Source: a virus
Taxonomy: Duplodnaviria; Caudoviricetes
DNA: 32,788 nucleotides
Direction: 5' to 3' (one strand)
IMG/VR virus record: IMGVR_UViG_3300003369_000003
Location: 1 to 32,788 of that record
Part shown: piece by piece, positions 1-32,788 of the stretch
How the letters are laid out: every line of letters begins with the position of its first letter
Position numbering within the stretch: the first letter of the stretch is position 1
The notes under the pieces: generated by a model
Database searches by the model: none
What the model was told of the DNA's origin: nothing
Seen by the model: only the letters and a program-made list of their open reading frames with translations
Translations under genes and position numbers: made by a program

Positions 1-370
1 CAAATATCCTTATATACTTAAGCCCGTACAGAAAAATGTCGCTACCCGCAAATATTATGACCAAGACGGGGATTATGAATATATACCCGCTACACCAAAG
101 TACGAAGCATTGGAGTTTGTAATAGGTTTTGCCTACAAAGGTGCTACCAATGGTGCCGATACTTACATAAAGAACTTCTTGGATTATATAGTAGGTGCGG
201 AGATAACCATATATTCCGAATTTACCAAGACTGGCCGAGCAAAAAGCAGGGTAGTAACCGACATAACCGATTCAAAGTTTTTCAGGGCAGGAAAGGATAT
301 TGTCGAGTTCGACATAACCTTCAAGACCAATGATCCGAATACCAATACTTCACTTACACTGACCGTATAA
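1..370 (+). CDS. tail protein (distal-tail-like), 5'-truncated by the window edge
   Basis: Frame is open from base 2 (KYPYILKPVQKNVATRKYYDQDG...). Its stop overlaps the start of the large tail gene (TAATG). Product inferred from position. Confidence 0.55.
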   Translation, partial: KYPYILKPVQKNVATRKYYDQDGDYEYIPATPKYEALEFVIGFAYKGATNGADTYIKNFLDYIVGAEITIYSEFTKTGRAKSRVVTDITDSKFFRAGKDIVEFDITFKTNDPNTNTSLTLTV

Positions 371-3300
371 TGACAAATATAATTCAGAAAGGCACAGCCA
401 GCACCGTCAGGACTACCGCTTATAGTCTGCAATATAGTGGAACTTTTATGGAGATACCGATGCTTACGGTTACCATAAAATCTCCCGCCCTTATTGCTTT
501 TGCGATAGGTGACTTCATTGTGTGGGATTATGACGGACTGACTTATACGCTTAAAGAGTTACCGCCGGTATCCAAACAATCTACTGCCAACACTTACGGT
601 GAGGCTTTTGTCTATGAGGGTGTAAAGTTCGTTTCCGCTTTGGCCGAGATTAAATATCTGGAGTTTCTTGATGTTGTACCAAGCACAGACATTACAAGCC
701 ATTTCAGCTCATTACCGACCTTCTCATTCTATGGCAATGTATTTGCCCTCATAGACCGATTGAATGCAAATTTAGGCCGTTTATATGCGAACTGGATAGT
801 GGAGGCTGCCGATGTGGAGAGCGGTGATATTTACGATGCACTATATACCGACAGGGATGTGACTATTGACTCCCCTATTAAAGTAAGAGATGCACTTGCT
901 TTGGTTTATTCGATGTGGGGATTGGGTTTCGTATATCATTACGATACGGTTACGGCAAAACACACCATAACAATTGGTGAATACGGGGCAGATACAGGCG
1001 GGTTCTCTTACGGGCAGGGCAATGGTCTGTATATGGTTGGCAAGACCATAACCAAAGAGGATTCTATCGTCACAAGGTTGAGGGCGTATGGTTCAACACG
1101 AAATATGCCTGCAAGATATTATAACACTAAGGCTATATTAGACAATAGGATATTGATACAGAATGACCCGATGTTATATCTGCCTAACCTAATGATCCCG
1201 TATACAAAGTGGGGGGAAAATCCGTACGAACCCGACCCCGAACTGGCTTATATCAACTGTAATAATGCCGACATAGAAATATTGTCAGGCGTTCCTGATA
1301 CTTCTTATGCAAAATATGGTATACGGGAGCAGAGTGTTTATTTTGACGGTACGAATAACAACAAAGAGATATTTCCTACAATAGAGGGGATTACTTCTGA
1401 CGAGATGAGAGATGCCGTAAGCGGTTATAGTGGGGCACAGCGTGAATTTTACATATCACCAGATGTAACGGCTTATCCAGACGGCACAAGGCTTGATAAA
1501 ATTAAGGTTATCGACAGCACAACCGATGATGGCGTAATAAAGACTGACAATACATACAAAGCAGAACCTGAATTTGCGGGCGATACGGATGAGGTTACTA
1601 TGACCGATAGGGTTATGACCAAAACTTTCTCCCCTATTTATTCCGCCACGCTGACAAGTGCAGGAGAGTACAAGGTTACTTTTACCGAGCAAAGCCTGAC
1701 CGCAGTCTGTACCGATTCGTTAATTTCAGATGGTGTGTTGCGGGTTTGGATAGTTAAAGACGGCAATAGGTCTTCTTTAGCTGCAACTATAACAGGAGTA
1801 GCTATAACCAATGGGTTTGAGTTTGCTTTACCCGAATTAGTCTTAACCACACAAAAGGCAAATGGCCTATTTTCAATCGAAATGGATTTGGAAGTTACTC
1901 TTTCTGATTGGCACTTAGGCGATTTAGCAACGGTAACTTGGACAAGAGAGGCAGGGAAGATAACCTACGAATTAACAAAGACCGTACCGAACAACACATT
2001 TACAATCGAACTTAAACAGATCGGATTCGACATATTCCGATTCTTACCAAGTGCAGGTCAGATTCCAATAATCTCAATGACTTCGGGTTCGTGCGCTGCA
2101 AGACAATTTAATATCACTAAGACTACCTATCTTCCTGCAACCGATTCGTGGCAACTAACTTGTGTTAGGCAGAAAGATAACTCTATTGGACAATGGTTCC
2201 CTAACAGCAATTTTAAGATTAACGCAGAAGATAGCTTCGTATTGCTCAATATCAATATGCCCGATATACTTATTGATATAGCCGAATTAAGGTTATACGA
2301 TGAGGGTTGCAAGTGGCTAAAGAAGCGTAAGGAGCAACAGTATATCTACGAACCTAAGATTGACGAGGTTTATATGGCTATTTTGGCCGCAGCAGGAACT
2401 CCCGAAATTATCAAGGAGGGGATGATGATGCCTTTGGTAGATACAGACTTAAGCGTACCAGAAGGAACTATACTTATAAATTCACTAACCGTTACAGAAA
2501 GTGAAGATTCAGTAAGAAAGTTTGAGGTGGTCTTAAGAGAAGATACCGATACGGACTTGCTTAAATATATCAACGCACAGGCCAAACAGGTCAGTTCAAG
2601 TGCGGTCAGTGGTATAACCAATGCGACTACTGCCACAACGGAACCTGCTGATCAGACAACTACGGTTACTTCATTGGGTTTCACGCCTGAAAATATAGCA
2701 AACAAGACAAGTGTGATTTCGGTTGATTCTACCGCAACACAATACCCAAATGCTAAAGCGGTTTATGATAAGGTTGCTGGTTTCGCTCTTTTGGCAGGTT
2801 CAGCAACGCAAGACTTTGCTGTTCAGAAACTCACTATGGCTACTTTGCAAATCCCAAAGACCGCACCCGCAGGAATGACTGTAAACCAATGGCATTTATC
2901 GGTGGTAGAAACTGGCTTTGCAGGTGAAGAGCCTTCAGGAGGCGGAGGTGTTACTTTATTTTCTGCTCTTTCTGATACTGCCCTAACTGCTGCTTTCCCT
3001 TATAATTCGGGAATGGTTGGTAGAGTGCCGATGATTACTGATTTAGGCAGCGGAGTTTATAAGTGGAGAGATACCCTCTTGGCGATTTCTCATATTGACG
3101 GACTTACAGCAGCAATTGCAGGTAAATTAGCCCTTCACGCAACAGCAGATGCAGTTTCAGGGCTTACTATAACAGCGGGGGCTTCTATATCCAACTCTAA
3201 TACGGGCGACCAAACTTTATCGGGATTAGGTGGGCAGGCAGCTTTAAGCGGAACGGGTTTTGTAAAAATTTCAGGTACTACAATTTCTTATGACAACACA

Positions 3301-5409
3301 ACTTACTTAGTTTCTACGGCAAAGGCGGCAGATTCAGACAAATTAAACGGACAAACTGCAACCTACTATTTGGCGGCTTCGCTCAAAGGTTCGGTAAACG
3401 GACTTGCCGAGTTAGATGCAAACGGCTTTGTCAAAAACACACAGTTACCGAGTTATGTAGACGACATTTTAGAAGGTACTTGGATAAATACTACTACTTT
3501 TAATGATTTAAGCAGTAATCCCTACACTCCCGAAACAGGGAAGATTTATGTAGACACAACGACTAATAAGACTTGGCGTTGGGGCGGTTCTGTTTATGCT
3601 CCCGTATCTGACACTCTGGCACTTGGCGAGACTTCCGCAACTGCTTACAGGGGCGACAGGGGAAAGACGGCTTATGACCATAGCCAAATTGCAGGCGGTA
3701 CAGGGGTGCATATTTCCGACACAGAGCGGACAAATTGGGGAACGGCATATTCTCACTCACAAGTAGGACATTTATTATTAAGAGCTATTGGCGATGGCAA
3801 TGCTGATAGTTATTTTGGTTCAGATAGTTTTGTTAGGCCAACAGGTACTTGTACAAATTTTCCTGTAACCATAAATAATGGGAGTGTAATTCTGACATTT
3901 CGGGGATTTGACTCAAATGCTTCGATACAACTATTCTCACATGCAACTACTGGAGAATTATATTTAAGAGGTACTTCTTACGGCACTACTTTAGGTTGGT
4001 ATAAGTTATTTCATACAGGCAACTCTAATCTTTCCACAGTTCCTTGGACTGCATCAACAGTTACAATGAGTGAGAATATCAACACCCGATTAAGACTACC
4101 AAAAGCTGCACCCGCAGGAATGGAAGCTACACAATGGTATGTGAGCGTAACAGATACTGGCTTTGCAGGCGAAGAGCCGAGTGGCGGTGGTGGAGTTACT
4201 TTATTTTCTGCTCTTTCTGATACTGCCCTAACTACTGCATTTCCTTACAATTCGGGAATGGTCGGCAGAGTGCCTGTACTTACTGATTTGGGAAGTGGTG
4301 TTTATAAGTGGAGAGATACGGCACTTGCAATATCTCACATCACAGGCTTACAGGCCGCATTAGACGGCAAACAGGCAACGATTACAGCAAACACTTATAC
4401 TCTTTTTGCACACACAGGGGCAACGGGAGCGGCACACGGCAATTCAAGCGATTCGGTAGCAGGTTTTATGACTGCTGCACAATATACTAAATTGGCAGGG
4501 ATAGCCGAAAGTGCAAACAATTATGTTCATCCTACAACAGACGGCAGTTTGCATGTACCTGCAACAAGCACAACCAATGAAAACAAGATTTTAAAAGCGG
4601 GAGCAACGGCAGGAACCTTTGCTTGGGCGACAGAGTATAGTTATACTCACCCTACAACGGCAGGAAATAAACACATTCCTTCGGGGGGTGCGGCTGCAAA
4701 TATCCTGATTTATTCAGCAGACGGCACAGCAGTTTGGGGAGCAAATAACTATGCTTTGCCAACAGCAAGTGATTCTGTTTTAGGCGGAGTAAAAATAGGT
4801 GCAAATGTTACGATTACCGCAGGGGTTATCTCTGTGGCAACTCCTTATTCACACCCTGCCACTCACGCAGCTTCGATGATTGACGAGAGTACAACAAGAA
4901 GATTTATCACAGACACAGAGCGGACTAATTGGGGAGCAGCTTATTCACACACTTCGCTGACCTCAACAGCTCACGGACTTGGGGCTTCGGCATTTCACGC
5001 AGATAACTATTTTCAGATAGCAGGAACATACCTTACAAAGGTTGCTTCCGCTTTCTCTGGTGATTTAAATACAATTACAGCCACTGGGTATTTAACTCTA
5101 ACAGCAGGGGCGACAAATTCTGTTATATCTAATAATGCACAATCCATACTGACTTTTGAGCATAATGACAGCGCTTACTCTACGCAATTTCAGATGAGTT
5201 ATTTAGCTGATTTTTATATCAGAGGTAGAAATGTAGGAACATATGGAAATTGGTATAAATTTTATCATTCAGACAACTCTAATCGTTCAACAGTTGCTTG
5301 GACTGCATCAACCATTACAGCCACAGAGAACATCTTTACAAAACTCACCATTCCTTCGTCGGCTCCTTCGGAAATGACAGCAGGGAGATGGTATATATCA
5401 ATCGTATAA
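370..5409 (+). CDS. large tail protein: baseplate-hub/Tal-like N-terminus fused to a tail fibre / receptor-binding region
   Basis: 1679-aa ORF. The N-terminus has Bacteroidota phage tail motifs (FSYGQGNGLY, TRLRAYGSTRNMP..YY). The C-terminal half is Gly/Thr/Ala-rich with fibre motifs (GLAELDANG, NNYVHPT, YALPTASDSVLGGVKIG) and knob-like domains. Confidence 0.85.
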   Translation: MTNIIQKGTASTVRTTAYSLQYSGTFMEIPMLTVTIKSPALIAFAIGDFIVWDYDGLTYTLKELPPVSKQSTANTYGEAFVYEGVKFVSALAEIKYLEFLDVVPSTDITSHFSSLPTFSFYGNVFALIDRLNANLGRLYANWIVEAADVESGDIYDALYTDRDVTIDSPIKVRDALALVYSMWGLGFVYHYDTVTAKHTITIGEYGADTGGFSYGQGNGLYMVGKTITKEDSIVTRLRAYGSTRNMPARYYNTKAILDNRILIQNDPMLYLPNLMIPYTKWGENPYEPDPELAYINCNNADIEILSGVPDTSYAKYGIREQSVYFDGTNNNKEIFPTIEGITSDEMRDAVSGYSGAQREFYISPDVTAYPDGTRLDKIKVIDSTTDDGVIKTDNTYKAEPEFAGDTDEVTMTDRVMTKTFSPIYSATLTSAGEYKVTFTEQSLTAVCTDSLISDGVLRVWIVKDGNRSSLAATITGVAITNGFEFALPELVLTTQKANGLFSIEMDLEVTLSDWHLGDLATVTWTREAGKITYELTKTVPNNTFTIELKQIGFDIFRFLPSAGQIPIISMTSGSCAARQFNITKTTYLPATDSWQLTCVRQKDNSIGQWFPNSNFKINAEDSFVLLNINMPDILIDIAELRLYDEGCKWLKKRKEQQYIYEPKIDEVYMAILAAAGTPEIIKEGMMMPLVDTDLSVPEGTILINSLTVTESEDSVRKFEVVLREDTDTDLLKYINAQAKQVSSSAVSGITNATTATTEPADQTTTVTSLGFTPENIANKTSVISVDSTATQYPNAKAVYDKVAGFALLAGSATQDFAVQKLTMATLQIPKTAPAGMTVNQWHLSVVETGFAGEEPSGGGGVTLFSALSDTALTAAFPYNSGMVGRVPMITDLGSGVYKWRDTLLAISHIDGLTAAIAGKLALHATADAVSGLTITAGASISNSNTGDQTLSGLGGQAALSGTGFVKISGTTISYDNTTYLVSTAKAADSDKLNGQTATYYLAASLKGSVNGLAELDANGFVKNTQLPSYVDDILEGTWINTTTFNDLSSNPYTPETGKIYVDTTTNKTWRWGGSVYAPVSDTLALGETSATAYRGDRGKTAYDHSQIAGGTGVHISDTERTNWGTAYSHSQVGHLLLRAIGDGNADSYFGSDSFVRPTGTCTNFPVTINNGSVILTFRGFDSNASIQLFSHATTGELYLRGTSYGTTLGWYKLFHTGNSNLSTVPWTASTVTMSENINTRLRLPKAAPAGMEATQWYVSVTDTGFAGEEPSGGGGVTLFSALSDTALTTAFPYNSGMVGRVPVLTDLGSGVYKWRDTALAISHITGLQAALDGKQATITANTYTLFAHTGATGAAHGNSSDSVAGFMTAAQYTKLAGIAESANNYVHPTTDGSLHVPATSTTNENKILKAGATAGTFAWATEYSYTHPTTAGNKHIPSGGAAANILIYSADGTAVWGANNYALPTASDSVLGGVKIGANVTITAGVISVATPYSHPATHAASMIDESTTRRFITDTERTNWGAAYSHTSLTSTAHGLGASAFHADNYFQIAGTYLTKVASAFSGDLNTITATGYLTLTAGATNSVISNNAQSILTFEHNDSAYSTQFQMSYLADFYIRGRNVGTYGNWYKFYHSDNSNRSTVAWTASTITATENIFTKLTIPSSAPSEMTAGRWYISIV
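2842..3105 (+). repeat. tail-fibre module, copy 1 (copy 2 at about 4087-4350)
   Basis: Encodes PKTAPAGM..W..SV..TGFAGEEPSGGGGVTLFSALSDTALT.AFPYNSGMVGRVP..TDLGSGVYKWRDT.LAISHI.GL. A 39-bp exact match lies at 2950-2988 and 4195-4233. Confidence 0.9.
4087..4350 (+). repeat. tail-fibre module, copy 2
   Basis: Near-identical protein module 1245 bp (415 aa) downstream of copy 1. Confidence 0.9.
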
Positions 5410-5425
5410 TTTAAAAAATAAAATA

Positions 5426-6994
5426 ATGAGTACAGCACCAAGTTCAGCATATCAGACCTCTAAAGCCAAAGCAGTTTTAGCGACAGGGGCGGACACATTC
5501 ACCTCGTACCGAGATTTACTTCTCGCAAAGTTTCTGCAAAACACCACACCGGTTTCAGACTGGGGCGATGGGAACGGTTATTTCAACTCAACCGATACGG
5601 AAGCAGAGAAAATTGCCAAAATTAAGGACATCTTCAAAATTGACGGATGGAAAAGAGTAGACAGCCCACAACAAAAAACAGGAACGATAACCATTTCGGG
5701 AACTTCGTGTTCTGGTTCGGGAACTGCATTTACAACTGATTTTGTAATAGGTAGAAAAGTAGGGGCTTTGGTAGCCAATGCAGAGAGCATTTTGATTTGC
5801 GTAGAAACTTATGTCGTTACAGCAATCACTTCCGATACAGTAATGACCGTTGTAGCAGGAACGAATAGAAGTGGAATTGCTTACGCACAAATGGTTGAGG
5901 GCTTTGTGGGATACTGCTACTCTCGCACTTCGGGAAATGGTCTGTATCACAACTGGGATAACAATACCTCTCCTTTTGTCGCACGGGGTTCAGGGGTCAA
6001 ATTGAACACAACCGTTTTGGATGCAGAATTGTTGAACGATGCAGGGCTGAACAGAAAGGCGGATATAACCATAACACCGACATCAGACCCGTTATGGACT
6101 TTCTGGGCTAACTGGATTAATTTTCCAGTATCTATGAGGGCGACTTTTTATGACGGGGTTACGGATTGGGGCTATTCGTGGAAGATAGGAGCAGGGGGAA
6201 CTTATGCCGATGTTTCAACAGTAGGTCTGACAGGAACGCTGGGGGTTAAAGTAGCAGCGACAGCATTGGAAAAGGGATTATTTATCACAGGTCTTGATTA
6301 TTTAGATGACATATATTTCAAACCTTATATAACAAGCAATGAGGGTACTTTTTACGGTACGGAGCTTCATTTTACCGCAGACGAAGCAGTCTGGACAGAC
6401 GGGGCATATCAGGTTGTAAGTGCAAATGGAGATGTCGTTCCGGGAGCCTTGTTTCTCTTTGCCACAGCTTCAGACGGTGCAACGCTGATAGACGGTAGCA
6501 CCGTTACCACATCGGATGCTTCGACAGGAATATTTTTATACCTTAACGAATATTTTGTAAGCGGCAACCTATTGCCAACAGGCTATTATGTTATCGGTGC
6601 AGAAACCACAAAGGCATATTATATAGTAAATGGACAGGTAAGAAAATATGAGACAAGAACACCTGCAACAGCTTCAGTTAGCTTCTATCTGACTAATTTA
6701 GGTATGATAGAGTATCCTGAATGGAGAGTAATTGCACAGGCGGTTGATGCTGCAAGCGGGTTCCCTAACCACCTTACAGTTGCAACAGTAGTAACTTATT
6801 ACACTGAAAGCGGAGGAACTTACACCCCAACAGGAAGCACCGTAAATGTGGATGTACACCTCAATATCGGCGATACTCGTGCACAGAGCGCACTATCACT
6901 TATTGCACCACCTGAGGGAGCGACATACGCAAAAGTTACAACAGCCGAAGCAGGAATAGGACTGGCAGTGATCAGCAATTATGTAGCAATTTAA
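5426..6994 (+). CDS. putative virion/tail-associated protein
   Basis: 522-aa Thr/Gly-rich, beta-rich ORF directly after the tail fibre (TGTITISGTSCSGSGTAFTT motif). Confidence 0.6.
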   Translation: MSTAPSSAYQTSKAKAVLATGADTFTSYRDLLLAKFLQNTTPVSDWGDGNGYFNSTDTEAEKIAKIKDIFKIDGWKRVDSPQQKTGTITISGTSCSGSGTAFTTDFVIGRKVGALVANAESILICVETYVVTAITSDTVMTVVAGTNRSGIAYAQMVEGFVGYCYSRTSGNGLYHNWDNNTSPFVARGSGVKLNTTVLDAELLNDAGLNRKADITITPTSDPLWTFWANWINFPVSMRATFYDGVTDWGYSWKIGAGGTYADVSTVGLTGTLGVKVAATALEKGLFITGLDYLDDIYFKPYITSNEGTFYGTELHFTADEAVWTDGAYQVVSANGDVVPGALFLFATASDGATLIDGSTVTTSDASTGIFLYLNEYFVSGNLLPTGYYVIGAETTKAYYIVNGQVRKYETRTPATASVSFYLTNLGMIEYPEWRVIAQAVDAASGFPNHLTVATVVTYYTESGGTYTPTGSTVNVDVHLNIGDTRAQSALSLIAPPEGATYAKVTTAEAGIGLAVISNYVAI

Positions 6995-7005
6995 AAACAA
7001 TTATT

Positions 7006-7176
7006 ATGAACAATTTTATCGGAATTTTAGTTATCGTATTAGTCTTGGCAGGAATAGGGATATTAGCCTATTTCAAACTCAGAAAGGAAACAACAGCCAC
7101 AGGAAAGGTTGCAACTGTTTCGCCTAAAGTAATAAAAGTCAATGACAACAAGACAAAGAAAGACATAATTTTGTAA
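7006..7176 (+). CDS. small membrane protein (56 aa)
   Basis: Not in the ORF track. Reads MNNFIGILVIVLVLAGIGILAYFKLRK..., with one N-terminal TM helix and a basic tail. Confidence 0.65.
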   Translation: MNNFIGILVIVLVLAGIGILAYFKLRKETTATGKVATVSPKVIKVNDNKTKKDIIL

Positions 7177-7181
7177 GAATC

Positions 7182-7201
7182 GGGGCAAATTTGCCCCTTT
7201 T
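7182..7201 (+). terminator. intrinsic terminator
   Basis: GGGGCAAATTTGCCCC hairpin followed by TTTT. Confidence 0.7.
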
Positions 7202-7225
7202 CTACCAACCTAAGCTATTTTTTAG

Positions 7226-7233
7226 TACCTTTG
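7226..7233 (+). promoter_or_regulatory. Bacteroidota sigma-70 -7 element upstream of the lysis region
   Basis: TACCTTTG (TAnnTTTG) between the terminator and the ATG at 7257. Confidence 0.6.
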
Positions 7234-7256
7234 TACTAATTATTAAACAATTTTTT

Positions 7257-7757
7257 ATGACACACAGAGAAGTAAAGACAAGACAACAGGAAGTAAGCAT
7301 CTTAATCGACTATCTGGTTAAGTTAAAGATTAAAAACGGCACCCTATTTTACGGACTAAACCGCAATGTGGAGTTTTTGGCAAAGGCAAATGAGGAAATA
7401 GACAAGATGACCAAACAGACCTTGCCCGAACTATTTGAACTGGAAAGCAAAGCAGTTGCGACAATTAAGCCACTCAATGACAAGATCGAGAAAGACAATG
7501 CCAAGCTTGCCGAAAAGGAAAAGGACAGCGAGGTCAAAACCAAACCACAAGAACTTTTGACGGTCATAGATGGACTGGCCAAGCTAACCAAAGAAGAGCA
7601 GGACAAGCACGATGCCCTGATGCTGGAATACAACAAGCTGTTGGACAAAGAAGATGATGTCAGAACCTATTTGCTTAAAAAAGAGGTTTTAGATGACCTT
7701 GCAATTGAATTTGGAGCAGTACAGATATTATCTCATTTTATCGAAAAAGAAGATTAA
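7257..7757 (+). CDS. hypothetical coiled-coil protein
   Basis: ORF track 7191-7757. The likely start is ATG 7257 (MTHREV), downstream of the promoter. Confidence 0.7.
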   Translation: MTHREVKTRQQEVSILIDYLVKLKIKNGTLFYGLNRNVEFLAKANEEIDKMTKQTLPELFELESKAVATIKPLNDKIEKDNAKLAEKEKDSEVKTKPQELLTVIDGLAKLTKEEQDKHDALMLEYNKLLDKEDDVRTYLLKKEVLDDLAIEFGAVQILSHFIEKED

Positions 7758-7824
7758 TTATTAACCACTTAAGAACTATACAACCGTCAGGTTGGTAACA
7801 CACATCATTTTAAATAATAACATT

Positions 7825-8250
7825 ATGACTCAACAGGAAAACATTAGTCTTAAAGACTATTTTACAGCAATCATGGACGAGAGGGATAAATCTTTTGGAG
7901 AACGATTTGACTCTGTCGAAAAATTGATTAATAATAACTCAAAAGAAGCTAAGGAGGCTGTTAAATCGGCACTGGACGCACAGGAAAAAACCACTAATGC
8001 GGCATTTATGGCAGCAAAGGAGGCCGTGCTAAAAGCTGAAATAGCAGCAGAAAAACGGTATGATAATTTTGCAGAAAATTATACTAAGGCTTTGGATAAT
8101 ATATCAAAACAAGTCAGTGAGTTGCGTGAGTCTAGGAGTGGAGTATCAGGAGAGGCCACAGGTCGAAAAGAGACTGGCATAACACTAACAAATGTTATTT
8201 TAATATTGATAGCAGCAGGCGCATTGGTAGCTAACTTTTTTAAAGGATAA
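7825..8250 (+). CDS. coiled-coil protein with C-terminal TM helix (lysis-cassette membrane protein)
   Basis: Helical body with a hydrophobic C-terminus, located just before the holin/endolysin. Confidence 0.6.
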   Translation: MTQQENISLKDYFTAIMDERDKSFGERFDSVEKLINNNSKEAKEAVKSALDAQEKTTNAAFMAAKEAVLKAEIAAEKRYDNFAENYTKALDNISKQVSELRESRSGVSGEATGRKETGITLTNVILILIAAGALVANFFKG

Positions 8251-8253
8251 ATT

Positions 8254-8496
8254 ATGGAACCGATTATCAAGAAAAACGGGTCTTGGATAAAGACAATGTT
8301 TGAGGATAACGGGGGGTATGTCTCCTCAAAGCGAGGATTAGGGGCACTATGTCTTATTTTCGCAATGGGTATGTGTACAGTCGTGTTTTTTATGAGTACA
8401 CCAAAAGACATTTCAGGAAATATACTGACTATGCTTCTAGCTACACTTGGAGCAGGAACAGCACTTTTAGGAATTACAATTTTAGAAAGAAAATAA
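8254..8496 (+). CDS. putative holin
   Basis: 80 aa with two TM segments and an SSKR motif, immediately upstream of the lysozyme. Confidence 0.7.
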   Translation: MEPIIKKNGSWIKTMFEDNGGYVSSKRGLGALCLIFAMGMCTVVFFMSTPKDISGNILTMLLATLGAGTALLGITILERK

Positions 8497-8499
8497 GAA

Positions 8500-8907
8500 A
8501 TGAAAATTGCCGAATTGCTCGAAAAACACGAAGCGTATAGAAGATTTGTTTATAGAGATTCTGTTGGGAAACTAACGGTTGGTATAGGTAGAAATTTGGA
8601 AGATAGGGGGCTTACTCACGAAGAATCTGTTTACTTGCTAAATAACGATATTGCAGACTTCACAAAACAACTATCTCTCAAACTGCCTTGGTTCAAAACG
8701 GCTCCCGATAATGTAAAATTAGTTTTGACGGATATGGGTTTCAATCTCGGAATTTCGGGCTTATTAACATTTAAAAATACATTGGAACATATTAGGAAAG
8801 GTGAATACAATTTAGCGGCAGAGGAAATGTTACTGAGCAAGTGGGCAAAACAAGTCGGGATTCGTGCAATCGAACTTTCAGAAATACTTAAAAACACAAG
8901 CAAATAA
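8500..8907 (+). CDS. endolysin, T4-lysozyme-like glycoside hydrolase (GH24 family)
   Basis: HEAYRRFVYRDSVGKLTVGIGRNL (E..D..T catalytic pattern), MGFNLG, and SKWAKQVGIRA. Confidence 0.9.
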   Translation: MKIAELLEKHEAYRRFVYRDSVGKLTVGIGRNLEDRGLTHEESVYLLNNDIADFTKQLSLKLPWFKTAPDNVKLVLTDMGFNLGISGLLTFKNTLEHIRKGEYNLAAEEMLLSKWAKQVGIRAIELSEILKNTSK

Positions 8908-8911
8908 AATC

Positions 8912-9415
8912 ATGTTAAAAAATTATAAGTGGTATATTATTGTAGGATTAGTGTTTGTTGCCCTCATTATATGGCTGAACATTGCACTATACAAAATTAG
9001 AGAGTATAAGTCTAATGAAGGTAAGATTATTAGGGATACTACGATTGTAGTAAAATATGATACTATCAAAATAACCAAACCCGTGTATGTTTCGCAAAAG
9101 GTCATAGATACCCTTTTAGTGCCCATTACAGACACTTTAAGGCAGAATGATACTTTATATGTCCCGATACCTAAAACTCAAAGATACTATGCAAAAGATA
9201 GCTTATATATGGCGTGGGTGAGTGGGTACAAACCCAACTTAGATTCCATAAAGGTATTTCCAAAAACGGTGTACTCAACTATAACAAATACCATTTACCG
9301 TAAACCAACTAAAATAGGATTTGGACTTTCGGTGGGATATGGTGCATCACTTATCAATGGGCAAGCTAAAATTGCACCATCTGTTACGGTAGGACTGTTT
9401 TATCGGATTTGGTGA
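8912..9415 (+). CDS. putative spanin-like lysis protein
   Basis: N-terminal TM helix, repeated DT motifs and a C-terminal beta-hairpin ending in aromatic residues (GLFYRIW). Follows the endolysin, as is typical of Bacteroidota phages. Confidence 0.6.
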   Translation: MLKNYKWYIIVGLVFVALIIWLNIALYKIREYKSNEGKIIRDTTIVVKYDTIKITKPVYVSQKVIDTLLVPITDTLRQNDTLYVPIPKTQRYYAKDSLYMAWVSGYKPNLDSIKVFPKTVYSTITNTIYRKPTKIGFGLSVGYGASLINGQAKIAPSVTVGLFYRIW

Positions 9416-9416
9416 T

Positions 9417-9629
9417 ATGAACTGCACCTTTGAAGAATACATGGCCGATGTTTGCTCTCAGTTGGAGTGCAATAGGTCTGCCGAAGATATAAGTAAATAC
9501 GGTTGTTATACCTATACCGAGCAGACCGTAAAGGATAACTTGGATTACTTTAAAGAGTGTTTGTCGAGAAGTGAAGGTACATATAATGCCTTATTGTTTT
9601 TTAACTATTATTTGTATGATGAGCTATAA
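9417..9629 (+). CDS. hypothetical protein
   Basis: 70-aa ORF abutting the previous gene. Confidence 0.55.
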   Translation: MNCTFEEYMADVCSQLECNRSAEDISKYGCYTYTEQTVKDNLDYFKECLSRSEGTYNALLFFNYYLYDEL

Positions 9630-9634
9630 TTGCT

Positions 9635-9642
9635 TATCTTTG
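9635..9642 (+). promoter_or_regulatory. -7 promoter element for the tRNA
   Basis: TATCTTTG about 70 nt upstream of the tRNA. Confidence 0.6.
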
Positions 9643-9714
9643 CATTTGATTCTTTACCGTTGGTCTGGAACTTACAGAGGTTTCAAACGCTGAACCCGAA
9701 TCAGCGTTTACTAT

Positions 9715-9786
9715 TGCGGGGTGGCGCAGAGGCAGCGCGCTTGGTTCATGCCCAAGAGGTCGAGATTTCAAAATTCTCTCCCGCTA
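9715..9786 (+). tRNA. tRNA-Met (CAT), initiator-like, with non-canonical features
   Basis: Acceptor TGCGGGG/TCCCGCT (1:72 mismatch), D arm GCGC..GCGC, anticodon arm CTTGG-TTCATGC-CCAAG, T arm GAGAT-TTCAAAA-TTCTC (53:61 mismatch). No encoded CCA. Confidence 0.75.
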
Positions 9787-9838
9787 CAAATTAACATTTT
9801 AAAATAAATTATTATTTTGATATTAGGAATATAAAGAG

Positions 9839-9846
9839 TATCTTTG
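9839..9846 (+). promoter_or_regulatory. -7 promoter element for the HNH gene
   Basis: TATCTTTG about 20 nt upstream of ATG 9868. Confidence 0.55.
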
Positions 9847-9867
9847 TACAAAATTAATAACAAATCT

Positions 9868-10257
9868 ATGCATGAAATAATATCTATTTGTAGAGGAGGA
9901 GGATATATGTATTGTAAAACATCACCTCTACATCCAAAATCAAACTCAAATGGACTATATCCATTACATCGCGTAATGCTTGAAAACAAATTAGGTAGAT
10001 ATTTATTATCAACAGAAGTAGCTCATCACATAGATGGAAATAAATTTAATAATACTCTCGAAAATTTAATGGTGTTGTCTAATAGGGAACATGCAATACT
10101 CCATTTAAGAAAAGATGAAATGATTAATTCAATCTGTCCGTGTTGTGGTAAGGAGTTTCAAGAAAAACCATGTTACTATAAACTAAGACAAAAAAGGAAT
10201 AAATCAGGGAAAGTATTTTGTTCAAGATCTTGTGGCGTAAAACAAGACCCCTCATAA
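9868..10257 (+). CDS. HNH homing endonuclease with C-terminal Zn-binding domain
   Basis: HRVMLE..LGR.L...EVAHHIDGNKFNNTLENL....H (HNH_3-like), followed by CPCC..FCSRSC. Confidence 0.9.
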   Translation: MHEIISICRGGGYMYCKTSPLHPKSNSNGLYPLHRVMLENKLGRYLLSTEVAHHIDGNKFNNTLENLMVLSNREHAILHLRKDEMINSICPCCGKEFQEKPCYYKLRQKRNKSGKVFCSRSCGVKQDPS

Positions 10258-10291
10258 CCCATTAGTCAGAGGTTCGATTTCTTTCCCGCTA
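10251..10291 (+). pseudogene. 3' half of an initiator tRNA-Met gene (remnant)
   Basis: CTCATAA-CCC..GTC-AGAGG-TTCGATT..TCCCGCTA gives the anticodon loop, T arm and acceptor 3' strand, with no 5' half. Confidence 0.75.
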
Positions 10292-10339
10292 CTAATTAAA
10301 GAGTTATCTTATCTGCCATGTGTAGAAAAAGAAAAGATT

Positions 10340-10372
10340 CCGTTTAGCTTTCGCTAAGCGGTTTCGGCTTTT
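10340..10372 (+). terminator. probable terminator of the tRNA/HNH unit
   Basis: CCGTTTAGC-TTTC-GCTAAGCGG hairpin followed by T-rich sequence. Confidence 0.5.
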
Positions 10373-10379
10373 ATATTTC

Positions 10380-11460
10380 ATTCCCACTTTTGGCTGCATT
10401 TCACTACCAAGTTTGGCGGGAAATGTCAAGTTTTTACGGGTACAAACTATCATTTTTGTAACAAATTTAATCTATTTTTGTGACAGCAGTGTCGCATATA
10501 TAGTACATTTTGGCGACAATTTTGTATTGTATACAGAACAAAACTAAGGCAATGGGATAATTCTTTCCACTAAGAGGGGTACGCAAGGATAATTTTGTCG
10601 ATTAGTAAAAACCCGCACAGCAAGTGGAAATCTTTTCAACTGGGTATGTAAAATTATACTTTTGGATATAATACCAATAAGTATAACCGCAAAAAGTCAA
10701 CTGACAGGTTGACAAATAGCTCGTGTAAGTAAATTTATAAGTTGACATTTTGCATTATTATTATTGCAGATGAAAACAGGGCAAATTCAATGATAATGTT
10801 CAATATTTATCATTGTTCAATGGCAATGAATCTTTGTTTTCACTGAACGATATGATCCGATAACACCCGATATGATTCGATAATGAGCTATAAATGCTGC
10901 ATTTCGGAAATCAAACAAATGGCACTAAATAGCATTTGCTGCCGAATTATAGAGCAACTCCACAACAGAACAATAAAGAACAAGGACAGTAGGCTACAAA
11001 TTGACACCGACTCATTCGTAATTCGCGTTACGCAAAAGGTGTAACATATTCGCAATTTTGCGGTTAAACCTCAGCTTTTTCGTTGCAATTCGTATCTGTG
11101 AAATAAGGTTAAAGCTGATAATTAGGATATAAATGGCAGCTTATGTTAAGGAAATTAACTTCCCGAACATGCTAATAAGATCATTACTAATAAAACTATT
11201 ACTAATACTCATATTGTATGCTATAGTGTACATAAACTATACTTTTTGTACAATATATCAAACATTATGCACAACTAACATTATGTCGGCAATTACCTTT
11301 TGCGTCAAGATAAACCCTAAGAATAGCCACTTATCGTGCCATGAAAGGTAATGGTTTGCTTTTGTGCGGTTAACTATACTAAGAGTGTGGTTATATGAAT
11401 TAATTTAAACTGCAAACTTTAAATAATACCCATAAGTGCGGTTTATCCCATATCTGGCAT
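10380..11460. other. non-coding array of heterogeneous palindromes and short direct repeats
   Basis: No credible gene. More than 15 different dyads or tandem motifs are packed nearly end to end (see findings). Confidence 0.6.
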
Positions 11461-11484
11461 TAAAACTTAAAGAGAGCACAAATC

Positions 11485-11511
11485 AAAAAGGCAGCCACGA
11501 TTGACTGCCTT
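11485..11511 (-). terminator. intrinsic terminator ending the leftward operon and the sRNA
   Basis: AAGGCAG..CTGCCTT stem, with an A5 run on its left (U-tract on the minus strand). Confidence 0.75.
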
Positions 11512-11553
11512 CCAACTTAAATTAAACCATGAAAAATGAAACTAATTGTTTTG
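11485..11553 (-). ncRNA. putative ~70-nt small RNA
   Basis: Minus-strand promoter (TTTG 11590-11587, N20, TACATTTG 11566-11559) and terminator hairpin 11488-11511 with a U5 tail. Confidence 0.55.
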
Positions 11554-11591
11554 CTCAACAAATGTACGAAAAATATTTTTAATATCCAAAT

Positions 11592-11786
11592 TTATTTGAA
11601 TCCAAAGAAATTTTTAAGAAAATCCACATCGTTTGATTTTATAGGAACCATTATCGTCTTGTGATAGATAATATCCTTAGTCCCCATCTTCTTCTCGATT
11701 TTATTCATTGCATCAAATGCGTTTTCGGCAGATACTTTTGTTCTCAGTTTTTTGCCGTCTATCTCAAAATAAACTTCGTATACCAT
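11592..11786 (-). CDS. hypothetical protein
   Basis: 64-aa ORF, last gene of the leftward operon. Confidence 0.65.
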   Translation of the reverse strand: MVYEVYFEIDGKKLRTKVSAENAFDAMNKIEKKMGTKDIIYHKTIMVPIKSNDVDFLKNFFGFK

Positions 11787-11799
11787 TTTCGTTTTGATG

Positions 11800-12000
11800 T
11801 TAATACCAATTATTATACCTCGCCATTTCGTACCGATGTGCCTCTGTGATTACTTGACAGTAATTCCAATACTTTTCATCCATAGGATCATCAGTATTCT
11901 TTTTGCAGTAATCCTGAGCATCTTGTGGATTGTCAAATAACCTAACCTCGACATTATCTACATCTTGGCTCTTTCCGCTTGTGTGTAATACAATAATCAT
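11800..12000 (-). CDS. hypothetical protein
   Basis: Likely start ATG 12000 (MIIVLHTSG). Confidence 0.6.
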   Translation of the reverse strand: MIIVLHTSGKSQDVDNVEVRLFDNPQDAQDYCKKNTDDPMDEKYWNYCQVITEAHRYEMARYNNWY

Positions 12001-12011
12001 AATTTTTAGTT

Positions 12012-12470
12012 TTAAATCTTTATTGGTAACCCTGCATAAACCCAGCACAAAAGCAAACTATCTCTTTCCTCCCCGTTTGTCCTATTTCGGTCTATGCCTG
12101 TTATCTTTACTATCTCTTCGTGACTTATCTTTTGCCCTTTTATTTTCCATATTTTGCGTAACGGCTTTTGCTCAACACAGCTAATCCCTTTCCTCTTGCA
12201 ATAAGCAACAATCAGCATTCCTATCATTTGATTTTGGCCTACATATAACGCTATTCTTTGTCCACCCTTTCCTGCCGCTTCGTGATAGTTCGTGATTGAA
12301 TTTAACCAGCCTGCCTCAACTATTACTATGGCTTCTTCGTGCTTGTCAAGTTCGGCAAGTAGATCGAAAAATTCAAGAGTGCCCAGATAGGTACACTTAC
12401 CATTTTCTAATACGGCAAAACCACTTTTATCGGTGTCTGGGTCGATGCCAATATATTCGGGGTTTTTCAT
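12012..12470 (-). CDS. RuvC-like (RNase H fold) Holliday junction resolvase
   Basis: YIGIDPDTDKSG, VIVE and EERDS acidic motifs. Confidence 0.75.
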   Translation of the reverse strand: MKNPEYIGIDPDTDKSGFAVLENGKCTYLGTLEFFDLLAELDKHEEAIVIVEAGWLNSITNYHEAAGKGGQRIALYVGQNQMIGMLIVAYCKRKGISCVEQKPLRKIWKIKGQKISHEEIVKITGIDRNRTNGEERDSLLLCWVYAGLPIKI

Positions 12471-12829
12471 AGCAACTTTAAATATCTATCATAGTTTTTT
12501 AAAAAGTTTTCAGACTGCTTGTAATGAAATATATAATGGCAAACGCAAGTTCTATGAACCTTTAATACCTCTGCTATTTTATCATTTATGCCCGTCTGAA
12601 AATACATCTGCCAGACATATTTTGCAAAAATAACCTTCCACATTACATTGACATCTTTCCTGCAGGAGGTGATCTGTTCCAGCGTCATTTCAGAAACTTG
12701 CTCTAAAGCGTCAATTTCTGCCCTAAATTCGCTTTGTGGTTTATCTTTTACCTCTTGGGTACACTCTTCTGTTGTTTCGGGCTTGGCGTGCTTAAATAGC
12801 CTAAAAACGGCATTAAATAGCTTCCTCAT
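12467..12829 (-). CDS. hypothetical protein with possible C-terminal HTH
   Basis: DKIAEVLKVHRTCVCHY resembles a helix-turn-helix. Confidence 0.55.
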   Translation of the reverse strand: MRKLFNAVFRLFKHAKPETTEECTQEVKDKPQSEFRAEIDALEQVSEMTLEQITSCRKDVNVMWKVIFAKYVWQMYFQTGINDKIAEVLKVHRTCVCHYIFHYKQSENFLKNYDRYLKLL

Positions 12830-13002
12830 TATTTTCCATTTAGTTTAATATTTTTACAGTAATCGAAGTTCATTAAATGGTCTATTTCGTCAAGTTTGCA
12901 TTTGCAAAGTATCGGTTGGTCATTCCAGCCCTTGTTGTGCTCCCCAAAATGGTTATCGCAAGTCGCACAGGAGCCTATCGGTTTTTCCTTAATCTTTGCC
13001 AT
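12829..13002 (-). CDS. small Cys-rich protein (57 aa)
   Basis: Not in the ORF track. Reads MAKIKEKPIGSCATCDNH...CKC...YCK and fills the gap with overlaps at both ends. Confidence 0.6.
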   Translation of the reverse strand: MAKIKEKPIGSCATCDNHFGEHNKGWNDQPILCKCKLDEIDHLMNFDYCKNIKLNGK

Positions 13003-13186
13003 TCTTCGGTGTTAATCTGGCTGTCATTACAGAACACGCCTCAGTTTCGCCTAAGCCAATTACATGGCAAAATAACTGAGTTGGCTCGGTAATATTCAGT
13101 ATTATTACTTCTTTCTCACAGCCTTTATAGTCCTTATCAAGAATGGCTGTATCGCCTACTTTCAAATTGTGCGGGTTATTTTCCAT
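12989..13186 (-). CDS. hypothetical protein
   Basis: 65-aa ORF (LKVGD motif) overlapping its neighbours. Confidence 0.6.
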   Translation of the reverse strand: MENNPHNLKVGDTAILDKDYKGCEKEVIILNITEPTQLFCHVIGLGETEACSVMTARLTPKNGKD

Positions 13187-13391
13187 TTTGTATGTTATTA
13201 ATTTTATAAATCATAATAGCAGTAGATATTATATCTTTTACATATATTACATTTGGCGATTCTGCCGAGTTAAGCCTTTCGATTAAATCTTTAGCAATAT
13301 CCTTATCGAATCCCGCAGGGTATCTTTCATCACCTCGCATTATAAGCCACCTACCATCATCGGCCAAGTCTAAATGAAATTTATTTTCCAT
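13176..13391 (-). CDS. hypothetical protein
   Basis: 71-aa ORF in the operon. Confidence 0.6.
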   Translation of the reverse strand: MENKFHLDLADDGRWLIMRGDERYPAGFDKDIAKDLIERLNSAESPNVIYVKDIISTAIMIYKINNIQNGK

Positions 13392-13566
13392 CGGGTTTAG
13401 CTTTAAAGGTAGATTCTACTCTGCTTGCTGCCATTCCTGTTAAAATACAAAAAAACAGCCAACCTGCAATTGTCCAAAAACCTTCAATTTTTGATTGGGC
13501 GATTATAGCTACTGCTCCAAATAGCAAAACCAAAAAGAAGTTCCAAATAAATTTTCTTGTTTCCAT
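13381..13566 (-). CDS. small two-TM membrane protein
   Basis: 61 aa with two hydrophobic segments. Confidence 0.6.
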   Translation of the reverse strand: METRKFIWNFFLVLLFGAVAIIAQSKIEGFWTIAGWLFFCILTGMAASRVESTFKAKPDGK

Positions 13567-13618
13567 ATTCTAATTTTTCTGCAATGTAATAATAATTTTC
13601 TAATCTGCAAATTTTATT

Positions 13619-14275
13619 TTATAATAACCTTTGTAAATTTGACTTATTGTGGATTGTGGTGAATTTTTGCAATTCATCAATCAATTGCATTACTTTTTCT
13701 TTACTCGGTTCTGGTAGTTTATTATTGCCGCTATCTGCCCCGATATTTACCTGTTCTGGATTACATTGTTTTATCAACTGAACCATCTCCCTCATATTAA
13801 ACTCCATTATTGGCTCAATGGTTACAAATGTTTCAAATCCGCAATCCGATAACATTTTCATATATTTTGCCCGTTCTTGTGGCTTTGGGCTGATCCTCAT
13901 AATTTCAGGATAAAATATGTCGCTCTCGATTGTGGTGCAAATTACGGATTTAGGCAGTTCAAAATTCAATACCCTTTTTGGATTTTTGGTTTGAAAAAGA
14001 TATTTGTTGTCGAATTTTCTGCAATGGTCAAGAGTTTTGATAATCCAATCTTCGGGGATATTCTCCGCAAACATATCGCAACTGCTACCAACAAAGATAA
14101 AATTTCCTTTTCCTAAATCGGTTTTTAGTTCCTTTTTGTCAAATCTGACTGGGTTTAGTTTACCCCACCGCTTCATGTAACAGTACGAACAGTCGTGGTA
14201 ACACTCCCCTTTGATTGTGTTAAATGTATGTGTTACAAAATCATACATATTTCCCTTACTTAAATTTAGTCCCAT
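13619..14275 (-). CDS. radical-SAM-like protein (DUF5131 / phage Gp37-Gp68-like)
   Basis: CYHDCSYCY (CxxxCxxC), IFVGSSCDMF, FQTKNP and TIEPI motifs. Confidence 0.8.
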   Translation of the reverse strand: MGLNLSKGNMYDFVTHTFNTIKGECYHDCSYCYMKRWGKLNPVRFDKKELKTDLGKGNFIFVGSSCDMFAENIPEDWIIKTLDHCRKFDNKYLFQTKNPKRVLNFELPKSVICTTIESDIFYPEIMRISPKPQERAKYMKMLSDCGFETFVTIEPIMEFNMREMVQLIKQCNPEQVNIGADSGNNKLPEPSKEKVMQLIDELQKFTTIHNKSNLQRLL

Positions 14276-14331
14276 TTTTAATGGTTTTATATTATTTTGC
14301 TGAAATTTTATTATGTTAAATAGAAATTAAA

Positions 14332-15642
14332 TTAATAATTTGTTATTTGTGTCATACTTTCGTTATACCTAAAAGCAACATCTCCTGTGGCTCCTTCTCT
14401 GTGCTTCGCAATTATTATCTCACCTATTCCCGCACTCAATACCATTTGTCCATCCCATAACTTAACATCCGTTATTCCGTAATATTCAGCCCTGTAAAGA
14501 AACATTACAATATCTGCATCCTGCTCAATAGCACCAGATTCCCTCAAATCGCTTAATTGCGGTCTTTTATCCGCCCTTGCTTCCGTTTGCCTTGAAAGCT
14601 GGGAGAGTAAAATGATAGGCAAGTCAAGTTCTTTTGATAGTATCTTAGCCTGTCTTGTGGTCTGCGAAACCTCCTGCTCCCTGTTCCTGTTTTTCTCGCC
14701 GGTTGTCATATCAGCTAATTGAAGATAGTCAATAAGTACTATTTCGCACTTACCTTTGCGTTTCATAATGCGGGAATGATTGCGGATATATGCCATCGAA
14801 ACTTTTGGATTTGGATCAATGTATATAGGCAAATGAGATAAAAAATTCTGCGCCTCCATAAGTTCTGTCCATTGCTCAAACTCGCCTGATTTATACGCAT
14901 CATAATCAAAATTACCTACTGACATTAAAAGCCTGTCGGCAAGAGAAATATCTGACATTTCCAAAGAATAGATACAAACCTGAACACCTGCTATTGCTGC
15001 TTCCTTTGCAAAGTGCATCATCATAGCACTTTTTCCCATTGCCGGCCTCGCTGCCAATACAATCAATTGACTGCCCTTCCATCCATTTGTCAACCTGTCA
15101 AGTGGCCGTATGCCTGATGTAATCCCTATCTGTCTGCCCTCCTTGCGGTCTGTAACCCTTTGCTCTGCCCTTACTACCGCTTTCTCTGCAATTACTGAAA
15201 TGTGCTTGAATCCGTCATTTTCAGAAGTGGTTATATTAAACACCTCCTCCATTCCTGATTGAGCATATTCAATGATTTTTTGTATTTCTTCCTTTGATTC
15301 ACATAATGTAACCCCCTGAACAAAATAGTTCCTTAATAACTTTGAAGCATGGTGCTGTTTAAGCAATAGGCAATAATCCTGCAATCTATCTGCGCTCACT
15401 ACTTCCCTTGTCATATCGGTTAGATATGTAACCCCTCCATTAGCCTCTAATTCGGTCTGCAATGCATTTGCAAGTATGAAAAGGTCTATTCTCCTGCCTT
15501 CATTGTTAAAGTCATTAATTTGTGAGAAAATAATCCTCTCTATGCCTGTGAACATATCCGATGTTACAAGTTCACACGCCAAACCCGCTGCCTCTGGTTC
15601 TGCAATTACTGATGCTATTATTAGTTTTTCAAATTCTTTCAT
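14332..15642 (-). CDS. dnaB: replicative DNA helicase (DnaB family)
   Basis: LAARPAMGKS Walker A, SLEM, IDYLQL, LSQLSR and SDLRESGAIEQDAD motifs. Confidence 0.95.
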   Translation of the reverse strand: MKEFEKLIIASVIAEPEAAGLACELVTSDMFTGIERIIFSQINDFNNEGRRIDLFILANALQTELEANGGVTYLTDMTREVVSADRLQDYCLLLKQHHASKLLRNYFVQGVTLCESKEEIQKIIEYAQSGMEEVFNITTSENDGFKHISVIAEKAVVRAEQRVTDRKEGRQIGITSGIRPLDRLTNGWKGSQLIVLAARPAMGKSAMMMHFAKEAAIAGVQVCIYSLEMSDISLADRLLMSVGNFDYDAYKSGEFEQWTELMEAQNFLSHLPIYIDPNPKVSMAYIRNHSRIMKRKGKCEIVLIDYLQLADMTTGEKNRNREQEVSQTTRQAKILSKELDLPIILLSQLSRQTEARADKRPQLSDLRESGAIEQDADIVMFLYRAEYYGITDVKLWDGQMVLSAGIGEIIIAKHREGATGDVAFRYNESMTQITNY

Positions 15643-15645
15643 ATC

Positions 15646-16380
15646 TTAAATCATTGCACCTTTTGGTTTGGTTTGTTCTAGGACTGGTTGTTGGTAGGTT
15701 CTTTGTTTATAGACCTTGTTGATGTTTAGTGCATTTGTATATGTCTCTCGCCAATCAATTGTTTTTGTCTTTGTGGCCTTCCTTTTTTTCCACCCCTTTT
15801 CTGTTCCCCAATATTCAATAAACGCTTTTTTTAGTGTTAAGAGAATATCTACATTTGGGTTTATCTCTTCTTTGGATAGAATAAAATCTCTGTCTGCAAT
15901 AAGTGACTTATAAGCCTCCTCTGCCTCTTGCCTGTAAATATCAAAATTCTCTTTCCATAAGATAGTTTCTTTATCCTTATCCTCTTCCTTATCTTTATCT
16001 TTATCCTTTTCCTTATCTCTTTGTATAGTCTTTGTATAGTCTATCCATAGTCTATGATTTTTTAAAAGAGTGATATAAGACTGATGTGGTTTATTTGATT
16101 TATTTTCTTCAATAAGTACACCATATTGGAAGTGGCAAAAATCGGTTATCCAAAGTTTTTTACAATTAAACCATTTTATTTTTTCACCAAAGGCATTAGA
16201 AATATCTTCACGGGTAAATTCTTCTCCTATTATAAAAGATGCAAGTTCTAAATCTTCCTCCCATACACCAACTGAATCACAATTGCAAATTAAATAAAGC
16301 CAAAACAACTTGTGTTTCGGTGATAGCTTTCTGAACCACTTATTTTGTGTCCAGATTGTTGTTTCTATAAATCTTTTCAT
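15646..16380 (-). CDS. phage replication initiator protein
   Basis: N-terminal wHTH-like region (WFRKLSPKHKLFWLYLI), DKDKDKEEDKDKE linker, internal iterons, and position upstream of DnaB. Confidence 0.75.
   Translation of the reverse strand: MKRFIETTIWTQNKWFRKLSPKHKLFWLYLICNCDSVGVWEEDLELASFIIGEEFTREDISNAFGEKIKWFNCKKLWITDFCHFQYGVLIEENKSNKPHQSYITLLKNHRLWIDYTKTIQRDKEKDKDKDKEEDKDKETILWKENFDIYRQEAEEAYKSLIADRDFILSKEEINPNVDILLTLKKAFIEYWGTEKGWKKRKATKTKTIDWRETYTNALNINKVYKQRTYQQPVLEQTKPKGAMI
16019..16056. repeat. 11-bp iteron-like repeats, putative replication origin
   Basis: CTTTGTATAGT-CTTTGTATAGT-CTATCCATAGT-CTATG inside the initiator gene, as in lambda O/ori. Confidence 0.6.
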
Positions 16381-16673
16381 AATCCAATAAATTCAAAGTA
16401 AAACATTCCCCTTATCAGCTTATACGGATATTTATTTAATACCAATTGCTTAAACTGAATCAGTTCTAAATCTGCCTTTTTTCTATTACAATCGTAACAC
16501 GAAAGGCATAAATTTCCCCTTGTTCCGTCTTTGTATTTTGAGAGTGGTTTAATATGGTCAATCTCCGTATTACTAACATCTCGATAACCCAAGATTAGTT
16601 CGCAGCCACAATAATAGCACCTTCCATGTTGTTGTGCCATTCTCTTTTTGTAAAATGATTCTGATAGCTTCAT
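16377..16673 (-). CDS. HNH endonuclease
   Basis: CYYCG...IDHIKPLSK..G...NLCLSCYDCNRKK. Likely start ATG 16673. Confidence 0.85.
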   Translation of the reverse strand: MKLSESFYKKRMAQQHGRCYYCGCELILGYRDVSNTEIDHIKPLSKYKDGTRGNLCLSCYDCNRKKADLELIQFKQLVLNKYPYKLIRGMFYFEFIGL

Positions 16674-16823
16674 AGTATCCTCATAAAACAAGAACTCCCA
16701 CAAAAACAATACTATCAGTTCCGTAGGGATAAGTTAACCCATCTGATAGTATTTGCCTCTGTGAGAGCCTATTTGTTAAATGTATTTTTTTTGTCATAAC
16801 TTATTATTTTTTCAACGGTTCTA

Positions 16824-16855
16824 CAAAGGTACACATTTTATTTTAATCTACCAAA
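16824..16855 (-). promoter_or_regulatory. Bacteroidota promoter for the replication operon
   Basis: TTTG-N20-TACCTTTG on the minus strand. Confidence 0.7.
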
Positions 16856-17244
16856 CTAGTTAAAAGTCTTGTTATTTTATTACATATTTTTAGACTTTCC
16901 TGATCAAACTCTTTTTTGGTAATTTCTATCGTACAGGAAGATAATGTCAATTGGGCTTCTGGTTCTATCCTTATTATTCCGTGACTATCTTTCTGCAAAG
17001 TAGTTGCTTCCACCCAAAAAGGCAAAGAAACAGCCGTAGCCTTGATATACATCCACCAATAATCTTTTTCAGTTTGTGGGCAACTATAACAATTCCGATA
17101 TTTGAAATATTTGTTAAGATATTTTCCCTTAAGTTTTGGCAGTTCTTCTTCGTTTTCTATTCTTTCTACCCTTGCTTGGAGTAGATTCAATTTCCGCACA
17201 AGTGCAGATTCTTTTTCTTTTAGTTCTTTTAAATTTGTATTCAT
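16843..17244 (-). CDS. hypothetical protein
   Basis: 133-aa ORF. Confidence 0.65.
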   Translation of the reverse strand: MNTNLKELKEKESALVRKLNLLQARVERIENEEELPKLKGKYLNKYFKYRNCYSCPQTEKDYWWMYIKATAVSLPFWVEATTLQKDSHGIIRIEPEAQLTLSSCTIEITKKEFDQESLKICNKITRLLTSLVD

Positions 17245-17245
17245 T

Positions 17246-17437
17246 TTATTTTAATTTTTCACTTATTCCCTCACTTAATCCCTCAGTTTCCATACAGAAA
17301 TAAAACATATTTCCTTTTGTTTTCGGTTCTCTCACAAAATTGGCTTCGATAGCATCTTTGTTTGTGAATTGCAACACCTTTGTCGTTAAGGCTTCGAGCG
17401 TTCTTTCGCAAAACAGTTTAAGCAGGATAGGTTCCAT
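17246..17437 (-). CDS. hypothetical protein
   Basis: 63-aa ORF coupled to its neighbours. Confidence 0.55.
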   Translation of the reverse strand: MEPILLKLFCERTLEALTTKVLQFTNKDAIEANFVREPKTKGNMFYFCMETEGLSEGISEKLK

Positions 17438-17649
17438 TACTTTTTATTCGGTTTATACTGACAGCGTAAACACACCCCAGTCTTAATAAGGTGGCCGTAC
17501 CAAAGTCCGCACCAAAATTTATAAATTAGCGTCTTCTGTTCCGCTACTGCCTTTTCGTCATCGGTTAAATTTGCATTTTCGTACTCTTTTGCTTGTTGCA
17601 TCAGGTTGTCAAACATCTGCTTGCCTATCCCTGTTTCAATGAATTCCAT
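17437..17649 (-). CDS. hypothetical protein
   Basis: 70 aa with a C-terminal C..H..CxxC. Confidence 0.55.
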   Translation of the reverse strand: MEFIETGIGKQMFDNLMQQAKEYENANLTDDEKAVAEQKTLIYKFWCGLWYGHLIKTGVCLRCQYKPNKK

Positions 17650-17668
17650 GTTAAAATGTTTTAATTAT

Positions 17669-18022
17669 TTAGATATCCGTACTATTTTTATCAAGGGCAG
17701 AGGTAATCCCCGGCCATCTCTTCCAATCGTCATACATTTGTTCGATTGTTTCTTTGTCGTGACCCGTGAGCCACATACAAAACTCTAAAAGCTCACTATT
17801 TAATTCAGTGTCTTTTACTTCCACCCATTTTTCCTTATCAAGTTTTTCCCAAAAATCATGACCTTGTTTGGTGTTCTCCCAGATAAAAGCCGTTCCAATA
17901 GTTGTATTTACTGAAATAATGCCATCTACGCAGTTATCTAAAAACTCCTGCAAGACTCCTTTTTTCATTAAAAACATCATTAGTTCTTTTGAAAGGGGTA
18001 GTGTGTAGTCTGTTGAGTTCAT
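17669..18022 (-). CDS. hypothetical protein
   Basis: 117 aa with the AFIWENTKQGHDFW motif common in phage proteins. Confidence 0.65.
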   Translation of the reverse strand: MNSTDYTLPLSKELMMFLMKKGVLQEFLDNCVDGIISVNTTIGTAFIWENTKQGHDFWEKLDKEKWVEVKDTELNSELLEFCMWLTGHDKETIEQMYDDWKRWPGITSALDKNSTDI

Positions 18023-18039
18023 AATTAATTTATTACTCC

Positions 18040-18282
18040 TTATTTTTTTATGTCAAATCCAATTATTATATATTCATTAATCAAGTCGCCCTCTCGGATT
18101 ACCATTTTTCCTCGTGCGATAAGATCATAGGGGCTACTTAAGTCTGATTTAGCCACTTTTACCTTATTGTGGCTATGTACTACCGCTATTCCAATTTGGA
18201 TTAAACCTTGCCACACTGGAAGGCTTTTAGTCGTGTATCTCACCGTCTGGCAGGGATAGGGAATTTCGATCTTGTGTTGCAT
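18040..18282 (-). CDS. hypothetical protein
   Basis: Likely start ATG 18282 (MQHKIE). Confidence 0.5.
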   Translation of the reverse strand: MQHKIEIPYPCQTVRYTTKSLPVWQGLIQIGIAVVHSHNKVKVAKSDLSSPYDLIARGKMVIREGDLINEYIIIGFDIKK

Positions 18283-18485
18283 AGGGAGTATATTATTAAA
18301 CCGATTATTGTTATCGCTGATCCTATTATTGACCAACCAAACGCCTTGTATGAATTAGCTAATTGGTCTTCTCTTTTACCTTGTCCAAAGTCAACTAAGG
18401 CTTCTTCAACCGCTTCTTGTGTTAAAGGTTCGCCACTCATTTCGTCATTAAAGTATTTTCTTGCTTTTTGTTTTAGTGTTTTCAT
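18240..18485 (-). CDS. hypothetical membrane protein
   Basis: One TM segment. ATGA-type overlap with the upstream gene. Confidence 0.55.
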   Translation of the reverse strand: MKTLKQKARKYFNDEMSGEPLTQEAVEEALVDFGQGKREDQLANSYKAFGWSIIGSAITIIGLIIYSLCNTRSKFPIPARR

Positions 18486-18931
18486 TTTGTTTGTTGTTTT
18501 TGTTTCCAATTCGGATCGGGGTCGGGTATGTTAGCGTTAAGATATTCGCTACAATAATTACGAATAGCATTACAGTAAGTCATTTCTTGAATTGTAACGA
18601 ACTCTGATTTGCTAAGTGGTATCTTTAAGACTTCACCAGTCTCTCGATTCATAACCTCTTTATTCGCAAACATTGACTTCCAAAATAGGTCTACTTGATC
18701 AACATTCACAAATTCATAGCCGGCATCATTTAAGGCAACCATTGAAAGAGGGTAACACACACTATACAAATACGAAAATTGCAGATGAGTAGCCTTCCTG
18801 TGGAACTTCTCAATGGTTTCTCTGTATCTTCCTTTTGGGAGTGCATCAAGCTCTCGTTGTCTTAATTCGGGATTCAAGACCGTGTATGGCTTCCCATCCT
18901 CCTTATCTACTATATACCGTATTGGTTTCAT
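18482..18931 (-). CDS. NinB-like recombination protein
   Basis: RKATHLQFSYLY ... SKSEF...EM..Y...I..Y..E.L...IPDP resembles NinB/Orf-family proteins. Located in the recombination module. Confidence 0.6.
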   Translation of the reverse strand: MKPIRYIVDKEDGKPYTVLNPELRQRELDALPKGRYRETIEKFHRKATHLQFSYLYSVCYPLSMVALNDAGYEFVNVDQVDLFWKSMFANKEVMNRETGEVLKIPLSKSEFVTIQEMTYCNAIRNYCSEYLNANIPDPDPNWKQKQQTK

Positions 18932-18978
18932 TATTCGTTATTTAAGTTTATTAGGTAAATATTAAATAAGACACATTG

Positions 18979-19269
18979 CTATTTAAACTCGTTTTCCAAA
19001 TCCAATGTGTTCAGCCAATCAGCAACTACTTTTAGTGTGTTCAGCCTGATTCCAATCTCCTGAAACCATAGCGTTTTGCCTTTGAATGTCTTTAACGGCA
19101 ACGCTAAATCTGCATAGATTGGGTCTTTCGATAAGATGTACTTGTGCAAATATAATGCAACATCTGATTTGTCATTGCCATACACAAAGAAGTGGTTGTT
19201 GCACCTGTCTCCTCCGTTTGTTCTGTTCTTGATTGTAAGCGTCTTGCTTCGTTTCATAAAGTTTGCCAT
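18979..19269 (-). CDS. hypothetical protein
   Basis: 96-aa ORF. Confidence 0.6.
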   Translation of the reverse strand: MANFMKRSKTLTIKNRTNGGDRCNNHFFVYGNDKSDVALYLHKYILSKDPIYADLALPLKTFKGKTLWFQEIGIRLNTLKVVADWLNTLDLENEFK

Positions 19270-19302
19270 AGTTATTTAAGTTTTCTCTAAAAAAATTAAT
19301 TT

Positions 19303-19328
19303 AAAGGGGGTCGAAATTAACCCCCTTT
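19303..19328 (-). terminator. terminator-like hairpin
   Basis: AAAGGGGGT..ACCCCCTTT stem flanked by A/T runs. Confidence 0.6.
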
Positions 19329-19341
19329 GGTTTTTCCCGCA

Positions 19342-19599
19342 CTATCCGATATAATGCAATATCGTCTTAATTTTACCGTCTTTCAGCTTAATCCTTTGCC
19401 TCACTCGTACAAACTTGCTGACTTTGGTAACGCTTAGGGGTATGTTTTTTCCGTTCCCGAAAAATCTGCCCTCTGTCTCACGCCTTGCCTTTCGATTCGG
19501 CAAAACGCTGATGTACCTATCTTTTATCGGATTGGAAAGGGTTGTTACGCCCTCTCCGTCCGTCTTGTAAATCTTTTGGTATGGTATATTTCGGTTCAT
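19342..19599 (-). CDS. hypothetical basic protein
   Basis: 85-aa ORF. Confidence 0.6.
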   Translation of the reverse strand: MNRNIPYQKIYKTDGEGVTTLSNPIKDRYISVLPNRKARRETEGRFFGNGKNIPLSVTKVSKFVRVRQRIKLKDGKIKTILHYIG

Positions 19600-19601
19600 A
19601 C

Positions 19602-19874
19602 CTATTGCTTTTTCAGGAAGTCCGGCACATCATCTTCCGGCATATCTTCACCATGTGGTGGGTCGTTCTGCTTTGGTTGTGGTACAAATGGCGGTTTAAT
19701 TGAGAAAGATAAAAACTCACCTCCGCTTCGCATTGGCTTTTTCCAAATGGAAACTTCCAGTTTTTCACCACTCGGTGTTACTATCTCACCCTGAAAATCG
19801 GGCTGTGTGTCTTTTGTCTTTTGTTTCGGAAAGGCTGAACCTTGTCCTGCTTTTACTTGATAATCTGTTGCCAT
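19602..19874 (-). CDS. putative single-stranded DNA-binding protein
   Basis: QPDFQG..LEVSIW..FLSFSIK core and acidic DDVPDF tail, next to the recombinase genes. Confidence 0.7.
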   Translation of the reverse strand: MATDYQVKAGQGSAFPKQKTKDTQPDFQGEIVTPSGEKLEVSIWKKPMRSGGEFLSFSIKPPFVPQPKQNDPPHGEDMPEDDVPDFLKKQ

Positions 19875-19878
19875 AATC

Positions 19879-20805
19879 TTACTTTAATTTGATTTTAATT
19901 GTTTCCTTCACTTGTGATATTTTAATGTATTTTTCTGCCTCCGCAGGGTTGTTCTCCTTGAATCTTTTAGTGTCGAACAGCTCCTTTGTGTAAGGCTCTA
20001 CATAGGTTACAATTACCTGTTCGCCCTCCATCTTCTTAACGCCATATTCGGTCATCTGCTGCAACAAAAACGCTTTTAGATTTTCTAAATTGGTTTGCTT
20101 TATCGCAAGTTCCTTTTGTGTGGTTTGTATAAAACTCTCCAGATCGGCAACCTTTTGCAGTTGTTGGTTCATCTCTTCGGTCAGTATGGCGGGTAGTTCT
20201 ACCGGTAGAACAAAAGGCTGCCCGTATTGTTCCGCATCCATAAGGCTTTTCACCCGTTCGTCTGGCTTTCTCTCCACCTCGACAAACTTGTGTTTTGTGC
20301 CTCGCAGCCATATACCATACAGCTTACGGACTTTAAGGTGCGGATTCTGTTGCTCGAAAAGGTATGCACTTACGGATAGCTGCCAAGAGAGGGATTCCAT
20401 ATCCAGTTCGCTTGTGGTCTTTACATCGCCCAAGTCGATAAGCCCCTCTTGCGGTTCGCCGACTATGATGACCTTGTCGATTTTGGTTGCATAGTAAACA
20501 AGGTCAGATACCAGATACTCATTGTCTAAAACAACTATGTTATTTTTCTGCTTCATCCCTATCCATTTCTGGGCTTCTGTGCCCTCTGCATACCCGAACC
20601 TGTCGGCCATCTCGCATTGTTCGTGTATCAGCGTACCTCGTTCGGCTGCAAACCTCAACACCTCTTCGCTTATGCCTTCGTATTTAGAAGGGTTGATATG
20701 TTTTCCGTACAGGTGTGATGTGCCATGTAGTTGCAGTTCTTCGTGCCAATATTCGTGTATCGGGTCTGGTATGTATCTTACGGGTGATTGGTTTAGTTGC
20801 ATCAT
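19879..20805 (-). CDS. PD-(D/E)XK exonuclease (YqaJ/Cas4-like)
   Basis: AAERGTLIH, E..V..Y.TKID..DVKT and WQLS.Y motifs. Confidence 0.8.
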   Translation of the reverse strand: MMQLNQSPVRYIPDPIHEYWHEELQLHGTSHLYGKHINPSKYEGISEEVLRFAAERGTLIHEQCEMADRFGYAEGTEAQKWIGMKQKNNIVVLDNEYLVSDLVYYATKIDKVIIVGEPQEGLIDLGDVKTTSELDMESLSWQLSVSAYLFEQQNPHLKVRKLYGIWLRGTKHKFVEVERKPDERVKSLMDAEQYGQPFVLPVELPAILTEEMNQQLQKVADLESFIQTTQKELAIKQTNLENLKAFLLQQMTEYGVKKMEGEQVIVTYVEPYTKELFDTKRFKENNPAEAEKYIKISQVKETIKIKLK

Positions 20806-21449
20806 TGGGTCAGTTTCTTATTATGTGCATTTAGCAGGTCGTTAAATTCCTTGCAGTGTACAGCCTTGTTCTCGCTCCAATACTTACCCAATTCCGATTT
20901 TGTGGTGATCTTTGCTATTTCGGCCTCATACTTTGCTTTGTCAAATGCTAACGGAGTGGGTGGCGTGGCTACCACTTTGGGTGCGGCGGGTGCTTTGGGT
21001 TGAGTTGCTTCTGCCTGAACATCGTATTTGGTGCGGTCTTTTCCAAAATAAACATCTGCACCCATTCCCAACGATTTGCAGGCAACAGAAAGAGCATCGG
21101 TAAATGCCATTTTGAAACACTCATCCGAAGTATAGAGTCCTTTAGTTTCATTGGTCACAAAAGATGATCCGCCAAGTCCGGGTATTGCTTCACTCCAAAC
21201 ATCGTTAACTCTGATAAATAGGTTAATGGTCACAAAGGCTGCAAATTCTTTATTACCGCCCTCCTTTAGTTCCTGCGATATAATCTCGTATTTCCACCCA
21301 AAGCCACATAGCCCGAATTGTTCGGTAAGCGTTTTTATTCTCCACATTGGGTTTATATCTGTAAAGCCCTTTAGCCTACCGCCGATAATTTCTTTTTGCG
21401 CCTCTTTTGGCACAACTCTAAATTTGTTGTAAATCGTTAAATTTTCCAT
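20802..21449 (-). CDS. Rad52/Sak-like single-strand annealing protein
   Basis: TDINPMWRI..LTEQFG.CG.GW and KMAFTDALSVACKSLG.GADVY. Likely start ATG 21449. Confidence 0.8.
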   Translation of the reverse strand: MENLTIYNKFRVVPKEAQKEIIGGRLKGFTDINPMWRIKTLTEQFGLCGFGWKYEIISQELKEGGNKEFAAFVTINLFIRVNDVWSEAIPGLGGSSFVTNETKGLYTSDECFKMAFTDALSVACKSLGMGADVYFGKDRTKYDVQAEATQPKAPAAPKVVATPPTPLAFDKAKYEAEIAKITTKSELGKYWSENKAVHCKEFNDLLNAHNKKLTQ

Positions 21450-21454
21450 TTTTA

Positions 21455-21694
21455 TTATTCTTTTATTGGTATTAATACTCTGCAACTTGGACAGCCACAA
21501 TCTTGGGCTTCAATATAATCATCTTCTGTTTCAAACTCATAGCCACAATACGGACAGATAAACATCTCTTCCGTCTTATTCATTCGTCTGTCGTCATTTC
21601 TCATTTCCGCATCGGTTTCAGCATCCAACCTTAAATCGTCTGCATCATTTTCTGGCTCGGTTGTAGGGTTTCCATCCCATGAAAATTGCTTCAT
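21455..21694 (-). CDS. small Zn-finger protein
   Basis: CPYC...CPSC. Confidence 0.6.
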   Translation of the reverse strand: MKQFSWDGNPTTEPENDADDLRLDAETDAEMRNDDRRMNKTEEMFICPYCGYEFETEDDYIEAQDCGCPSCRVLIPIKE

Positions 21695-21703
21695 TTTAAT
21701 CTA

Positions 21704-21965
21704 TTAATTTATATTATTTATATTTGCAAACTCACCATACAGTTCAATAGCCTTTGCGTTGTAAGCTTTTGCTGCTTCGATTTCAGATACGAAATAACCC
21801 AAATGAACTTGTTTGCTGTTAATCATTATAGTTGCCCGCCATTTGCTATAAGACTTATAAAAACTCACACCCTTATAAATAGAAGATACATTTCCCTGTT
21901 TCTGCCGGTTCATTTGATTTTCACCTCTCGTATAGAATCGCAAATTGCTTTTCTTGATTGTTCAA
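21704..21965 (-). pseudogene. truncated, frameshifted HNH-AP2 endonuclease (AP2 domain intact)
   Basis: AP2 motif SIYKGVS....KWRA.I.....HLGYF..E.EAAKAYN.KA.ELYGEFA. The upstream LNNQ/KSNLR HNH tail is broken by a 1-nt shift and the HNH core is absent. Confidence 0.65.
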
Positions 21966-22054
21966 CAAGGTAGACGATATACTCCCAATTAAATACCATG
22001 CAAATCGGTAACTTCTTATATCACTGGTTTCGTAAACATTAATCATAACTTATC

Positions 22055-22435
22055 TTATGCTTCGGATAATTCGAGACAAACTTCTGATAGAAGAGTTATG
22101 CCCTGTGCATTAATATAATTATCAACAGATTTTAATGCTTCTCCGCAAAAAGATTCTGAATGATTTGGTATAAACCCTCTCACTATATTATTGTAGTCAT
22201 TGTTTCCAATAAACCCTTTTAGAGGAACGAAATGTTCTAGAATTGTATATGAATGTAATTGTACTCCATCAAAGGTTATATATAAATAATCGTATTTATC
22301 TACTCCTATCGCAATAAAACGCTCTACTCTACAACCGCAAGAATTTATTATTACGAATTGTCCTTTGTGCTTATTGAATAAATCAACTGTCTCTGCTCTG
22401 TTTCGATTAGAAATGTTATAAATGCTTTCTTTCAT
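22055..22435 (-). CDS. hypothetical protein
   Basis: 126-aa ORF. Confidence 0.65.
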   Translation of the reverse strand: MKESIYNISNRNRAETVDLFNKHKGQFVIINSCGCRVERFIAIGVDKYDYLYITFDGVQLHSYTILEHFVPLKGFIGNNDYNNIVRGFIPNHSESFCGEALKSVDNYINAQGITLLSEVCLELSEA

Positions 22436-22449
22436 AATATTTATTGTGT

Positions 22450-22932
22450 TTAGTATATTTCTATTATCTCTCCCGATAGATAATAAATTCTAACATCGGG
22501 GCTGGTCTTGCCGTATCCACCCGCAATAAATTTTGCATATTGCTCTATGTCATTAAAATAGATCAAACCAACAAATCTGGCCATTCCTGACATGGTTCCT
22601 CCTTCCCAGCGTGGGGGAGCCAAACTTGGATATGAATCAAACACTTCATGCCAGTAGTCTTCTACTGCTTTGTTCTCTGGATAGGGATATTCAATTACAG
22701 CGGGATAACCTACCGTTTTCCAGATATTAAGCGGGATTTGTTTTATATATAACGGATTCCACCTATTTGAACAATTCGGACACATACAACTATCTTTAAT
22801 CATAGGCATAAATATATCTCTTGCTTGTTCTTTAGATTCTGCCTGTATTATTACAACACGGCAGACCTTATTATTTACCTCATATTGTCCGTTAGAAGCA
22901 AACTGCTCTATTTCGTAAAAATTAGTTTTCAT
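22450..22932 (-). CDS. conserved phage hypothetical protein with CxCxxC motif
   Basis: 160 aa containing VIIQAES.EQA and CMCPNCSNRW. Confidence 0.65.
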   Translation of the reverse strand: MKTNFYEIEQFASNGQYEVNNKVCRVVIIQAESKEQARDIFMPMIKDSCMCPNCSNRWNPLYIKQIPLNIWKTVGYPAVIEYPYPENKAVEDYWHEVFDSYPSLAPPRWEGGTMSGMARFVGLIYFNDIEQYAKFIAGGYGKTSPDVRIYYLSGEIIEIY

Positions 22933-22937
22933 CAGGT

Positions 22938-23351
22938 TTAGTTTATGTTAAAATATAAATCTACATCTTTTGAAGAACAATCTAAAAATTCCCCGTCTCT
23001 CAATCCCTCCTTGTTAAATAATTTATTTACAAGAGTAATTGGAAACTCCCCGTATGTTATATCTTCCATCGATTCTACCCAAAACCATTTTTTGAGCTTT
23101 TTGTGATATGCTTTTATTTTCATAATGTTATTTATTTTTATCCTCTCCCTTGCAGCATCTACTAATAACAGCTTAGTGTATCTTATTATTTCTTCTCTTA
23201 CCTTATAAGTCATAGGGGCTTGGTCTAAAGTAAGAAGCGGAGATTTTTCAATTTCAGTAACTAAGCGATTAAGTTTTTCTATTCTGCCGATAATGTCGTC
23301 TTGAAACTTTGTGAATACAAATTCGTCAATTTCTTTTTGTGGATAACTCAT
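22938..23351 (-). CDS. hypothetical protein
   Basis: 137-aa ORF directly downstream of a promoter. Confidence 0.55.
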   Translation of the reverse strand: MSYPQKEIDEFVFTKFQDDIIGRIEKLNRLVTEIEKSPLLTLDQAPMTYKVREEIIRYTKLLLVDAARERIKINNIMKIKAYHKKLKKWFWVESMEDITYGEFPITLVNKLFNKEGLRDGEFLDCSSKDVDLYFNIN

Positions 23352-23377
23352 AATGTTTTTGTTTTAATTTGTTTTAG

Positions 23378-23408
23378 CAAATGTAATACAATATTTTTAA
23401 TATGCAAA
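23378..23408 (-). promoter_or_regulatory. Bacteroidota promoter
   Basis: TTTG-N19-TACATTTG. Confidence 0.7.
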
Positions 23409-23419
23409 TTTTATTTAAC

Positions 23420-24199
23420 TTAATTTGAAAATAATTTACTATGTTGCTCTGCCAAGTGATTTTTAATCCTATCCTTTCCAATATTAAAATAGGTTTCGTA
23501 TTTTTCCATACAGATATAATTTCTATTAGTATTTATCGCTGCAATAGCGGTTGTAAAACTCCCCGCACAATTATCCAAAACTAAATCACCCTCGTTTGTA
23601 TAGGTCTTGATAAGATACTCAAATAAGGCTACGGGTTTTTGTGTAGGATGTAACCTATCTTTGTCAAAATCGAATTGTATTATATTTTTAGGGAAAGCTC
23701 CCTCGTTTATGTTTCTATTAAACGAATATCCAACAGACCCTTTTGTGGGAGTGTCTATGTCTTTTTGTTTATGATGTTGGTATTTATTTTGTTGCACATC
23801 TACGAATTGTGGGTTATATATCATTTTAATATTCCCAGTTGTAGATGAACTTGCCTTAGAAAAAACGCACACATCTTCTTGTTCTTTTATGGGTTGTCTA
23901 CTCGCCATTATAAAATTTCCATATCTATTTTTTTGCCATATCCACTGATACTTAAACATCTTCAAATTACTACAAACTAACAAAGAAGTAAACGGCTGAC
24001 TTGCTGTAAGCACTATCGCCCCATTATCTTTTATAATCCGCCTATACTGTTCCCACAAAAGTTCAAACGGTATAATCGTATCCCAATGGCACGCAGTCGA
24101 GCCATAAGGCGGGTCGCATAAAATTAGGTCGATAGACTTATCTTCAATATTTTTCATCAATTCAAGGCAATCGCCTAAATGTATACTATTCTTTTCCAT
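23420..24199 (-). CDS. orphan DNA methyltransferase (N6-adenine/N4-cytosine, beta class)
   Basis: GDCLELM, DPPY, HPTQKP and VLDNCAGS motifs. Confidence 0.92.
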   Translation of the reverse strand: MEKNSIHLGDCLELMKNIEDKSIDLILCDPPYGSTACHWDTIIPFELLWEQYRRIIKDNGAIVLTASQPFTSLLVCSNLKMFKYQWIWQKNRYGNFIMASRQPIKEQEDVCVFSKASSSTTGNIKMIYNPQFVDVQQNKYQHHKQKDIDTPTKGSVGYSFNRNINEGAFPKNIIQFDFDKDRLHPTQKPVALFEYLIKTYTNEGDLVLDNCAGSFTTAIAAINTNRNYICMEKYETYFNIGKDRIKNHLAEQHSKLFSN

Positions 24200-24561
24200 T
24201 TTGTAATTATTTCATTTATTCACATAAGGCACTTTATATCCCAGCATCTAATAGGATTTCCAAATAGTGTCATAATCTATTTACTGCTTATACTATATTC
24301 TATCAGGTTAACTTTCATTATGCTGGTCGTATGTCATCAGTGCCCGATGTTGCACACACTTTTTAATAGAATATAAATAAGGTAATCCGATTTTTTCAGC
24401 AATTATGTGCCGTCACTTGGTGTCCGATGTGTGAACCAATACCAAATAAAAACCGAAACCCAATATTGCGCGACCATTGTAAGGTAGTTTTGCGTTGGGC
24501 TTCGGCTCGTATGTTATTTGGTATTATACACAACAATTTACACAAAACTTCCTTACAAGTA

Positions 24562-24593
24562 CAAAGGTAAGCATAATTATTTAATATTACAAA
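24562..24593 (-). promoter_or_regulatory. Bacteroidota promoter followed by a structured leader
   Basis: TTTG-N20-TACCTTTG. Confidence 0.7.
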
Positions 24594-24616
24594 TATTGTT
24601 TGTTTATTGTATAAGA

Positions 24617-25441
24617 TCATTTAAAGTATGTTTTTATCTTCTCGTCTATATCCACCATACCTGAGCAAATATATCCTTCGGACATTGTAATAGAACTATG
24701 TCCCATGTATTTAGATATAGCGTATAAATCCAGCCCTCGTAGATATAGGTTCGTAGCGAATGTCCTACGAGCTGTGTGTGAAGATACCAACAGATACTTA
24801 GGCAGTACAACATCCTTCCCACCTCTAAAAACTTTCTCTTCTTGCCGGATGTTCGCTCTAAAACACAGCCGCTTGATGATTCGATCAAAAGCGGCCGTAG
24901 TAACGGGTTTAAGCATCTTTAGTTGTTCGAGTAAGTCCTTCACTATGGGTTTTAACGGCACGGTCGCCTCAGTCTTGGTCTTAATAGACACATAGGTCAG
25001 CCTGTCACCGTGAATATTGCTCTCACTAAGTTTCTCCGCATCGGATAGGCGGCAACCTGTGAACGATTCAATCGCAAACATAGTCCTAACGTATCGTTCG
25101 GCTTTAGACTTCATTGCCACCCGTATTAGTCGCTCAAGCTCCTCTTCCGACAGATAAACCGCTGTTGAGGCCTCTTTTCTTACGTTTAAGACAGTTTCGT
25201 AGTTCTTGCAAGGTATTTTAACATCCTCGCTTGCCCGATTGAACGTGGACTTTAAAATGCTTACATAGGTACGTACGGTGTTTGCCGAAAGAGTTTCCAA
25301 CATTCCCTTCTTGATCTTGAACAGATTGGATTTGGTCAGGTCGATCCATTCGGGTTGCTTGCCGATAAAGGCTTCAATCATCGGCAATAAGAATCTATAT
25401 TGCGGATATTGTTCAGTTAGATATTCGGAAAAGGTGTGCAT
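24617..25441 (-). CDS. tyrosine recombinase/integrase
   Basis: Catalytic set TGCRLSD, KTK, HTARRTFAT, MGHSS and EGY. Likely start ATG 25441, about 274 aa. Confidence 0.9.
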   Translation of the reverse strand: MHTFSEYLTEQYPQYRFLLPMIEAFIGKQPEWIDLTKSNLFKIKKGMLETLSANTVRTYVSILKSTFNRASEDVKIPCKNYETVLNVRKEASTAVYLSEEELERLIRVAMKSKAERYVRTMFAIESFTGCRLSDAEKLSESNIHGDRLTYVSIKTKTEATVPLKPIVKDLLEQLKMLKPVTTAAFDRIIKRLCFRANIRQEEKVFRGGKDVVLPKYLLVSSHTARRTFATNLYLRGLDLYAISKYMGHSSITMSEGYICSGMVDIDEKIKTYFK

Positions 25442-25443
25442 TA

Positions 25444-26211
25444 TTAAGAGTATTGAACGGCAGATTCTCGTGCGATAAAAAAATGTATACCTTTTGAGCA
25501 CTCATTGAACCTCTCCTCGTCAAAATCTGTAACGCTTACAATTTCGCCTATTTTGTATATAAACGAAGCGTCTTGATTAGATTCAATTTGTGTAATCTCC
25601 GCCTTTGACCCGTCAATATTTTGTATATCCAAAACTTCTGCCTCCGAGCATCTGCACTTTAGGGTTGTGGCAGAACTTCGTTTAGCATTTTCCGTTACCC
25701 TTAATTTGACAATATGATTAGATGCTTTTTTCCATCCAATAAACGCCCCCTCAGTTGGGCACTGGGATAATAAAAACCCTGTTCCCTCATTATGTATTAC
25801 TTTGCTAAGGTCGGCATTGCTAAGGTTGGCATAGCGAAGGTTGGCATAGCTAAGGTCGGCATAGCGAAGGTTGGCATAGCGAAGGTTGGCATAGCTAAGG
25901 TCGGCATTGCTAAGGTTGGCATAGCTAAGGTTGGCATAGCTAAGGTTGGCATAGCTAAGGTCGGCATAGCTAAGGTTGGCATAGCGAAGGTTGGCATAGC
26001 TAAGGTCGGCATAGCGAAGGTTGGCATAGCGAAGGTTGGCAGAGCTAAGGTTGGCATAGCTAAGGTTGGCAGAGCTAAGGTTGGCAGAGCTAAGGTTGGC
26101 AGAGGCTTTTATCGCCTCTAGTAAGGTTTCCCTTTGTGAATTGTTCTCGCTTTCCCACGAAAACAGAACATTTCCGTAAATACTTTTGATTTCAATTTTA
26201 ATCTTTTTCAT
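25444..26211 (-). CDS. pentapeptide-repeat protein with C-terminal DUF5758-like domain
   Basis: About 20 A(N/D)L(S/R)x repeats followed by FIGWKK..IVKL....A.RSSA...KCRCS.A.V...ECSKGIHFF. Confidence 0.9.
   Translation of the reverse strand: MKKIKIEIKSIYGNVLFSWESENNSQRETLLEAIKASANLSSANLSSANLSYANLSSANLRYANLRYADLSYANLRYANLSYADLSYANLSYANLSYANLSNADLSYANLRYANLRYADLSYANLRYANLSNADLSKVIHNEGTGFLLSQCPTEGAFIGWKKASNHIVKLRVTENAKRSSATTLKCRCSEAEVLDIQNIDGSKAEITQIESNQDASFIYKIGEIVSVTDFDEERFNECSKGIHFFIARESAVQYS
25802..26103 (-). repeat. 15-bp tandem repeat encoding the pentapeptide units
   Basis: (TAGC[T/G]AAGGT[T/C]GGCA)n on the + strand. Confidence 0.95.
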
Positions 26212-26240
26212 AATAATTTAATTTAACTTGGTTTATTTAG

Positions 26241-26441
26241 TGGAGCGAGTAGGAATCGAACCTACACGATATATAGTTTGTGTTAGTTTGCACCCTATTC
26301 GGGGATACTGGTTATGATTTTCACAAACCTTAAAGGATGGTTTTGCGTAACGACTATTTATCAAACTTGTGTACCGCAAACTTATTGCCCCATCCTATCT
26401 ATGCCCATAACAATAGCGTCTACCAATTCCGCCATCGCTCC
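26241..26441 (-). ncRNA. 201-nt tRNA-like RNA (Leu-type D arm) with ~150 nt between the D and T arms
   Basis: Perfect acceptor GGAGCGA/TCGCTCC+A, D arm TGGCGGAATTGGTAGACGC, perfect T arm GTAGG-TTCGATT-CCTAC. No canonical anticodon loop. Confidence 0.75.
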
Positions 26442-26656
26442 TTTTGGGCGGATTTTCGCCGCCTCATTCGTTTGTCAATGAACCTTATATCTCTCACTTG
26501 GTAACGGACTTACTGGCTTTGACTTGTTCGGGCTTATACTTCAAGATGCCACTTCTGTCTGATCTGTTTTCGTTCCTAAAGTTCAAGTGCTGTTATCGAA
26601 TCGTTCGGATTAGTGCCACGCTTGTACTTGTTCAACCTATCTCGGTAACTCTTTTG

Positions 26657-26687
26657 CAAAGGTAATAATGTTTTTGGACTTTGCAAA
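26657..26687 (-). promoter_or_regulatory. Bacteroidota promoter driving the leader / tRNA-like RNA / pentapeptide / integrase unit
   Basis: TTTG-N19-TACCTTTG. Confidence 0.7.
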
Positions 26688-26703
26688 TTTAATTTTTATC
26701 GTT

Positions 26704-26916
26704 TTAATTCTGTATTCGTTCAGGTAACTCATTCGACTTGAAGTCTCCATTGGCCAAAGTTAGTCTGATTAGTTTTCGTTTCGCTTTGCCCTCGCCTAAA
26801 TTCGTTCGGTCGATCAGGTCGGCATTGGATGTGAGCAAGGTATATGTGCCTTGTTTGGTCATTACAACTGCTTTCTGACAGCGTTCGGTGACTGGGTATA
26901 GGTTTAGATGTTTCAT
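26704..26916 (-). CDS. hypothetical protein
   Basis: 70 aa, ATGA overlap with the upstream gene. Confidence 0.6.
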   Translation of the reverse strand: MKHLNLYPVTERCQKAVVMTKQGTYTLLTSNADLIDRTNLGEGKAKRKLIRLTLANGDFKSNELPERIQN

Positions 26917-27257
26917 AATCTATGGGTTTTTACAAATTCCAATTGCTCCTTAAATAAAGGATAAACAAAACCTTTCGCTTCGTATATTTCATTATATTGG
27001 TTACTCATAATGTCTCGATATTCGTTTTTAATGTCCTCAATAAAAAATTCTTCGGTCAGCCCGTCATCGCAGTTATCAAACATATTTAATTTTTCTGCAA
27101 TATCATCACATGATGGGTGGGTTTTCCATACATAAAAATCTCCCTCGTGGACACAAGATTGACAATTATATATTTCTCCTACCTCAATAGGTAGCCCACA
27201 AAAATTGCATAGATGTGCTTTTTTAGCCTTGTGTTTTGAATTGTTTAGTGTTGTCAT
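26913..27257 (-). CDS. Zn-binding phage protein
   Basis: KAKKAHLCNFCG..I..GE.Y ... HPSC. Confidence 0.7.
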   Translation of the reverse strand: MTTLNNSKHKAKKAHLCNFCGLPIEVGEIYNCQSCVHEGDFYVWKTHPSCDDIAEKLNMFDNCDDGLTEEFFIEDIKNEYRDIMSNQYNEIYEAKGFVYPLFKEQLEFVKTHRL

Positions 27258-27282
27258 GTTAATTTATTGGTTAATTATAATG

Positions 27283-27290
27283 CAAAGGTA
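27283..27290 (-). promoter_or_regulatory. -7 promoter element (leftward)
   Basis: TACCTTTG on the minus strand, 25 nt upstream of ATG 27257. Confidence 0.6.
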
Positions 27291-27475
27291 AAAAATCATT
27301 TGGAATAACAATACATTATTTGATTTATTTTTACTATATAACCCAAATTAATTCGTTTGAGTATCATTACTTTATGGATTCGGTCAGTCACATTAGGTAA
27401 TTTAGTGTAAAGTAATATCATTACAATCTGTCAAAACAAGTCAAGTGAGAAGCTGACTAATTAAAATTTTATCGC

Positions 27476-27483
27476 TATCTTTG
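27476..27483 (+). promoter_or_regulatory. -7 promoter element (rightward)
   Basis: TATCTTTG just upstream of ATG 27496. Confidence 0.6.
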
Positions 27484-27495
27484 TAGGAAAAAGTC

Positions 27496-28077
27496 ATGGC
27501 TGTATATTCTCAAAATCTAATTAACCTGTGCAAGAAGCACAAACTGCAAATTGAAGACCTTATATTTTGTGTCTTGACCACACAGGGCTGGAATCATCGG
27601 GATTCCTATATAGGGGCGTTCCGGCCCAACAACAACAACCCAAAGACGATTTCAATGGCGGCTTCCAAAAAGCTAAAGGAAGAAGCTGTTCAAAAATACC
27701 TGTTTACGCTGCATGAGATAACAAGACGGGAAGACAGCAATCAGGTACAGGTGGAGAAACAGCTCAGGACGGATATAGAACAGGAATTTGCCGCAAAGGG
27801 TCTGGTAGATCAGGCCGAAGCCGACCCAGATAATCCCGCTGTAACAATGAGTGATGTAATGGCATTGAGAGACAAGGCTGCAATTATAAAAGAAATAAAT
27901 GAAAACATAACTAAGTGTACAGATAATAAGCAAAAGCAAGACTGGCTAAAGATGCTGATTGATGTACAGCAAATGAAAAAGGATTCAGATGACTCTGAAG
28001 AGGATACTCAACTTTATTATATCCCCTTATCGTGTCGAGATTGTCAGCTCAAAAAAGATTCGGCTGGGACTGTATAA
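27496..28077 (+). CDS. terminase-small-subunit-like HTH protein
   Basis: FC....GWN..DSYIGAF....KT..MAASKKLKEEAVQKYL resembles the TerS N-terminal helical DNA-binding domain. C-terminal CxxC. Confidence 0.5.
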   Translation: MAVYSQNLINLCKKHKLQIEDLIFCVLTTQGWNHRDSYIGAFRPNNNNPKTISMAASKKLKEEAVQKYLFTLHEITRREDSNQVQVEKQLRTDIEQEFAAKGLVDQAEADPDNPAVTMSDVMALRDKAAIIKEINENITKCTDNKQKQDWLKMLIDVQQMKKDSDDSEEDTQLYYIPLSCRDCQLKKDSAGTV

Positions 28078-28109
28078 AGTCGTTCGGCTGGGTAAGTCGT
28101 TCGGGTGGA

Positions 28110-28316
28110 TTAGTCGGTTAGGAATACTTTGTCTGGAATATCCAGACGGATTGAGTGCCGGAGTAAATAACCTTGTATCTGATTTACTCTTCCTGCTAAT
28201 TTTACCCACATAGTCCAAAACTCACATTCGGAAGCAAAGCCTTTGCGCTGGGATATTACTTCATTGAGCATACCGTTATATGTATGCAGCATCATTTGGG
28301 GATTAACTGTGTTCAT
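28110..28316 (-). CDS. hypothetical protein
   Basis: 68-aa ORF with an AT-rich leader. Confidence 0.55.
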   Translation of the reverse strand: MNTVNPQMMLHTYNGMLNEVISQRKGFASECEFWTMWVKLAGRVNQIQGYLLRHSIRLDIPDKVFLTD

Positions 28317-28337
28317 AATATTTATTATTAATGTCGG

Positions 28338-28529
28338 TTATAGTTCTTCTACGCTGATTCGTTTCTTGTGGTCAGACCATCCCGTCTGGATAAAACTGAT
28401 TGGATTCTTTTTACTTAATCTACTAAGGGCTTTTTTCCTTGCTTCTGTTTTGTTTTTAGCCATTATTCTAAATTCAACTACATCAAGTTCAATTAAGACT
28501 TCAAATGGCTTATTCTTTTTAGTTTTCAT
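28338..28529 (-). CDS. hypothetical protein
   Basis: 63 aa with a MAKNKTEARKKA motif. Confidence 0.6.
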   Translation of the reverse strand: MKTKKNKPFEVLIELDVVEFRIMAKNKTEARKKALSRLSKKNPISFIQTGWSDHKKRISVEEL

Positions 28530-28593
28530 GATAAATTTATTTAGTGTTAATTCGTTCGGTTACTAAAATCGTTCGGTTACTAAAGTCGTTCGG

Positions 28594-28836
28594 TTACATT
28601 ACTCGGTAGGGGCTTATTATTGCCTTGATAAAGTCGTACCAATTATAGTTGTTCATATCAAATGCGGTCTTAGCATCCATTGCGAGATACAGCCGCCATA
28701 TTTCCGATAGATCTTCCGGCGCAAAGCTTGTTTCAAATACCAGATCATTTATAAAGTCCTTAGAGCTTTCATGGGTAGTCATTTTGTTGCTCAGTTGGTC
28801 AATCAGATAATCGTAATCTGCTGCTGTTGCTTTCAT
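28594..28836 (-). CDS. hypothetical protein
   Basis: 80-aa ORF. Confidence 0.6.
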   Translation of the reverse strand: MKATAADYDYLIDQLSNKMTTHESSKDFINDLVFETSFAPEDLSEIWRLYLAMDAKTAFDMNNYNWYDFIKAIISPYRVM

Positions 28837-29008
28837 TTCAGTATTTATTAAAGTTCGTTGATTTTATTTAGTTCCATGATTTTGGTTTGTAGTCTTAAAA
28901 CCGCTTTCCGGCGGGTAAAGTCATTCTTTTGAGGGTATATTCTCATCTCCCTTTTTATTGCGTGCATATCATCGTATAATTTGTTTAGTTGCTTTCATTG
29001 TAGTATTT
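28828..29008. repeat. ~180-bp direct repeat, copy 1 (frameshifted copy of a 49-aa ORF)
   Basis: Nearly identical to 30836-31015. An extra base gives MKATKQIIR*. Confidence 0.9.
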
Positions 29009-29009
29009 T

Positions 29010-29294
29010 TTAAAAATTTAGTATAGGTAAGGATTTTCCCACCTCAGTATTTGCAAACGGCCTATATTCAGGTATTGGTAAGCCTTTACGTGTATAGGTT
29101 AGGTAATTATAAAGCCTTATTTTTGCGCTATACCTTGTATCAATATAACAGACTTTTGTTTGCTGTATGGCTCGGATATTAGGCTCTCTGGTCGGCTCAT
29201 AGGTTTGTAGGGAGTGCAATGATGGCTCTATATTAGTTTCTTGGATATTGCCAGTCTTTTGGCAAATTATCGCATATTTATACGGTCTTTCCAT
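29010..29294 (-). CDS. hypothetical protein
   Basis: 94-aa ORF. Confidence 0.55.
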   Translation of the reverse strand: MERPYKYAIICQKTGNIQETNIEPSLHSLQTYEPTREPNIRAIQQTKVCYIDTRYSAKIRLYNYLTYTRKGLPIPEYRPFANTEVGKSLPILNF

Positions 29295-29458
29295 GTCTGT
29301 ATTTATTAAAATTAAATTTTTGTACTCGTTCGGGTCGTTCGGGTTATAAAGTCATTCGACCTCATTTGCCGGTTGGGTCTAATCAGGTTTAATTAGTTGG
29401 ATTTAGTTTAATTTAGTTTCTGTTGGAAATAGTTTCCTGTGGAAAATGGTTTTAGTTG

Positions 29459-29665
29459 TTAGCTATTAATAAAATAAGTTGAGATAATAGGATAGTGATT
29501 TGTTTCATTATCGGTGAAGCTATCCACTATTTTACCCACCAATTTGCGGGTATTTCTTAACTCGAATAGGTTTGTATATGGATAACTATGCGGGTTTTCA
29601 ATTCGCACGCATGCGTCTTGGCTTCCTATAATTTCAAAAAAGACTTCTTTTGTAACTGCTTTCAT
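29459..29665 (-). CDS. hypothetical protein
   Basis: 68-aa ORF. Confidence 0.6.
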   Translation of the reverse strand: MKAVTKEVFFEIIGSQDACVRIENPHSYPYTNLFELRNTRKLVGKIVDSFTDNETNHYPIISTYFINS

Positions 29666-29677
29666 GGTTTCTGTTTT

Positions 29678-29776
29678 TTAGATGTAAATAATAATAATTG
29701 TTATCCATATTGCTGCCATAAATAGGCACCAAAGGACTGTCTTAATTCGCTTGTCTGCGGGTGTGGTTGTTTTCAT
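29678..29776 (-). CDS. 32-aa single-TM peptide
   Basis: Not in the ORF track. Reads MKTTTPADKRIKTVLWCLFMAAIWITIIIIYI. Confidence 0.5.
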   Translation of the reverse strand: MKTTTPADKRIKTVLWCLFMAAIWITIIIIYI

Positions 29777-29778
29777 AG

Positions 29779-29985
29779 TTATACAAAATCAATTAGTTTG
29801 ACCTGCTCCTCTTGTCCGTCCTCGTGTACATATACAATCCAAATGCAGTAACTTTGCCAGGCTGTATTATAAGTGCGCTTTATCGCTGCCATTGCTAAGG
29901 ATGCTGTTTTGCCAAAAGCGTAATCAAACGCCTTAGATTCTTTGGACGAGGCTATATAAGCCTTAAAATTCTTAACTGTTTTCAT
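29779..29985 (-). CDS. hypothetical protein
   Basis: 68-aa ORF. Confidence 0.6.
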   Translation of the reverse strand: MKTVKNFKAYIASSKESKAFDYAFGKTASLAMAAIKRTYNTAWQSYCIWIVYVHEDGQEEQVKLIDFV

Positions 29986-30057
29986 TTTGATTAGTTTTAC
30001 TTTGTTTAAGGCAGTTTCCTGCCTTGCTCACAATTTAAGGAGTTGCAACCCTTAAAA

Positions 30058-30336
30058 CTAAATTAGCTGTCTTGCCATTAAATCAAATTTCTCACAAAAA
30101 CAGAAATATTCTTTGCCGTTTGCACTTATCTCTTGATATAGGTTATTCTCTTCAAATACCTTTAGTCTCATTTCTTTGTTGTGCAAGTTGCTATTTAGGT
30201 GCTGCATACCCATTATTACATTTACCATGTTATATACCACACTAAACGGATTTAGGTATGTAGCTTTGTCTTTGGTAAGCACATTAGTAACTGTTGTAAT
30301 CTTTTCGATTGTTGTTTGTGTTTCAATTGTTTTCAT
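30058..30336 (-). CDS. hypothetical protein
   Basis: 92-aa ORF. Confidence 0.6.
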   Translation of the reverse strand: MKTIETQTTIEKITTVTNVLTKDKATYLNPFSVVYNMVNVIMGMQHLNSNLHNKEMRLKVFEENNLYQEISANGKEYFCFCEKFDLMARQLI

Positions 30337-30466
30337 TTTATTATTTAATTTAAAATTGTTATTCGTTCGGGTTATAAAGTCGTTCGGGTACTAAGGTCAC
30401 ATTCCTTTTATAGCTCAGTACCTTTTACAGTACTTTGCTTGATTATTAATTAATTAACTGGGTGCC

Positions 30467-30844
30467 TTATTCGGATAGTTCACCCGCTTCAATAAGTCGC
30501 ATAAGTTCATTTACTGTTATGGCTTCCACTTCTAATATGTGACCGTCTAAATCTTTTTTAGACAAATGTGCAACCTTACGACCTCTAAACTCAGTAAAAG
30601 AGACAGTAGCCATATACCTATCGTTTCCGTCGATATAATAGCATAAATTCATACCGTCGTACATTCCCACATTTGTAACAGTTTCGAGATCGAAATGTGA
30701 TAGTTCTCCTGCATCCAGTTTGCGATCATATACTAATAACCCGTACTTTGTTTCGTCTATCTCATAGCGTAAAAATCCATTTCTTGGAAAGCCCTCTGAT
30801 GCTGGGCGCATAAGTAACCGATACCAATATTCGGGTGCTTTCAT
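30467..30844 (-). CDS. DarA C-terminal-like (defence against restriction A) domain protein
   Basis: YWYRLLMRPASEGFP..G......YG.LVYDRKL...EL..FDL matches the DarA_C pattern as recalled. Confidence 0.55.
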   Translation of the reverse strand: MKAPEYWYRLLMRPASEGFPRNGFLRYEIDETKYGLLVYDRKLDAGELSHFDLETVTNVGMYDGMNLCYYIDGNDRYMATVSFTEFRGRKVAHLSKKDLDGHILEVEAITVNELMRLIEAGELSE

Positions 30845-30855
30845 TTCAGTATTTA

Positions 30856-31005
30856 TTAAAGTTCGTTGATTTTATTTAGTTCCATGATTTTGGTTTGTAG
30901 TCTTAAAACCGCTTTCCGGCGGGCAAAGTCATTCTTTTGAGGGTATATTCTCATCTCCCTTTTTATTGCGTGCATATCATCGTATAATTTGTTTATTGCT
31001 TTCAT
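30856..31005 (-). CDS. 49-aa protein (intact copy inside the 180-bp repeat)
   Basis: MKAINKLYDDMHAIKREMRIYPQKNDFARRKAVLRLQTKIMELNKINEL. Confidence 0.6.
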   Translation of the reverse strand: MKAINKLYDDMHAIKREMRIYPQKNDFARRKAVLRLQTKIMELNKINEL

Positions 31006-31326
31006 GGTAGTATTTATTAATTTTAAAGTTTGTTAACTCGTTCGACCCCTTTACTCGTTCGACCTGTTTGGCCGGTTGGGTCTAGTCCGGTTTATTTTAG
31101 TTGGATTTGATTTAATTAGTTTCCAATGGAAATAATTTCCTGTGGAAAACGGTTTAAGATTGGGCTGGATTATATTGGGTTTTTTATAATCCTCTTTTTT
31201 ATATACTCCTCCCAATTAAATTTGATTCGGGTGCTGCTATCGGGGCCAAATTGAGCTTTACAAATATTACAAATACGGTCTTCGCTAAATTCGGTTATAT
31301 CTCCGCCACCGCAAATAGGGCAGTTT

Positions 31327-31548
31327 TTATAAGCTCGATAAGTTTTCATTAGCTATATTCATTAGTTTGTCAAATATAACTGGGTCTGCCAATTTTAGCT
31401 CACCGGATTCAAAACGGGTATTTACTCTTTTGCAAAACTCTTTTGCAGGTATTAAGGGAGAAATATAAATTCCGAAACTAATTTCCGGTATAGCACACAA
31501 GTACTCATATCCATTTCTTATTGATTCAATTTGTATTATTTTTCCCAT
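31327..31548 (-). CDS. hypothetical protein
   Basis: 73-aa ORF. Confidence 0.55.
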   Translation of the reverse strand: MGKIIQIESIRNGYEYLCAIPEISFGIYISPLIPAKEFCKRVNTRFESGELKLADPVIFDKLMNIANENLSSL

Positions 31549-31558
31549 TTTATTAATT

Positions 31559-31795
31559 TTAAAAGTATTTATTAATTATCTGTACATTATTACCTTTTAC
31601 AAGGTATTGAAAATTTGCAGAGCGCAAAATCTTATCGGGGTTGCCAATATCCTCAACAAGATTAAACCCTTTTAATGCTGGATTAGAAGCAAGTTCAAAA
31701 CCAAGAGCCTTTAGCTCCTCTCTTGTGGTTATCTTTAAAAATTCAGCTTGATTGGCTAATATTTTAGGCAAATACTCATCTGTCATAGTTTTCAT
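31559..31795 (-). CDS. hypothetical protein
   Basis: 78-aa ORF. Confidence 0.6.
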   Translation of the reverse strand: MKTMTDEYLPKILANQAEFLKITTREELKALGFELASNPALKGFNLVEDIGNPDKILRSANFQYLVKGNNVQIINKYF

Positions 31796-31799
31796 GGTC

Positions 31800-31982
31800 T
31801 TATTTATTAGGTTGTGCCATTTTACTTATTGCCATATCAATAAGATACATTTTACTTTCTTCAGTCGGACTGCTAAGATTAGATACATGATAGATTACTT
31901 CAATTAGCTGTTTTTTACTCATTTGAATTAATTTAGCTACCTGTAAATGGATTTCTGATTTAATTTCATTGTCTGTTTTCAT
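31800..31982 (-). CDS. hypothetical protein
   Basis: 60-aa ORF. Confidence 0.55.
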   Translation of the reverse strand: MKTDNEIKSEIHLQVAKLIQMSKKQLIEVIYHVSNLSSPTEESKMYLIDMAISKMAQPNK

Positions 31983-32007
31983 AATGTTATTTATTACCCT
32001 GTTATTA

Positions 32008-32238
32008 CTATTTAGTTTTTATTTTATCCCAAAACGGGTCATAAGAAAACGCCACATCATAGCATAGTTCCTTTGTTTCGGTATTATGAAAGGTTGTAAC
32101 ATTAACTGTATTTTCTACCTTGTATGCTTTAATTATTGCTGTCGTTGTGTCATTTGCTTTAATGTACAGGTCTGATTCGTGGTGCCCGATGTAATTTTCT
32201 GGGCATGATTCCATAATTTGTTGATAAATTGTTTTCAT
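32008..32238 (-). CDS. conserved phage early protein
   Basis: IGHHESDLYIK ... YDVAFSYDPFW. Likely start ATG 32238. Confidence 0.6.
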   Translation of the reverse strand: MKTIYQQIMESCPENYIGHHESDLYIKANDTTTAIIKAYKVENTVNVTTFHNTETKELCYDVAFSYDPFWDKIKTK

Positions 32239-32242
32239 AATA

Positions 32243-32431
32243 TTAGATTTTTTCAAGTCCAGAGTAGATATTAAAAAGAGTATCACAAAACTCATTCAAT
32301 GTTTCAGGGCCGGGATGCACATTACCTAATTGATAATCTCTAATCCATAACTGTAAACTTTTTAGTTCGTCTACCTTTAAAGCTATCTCATTCCTTAGAT
32401 CAATAACTTCTTGTTTGTAATTTGTTTTCAT
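32243..32431 (-). CDS. hypothetical protein
   Basis: 62-aa ORF. Confidence 0.55.
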   Translation of the reverse strand: MKTNYKQEVIDLRNEIALKVDELKSLQLWIRDYQLGNVHPGPETLNEFCDTLFNIYSGLEKI

Positions 32432-32450
32432 GATATTTAATTTAAAATTG

Positions 32451-32777
32451 TTATTCGTAATAATGACGGGCCATATTTTCGTTCTGTCCTCTTTTTAATT
32501 CAAAATAAACGGCATATCCTTGTTTTGAATACTCTTTACATACTTTATTGCTACCAAAGCCAAAAGGTGTAAAGATAGCCCCACAATAACGATATGTGGT
32601 ATACCACCATCCGCCCTCTTCCGGGCCACCATAATTACGGGATGTCTCATAATAAGAAGTCCAGAATACCTTTAAAAAAGATAGCCTGTATCTTAATCTT
32701 CTCATTGTTTCATTGTCTTTGCAAAACCAATAAACATTCCAAATTTTAGGAATGATAAAATCTAAAACCTTTTTCAT
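32451..32777 (-). CDS. conserved phage protein (YGGPEEGGWWY motif)
   Basis: 108-aa ORF containing that motif. Confidence 0.65.
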   Translation of the reverse strand: MKKVLDFIIPKIWNVYWFCKDNETMRRLRYRLSFLKVFWTSYYETSRNYGGPEEGGWWYTTYRYCGAIFTPFGFGSNKVCKEYSKQGYAVYFELKRGQNENMARHYYE

Positions 32778-32788
32778 AACATTATTTT

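Follow-up and report, generated by a model that had tools for sequence, protein, structure and literature searches.

An apparently mobile, intron-less HNH cassette in place of the 5' half of a phage tRNA-Met gene

How does a phage come to carry an HNH endonuclease gene whose coding sequence ends inside the anticodon loop of a broken tRNA-Met gene, with a complete tRNA-Met upstream of it? The window analysed here, a stretch of 32,788 nt, is the whole of the virus record IMGVR_UViG_3300003369_000003 (Duplodnaviria; Caudoviricetes). Up to 9415 its plus strand holds tail genes, an endolysin gene and a DUF6808 gene, and beyond that point the minus strand carries replication, recombination and integrase genes; a tyrosine integrase gene lies at 24617-25501, and the phage also has a RecE-like exonuclease gene (E=6.9e-13). 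Nine promoters of the form TTTG-N19-21-TAnnTTTG were found on the two strands of the window, and this form points to a host among the Bacteroidota, whose -33/-7 promoter consensus and -12 numbering are described in the available part of PMC6847099. A scan of the window for sigma-70 promoters was set aside as concerning the wrong promoter type. Public runs with parts of the window came from peat and soil, two of them (X1, X2) with short, near-identical pieces of the window phage that did not cover the HNH gene. Elsewhere in the window, a second, unrelated HNH gene (16377-16709, minus strand; Pfam HNH, E=2.5e-8) adjoins the replication genes, and a Twister-P3 ribozyme (29993-30059, minus strand, 46.7 bits) sits directly behind a 92-aa gene. 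Between the two gene arms, at 10500-11500, about 1 kb without long genes holds several short direct and inverted repeats, and many small deletions were seen there in relatives.

The locus comprises the following features:

9611..9642, plus strand: resident Bacteroidota-type promoter, TTTG-20 nt-TATCTTTG, common to the empty allele
9649..10250, plus strand: putative mobile block of 602 bases, in place of a 30-base tRNA 5' half (joint 9648/10251 in X3 and X5; differently flanked copies in X4 and X6)
9649..9714, plus strand: small-RNA-like leader of 66 bases with two to three hairpins, the last terminator-like (recurrence in other contigs, fold)
9715..9787, plus strand: complete replacement tRNA-Met(CAT) with the loop TTCATGC (ARAGORN; Rfam, 46.5 bits)
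9816..9846, plus strand: HNH promoter, TTTG-19 nt-TATCTTTG (consensus match; predicted start about 9851)
9868..10257, plus strand: HNH endonuclease gene, 129 aa, with an HNH_3 nuclease domain and a four-cysteine zinc module (Pfam, homologues, predicted structure)
10251..10291, plus strand: orphan 3' half, with slight decay, of the resident initiator-type tRNA-Met (shuffles, profile, continuity with the 5' half in the empty allele)

A preliminary description of this DNA had seen a complete tRNA(CAT) upstream of an HNH gene with its own promoter, a stop codon TAA that ends the CTCATAA loop at 10251-10257, and a difference in sequence between the complete copy and the orphan half. All of these points were confirmed, the first by ARAGORN, Rfam and the promoter at 9816-9846; the changed loop belongs to the tRNA accompanying the HNH gene (TTCATGC, against CTCATAA in the orphan). 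The start of the feature, given as 9715, was moved to 9649; the block includes the leader. The central proposal of an intron-less mobile HNH cassette with its right border in the anticodon loop of the resident tRNA-Met was likewise upheld, by an empty allele and by the lack of an Rfam intron.

The empty allele was found in X3 and X5, which are the same soil sample, and joins position 9648 to 10251 through 30 other bases. In X3 it lies on a contig of 1074 bases that runs from 9169 to 9648, through the 30 bases, and then from 10251 onward. These bases start with CAGGG and end with GTGGG. If the two preceding bases are added, a tRNA 5' half results whose first base is 9647, the predicted transcription start of the resident promoter. 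The allele is one intact initiator-type tRNA-Met in which all three G-C anticodon-stem pairs are present, and its 3' half is the right flank of the block in the window. Its strand GTGGG pairs with CCCAT of the orphan at 5/5 positions (one G-T). Since the 5' half of the empty allele pairs with the orphan, the ancestral state was a single initiator-type tRNA-Met right behind the promoter.

This allele corrects one part of the preliminary description, which had expected an empty allele with the upstream 5' half joined directly to 10251. An allele reaching 10251 does exist in X3 and X5, but its 5' half is not the upstream 5' half of the window. The view of the upstream 5' half as original, with replacement of the 3' half alone, is therefore not supported, as the 5' half that pairs with the orphan is a different one. 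It is further contradicted by the occurrence in another setting (X3 record 4, X5 record 19) of a relative that spans the upstream tRNA from end to end, with 7 differences in 79 bases; its contigs come from one sample at a depth below 5, with about 50 bases of 3' flank, and do not show the absence of an HNH gene. The loop of this relative reads CTCATAC, so the copy carried in the window differs from it at loop positions 32 and 37.

We then compared the flanks with the block. The left flanks of the window and the empty allele differ by 56 substitutions and 2 gaps in 480 bases (88% identity); low-similarity joints may stem from other organisms, but this side spans 480 bases of lysis-region genes, and the empty allele is therefore assigned to a related phage of another strain. 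A second filled allele lies on a 932-base contig from X4 and matches 9646-10257 with 14 differences over 612 bases (97.7% identical). Before 9646 it has a different promoter region, also found in X6, lacks the 70-aa gene and rejoins the window near 9413. Its CTCATAA is followed by another tRNA 3' half, in which the T stem is fully paired. The right border CTCATAA is identical in both filled alleles. Divergence is thus much lower in the block (97.7% identity with X4) than in the left flank (88% identity with the empty allele), and the simplest reading of these alignments would be a recent lateral transfer of the block, with the transcription start and the loop as its borders. These alleles were all recovered in a single study, from three samples, and the empty one in one of them (X3 = X5); the contigs measure about 1 kb and belong to relatives of the window phage rather than to the same strain. 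Within this scope, the block is, as judged from its junctions, a mobile and intron-less cassette with a complete tRNA-Met of its own; it appears to have taken the place of the 5' half of a phage tRNA-Met gene.

A third allele behind the same promoter (X3 record 2, X4 record 9, X5 record 16) matches 9560-9641 and then continues into unrelated sequence, of which the 30 letters past 9641 begin like a tRNA acceptor strand.

The first part of the block, the leader, was also found behind promoter boxes in other public contigs. It matched 2 of 401 Bacteroidota genomes, at 84% and 80%. Among 400 Bacteroidales genomes plus the centre, the sole match was a distant one that had been found before. Rfam returned no family match for the leader, a sequence-pattern search found 0 loci, and GenBank phages gave no useful match for it or for the orphan 3' half. 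Its fold has a z of -1.68, and 1 of 20 predicted pairs is compensated among three sequences. The bacterial copies lie at 1495-1577 (minus strand) of L341, there behind a promoter box, and at 1501-1561 (plus strand) of L342; both loci resemble defence islands, near type I restriction, Fic and a DUF3800 pair, and have no tRNA. X3 record 3 (window 9625-9720) contains part of the promoter, the leader and the first six tRNA bases before passing into other sequence, perhaps a leader in front of another tRNA-Met.

The carried tRNA has an initiator-type acceptor and a less typical body. Bacterial initiator tRNAs are marked by an unpaired 1:72 with G2-C71, C3-G70 and A73, by three G-C anticodon-stem pairs, and by a purine 11 opposite a pyrimidine 24. 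The acceptor of the carried copy is of this type (T1 opposite T72, G2-C71, C3-G70, A73), but two of three G-C anticodon-stem pairs are present, with T29-A41 in place of the other, and 11:24 is C11-G24. Its loop is changed to T32, G37 and C38, and a T53-T61 mismatch is common to it and the X4 contig; this mismatch and the presence of only two G-C pairs suggest that it may be a poor initiator. The stem of the carried tRNA, CTTGG/CCAAG, pairs at 5/5 positions, against 3/5 for its CTTGG with the orphan of the window and 2/5 with that of X4 (counting a G-T pair). A pattern for the 5' half of the carried tRNA found one locus, which was unrelated. The anticodon arm (9734-9772) differs at 4 of 39 bases from a tRNA in X3 record 5, the ends of which look like those of a bacterial tRNA-Pro; T32 and G37 are Pro-like too.

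That the orphan is a genuine tRNA 3' half was supported by several comparisons. The score of its alignment with the carried tRNA was reached by 1 of 200 shuffles, and a profile built from five tRNA-Met genes of other loci gave the orphan 18.7 bits, where 0 of 300 shuffled regions reached 12. Its sequence pattern retrieved 5 loci, each an intact tRNA-Met gene that lacks an HNH gene. The orphan has a G-T pair at 53-61, and compared with intact genes of this type from other phages (L333, L335) its acceptor strand lacks one base. In the empty allele the joint has a shorter side of 37 bases, which ends exactly at the position of this base and so suggests that the empty allele has it. The carried tRNA and the orphan contain a 21-nt repeat (9774-9794 and 10279-10299, 90% identity), and the end TCCCGCTAC that they share may partly reflect decay or conversion.

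The HNH gene itself is intact. Its HNH_3 domain scored 38.6 bits against a curated Pfam cut-off of 24.8 (E=8.5e-10), and it matched phrog_14913 with E=4.2e-19. All 16 columns invariant among 36 homologues are kept, including H53, H54, N66, H75 and H79, and relative to the X3 and X4 contigs 6 of 9 changed codons are silent, with no change at an invariant residue. The predicted structure has a pLDDT of 95. I-HmuI was its top match in two structure searches (Z 7.0, rmsd 3.0 over 74 residues; Foldseek E=0.13), where a Z of 7 may reflect a common fold and nothing further. Among GenBank phages the best HNH matches lay below 60% identity and none was close over the full length, and a direct scan of viral contigs with the HNH alone gave no relative. 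A look-up of protein clusters returned no names for 10 of 71 HNH homologues. With 3 of 23 branches starred, the protein tree has little resolution, and the architectures cannot be ordered on it.

In order to place the gene among its relatives, a subfamily was defined by a peptide pattern chosen without regard to tRNA. The pattern gave 13 viral loci, to which three metagenome loci were added, and 14 loci stood after duplicates were dropped (L242 = L002, L253, L254); loci from the three profile scans, which covered 12, 3 and 15 of 64 parts, are samples, among the matches listed. A second peptide pattern returned 10 loci, all on contigs already found, and 67 loci found with the endolysin had no tRNA and no further shared genes. 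HNH relatives of the window gene favour tRNA-Met genes: a complete tRNA-Met(CAT) adjoins the gene at 3/14 subfamily loci, compared with 5/227 distant HNH loci (p=0.0074; sampled loci, among the matches listed), and at a laxer threshold at 4/14 (L243, L246, L248, L250). In L084, L252 and L002 the HNH gene lies between two tRNA-Met halves with no complete copy nearby; the halves of L084 together make a full cloverleaf, and L002, a complete genome, has 0 intact tRNAs. Fragments of tRNA-Met were recognised by eye in L245, L247, L249 and L251, while L082, L083 (with a tRNA-Val) and L244, that is, 3/14 subfamily loci, showed no clear tRNA-Met part. The stop codon is the TAA of the Met loop in 2/14 subfamily loci and in 0/217 others, and a looser count of loop plus T arm was weak (2/14 vs 6/217, p=0.078), both among the matches listed. 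A crude count of a 3'-end motif (6/14 vs 29/227, among the matches listed) was not relied on for its high chance background.

The tRNA-Met that adjoins the HNH gene in L243 and L250 has an unchanged CTCATAA loop; the HNH gene of L250 is shortened by an early stop. These two loci keep the canonical loop, and recoding of the loop is therefore not a general route to immunity; likewise, several relatives without a replacement tRNA, such as L002, indicate that rescue is not required. At 1966-1994 of L002, and upstream of the HNH gene in L243, a sigma-70-like promoter precedes the gene, and its spacer contains a left-over CTCATAA loop.

What put the block there? We favour, at a probability of roughly 70%, the reading that it is a mobile, intron-less cassette which replaced the 5' half of a tRNA-Met gene, and that the HNH protein likely drives its spread by nicking or cutting the intact tRNA-Met genes of co-infecting relatives. 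Homing, and the immunity of the recoded tRNA copy, we infer from the arrangement of the locus. The loop and the 3' half stay beside the gene in both filled alleles and so would not amount to a full site; recognition would also call for the 5' side of the anticodon arm, continuous with the CTCATAA loop. After the replacement no full site would be left, with the canonical loop now following HNH coding sequence and the new 5' half preceding TTCATGC, and the carried tRNA would escape the nuclease through its changed loop. Donor-templated repair would bring in the block, with the promoter box and the loop as short homologies and probably with help from phage recombination genes such as that for the RecE-like exonuclease. 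The carried tRNA would make up for the destroyed gene, and as a consequence invasion may cost the phage little.

Passive mosaicism, in which ordinary recombination at the conserved promoter box and loop moves the block and the HNH gene is a passenger whose product cuts elsewhere or nothing, would agree with the third allele, which diverges after 9641 as if the site swaps modules often, and with the presence of the leader in other settings. However, a tie of the subfamily to tRNA-Met in unrelated phages, an identical right border in two filled alleles, and an intact, mostly silently changing gene are not expected of a passenger, and we consider this course of events unlikely. The loop change might also be an escape from host anticodon nucleases, the altered tRNA being of benefit to the phage and the HNH a helper or hitch-hiker; this is compatible with homing, but as the explanation of the locus it seems quite improbable to us. 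It is in keeping with changes at loop positions 32, 37 and 38 and at one of three G-C pairs, with a proposal that phage tRNAs dodge such nucleases by loop changes (PMC10264068, in part), and with the amplification of an anti-defence tRNA by SegB (PMC13096335, in part), yet the split loci without a replacement (L084, L252, L002) would be left unexplained.

An entry of the HNH gene into the loop of the upstream tRNA, with the supply of a new 3' half alone, is already contradicted at this locus: the upstream 5' half pairs with neither orphan, whereas the other 5' half of the empty allele does. We hold it to be very improbable here, although L084 and L252 keep the original 5' half upstream and the cassette could first have arisen in this way. 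Attachment cores are often tRNA 3' halves and as a rule of thumb adjoin the integrase gene, and the tyrosine integrase gene of the phage would suit an orphan that serves for integration into a host initiator tRNA gene. Hardly any weight can be given to this, with an integrase gene 14 kb away, a half that in the empty allele is part of an entire phage tRNA, and the loss of a base from that half. It is scarcely credible, too, that the segment is a spliced intron, of group I or another kind, in one tRNA gene. Four distant relatives (L010, L089, L092, L096) do have intron-like words after the stop, seen by eye, but at the locus itself there is no Rfam intron match, and with 80 bases between tRNA and start and 0 after the stop a ribozyme would not fit. 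The upstream gene is already complete, and the joined stem would be mismatched (3/5 pairs). A group I intron ends in G, and no G stands before the 3' part (10250 is C; the base before CAT is T).

The mobile HNH cassette that we favour has counterparts among known systems. The gene has two of the marks of a free-standing homing endonuclease: it lies outside an intron or intein, and the same site is without the gene in relatives (one sample, X3/X5). It resembles SegB of T4 and T6, which, in the portions of PMC2330249 and PMC13096335 available, is an intron-less nuclease gene among phage tRNA genes that is absent in relatives and moves with neighbouring tRNA genes. According to the same portions, SegB differs in being a GIY-YIG enzyme encoded between tRNA genes that recognises a T-arm motif of many tRNAs with no isotype preference; here, the block of a 129-aa HNH tied to tRNA-Met deletes half of the target, uses the loop as stop codon and comes with a replacement of the same anticodon. 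The group I intron in tRNA-fMet of Synechocystis PCC 6803 and its I-Ssp6803I share the target, the anticodon region of initiator tRNA genes, but that enzyme is PD-(D/E)XK and the gene is rescued by self-splicing (PMC1995217, partial text), whereas here an HNH_3 enzyme is found with no intron and the rescue would come from a second gene. The T-even mobA and mobE are alike in their HNH with a C-terminal module, in lying outside introns and in having gene-less alleles in relatives; for characterised free-standing enzymes, cleavage takes place hundreds to thousands of bases away from the gene (both from excerpts of PMC2988022), whereas the putative site of the cassette is its insertion site, as with intron-borne enzymes. 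HNH genes that adjoin tRNA genes in the arrays of mycobacteriophages, plasmids and cyanobacteria have been proposed to spread or diversify them, an association with large arrays rather than a delimited cassette for which a single gene has both an empty and a filled allele, as far as the accessible sections of PMC5966550, PMC6409571 and PMC8421152 go. The window locus adds an empty allele and a second filled allele, which fix the borders of the cassette. No cassette that deletes half of its target tRNA gene and brings a replacement with the same anticodon was found in the open-access literature searched, and none appears in the sections available of PMC12724721, PMC10448857, PMC3984707 and PMC5418858.

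Homing genes in RNA genes are usually made harmless by a self-splicing intron, and the cassette would represent another way out, in which half of the target is deleted and a recoded spare is carried along. It would also offer a concrete route for replacing phage tRNA sequences, anticodon loops above all, which bears on the differences between phage and host tRNAs. A 129-aa nuclease that recognises a conserved initiator tRNA gene may nick host copies too, either a cost or a weapon for an integrase-bearing phage. An assay of target site and immunity would have exact substrates in the empty allele and in the two filled ones, whose borders agree. We regard as rather doubtful, but worth stating, a larger possibility: that the locus is a natural home-and-rescue drive, in which an initiator-tRNA-specialised HNH would install a working, loop-recoded tRNA immune to the nuclease and perhaps to host nucleases, and would so spread a counter-defence tRNA together with a small RNA that is otherwise met in bacterial defence islands.

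In the more distant HNH relatives L010, L089, L092 and L096, the stop codon is followed by words resembling a group I intron end, P7-P9 (by eye; no Rfam intron match) and then by a tRNA 3' part, and L010 has a skipping-rope RNA at 2921-3001. Another group of HNH genes lies between two tRNA-Leu genes (L014, L020, L030, L046, L100, L102, L115), and in L150 the gene lies between two tRNA-Arg genes; in these loci the stop codon is often inside the downstream tRNA. Judging from such arrangements, isotype-specific HNH lineages may be common.

Follow-up and report, generated by a model that had tools for sequence, protein, structure and literature searches.

The antitoxin AbiEi of S. agalactiae represses its own operon through the inverted repeats IR1 and IR2, a long inverted repeat that lies over the AbiEi-AbiEii promoter, and its C-terminal domain suffices for antitoxicity (PMC3985639). 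AbiEi induces auto-phosphorylation of the toxin, and the DNA-binding residues are exposed in the complex (10.64898/2026.01.19.700257). The same source ranks AbiE as the fourth most abundant defence system, describes its activation by phage infection as unknown, and reports no defence by the S. agalactiae system against 32 coliphages. The available part of PMC13064643 gives no escape mutants for AbiE. AbiEi is also known to bind away from its own promoter, at the oriT of the ICE that encodes it (PMC11062541). Phage PhiTE carries pseudo-ToxI, which reproduces part of a host toxin-antitoxin locus in non-coding form and is directed against abortive infection; it is an expressed RNA antitoxin made of one repeated unit and counters one system (PMC3475682). 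The Spo0A boxes of phages phi29 and Nf are binding sites for a host protein, a global regulator, and act in cis on phage promoters and origins (PMC2731898). The T7 protein Gp4.5, proposed to act on Lon, silences the DUF1814 toxin system SanaTA by sustaining the antitoxin (cited in PMC3985639 and 10.64898/2026.01.19.700257). No description of phage-borne copies of toxin-antitoxin operators was found in the open-licence literature.

In this work, a gene-free block at 10380..11460 of a 32.8-kb virus record was compared with host promoters; the window is this whole analysed stretch. We consider it somewhat probable, judging from sequence comparison, that the block is a modular library of operators without genes, which acts in trans as a decoy and keeps AbiE and similar systems silent during infection. 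The matched host sites share position and gene context with the S. agalactiae abiE operator, but they differ in sequence and phylum, and the candidate sites described here lie on phage DNA without the operon. In its working the block would be most like pseudo-ToxI of PhiTE, by analogy; unlike pseudo-ToxI, it is DNA, combines distinct operators of many systems and would exert its effect via the regulatory loop. In contrast to the Spo0A boxes, its candidate sites are those of patchy defence autoregulators and seem to stand away from phage promoters, and, unlike the case of Gp4.5, no protein is encoded.

The plus strand of the window carries tail and lysis genes, and the minus strand carries replication and recombination genes (DnaB, exonucleases, resolvase, integrase-like). 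The block is situated between the 3' ends of these convergent arms and is preceded by a tRNA-Met and an HNH gene. A sequence-only reading had described it as gene-free, and this was borne out, as just short ORFs overlap it and the longest of them (72 aa, 11133-11351) has no Pfam or PHROG match. No abiEi-abiEii genes were found behind the sites among the block ORFs, and the ATG at 11351 opens a frame of just 16 codons. Neither a tRNA nor, at the gathering threshold, an Rfam family was detected in 10380..11460. There is no tandem repeat family beyond short two-copy repeats, and the segments differ from one another. The same reading placed the block between convergent terminators. On the one side, the terminator scan gave a terminator-like hairpin at 11486..11513 (minus strand) that closes the leftward early-gene arm, whereas on the other a hairpin (about 10344-10365) and the T-rich tract after it (together 10344..10378, plus strand), which likely terminate the rightward arm, were recognized by sequence inspection and are absent from the scan's list. 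By blastn against 50,697 annotated phages the block gave a single 36-bp match at chance level, and no relatives were found in IMG/VR via the resolvase gene. Five TAnnTTTG boxes are left in the block, and this consensus is presumably the Bacteroidota-type promoter box. Together with the site matches, these boxes suggest that the phage host belongs to the Bacteroidota.

All 13 dyads listed in the sequence-only reading were recovered at the positions stated there, and the 24-mer at 10520 is symmetric at 20 of 24 positions. Their density was compared with that in 300 dinucleotide shuffles of the block. With arms of at least 6 and gaps of at most 20 there is a modest excess (16 dyads vs 8.7, a count of 16 being reached by 4 of the 300 shuffles), but the difference is not significant with arms of at least 5 (34 vs 30.0; reached by 74/300) or at least 7 (4 vs 2.4; reached by 67/300). 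Dyad density alone is therefore weak evidence, and what rises above chance is the likeness of individual segments to operator regions of hosts. The dyads at 10520, 10624, 10696, 10751, 11017, 11145 and 11227 could not be firmly assigned to a host gene and may be fortuitous or represent further sites.

The first identification came from the 10490 dyad (see below). Further host matches were discovered by BLAST of the block against 301 Bacteroidales genomes, with two candidates scored per genome, and they piled up at few positions. As a guard against circularity, promoters were then collected by gene and not by DNA. For AbiE, 110 AbiEii loci were taken, from which 9 without an upstream ORF and 14 with doubtful starts or short upstream DNA were dropped, and 87 were used. 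Compared with 100 shuffled blocks, eight of these promoters did better against the block than against at least 99 (null mean 1.6, maximum 5): four at the two DUF6088 sites, one at 10421 and one at 11088, while the remaining two (L271 and L285) are long gapped AT-rich alignments and doubtful. Among the ATPase promoters, 13 of 23 beat all 60 shuffles (null 0.3), with clades mapping to 10654 and 11172; the 13 include three discovery loci and two earlier BLAST hits. Unrelated promoters matched the block in 1 of 90 cases (null 1.3). The Fic promoters as a set were not significant (3/87, null mean 1.5), nor were those of AbiEi_3, of which one in 10 aligned, weakly. Because the other intergenic DNA of the window, used as a control, scored 11/110 (null 2.4), mostly through gapped AT-rich or -7 box alignments, the gapped alignment test has to be regarded as lenient. 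In the whole-window BLAST, every match at E<0.01 falls inside the block, and with a cutoff of 31.5 bits six block sites are found besides the DUF6088 pair, vs 0.55 in shuffles. Piecewise BLAST of 10685-10860, 11005-11175 and 11210-11390 (151 genomes each) gave mostly matches inside ORFs and two useful leads.

By sequence likeness, eight segments of the block correspond to palindromic sites that directly precede Bacteroidota genes, namely those of four AbiE subfamilies (one of them with two sites), of an AbiEi-like/Fic fusion and of two clades of putative winged-helix ATPases. Six of the eight are graded firm, and two (10796 and 10555) are probable, being based on one host each. The earlier proposal of a library of captured binding sites is in this way supported, and the host genes can now be named as AbiE toxin-antitoxin operons, an AbiEi-like/Fic fusion and winged-helix ATPases. 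The titration of host regulators that was proposed with it is compatible with these observations. These segments cover 358 of 1081 bp (33%), or 548 of 1081 bp when weak sites are included. The -7 promoter box is absent from 8 of 10 block copies.

The DUF6088 family is represented by a firm pair on the plus strand. The first member, at 10457..10485, is a 29-bp operator-like dyad of the TGT(C/A)ACA-N15-TGTGACA type, as in AbiEi-AbiEii operons, and has kept its -7 box. Dyads of this type stand 13 and 19 nt before DUF6088 genes in L169 and L190, and three loci chosen by their toxin gene (L267, L284, L288) have alignments here that score above at least 99 of 100 shuffles. The second, TGTCGCA-N15-TGCGACA at 10490..10518, has lost the -7 box and is aligned by L270, which beats 100 of 100 shuffles. 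At 10555..10604, on the minus strand, two half-sites occur as upstream of a gene in which an AbiEi-like N-terminus is fused to Fic. This probable assignment comes from a discovery locus (L197/L710) with a 17-bp exact match and both half-sites in order (1/100 shuffles); a homolog with a Fic domain (L711) has a promoter whose match to the block is not significant (23/100 shuffles). The site at 10654..10697 (plus strand, firm, -7 box kept) corresponds to that upstream of clade-1 ATPase_2 genes, which encode predicted AAA+ proteins with a winged helix. Seven loci (L683-L685, L687-L689, L692) align there at 0-2/100 shuffles, L683 and L688 being discovery loci. A four-box site, TGTTCA/TGTTCA/TGAA/TGAAC, as upstream of AbiEi_2 genes, is found at 10796..10848 (plus strand) and graded probable. 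Its discovery locus L209/L714 (0/100 shuffles) has an AbiEi_2 gene 13 nt downstream, and four other homologs have similar boxes by eye with no significant alignment; the AbiEi_2 protein was assigned by Pfam alone, with no PADLOC match at 1e-10.

At 11088..11133 (plus strand) lies the firm two-box site of a 273-aa AbiEi subfamily (AbiEi_4; PADLOC PDLC02267), without its -7 box. L261, L266 and L278 are colinear with it (1, 2 and 2/100 shuffles), and L261 is also a discovery locus. A site with a 15-bp period, as upstream of clade-2 ATPase_2 genes, follows at 11172..11215 (plus strand); it is firm as a host match and has lost the -7 box. There, L698-L701 and L708 beat 100/100 shuffles, of which L708, L700 and L701 were earlier BLAST hits. 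The last firm segment is a 62-bp nested dyad of a 266-aa AbiEi subfamily (PADLOC assignment AbiEi) at 11292..11353 (plus strand), closed by an ATG that takes the place of the host start codon but is followed by no gene. Loci with this operator were collected from metagenomes, the left part of the dyad serving as the query. In eight of them, the ATG of the 266-aa AbiEi stands exactly 33 nt after the motif, the same distance as in the window. The window has kept a 9-bp right arm and the ATG, the inner right half is degenerate, and under a host matrix for the right 36 nt the forward window copy was outside the top five. A 6-nt gap is present in 44 of 78 loci, the window itself (L532) being left out.

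Six further matches on the plus strand are weak. A likely operator of a 240-aa DUF6088-like AbiEi subfamily lies at 10421..10453 (L322 at 1/100 and L329 at 15/100 shuffles), and one of a 205-aa subfamily (PADLOC AbiEi) at 10873..10919 (L356 and L359, in both orientations, at 2 and 3/100). A third ATPase clade may be represented at 10724..10751, where L696 reaches 0/100 over a gapped alignment and L703 70/100. Possible Fic-gene sites were noted at 10849..10883 (L739, 1/100 shuffles) and, by eye, at 11049..11070, which is like the upstream regions of L808 and L787, neither of them significant. Finally, 11354..11389 is a possible AbiEi_3 site (L830, 4/200 shuffles).

The symmetric version of the 10490 dyad matches about 630 GTDB stretches, mostly Bacteroidota among the 80 loci listed. 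A DUF6088 protein is encoded in 72 of 120 sampled GTDB loci, in 69 of which its start lies within -120..+300 nt of the site, most often at a distance of 11-20 nt; 31 of 80 loci carry the site without a DUF6088 trace. The pairing of AbiEi with AbiEii is evident from PADLOC, which gives AbiEi (DUF6088) and a neighbouring AbiEii in L048, a two-gene layout also seen in L044, and the promoter set was itself anchored on AbiEii hits. At host DUF6088 sites the -7 box lies inside the gene-proximal arm in 28 of 29 cases, and the host sites are inverted repeats directly upstream of abiEi that overlap the promoter, as in an AbiE operator. Across the host operators (L253-L362, L683-L709), the arms differ sharply between close homologs and the spacing is kept. 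The model of the ATPase (pLDDT 86) matches SSO1545, PAB2304 and Orc1/Cdc6, which suggests a DNA-binding winged helix, and no PADLOC match was obtained for the two ATPases that were scanned.

Orphan sites are widespread in viral DNA. When the spacer of the 10490 dyad was left free, 25 of 38 IMG/VR loci had the same 29-bp length as the copy in the window; counted as distinct sequences, 13 of 22 did. The TGTCACA variant is present in about 360 stretches of IMG/VR, and when 13 spacer lengths were allowed, 29 bp accounted for 60 of 121 matches and 28-30 bp for 113 of 121. A second class, at 28 bp, makes up 41 of the 121. An antitoxin homolog was present in 5 of 120 IMG/VR loci, and 34 of 100 distinct sites fall inside ORFs. 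Near-consensus sites therefore occur without their genes and independently of position, as expected for operator titration. A group of phages (L002, L005, L019, L025, L031 and L036) has the 29-bp DUF6088 site within a terminase-like frame of 395 aa that is intact. Some non-coding single phage sites may be promoters, because in 16 of 44 a -7 box is combined with an ORF that starts at most 40 nt away. Most phage loci hold one site, and extra sites numbered 44 vs 30.6 (maximum 44) in 90 loci. Two similar phage arrays (L412 and L420) share the DUF6088 and Fic-fusion classes, and L420 also has a 240-aa-type site. For the 266-aa operator, no gene trace was found in 23 of 28 loci passing a register filter, many of them near-duplicates; the filter is imperfect and missed the true host loci L504, L538, L545 and L559, so that the count of 5 with the gene is too low. 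The gene-less loci viewed include phage-type contexts beside terminase or lysin-like genes. The clade-1 ATPase site gave no viral matches in IMG/VR with two exact patterns, and the clade-2 pattern gave 16 in viral contigs, mostly low-complexity repeats. In L503, bacterial-type genes flank a gene-free stretch where AbiE-type operators of the same site classes are clustered, and L511 and L552 are similar; arrays of this kind may also be maintained by hosts or by other mobile elements.

Turnover of the modules is visible in related contigs, which stem from four soil runs on three samples of one study and were collected at an 80% likeness threshold at which joints can be artefacts. They cover the block at mostly 80-95% identity, none of them spans it, and three of the four runs also cover flanking genes. 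The gain and loss of modules anticipated for relatives was observed, since these contigs skip segments of about 60-150 bp and one has an insertion at 11170 whose dyad arms and 10-nt spacing are those of the DUF6577 AbiEi operator in L358. Substitutions towards host bases were found at 10512 (G>T, host arm), 11119 (T>C) and 11338. Several positions differ in 11354..11389, among which 11383 and 11387 change towards the host sequence.

We hypothesize that the decoy would work through the negative feedback of each host operon. The segments match host sites in arms and spacing, minus the genes and mostly minus the -7 box. Following the AbiEi literature, the host sites would be autoregulatory operators bound by the protein encoded just downstream. 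We infer that the same proteins bind the phage copies, and that the many copies of replicated phage DNA would exceed the one host operator in number and draw the repressor away from it. The operon would then be de-repressed and more antitoxin made. DNA-bound AbiEi should still neutralise the toxin, because the C-terminal domain carries this activity and the DNA-binding surfaces stay exposed in the complex; titration should thus raise the antitoxin supply without disabling the antitoxin, and the effect would be silencing and not activation. The weakest step concerns the single-gene Fic and ATPase types, for which a high protein level would have to be the inactive state. NmFic, inactive at high concentration (PMC6408439), offers a precedent by analogy. 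In such a scheme, about 30-60 bp would replace an antidote gene of 600-1000 bp, and modules would be swapped as hosts change systems.

The bound proteins could also act in cis, as a sensor or roadblock that alters phage transcription or replication and reads the host's systems. Spo0A is read in this manner by phi29 (PMC2731898), AbiEi can occupy an oriT (PMC11062541), TAnnTTTG boxes are left in the block, and the 16 promoter-like single sites of other phages would fit. Nevertheless, the block separates two convergent 3' ends and has no gene that it could control, most of its copies lack the -7 box, and elsewhere the site is inside ORFs in a third of cases, so a role in cis appears unlikely. 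Titration of the opposite sign, in which viral DNA sequesters AbiEi and activates the toxin, has been put forward as speculation (10.64898/2026.01.19.700257), and the phage might gain from translational arrest, dormancy or competitor exclusion. De-repression of a single-gene Fic or ATPase would raise the possible toxin itself, and a phage-borne tRNA-Met adjoins the block. We hold activation to be quite unlikely, given that DNA-bound AbiEi should still neutralise and that orphan sites in some 360 viral stretches fit poorly with the triggering of abortive infection. Another alternative is recruitment, in which host proteins bound to the phage DNA might cover it or label it, perhaps as 'self', or keep toxin-antitoxin complexes in place on it. 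The position independence of the sites, including those inside ORFs, the single copy as the usual state, which suits tagging, and the predicted Orc1/Cdc6-like fold of the ATPase all agree with it. We know of no AbiE mechanism, however, that tells DNA apart by the presence of an operator, and we rate recruitment as very unlikely.

It is distinctly improbable that the block is a neutral relic, a bacterial 'graveyard' of operators from lost toxin-antitoxin genes that the phage acquired. The gene-free cluster of L503 and the GTDB loci without a DUF6088 trace speak for it, but the copies on the phage are trimmed and tightly spaced, related contigs retain them while modules turn over, and the site recurs inside intact phage ORFs. 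Extremely improbable is a single structured RNA, decayed gene or replication origin with chance dyads. The z-scores of single-strand folding (-1.9 and -2.4), the turn of the GC skew at the block and the small dyad excess could be taken in its favour, yet the skew tracks gene direction, there is no Rfam match and the segments map to separate host promoters, by which the RNA or degenerate-gene alternative raised earlier is largely refuted.

The decoy reading would have wider consequences. It is conceivable, if somewhat short of probable, that Bacteroidota phages widely counter toxin-antitoxin defence by DNA alone, through an updatable library of host operators that hijacks each negative feedback, that orphan sites point to further anti-phage systems encoded by one gene each (winged-helix ATPases, AbiEi-like/Fic fusions), and that the fast divergence of host operators is the host side of an arms race. 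Phages keep AbiE operators at exact host spacing, which suggests that the operator-antitoxin interaction matters to them, and the open question of AbiE activation becomes testable with oligonucleotides of 30-60 bp. If the decoy is real, it would be a counter-defence free of protein and RNA that gene-based searches miss, and the arrays would list the host genes that threaten a phage, including families outside PADLOC.

Some minor features were observed elsewhere in the window. An intact tRNA-Met (9715-9787) precedes the HNH gene, directly after which lies a tRNA-Met-like 3' half (10245-10290). The tRNA/HNH unit is suggested to be an insertion splitting a tRNA gene, because in one related contig 9648 is followed by a tRNA-like 5' half and then by 10251. 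On the minus strand, 26238-26440 contains tRNA-like 5' and 3' halves with about 130 extra bases between them, missed by ARAGORN and Rfam, and a Twister-P3 ribozyme occurs in the early region at 29993-30059. Among the small early genes there are duplicated intergenic blocks, near-identical and related, at 28830-29015 / 30840-31025 and 29295-29460 / ~31030-31200.

What the first reader, a model, noticed from the sequence alone, without database searches (positions are those of the whole stretch)
26241..26441. Giant tRNA-like RNA: perfect acceptor, D and T arms with a 150-nt structured domain replacing the anticodon and variable arms
Seen: acceptor and T stems are perfectly paired and the D arm is Leu-type, suggesting selection. 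The anticodon stem instead continues as a long helix (UAUUG-UUAUG with CAUAA-C-CAGUA; AGGAUGG/CCAUCCU; UUUGCG/CGCAAA), then a CCC-CGAAUA-GGG hairpin and an extra 25-nt segment. Three (A/G)GUUUG and two CAAACU motifs allow alternative pairings. It seems too short for a group I intron and lacks tmRNA hallmarks. Established: bacterial LeuRS relies on A73 and the elbow rather than the anticodon. Inference: a processed, possibly aminoacylated tRNA scaffold carrying a cargo domain, for example a decoy for anticodon nucleases or a synthetase/EF-Tu sponge. It may be an undescribed ncRNA class.
Basis: partly seen in the sequence, partly recalled or inferred. Interest (0 to 1): 0.8.

Follow-up and report, generated by a model that had tools for sequence, protein, structure and literature searches.

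The report
Pseudoknotted phage RNA in tRNA frame
This phage gene holds a 201-base tRNA-shaped sequence whose variable arm is replaced by a conserved, multiply pseudoknotted domain that also pairs with its own anticodon loop; the family matches nothing in Rfam, recurs in diverse phages even where the tRNA frame is rebuilt or lost, and likely works as a shape-based binder of a host factor rather than as a tRNA.

Summary
The element is real, on the minus strand (26441 to 26241), and under structural selection. I aligned 56 distinct homologues from phage and prophage contigs, Bacteroidota genomes and relatives of E. coli prophage copies. Rfam, ARAGORN and ten paper searches gave no match.

A shortened anticodon arm survives, and its loop bases 35-37 pair with an internal triplet that co-varies (110 of 168 Watson-Crick, 56 expected). 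The insert is a 132-nt variable arm with a 6-bp pseudoknot (336 of 336 cells paired), a 2-bp pseudoknot and a lone tertiary pair.

The core outlasts the shell: 25 members have a canonical T loop, 16 a rebuilt kissing elbow, 12 a variant T loop and 3 no T arm. That argues against leucine charging, an anticodon-nuclease decoy or an intron as the family's function. No partner gene travels with it.

Best reading (0.45): the shell is a processing tag and the core binds a conserved host factor. Expression and function are untested.

The scan noted similar tRNA-framed phage RNAs on other DNA before, some probably of this family.

The parts
26241..26441 (-). Whole tRNA-framed structured RNA gene, 201 nt (numbered 1-201 from 26441)
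   Evidence: (192.8 bits, a training sequence)
26435..26441 (-). Acceptor stem 5' strand (nt 1-7)
   Evidence: 7 of 7 pairs; all 7 pairs change on both sides in A1
26416..26432 (-). Leu/Ser-type D arm (nt 10-26; 3 pairs plus G13.A)
26402..26412 (-). Shrunken anticodon arm (U30-A40, G31-C39) with 7-nt loop UUAUGGG; loop bases 35-37 (26405-26407) pair with the internal triplet
   Evidence: (78% of cells paired)
26268..26399 (-). 132-nt giant variable arm, the conserved core, closed by the 3-bp helix 43-45/172-174
   Evidence: 97% paired, all 3 pairs with two-sided changes
26334..26396 (-). Two-segment stem P2 (46-52/102-108) and P3 (62-67/95-100), with 2-bp pseudoknot 54-55/88-89 and lone pair C73-G91
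26362..26367 (-). PK1 5' strand (nt 75-80, AGUUUG) in the apical loop of P3
   Evidence: 336 of 336 cells paired in 56 sequences
26285..26290 (-). PK1 3' strand (nt 152-157, CAAACU)
26276..26328 (-). P4 (114-120/160-166) enclosing the A-rich linker, the internal triplet, hairpin P5 and the PK1 3' strand
26309..26311 (-). Internal triplet CCA (nt 131-133) pairing with anticodon-loop UGG
   Evidence: 110 of 168 Watson-Crick against 56 +/- 6
26293..26304 (-). Hairpin P5 (138-149), variable in length across the family
   Evidence: C138-G149 in 51 of 56
26249..26265 (-). T arm with canonical TTCGATT loop
26241..26248 (-). Acceptor 3' strand and discriminator A; followed by CTA, so CCA is not encoded
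26446..26464 (.). GC-rich hairpin 4 nt upstream of the RNA; not kept intact in a close relative
26657..26664 (-). TAnnTTTG Bacteroidota-type promoter-like site about 215 nt upstream (a second at 26684-26691); candidate promoter only
   Evidence: the meaning of the motif is recalled knowledge
25444..26211 (-). Downstream pentapeptide-repeat/DUF5758 ORF, 29 nt after the RNA, first of a long co-directional run; a neighbour, not a conserved partner

Best explanation
This is a selected phage non-coding RNA gene whose 132-nt pseudoknotted core plus its self-paired anticodon hairpin is conserved across different outer frames; the RNA is likely cut out of an early transcript by the host's tRNA-processing enzymes and likely acts in trans as a rigid shape that binds and ties up a widely conserved host factor. 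Shown: the fold (covariation), the family, the exchangeable shell, no fixed neighbouring gene, and a phage/prophage distribution. Inferred: transcription from the upstream promoter-like site; RNase P and 3' trimming at the tRNA-like shell (or simple end-pairing in members without a T arm); action in trans; a macromolecular partner that is host-encoded because no phage gene co-travels. The partner is not identified. A stress, translation-surveillance or anti-phage protein is my guess from the early-operon setting.
For: Fold. PK1 pairs change together about 6-16 times on a core tree. Core over shell: shell-only pattern searches returned the core, and core-only patterns returned other shells. L151 (full tRNA shell) and L411 (plain closing helix, no T arm) share 118 of 134 core positions but 9 of 27 and 5 of 27 shell positions. 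34 of the 38 columns conserved in at least 90% lie in the core, and many are unpaired A-rich linkers. Helix sequences vary freely, which fits recognition by shape, not antisense pairing. No partner: among 1019 ORFs near 56 elements no family occurs in more than 4 loci; neighbours are mostly replication, recombination, methylase and repressor genes. In E. coli MB20 it lies between the repressor gene and gam-bet-exo. In E. coli BCE049 it lies opposite to the terminase-portal genes. In L205 it sits 4 nt before a tRNA inside a tRNA array. A close relative in run X2 has 3 listed substitutions in the 201 nt, one turning G54-U89 into G54-C89, and all 21 gap bases outside it (2 of that contig's 13 differences are not listed). 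Precedent for stable tRNA-like phage RNAs: the T5 annotation and T4 RNAC/RNAD.
Against: No expression, processing or binding data. Core conservation is inflated because several core motifs were in my search patterns. The register-free version of the anticodon-loop test is weak (547 against 507 +/- 14, shuffle maximum 558), and only 27 of 56 have all three pairs Watson-Crick in the model's register. 21 of 56 have an ORF start within 60 nt downstream and only 3 a terminator-like hairpin within 130 nt, which leaves a cis role open. Members without a T arm would be poor tRNA-type substrates, so processing must differ there. A fold this complex fits a ribozyme or a small-molecule aptamer equally well.
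Confidence: 0.45

Rival explanations
1. Codon-anticodon mimic: the RNA presents a tRNA body whose anticodon loop is already paired to an internal 'codon' and would enter the ribosome, or a ribosome-sensing factor such as RelA, without an mRNA, like pseudoknot I of dicistrovirus IGR IRESs (recalled, not checked in a paper).
For: The loop is 7 nt in 27 of 56, with consensus U23 U18 A22 N N N G26 of 27. The triplet varies freely with compensation, as expected of sequence-blind recognition of a codon-anticodon helix.
Against: Pairing is at 35-37, not 34-36. The stem is only 2-4 bp. A 132-nt variable arm is bulky. At least 6 members have no T arm (3 in A3; L411, L400, L387), so the L shape is not needed.
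Confidence: 0.15
2. New ribozyme or small-molecule aptamer: the core docks the anticodon hairpin as a substrate, or folds a pocket for a nucleotide signal.
For: Four long-range interactions and invariant A-rich linkers in about 130 nt; phages carry many small ribozymes, and a twister lies in this window.
Against: No Rfam ribozyme or riboswitch match. No conserved candidate cut site is evident in the loop, and there is no expression platform.
Confidence: 0.13
3. Cis-acting leader (antiterminator or translation element) at the head of early operons.
For: It heads a long co-directional run here, lies in the early-left leader in E. coli MB20, and has an ORF within 60 nt in 21 of 56.
Against: It also sits inside tRNA arrays (9 of 56 within 600 nt of a tRNA), before terminator-like hairpins (3 of 56) and opposite to late genes. 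Downstream genes are unrelated. A processed shell would free it from the transcript.
Confidence: 0.13
4. One reading: aminoacylated LeuRS/EF-Tu sponge or anticodon-nuclease decoy with a cargo.
For: This copy has a Leu-type D arm, A73 and a canonical elbow; A73 in 20 of 25 canonical-shell members.
Against: Free acceptor sequence; 31 of 56 without a canonical T loop; the anticodon loop is variable and sequestered, whereas anticodon nucleases read specific loop sequences (established knowledge, recalled).
Confidence: 0.07
5. A tRNA interrupted by an unknown small intron that is spliced to an ~85-nt tRNA.
For: ARAGORN with introns allowed and a lowered threshold of 25 canonical-shell members intron-containing tRNAs. 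Loop-to-insert pairing recalls an internal guide sequence.
Against: Those calls give scattered boundaries and unrelated anticodons. No group I/II model matches. The PK1 pair that would be the G-binding G-C varies (CG 33, UA 20, GC 2, AU 1). The exhaustive excision test did not discriminate (24 of 25 members hit at many boundaries). Shells without a T arm cannot yield a tRNA.
Confidence: 0.04
6. Disrupted pseudo-tRNA with a neutral insert.
For: Missed by ARAGORN and Rfam at default settings.
Against: Extensive two-sided covariation.
Confidence: 0.01

Closest known systems
Phage T5 RNA1/RNA2/RNA3 (AY543070, annotated 'tRNA-like stable RNA with unknown functions') and T4 RNAC/RNAD
   Same: Phage-encoded, non-decoding RNAs in tRNA regions. 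T5 RNA1 has the same Leu/Ser-type D arm and a T arm around an insert. T4 RNAC/RNAD roles are unknown (PMC3014915, PMC9697503; passages seen).
   Different: T5 RNA1 scores 43.1 bits with my model, like other shell-only hits, and shows none of the core motifs by eye. T4 RNAC/RNAD give no hit at E 0.01. They are 119-144 nt; this family is about 170-230 nt with its own pseudoknotted core.
raiA motif RNA (Rfam RF03072)
   Same: About 200 nt. A closing helix leads to a two-segment stem whose apical loop forms a 6-bp pseudoknot with a strand inside the next multiloop, just after a hairpin (PMC12968392: abstract, introduction, methods, first results section and section 15 read). Function unknown.
   Different: No match to RF03072 in 5 of 5 member-bearing records at E 10, nor in the window. 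No tRNA frame or phage link in that paper ('phage' 0 occurrences). No P6-P8 domain or UUAGACGUAA linker here. The likeness is topological only.
Class II tRNA-Leu (RF00005)
   Same: Acceptor, D and T arms; variable arm closed just before the T stem; U33 in most 7-nt loops.
   Different: 2-4 bp anticodon stem; loop paired in cis; A34 in 22 of 27; 132-nt variable arm; identity elements not kept.
tmRNA (one- and two-piece)
   Same: tRNA-like ends around a pseudoknotted domain.
   Different: Has a paired D stem; stops in 2 of 3 frames of the core and no conserved tag frame seen; Rfam tmRNA models touch only the T arm at 10-16 bits; ARAGORN finds no tmRNA.
Group I intron in tRNA-Leu(UAA)
   Same: Insert next to a UUA-containing anticodon loop; exon-like bases pair with an internal strand.
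   Different: Insert lies in the variable arm and is 132 nt; no model match; no conserved G-site pair.

Membership tests
Decoding tRNA (RF00005) | 7-bp acceptor and 5-bp T stem with TTC loop | tested here: met
Decoding tRNA (RF00005) | 5-bp anticodon stem with a free 7-nt loop | tested here: not met
   2 pairs here; loop paired to nt 131-133
Decoding tRNA (RF00005) | Model or ARAGORN match at default settings | tested here: not met
tRNA-Leu identity (LeuRS substrate) | A73 and canonical elbow kept across the family | tested here: inconclusive
   met in this copy; A in 20 of 25 canonical shells; 31 of 56 lack a canonical T loop
tRNA-Leu identity (LeuRS substrate) | CCA addition and charging | not testable with these tools
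   CCA encoded after 1 of 56 elements
tmRNA | No D stem; tag reading frame; model match | tested here: not met
Group I intron | P3-P7 core with invariant G-binding pair; model match | tested here: not met
Any intron-containing tRNA | One homologous excision restores a canonical tRNA in all members | tested here: inconclusive
   17,050 constructs, hits at many boundaries; scattered anticodons
raiA motif | RF03072 match | tested here: not met
raiA motif | Triangular P3/P4/PK1/PK2 core in 3D | not testable with these tools
   coarse 2D likeness only
T4/T5 tRNA-like stable RNAs (loose kind) | Phage-encoded tRNA frame with a non-decoding insert | tested here: met
T4/T5 tRNA-like stable RNAs (loose kind) | Homologous insert | tested here: not met
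T4/T5 tRNA-like stable RNAs (loose kind) | Accumulates as a stable RNA in infection | not testable with these tools
   no RNA data were available for this stretch
Known small ribozymes and riboswitches (Rfam 15) | Model match | tested here: not met

The most novel reading that the evidence does not exclude
A new class of mobile structured RNA that phages plug into different tRNA-like frames. It folds a built-in codon-anticodon duplex onto a multiply pseudoknotted core and uses it to occupy or blind a conserved piece of the bacterial translation or tRNA-surveillance machinery (ribosome, RelA-like sensor or tRNA-targeting defence), or it is a new ribozyme that docks its own anticodon hairpin as substrate.
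Probability: 0.3. Interest if true: 0.92.

Novelty: new variant of a known kind. Interest (0 to 1): 0.72.

Why it matters
Large, intricately folded bacterial and phage RNAs are rare, and the few that are understood do central jobs. This one is compact, has four covariation-supported long-range contacts, spans phages of at least two host phyla and has copies in E. coli prophages, so it can be tested at once in a laboratory host. The natural series of full tRNA shell, rebuilt elbow and no T arm separates frame from cargo. That makes the old question of what phage tRNA-like RNAs (T4 RNAC/RNAD, T5 RNA1-3) are for directly testable. It also shows that tRNA annotation tools miss, or mislabel as intron-containing tRNAs, a real RNA family.

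Tried and rejected
BLAST of the window element against GenBank phages gave only short shell-level hits, none covering 80%. Five further members gave at most short shell hits or nothing. A specific shell pattern found nothing in viral contigs, and the single metagenome scan found only the window's own contig. Patterns found nothing.

No RNA holder was listed among 13 runs; this says nothing about expression. Small-share runs were not used for habitat. Model searches found no further match in 150 sampled genomes of the Myroides genome's phylum or 150 of the Flavobacterium genome's genus; only 16 candidates per genome were scored, so this means 'not found in those searched'.

The in-silico excision test was uninformative. 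The 219 nt upstream do not fold better than shuffles (z 0.13). A homologue search with the neighbouring integrase-like protein gave no host names. A possible UAU/AUA helix (135-137/168-170) is complementary in about 90% of members but lacks two-sided change, so it is not claimed.

Rows left out: tandem-tRNA matches; coding-region chance matches; near-duplicates and 9 further members when A3 was assembled (L131, L143, L177, L181, L206, L209, L218, L219, L220), plus later finds. L426 and L427 were not rescanned because they are contigs already held.

Papers: ten searches listed no description of this family. Of PMC10690425 I saw passages and searched 7 supplements for motifs with no hit, but files 1 and 2 could not be read. 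Of PMC8040213 I searched 8 supplements only, with files 7 and 8 unread. The family could be among their candidate RNAs, or in papers outside the library.

Full report
Setting. The window is a 32.8-kb linear virus record, about 25% complete. It encodes a lysozyme, a DnaB helicase, recombination and methylase genes and an integrase-like protein. TAnnTTTG sites are enriched (61 against 44.5 +/- 6.5, 0 of 100 shuffles); from recalled knowledge this points to a Bacteroidota host. The element lies on the minus strand, about 215 nt after such a site and 29 nt before a pentapeptide-repeat ORF that heads a long co-directional gene run.

Observation. The tRNA arms and the named helices are there. ARAGORN and Rfam miss the element; at E up to 10 there are 7 weak Rfam hits, all far below their cut-offs.

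Homologues. A pattern made only of the D arm and T loop with a 138-168 nt gap returned 119 viral loci. After tandem tRNA pairs were set aside, nine distinct sequences shared the insert's motifs (L003, L004, L010, L081, L092, L052, L079, L113 and, more distantly, L027). Core-motif patterns gave 70, 33, 79 and 119 loci, many of them chance matches in coding DNA, and 3 bacterial genomes: Flavobacterium sp., Myroides odoratus and a Saprospiraceae MAG. A covariance model from 23 sequences picked out the members. Alignment A3 holds 56 distinct ones, median pairwise identity 58%. The lowest-scoring members (69-82 bits) overlap the best shell-only hits (69 bits) and are included on core motifs, not on score. 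Three of 5426 E. coli genomes carry a copy; the two I opened are unannotated as RNA and lie in prophage regions.

Fold. On the unfitted MAFFT alignment, 94.1% of 1147 cells pair and 42 of 51 pairs change on both sides; shuffled and slid controls give 68% and 32-41%. The pairs were chosen from this alignment, so the controls flatter them. The stronger test is on A3 for pairs that were not in the model: PK1 336 of 336 cells, the 2-bp pseudoknot 91%, the lone pair 73:91 96%. On a core tree built without the variable PK1 columns, both sides of those pairs change about 6, 16, 15-16 and 10-14 times. The order is: acceptor, D arm, a 2-4 bp anticodon hairpin, a 3-bp helix opening a 132-nt variable arm, P2/P3 with PK1 from the apical loop, P4 enclosing an A-rich linker, the triplet, hairpin P5 and the PK1 partner, then the T arm.

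The anticodon loop pairs inside the molecule. Loop bases 35-37 and the three bases after the conserved UAA form 110 of 168 Watson-Crick pairs, against 56 +/- 6 (maximum 82 in 10,000 shuffles). Combinations include UGG/CCA, GUC/GAC, UCG/CGA, UAG/CUA, UGC/GCA, UUC/GAA, AUC/GAU, GAG/CUC and AUG/CAU. All three pair in 27 of 56; many misses look like one-base register slips of the alignment. A register-free test is only weakly positive.

Core versus shell. By my pattern rules, 25 members have a canonical T loop, 12 a variant one, 16 a rebuilt elbow in which the D and T loops look complementary (GCUGAU/AUCAGC type, read by eye) and 3 no T arm. Three more members without a T arm turned up later. L151 and L411 share 118 of 134 core positions, yet one has a complete tRNA shell and the other a plain closing helix, and both keep the anticodon hairpin and its partner. 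Acceptor sequence is free, A73 is kept in 20 of 25 canonical shells, and CCA is encoded once in 56. So the conserved unit is the core plus anticodon hairpin, and tRNA identity is optional.

Context. No ORF family recurs in more than 4 of 56 loci. The 65 neighbours scanned (of 110 listed) are mostly helicase, RecE/RecT, methylase, HNH, repressor and some terminase genes. Nine of 56 lie within 600 nt of a tRNA, 21 have an ORF start within 60 nt, and 3 a terminator-like hairpin. No further copy was found in two samples of 150 genomes, which fits a mobile, not chromosomal, gene. Public DNA contigs confirm the sequence (X1, possibly the source sample) and show a relative with 3 listed substitutions and no gaps inside the element but 21 gap bases upstream (X2).

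Mechanism. Shown: a selected fold, an exchangeable frame, no partner gene. Inferred: early transcription, release by tRNA-processing enzymes, and action in trans through shape. Free helix sequences with fixed A-rich linkers argue against antisense action, and the absence of a phage partner points to a host target shared by Bacteroidota and Gammaproteobacteria. I put this at 0.45. The rivals are a codon-anticodon mimic for the ribosome (0.15), a ribozyme or aptamer (0.13), a cis leader (0.13), a charged decoy (0.07) and an intron (0.04).

Known relatives. It is built like T5 RNA1 (same shell type; 43 bits, no core) and belongs to the loose, unexplained kind that includes T4 RNAC/RNAD (PMC3014915 and PMC9697503, passages only). 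Its core resembles the raiA RNA in coarse topology (PMC12968392, named sections read) but does not match RF03072. It fails the tests for tRNA, tmRNA and group I intron. Ten searches of the paper library found no description, and four large supplementary files of the two Fremin papers could not be read, so novelty means 'not found', not 'proved absent'.

Earlier notes of this scan describe several tRNA-framed phage RNAs and gave me the T4/T5 leads. Two share words with members of this family, and one describes a 205-base element of similar build. They are unchecked AI notes and are not counted as support.

Verdict. Observation partly confirmed, interpretation partly supported. An uncatalogued, strongly covarying RNA family inside a known but unexplained kind; interest 0.72.

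Noticed in passing
window 29993-30059 (-): Type-P3 twister ribozyme, 46.7 bits (cut-off 39.9), between two small ORFs, touching the stop of the upstream one.
   Followed up: no
window 9715-9787 (+): tRNA-Met(CAT) with an atypical T loop (ATTTCAAAA) and mismatches, just before an HNH ORF.
   Followed up: no
L024:593-792, L048, L054, L089 and kin; L034, L049, L066, L098, L103, L114, L115, L116: Other ~190-215 nt Leu-type tRNA shells with perfect acceptor stems but unrelated inserts (50-69 bits, shell only); the L024/L048 group is a recurring separate family.
   Followed up: partly
L011, L047, L055, L057, L058, L065, L067, L068, L084, L094, L096: Shorter (about 85-125 nt) tRNA shells with non-canonical inserts, often in tandem.
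   Followed up: no
L148:1148-1270, 1486-1598, 3812-3931; L165:2443-2793; L179:157-613, 2445-2556; L194:5138-5272; L191:4360-4531: Several members have further tRNA-framed elements within 3 kb, suggesting cassettes of such RNAs.
   Followed up: no
L226:2756-2958, L225, L221, L270, L306 and kin; hits H41-H45: A proteobacterial tRNA-like shell with complementary D and T loops in place of the GG/UUC elbow; its 3' part also occurs in named Pseudomonas, Erwinia and Klebsiella phages without this core.
   Followed up: partly
L143:2986-3173: A copy with intact core and 3' shell whose 5' acceptor and D arm are missing, possibly a decayed or recombined allele.
   Followed up: no
window 25444-26211 (-): Pentapeptide-repeat plus DUF5758 protein directly downstream; pentapeptide repeats are DNA mimics in other systems (recalled).
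   Followed up: no
window 30467-30844 (-): Weak DarA C-terminal match (E 4e-4, below cut-off), a possible anti-restriction gene.
   Followed up: no
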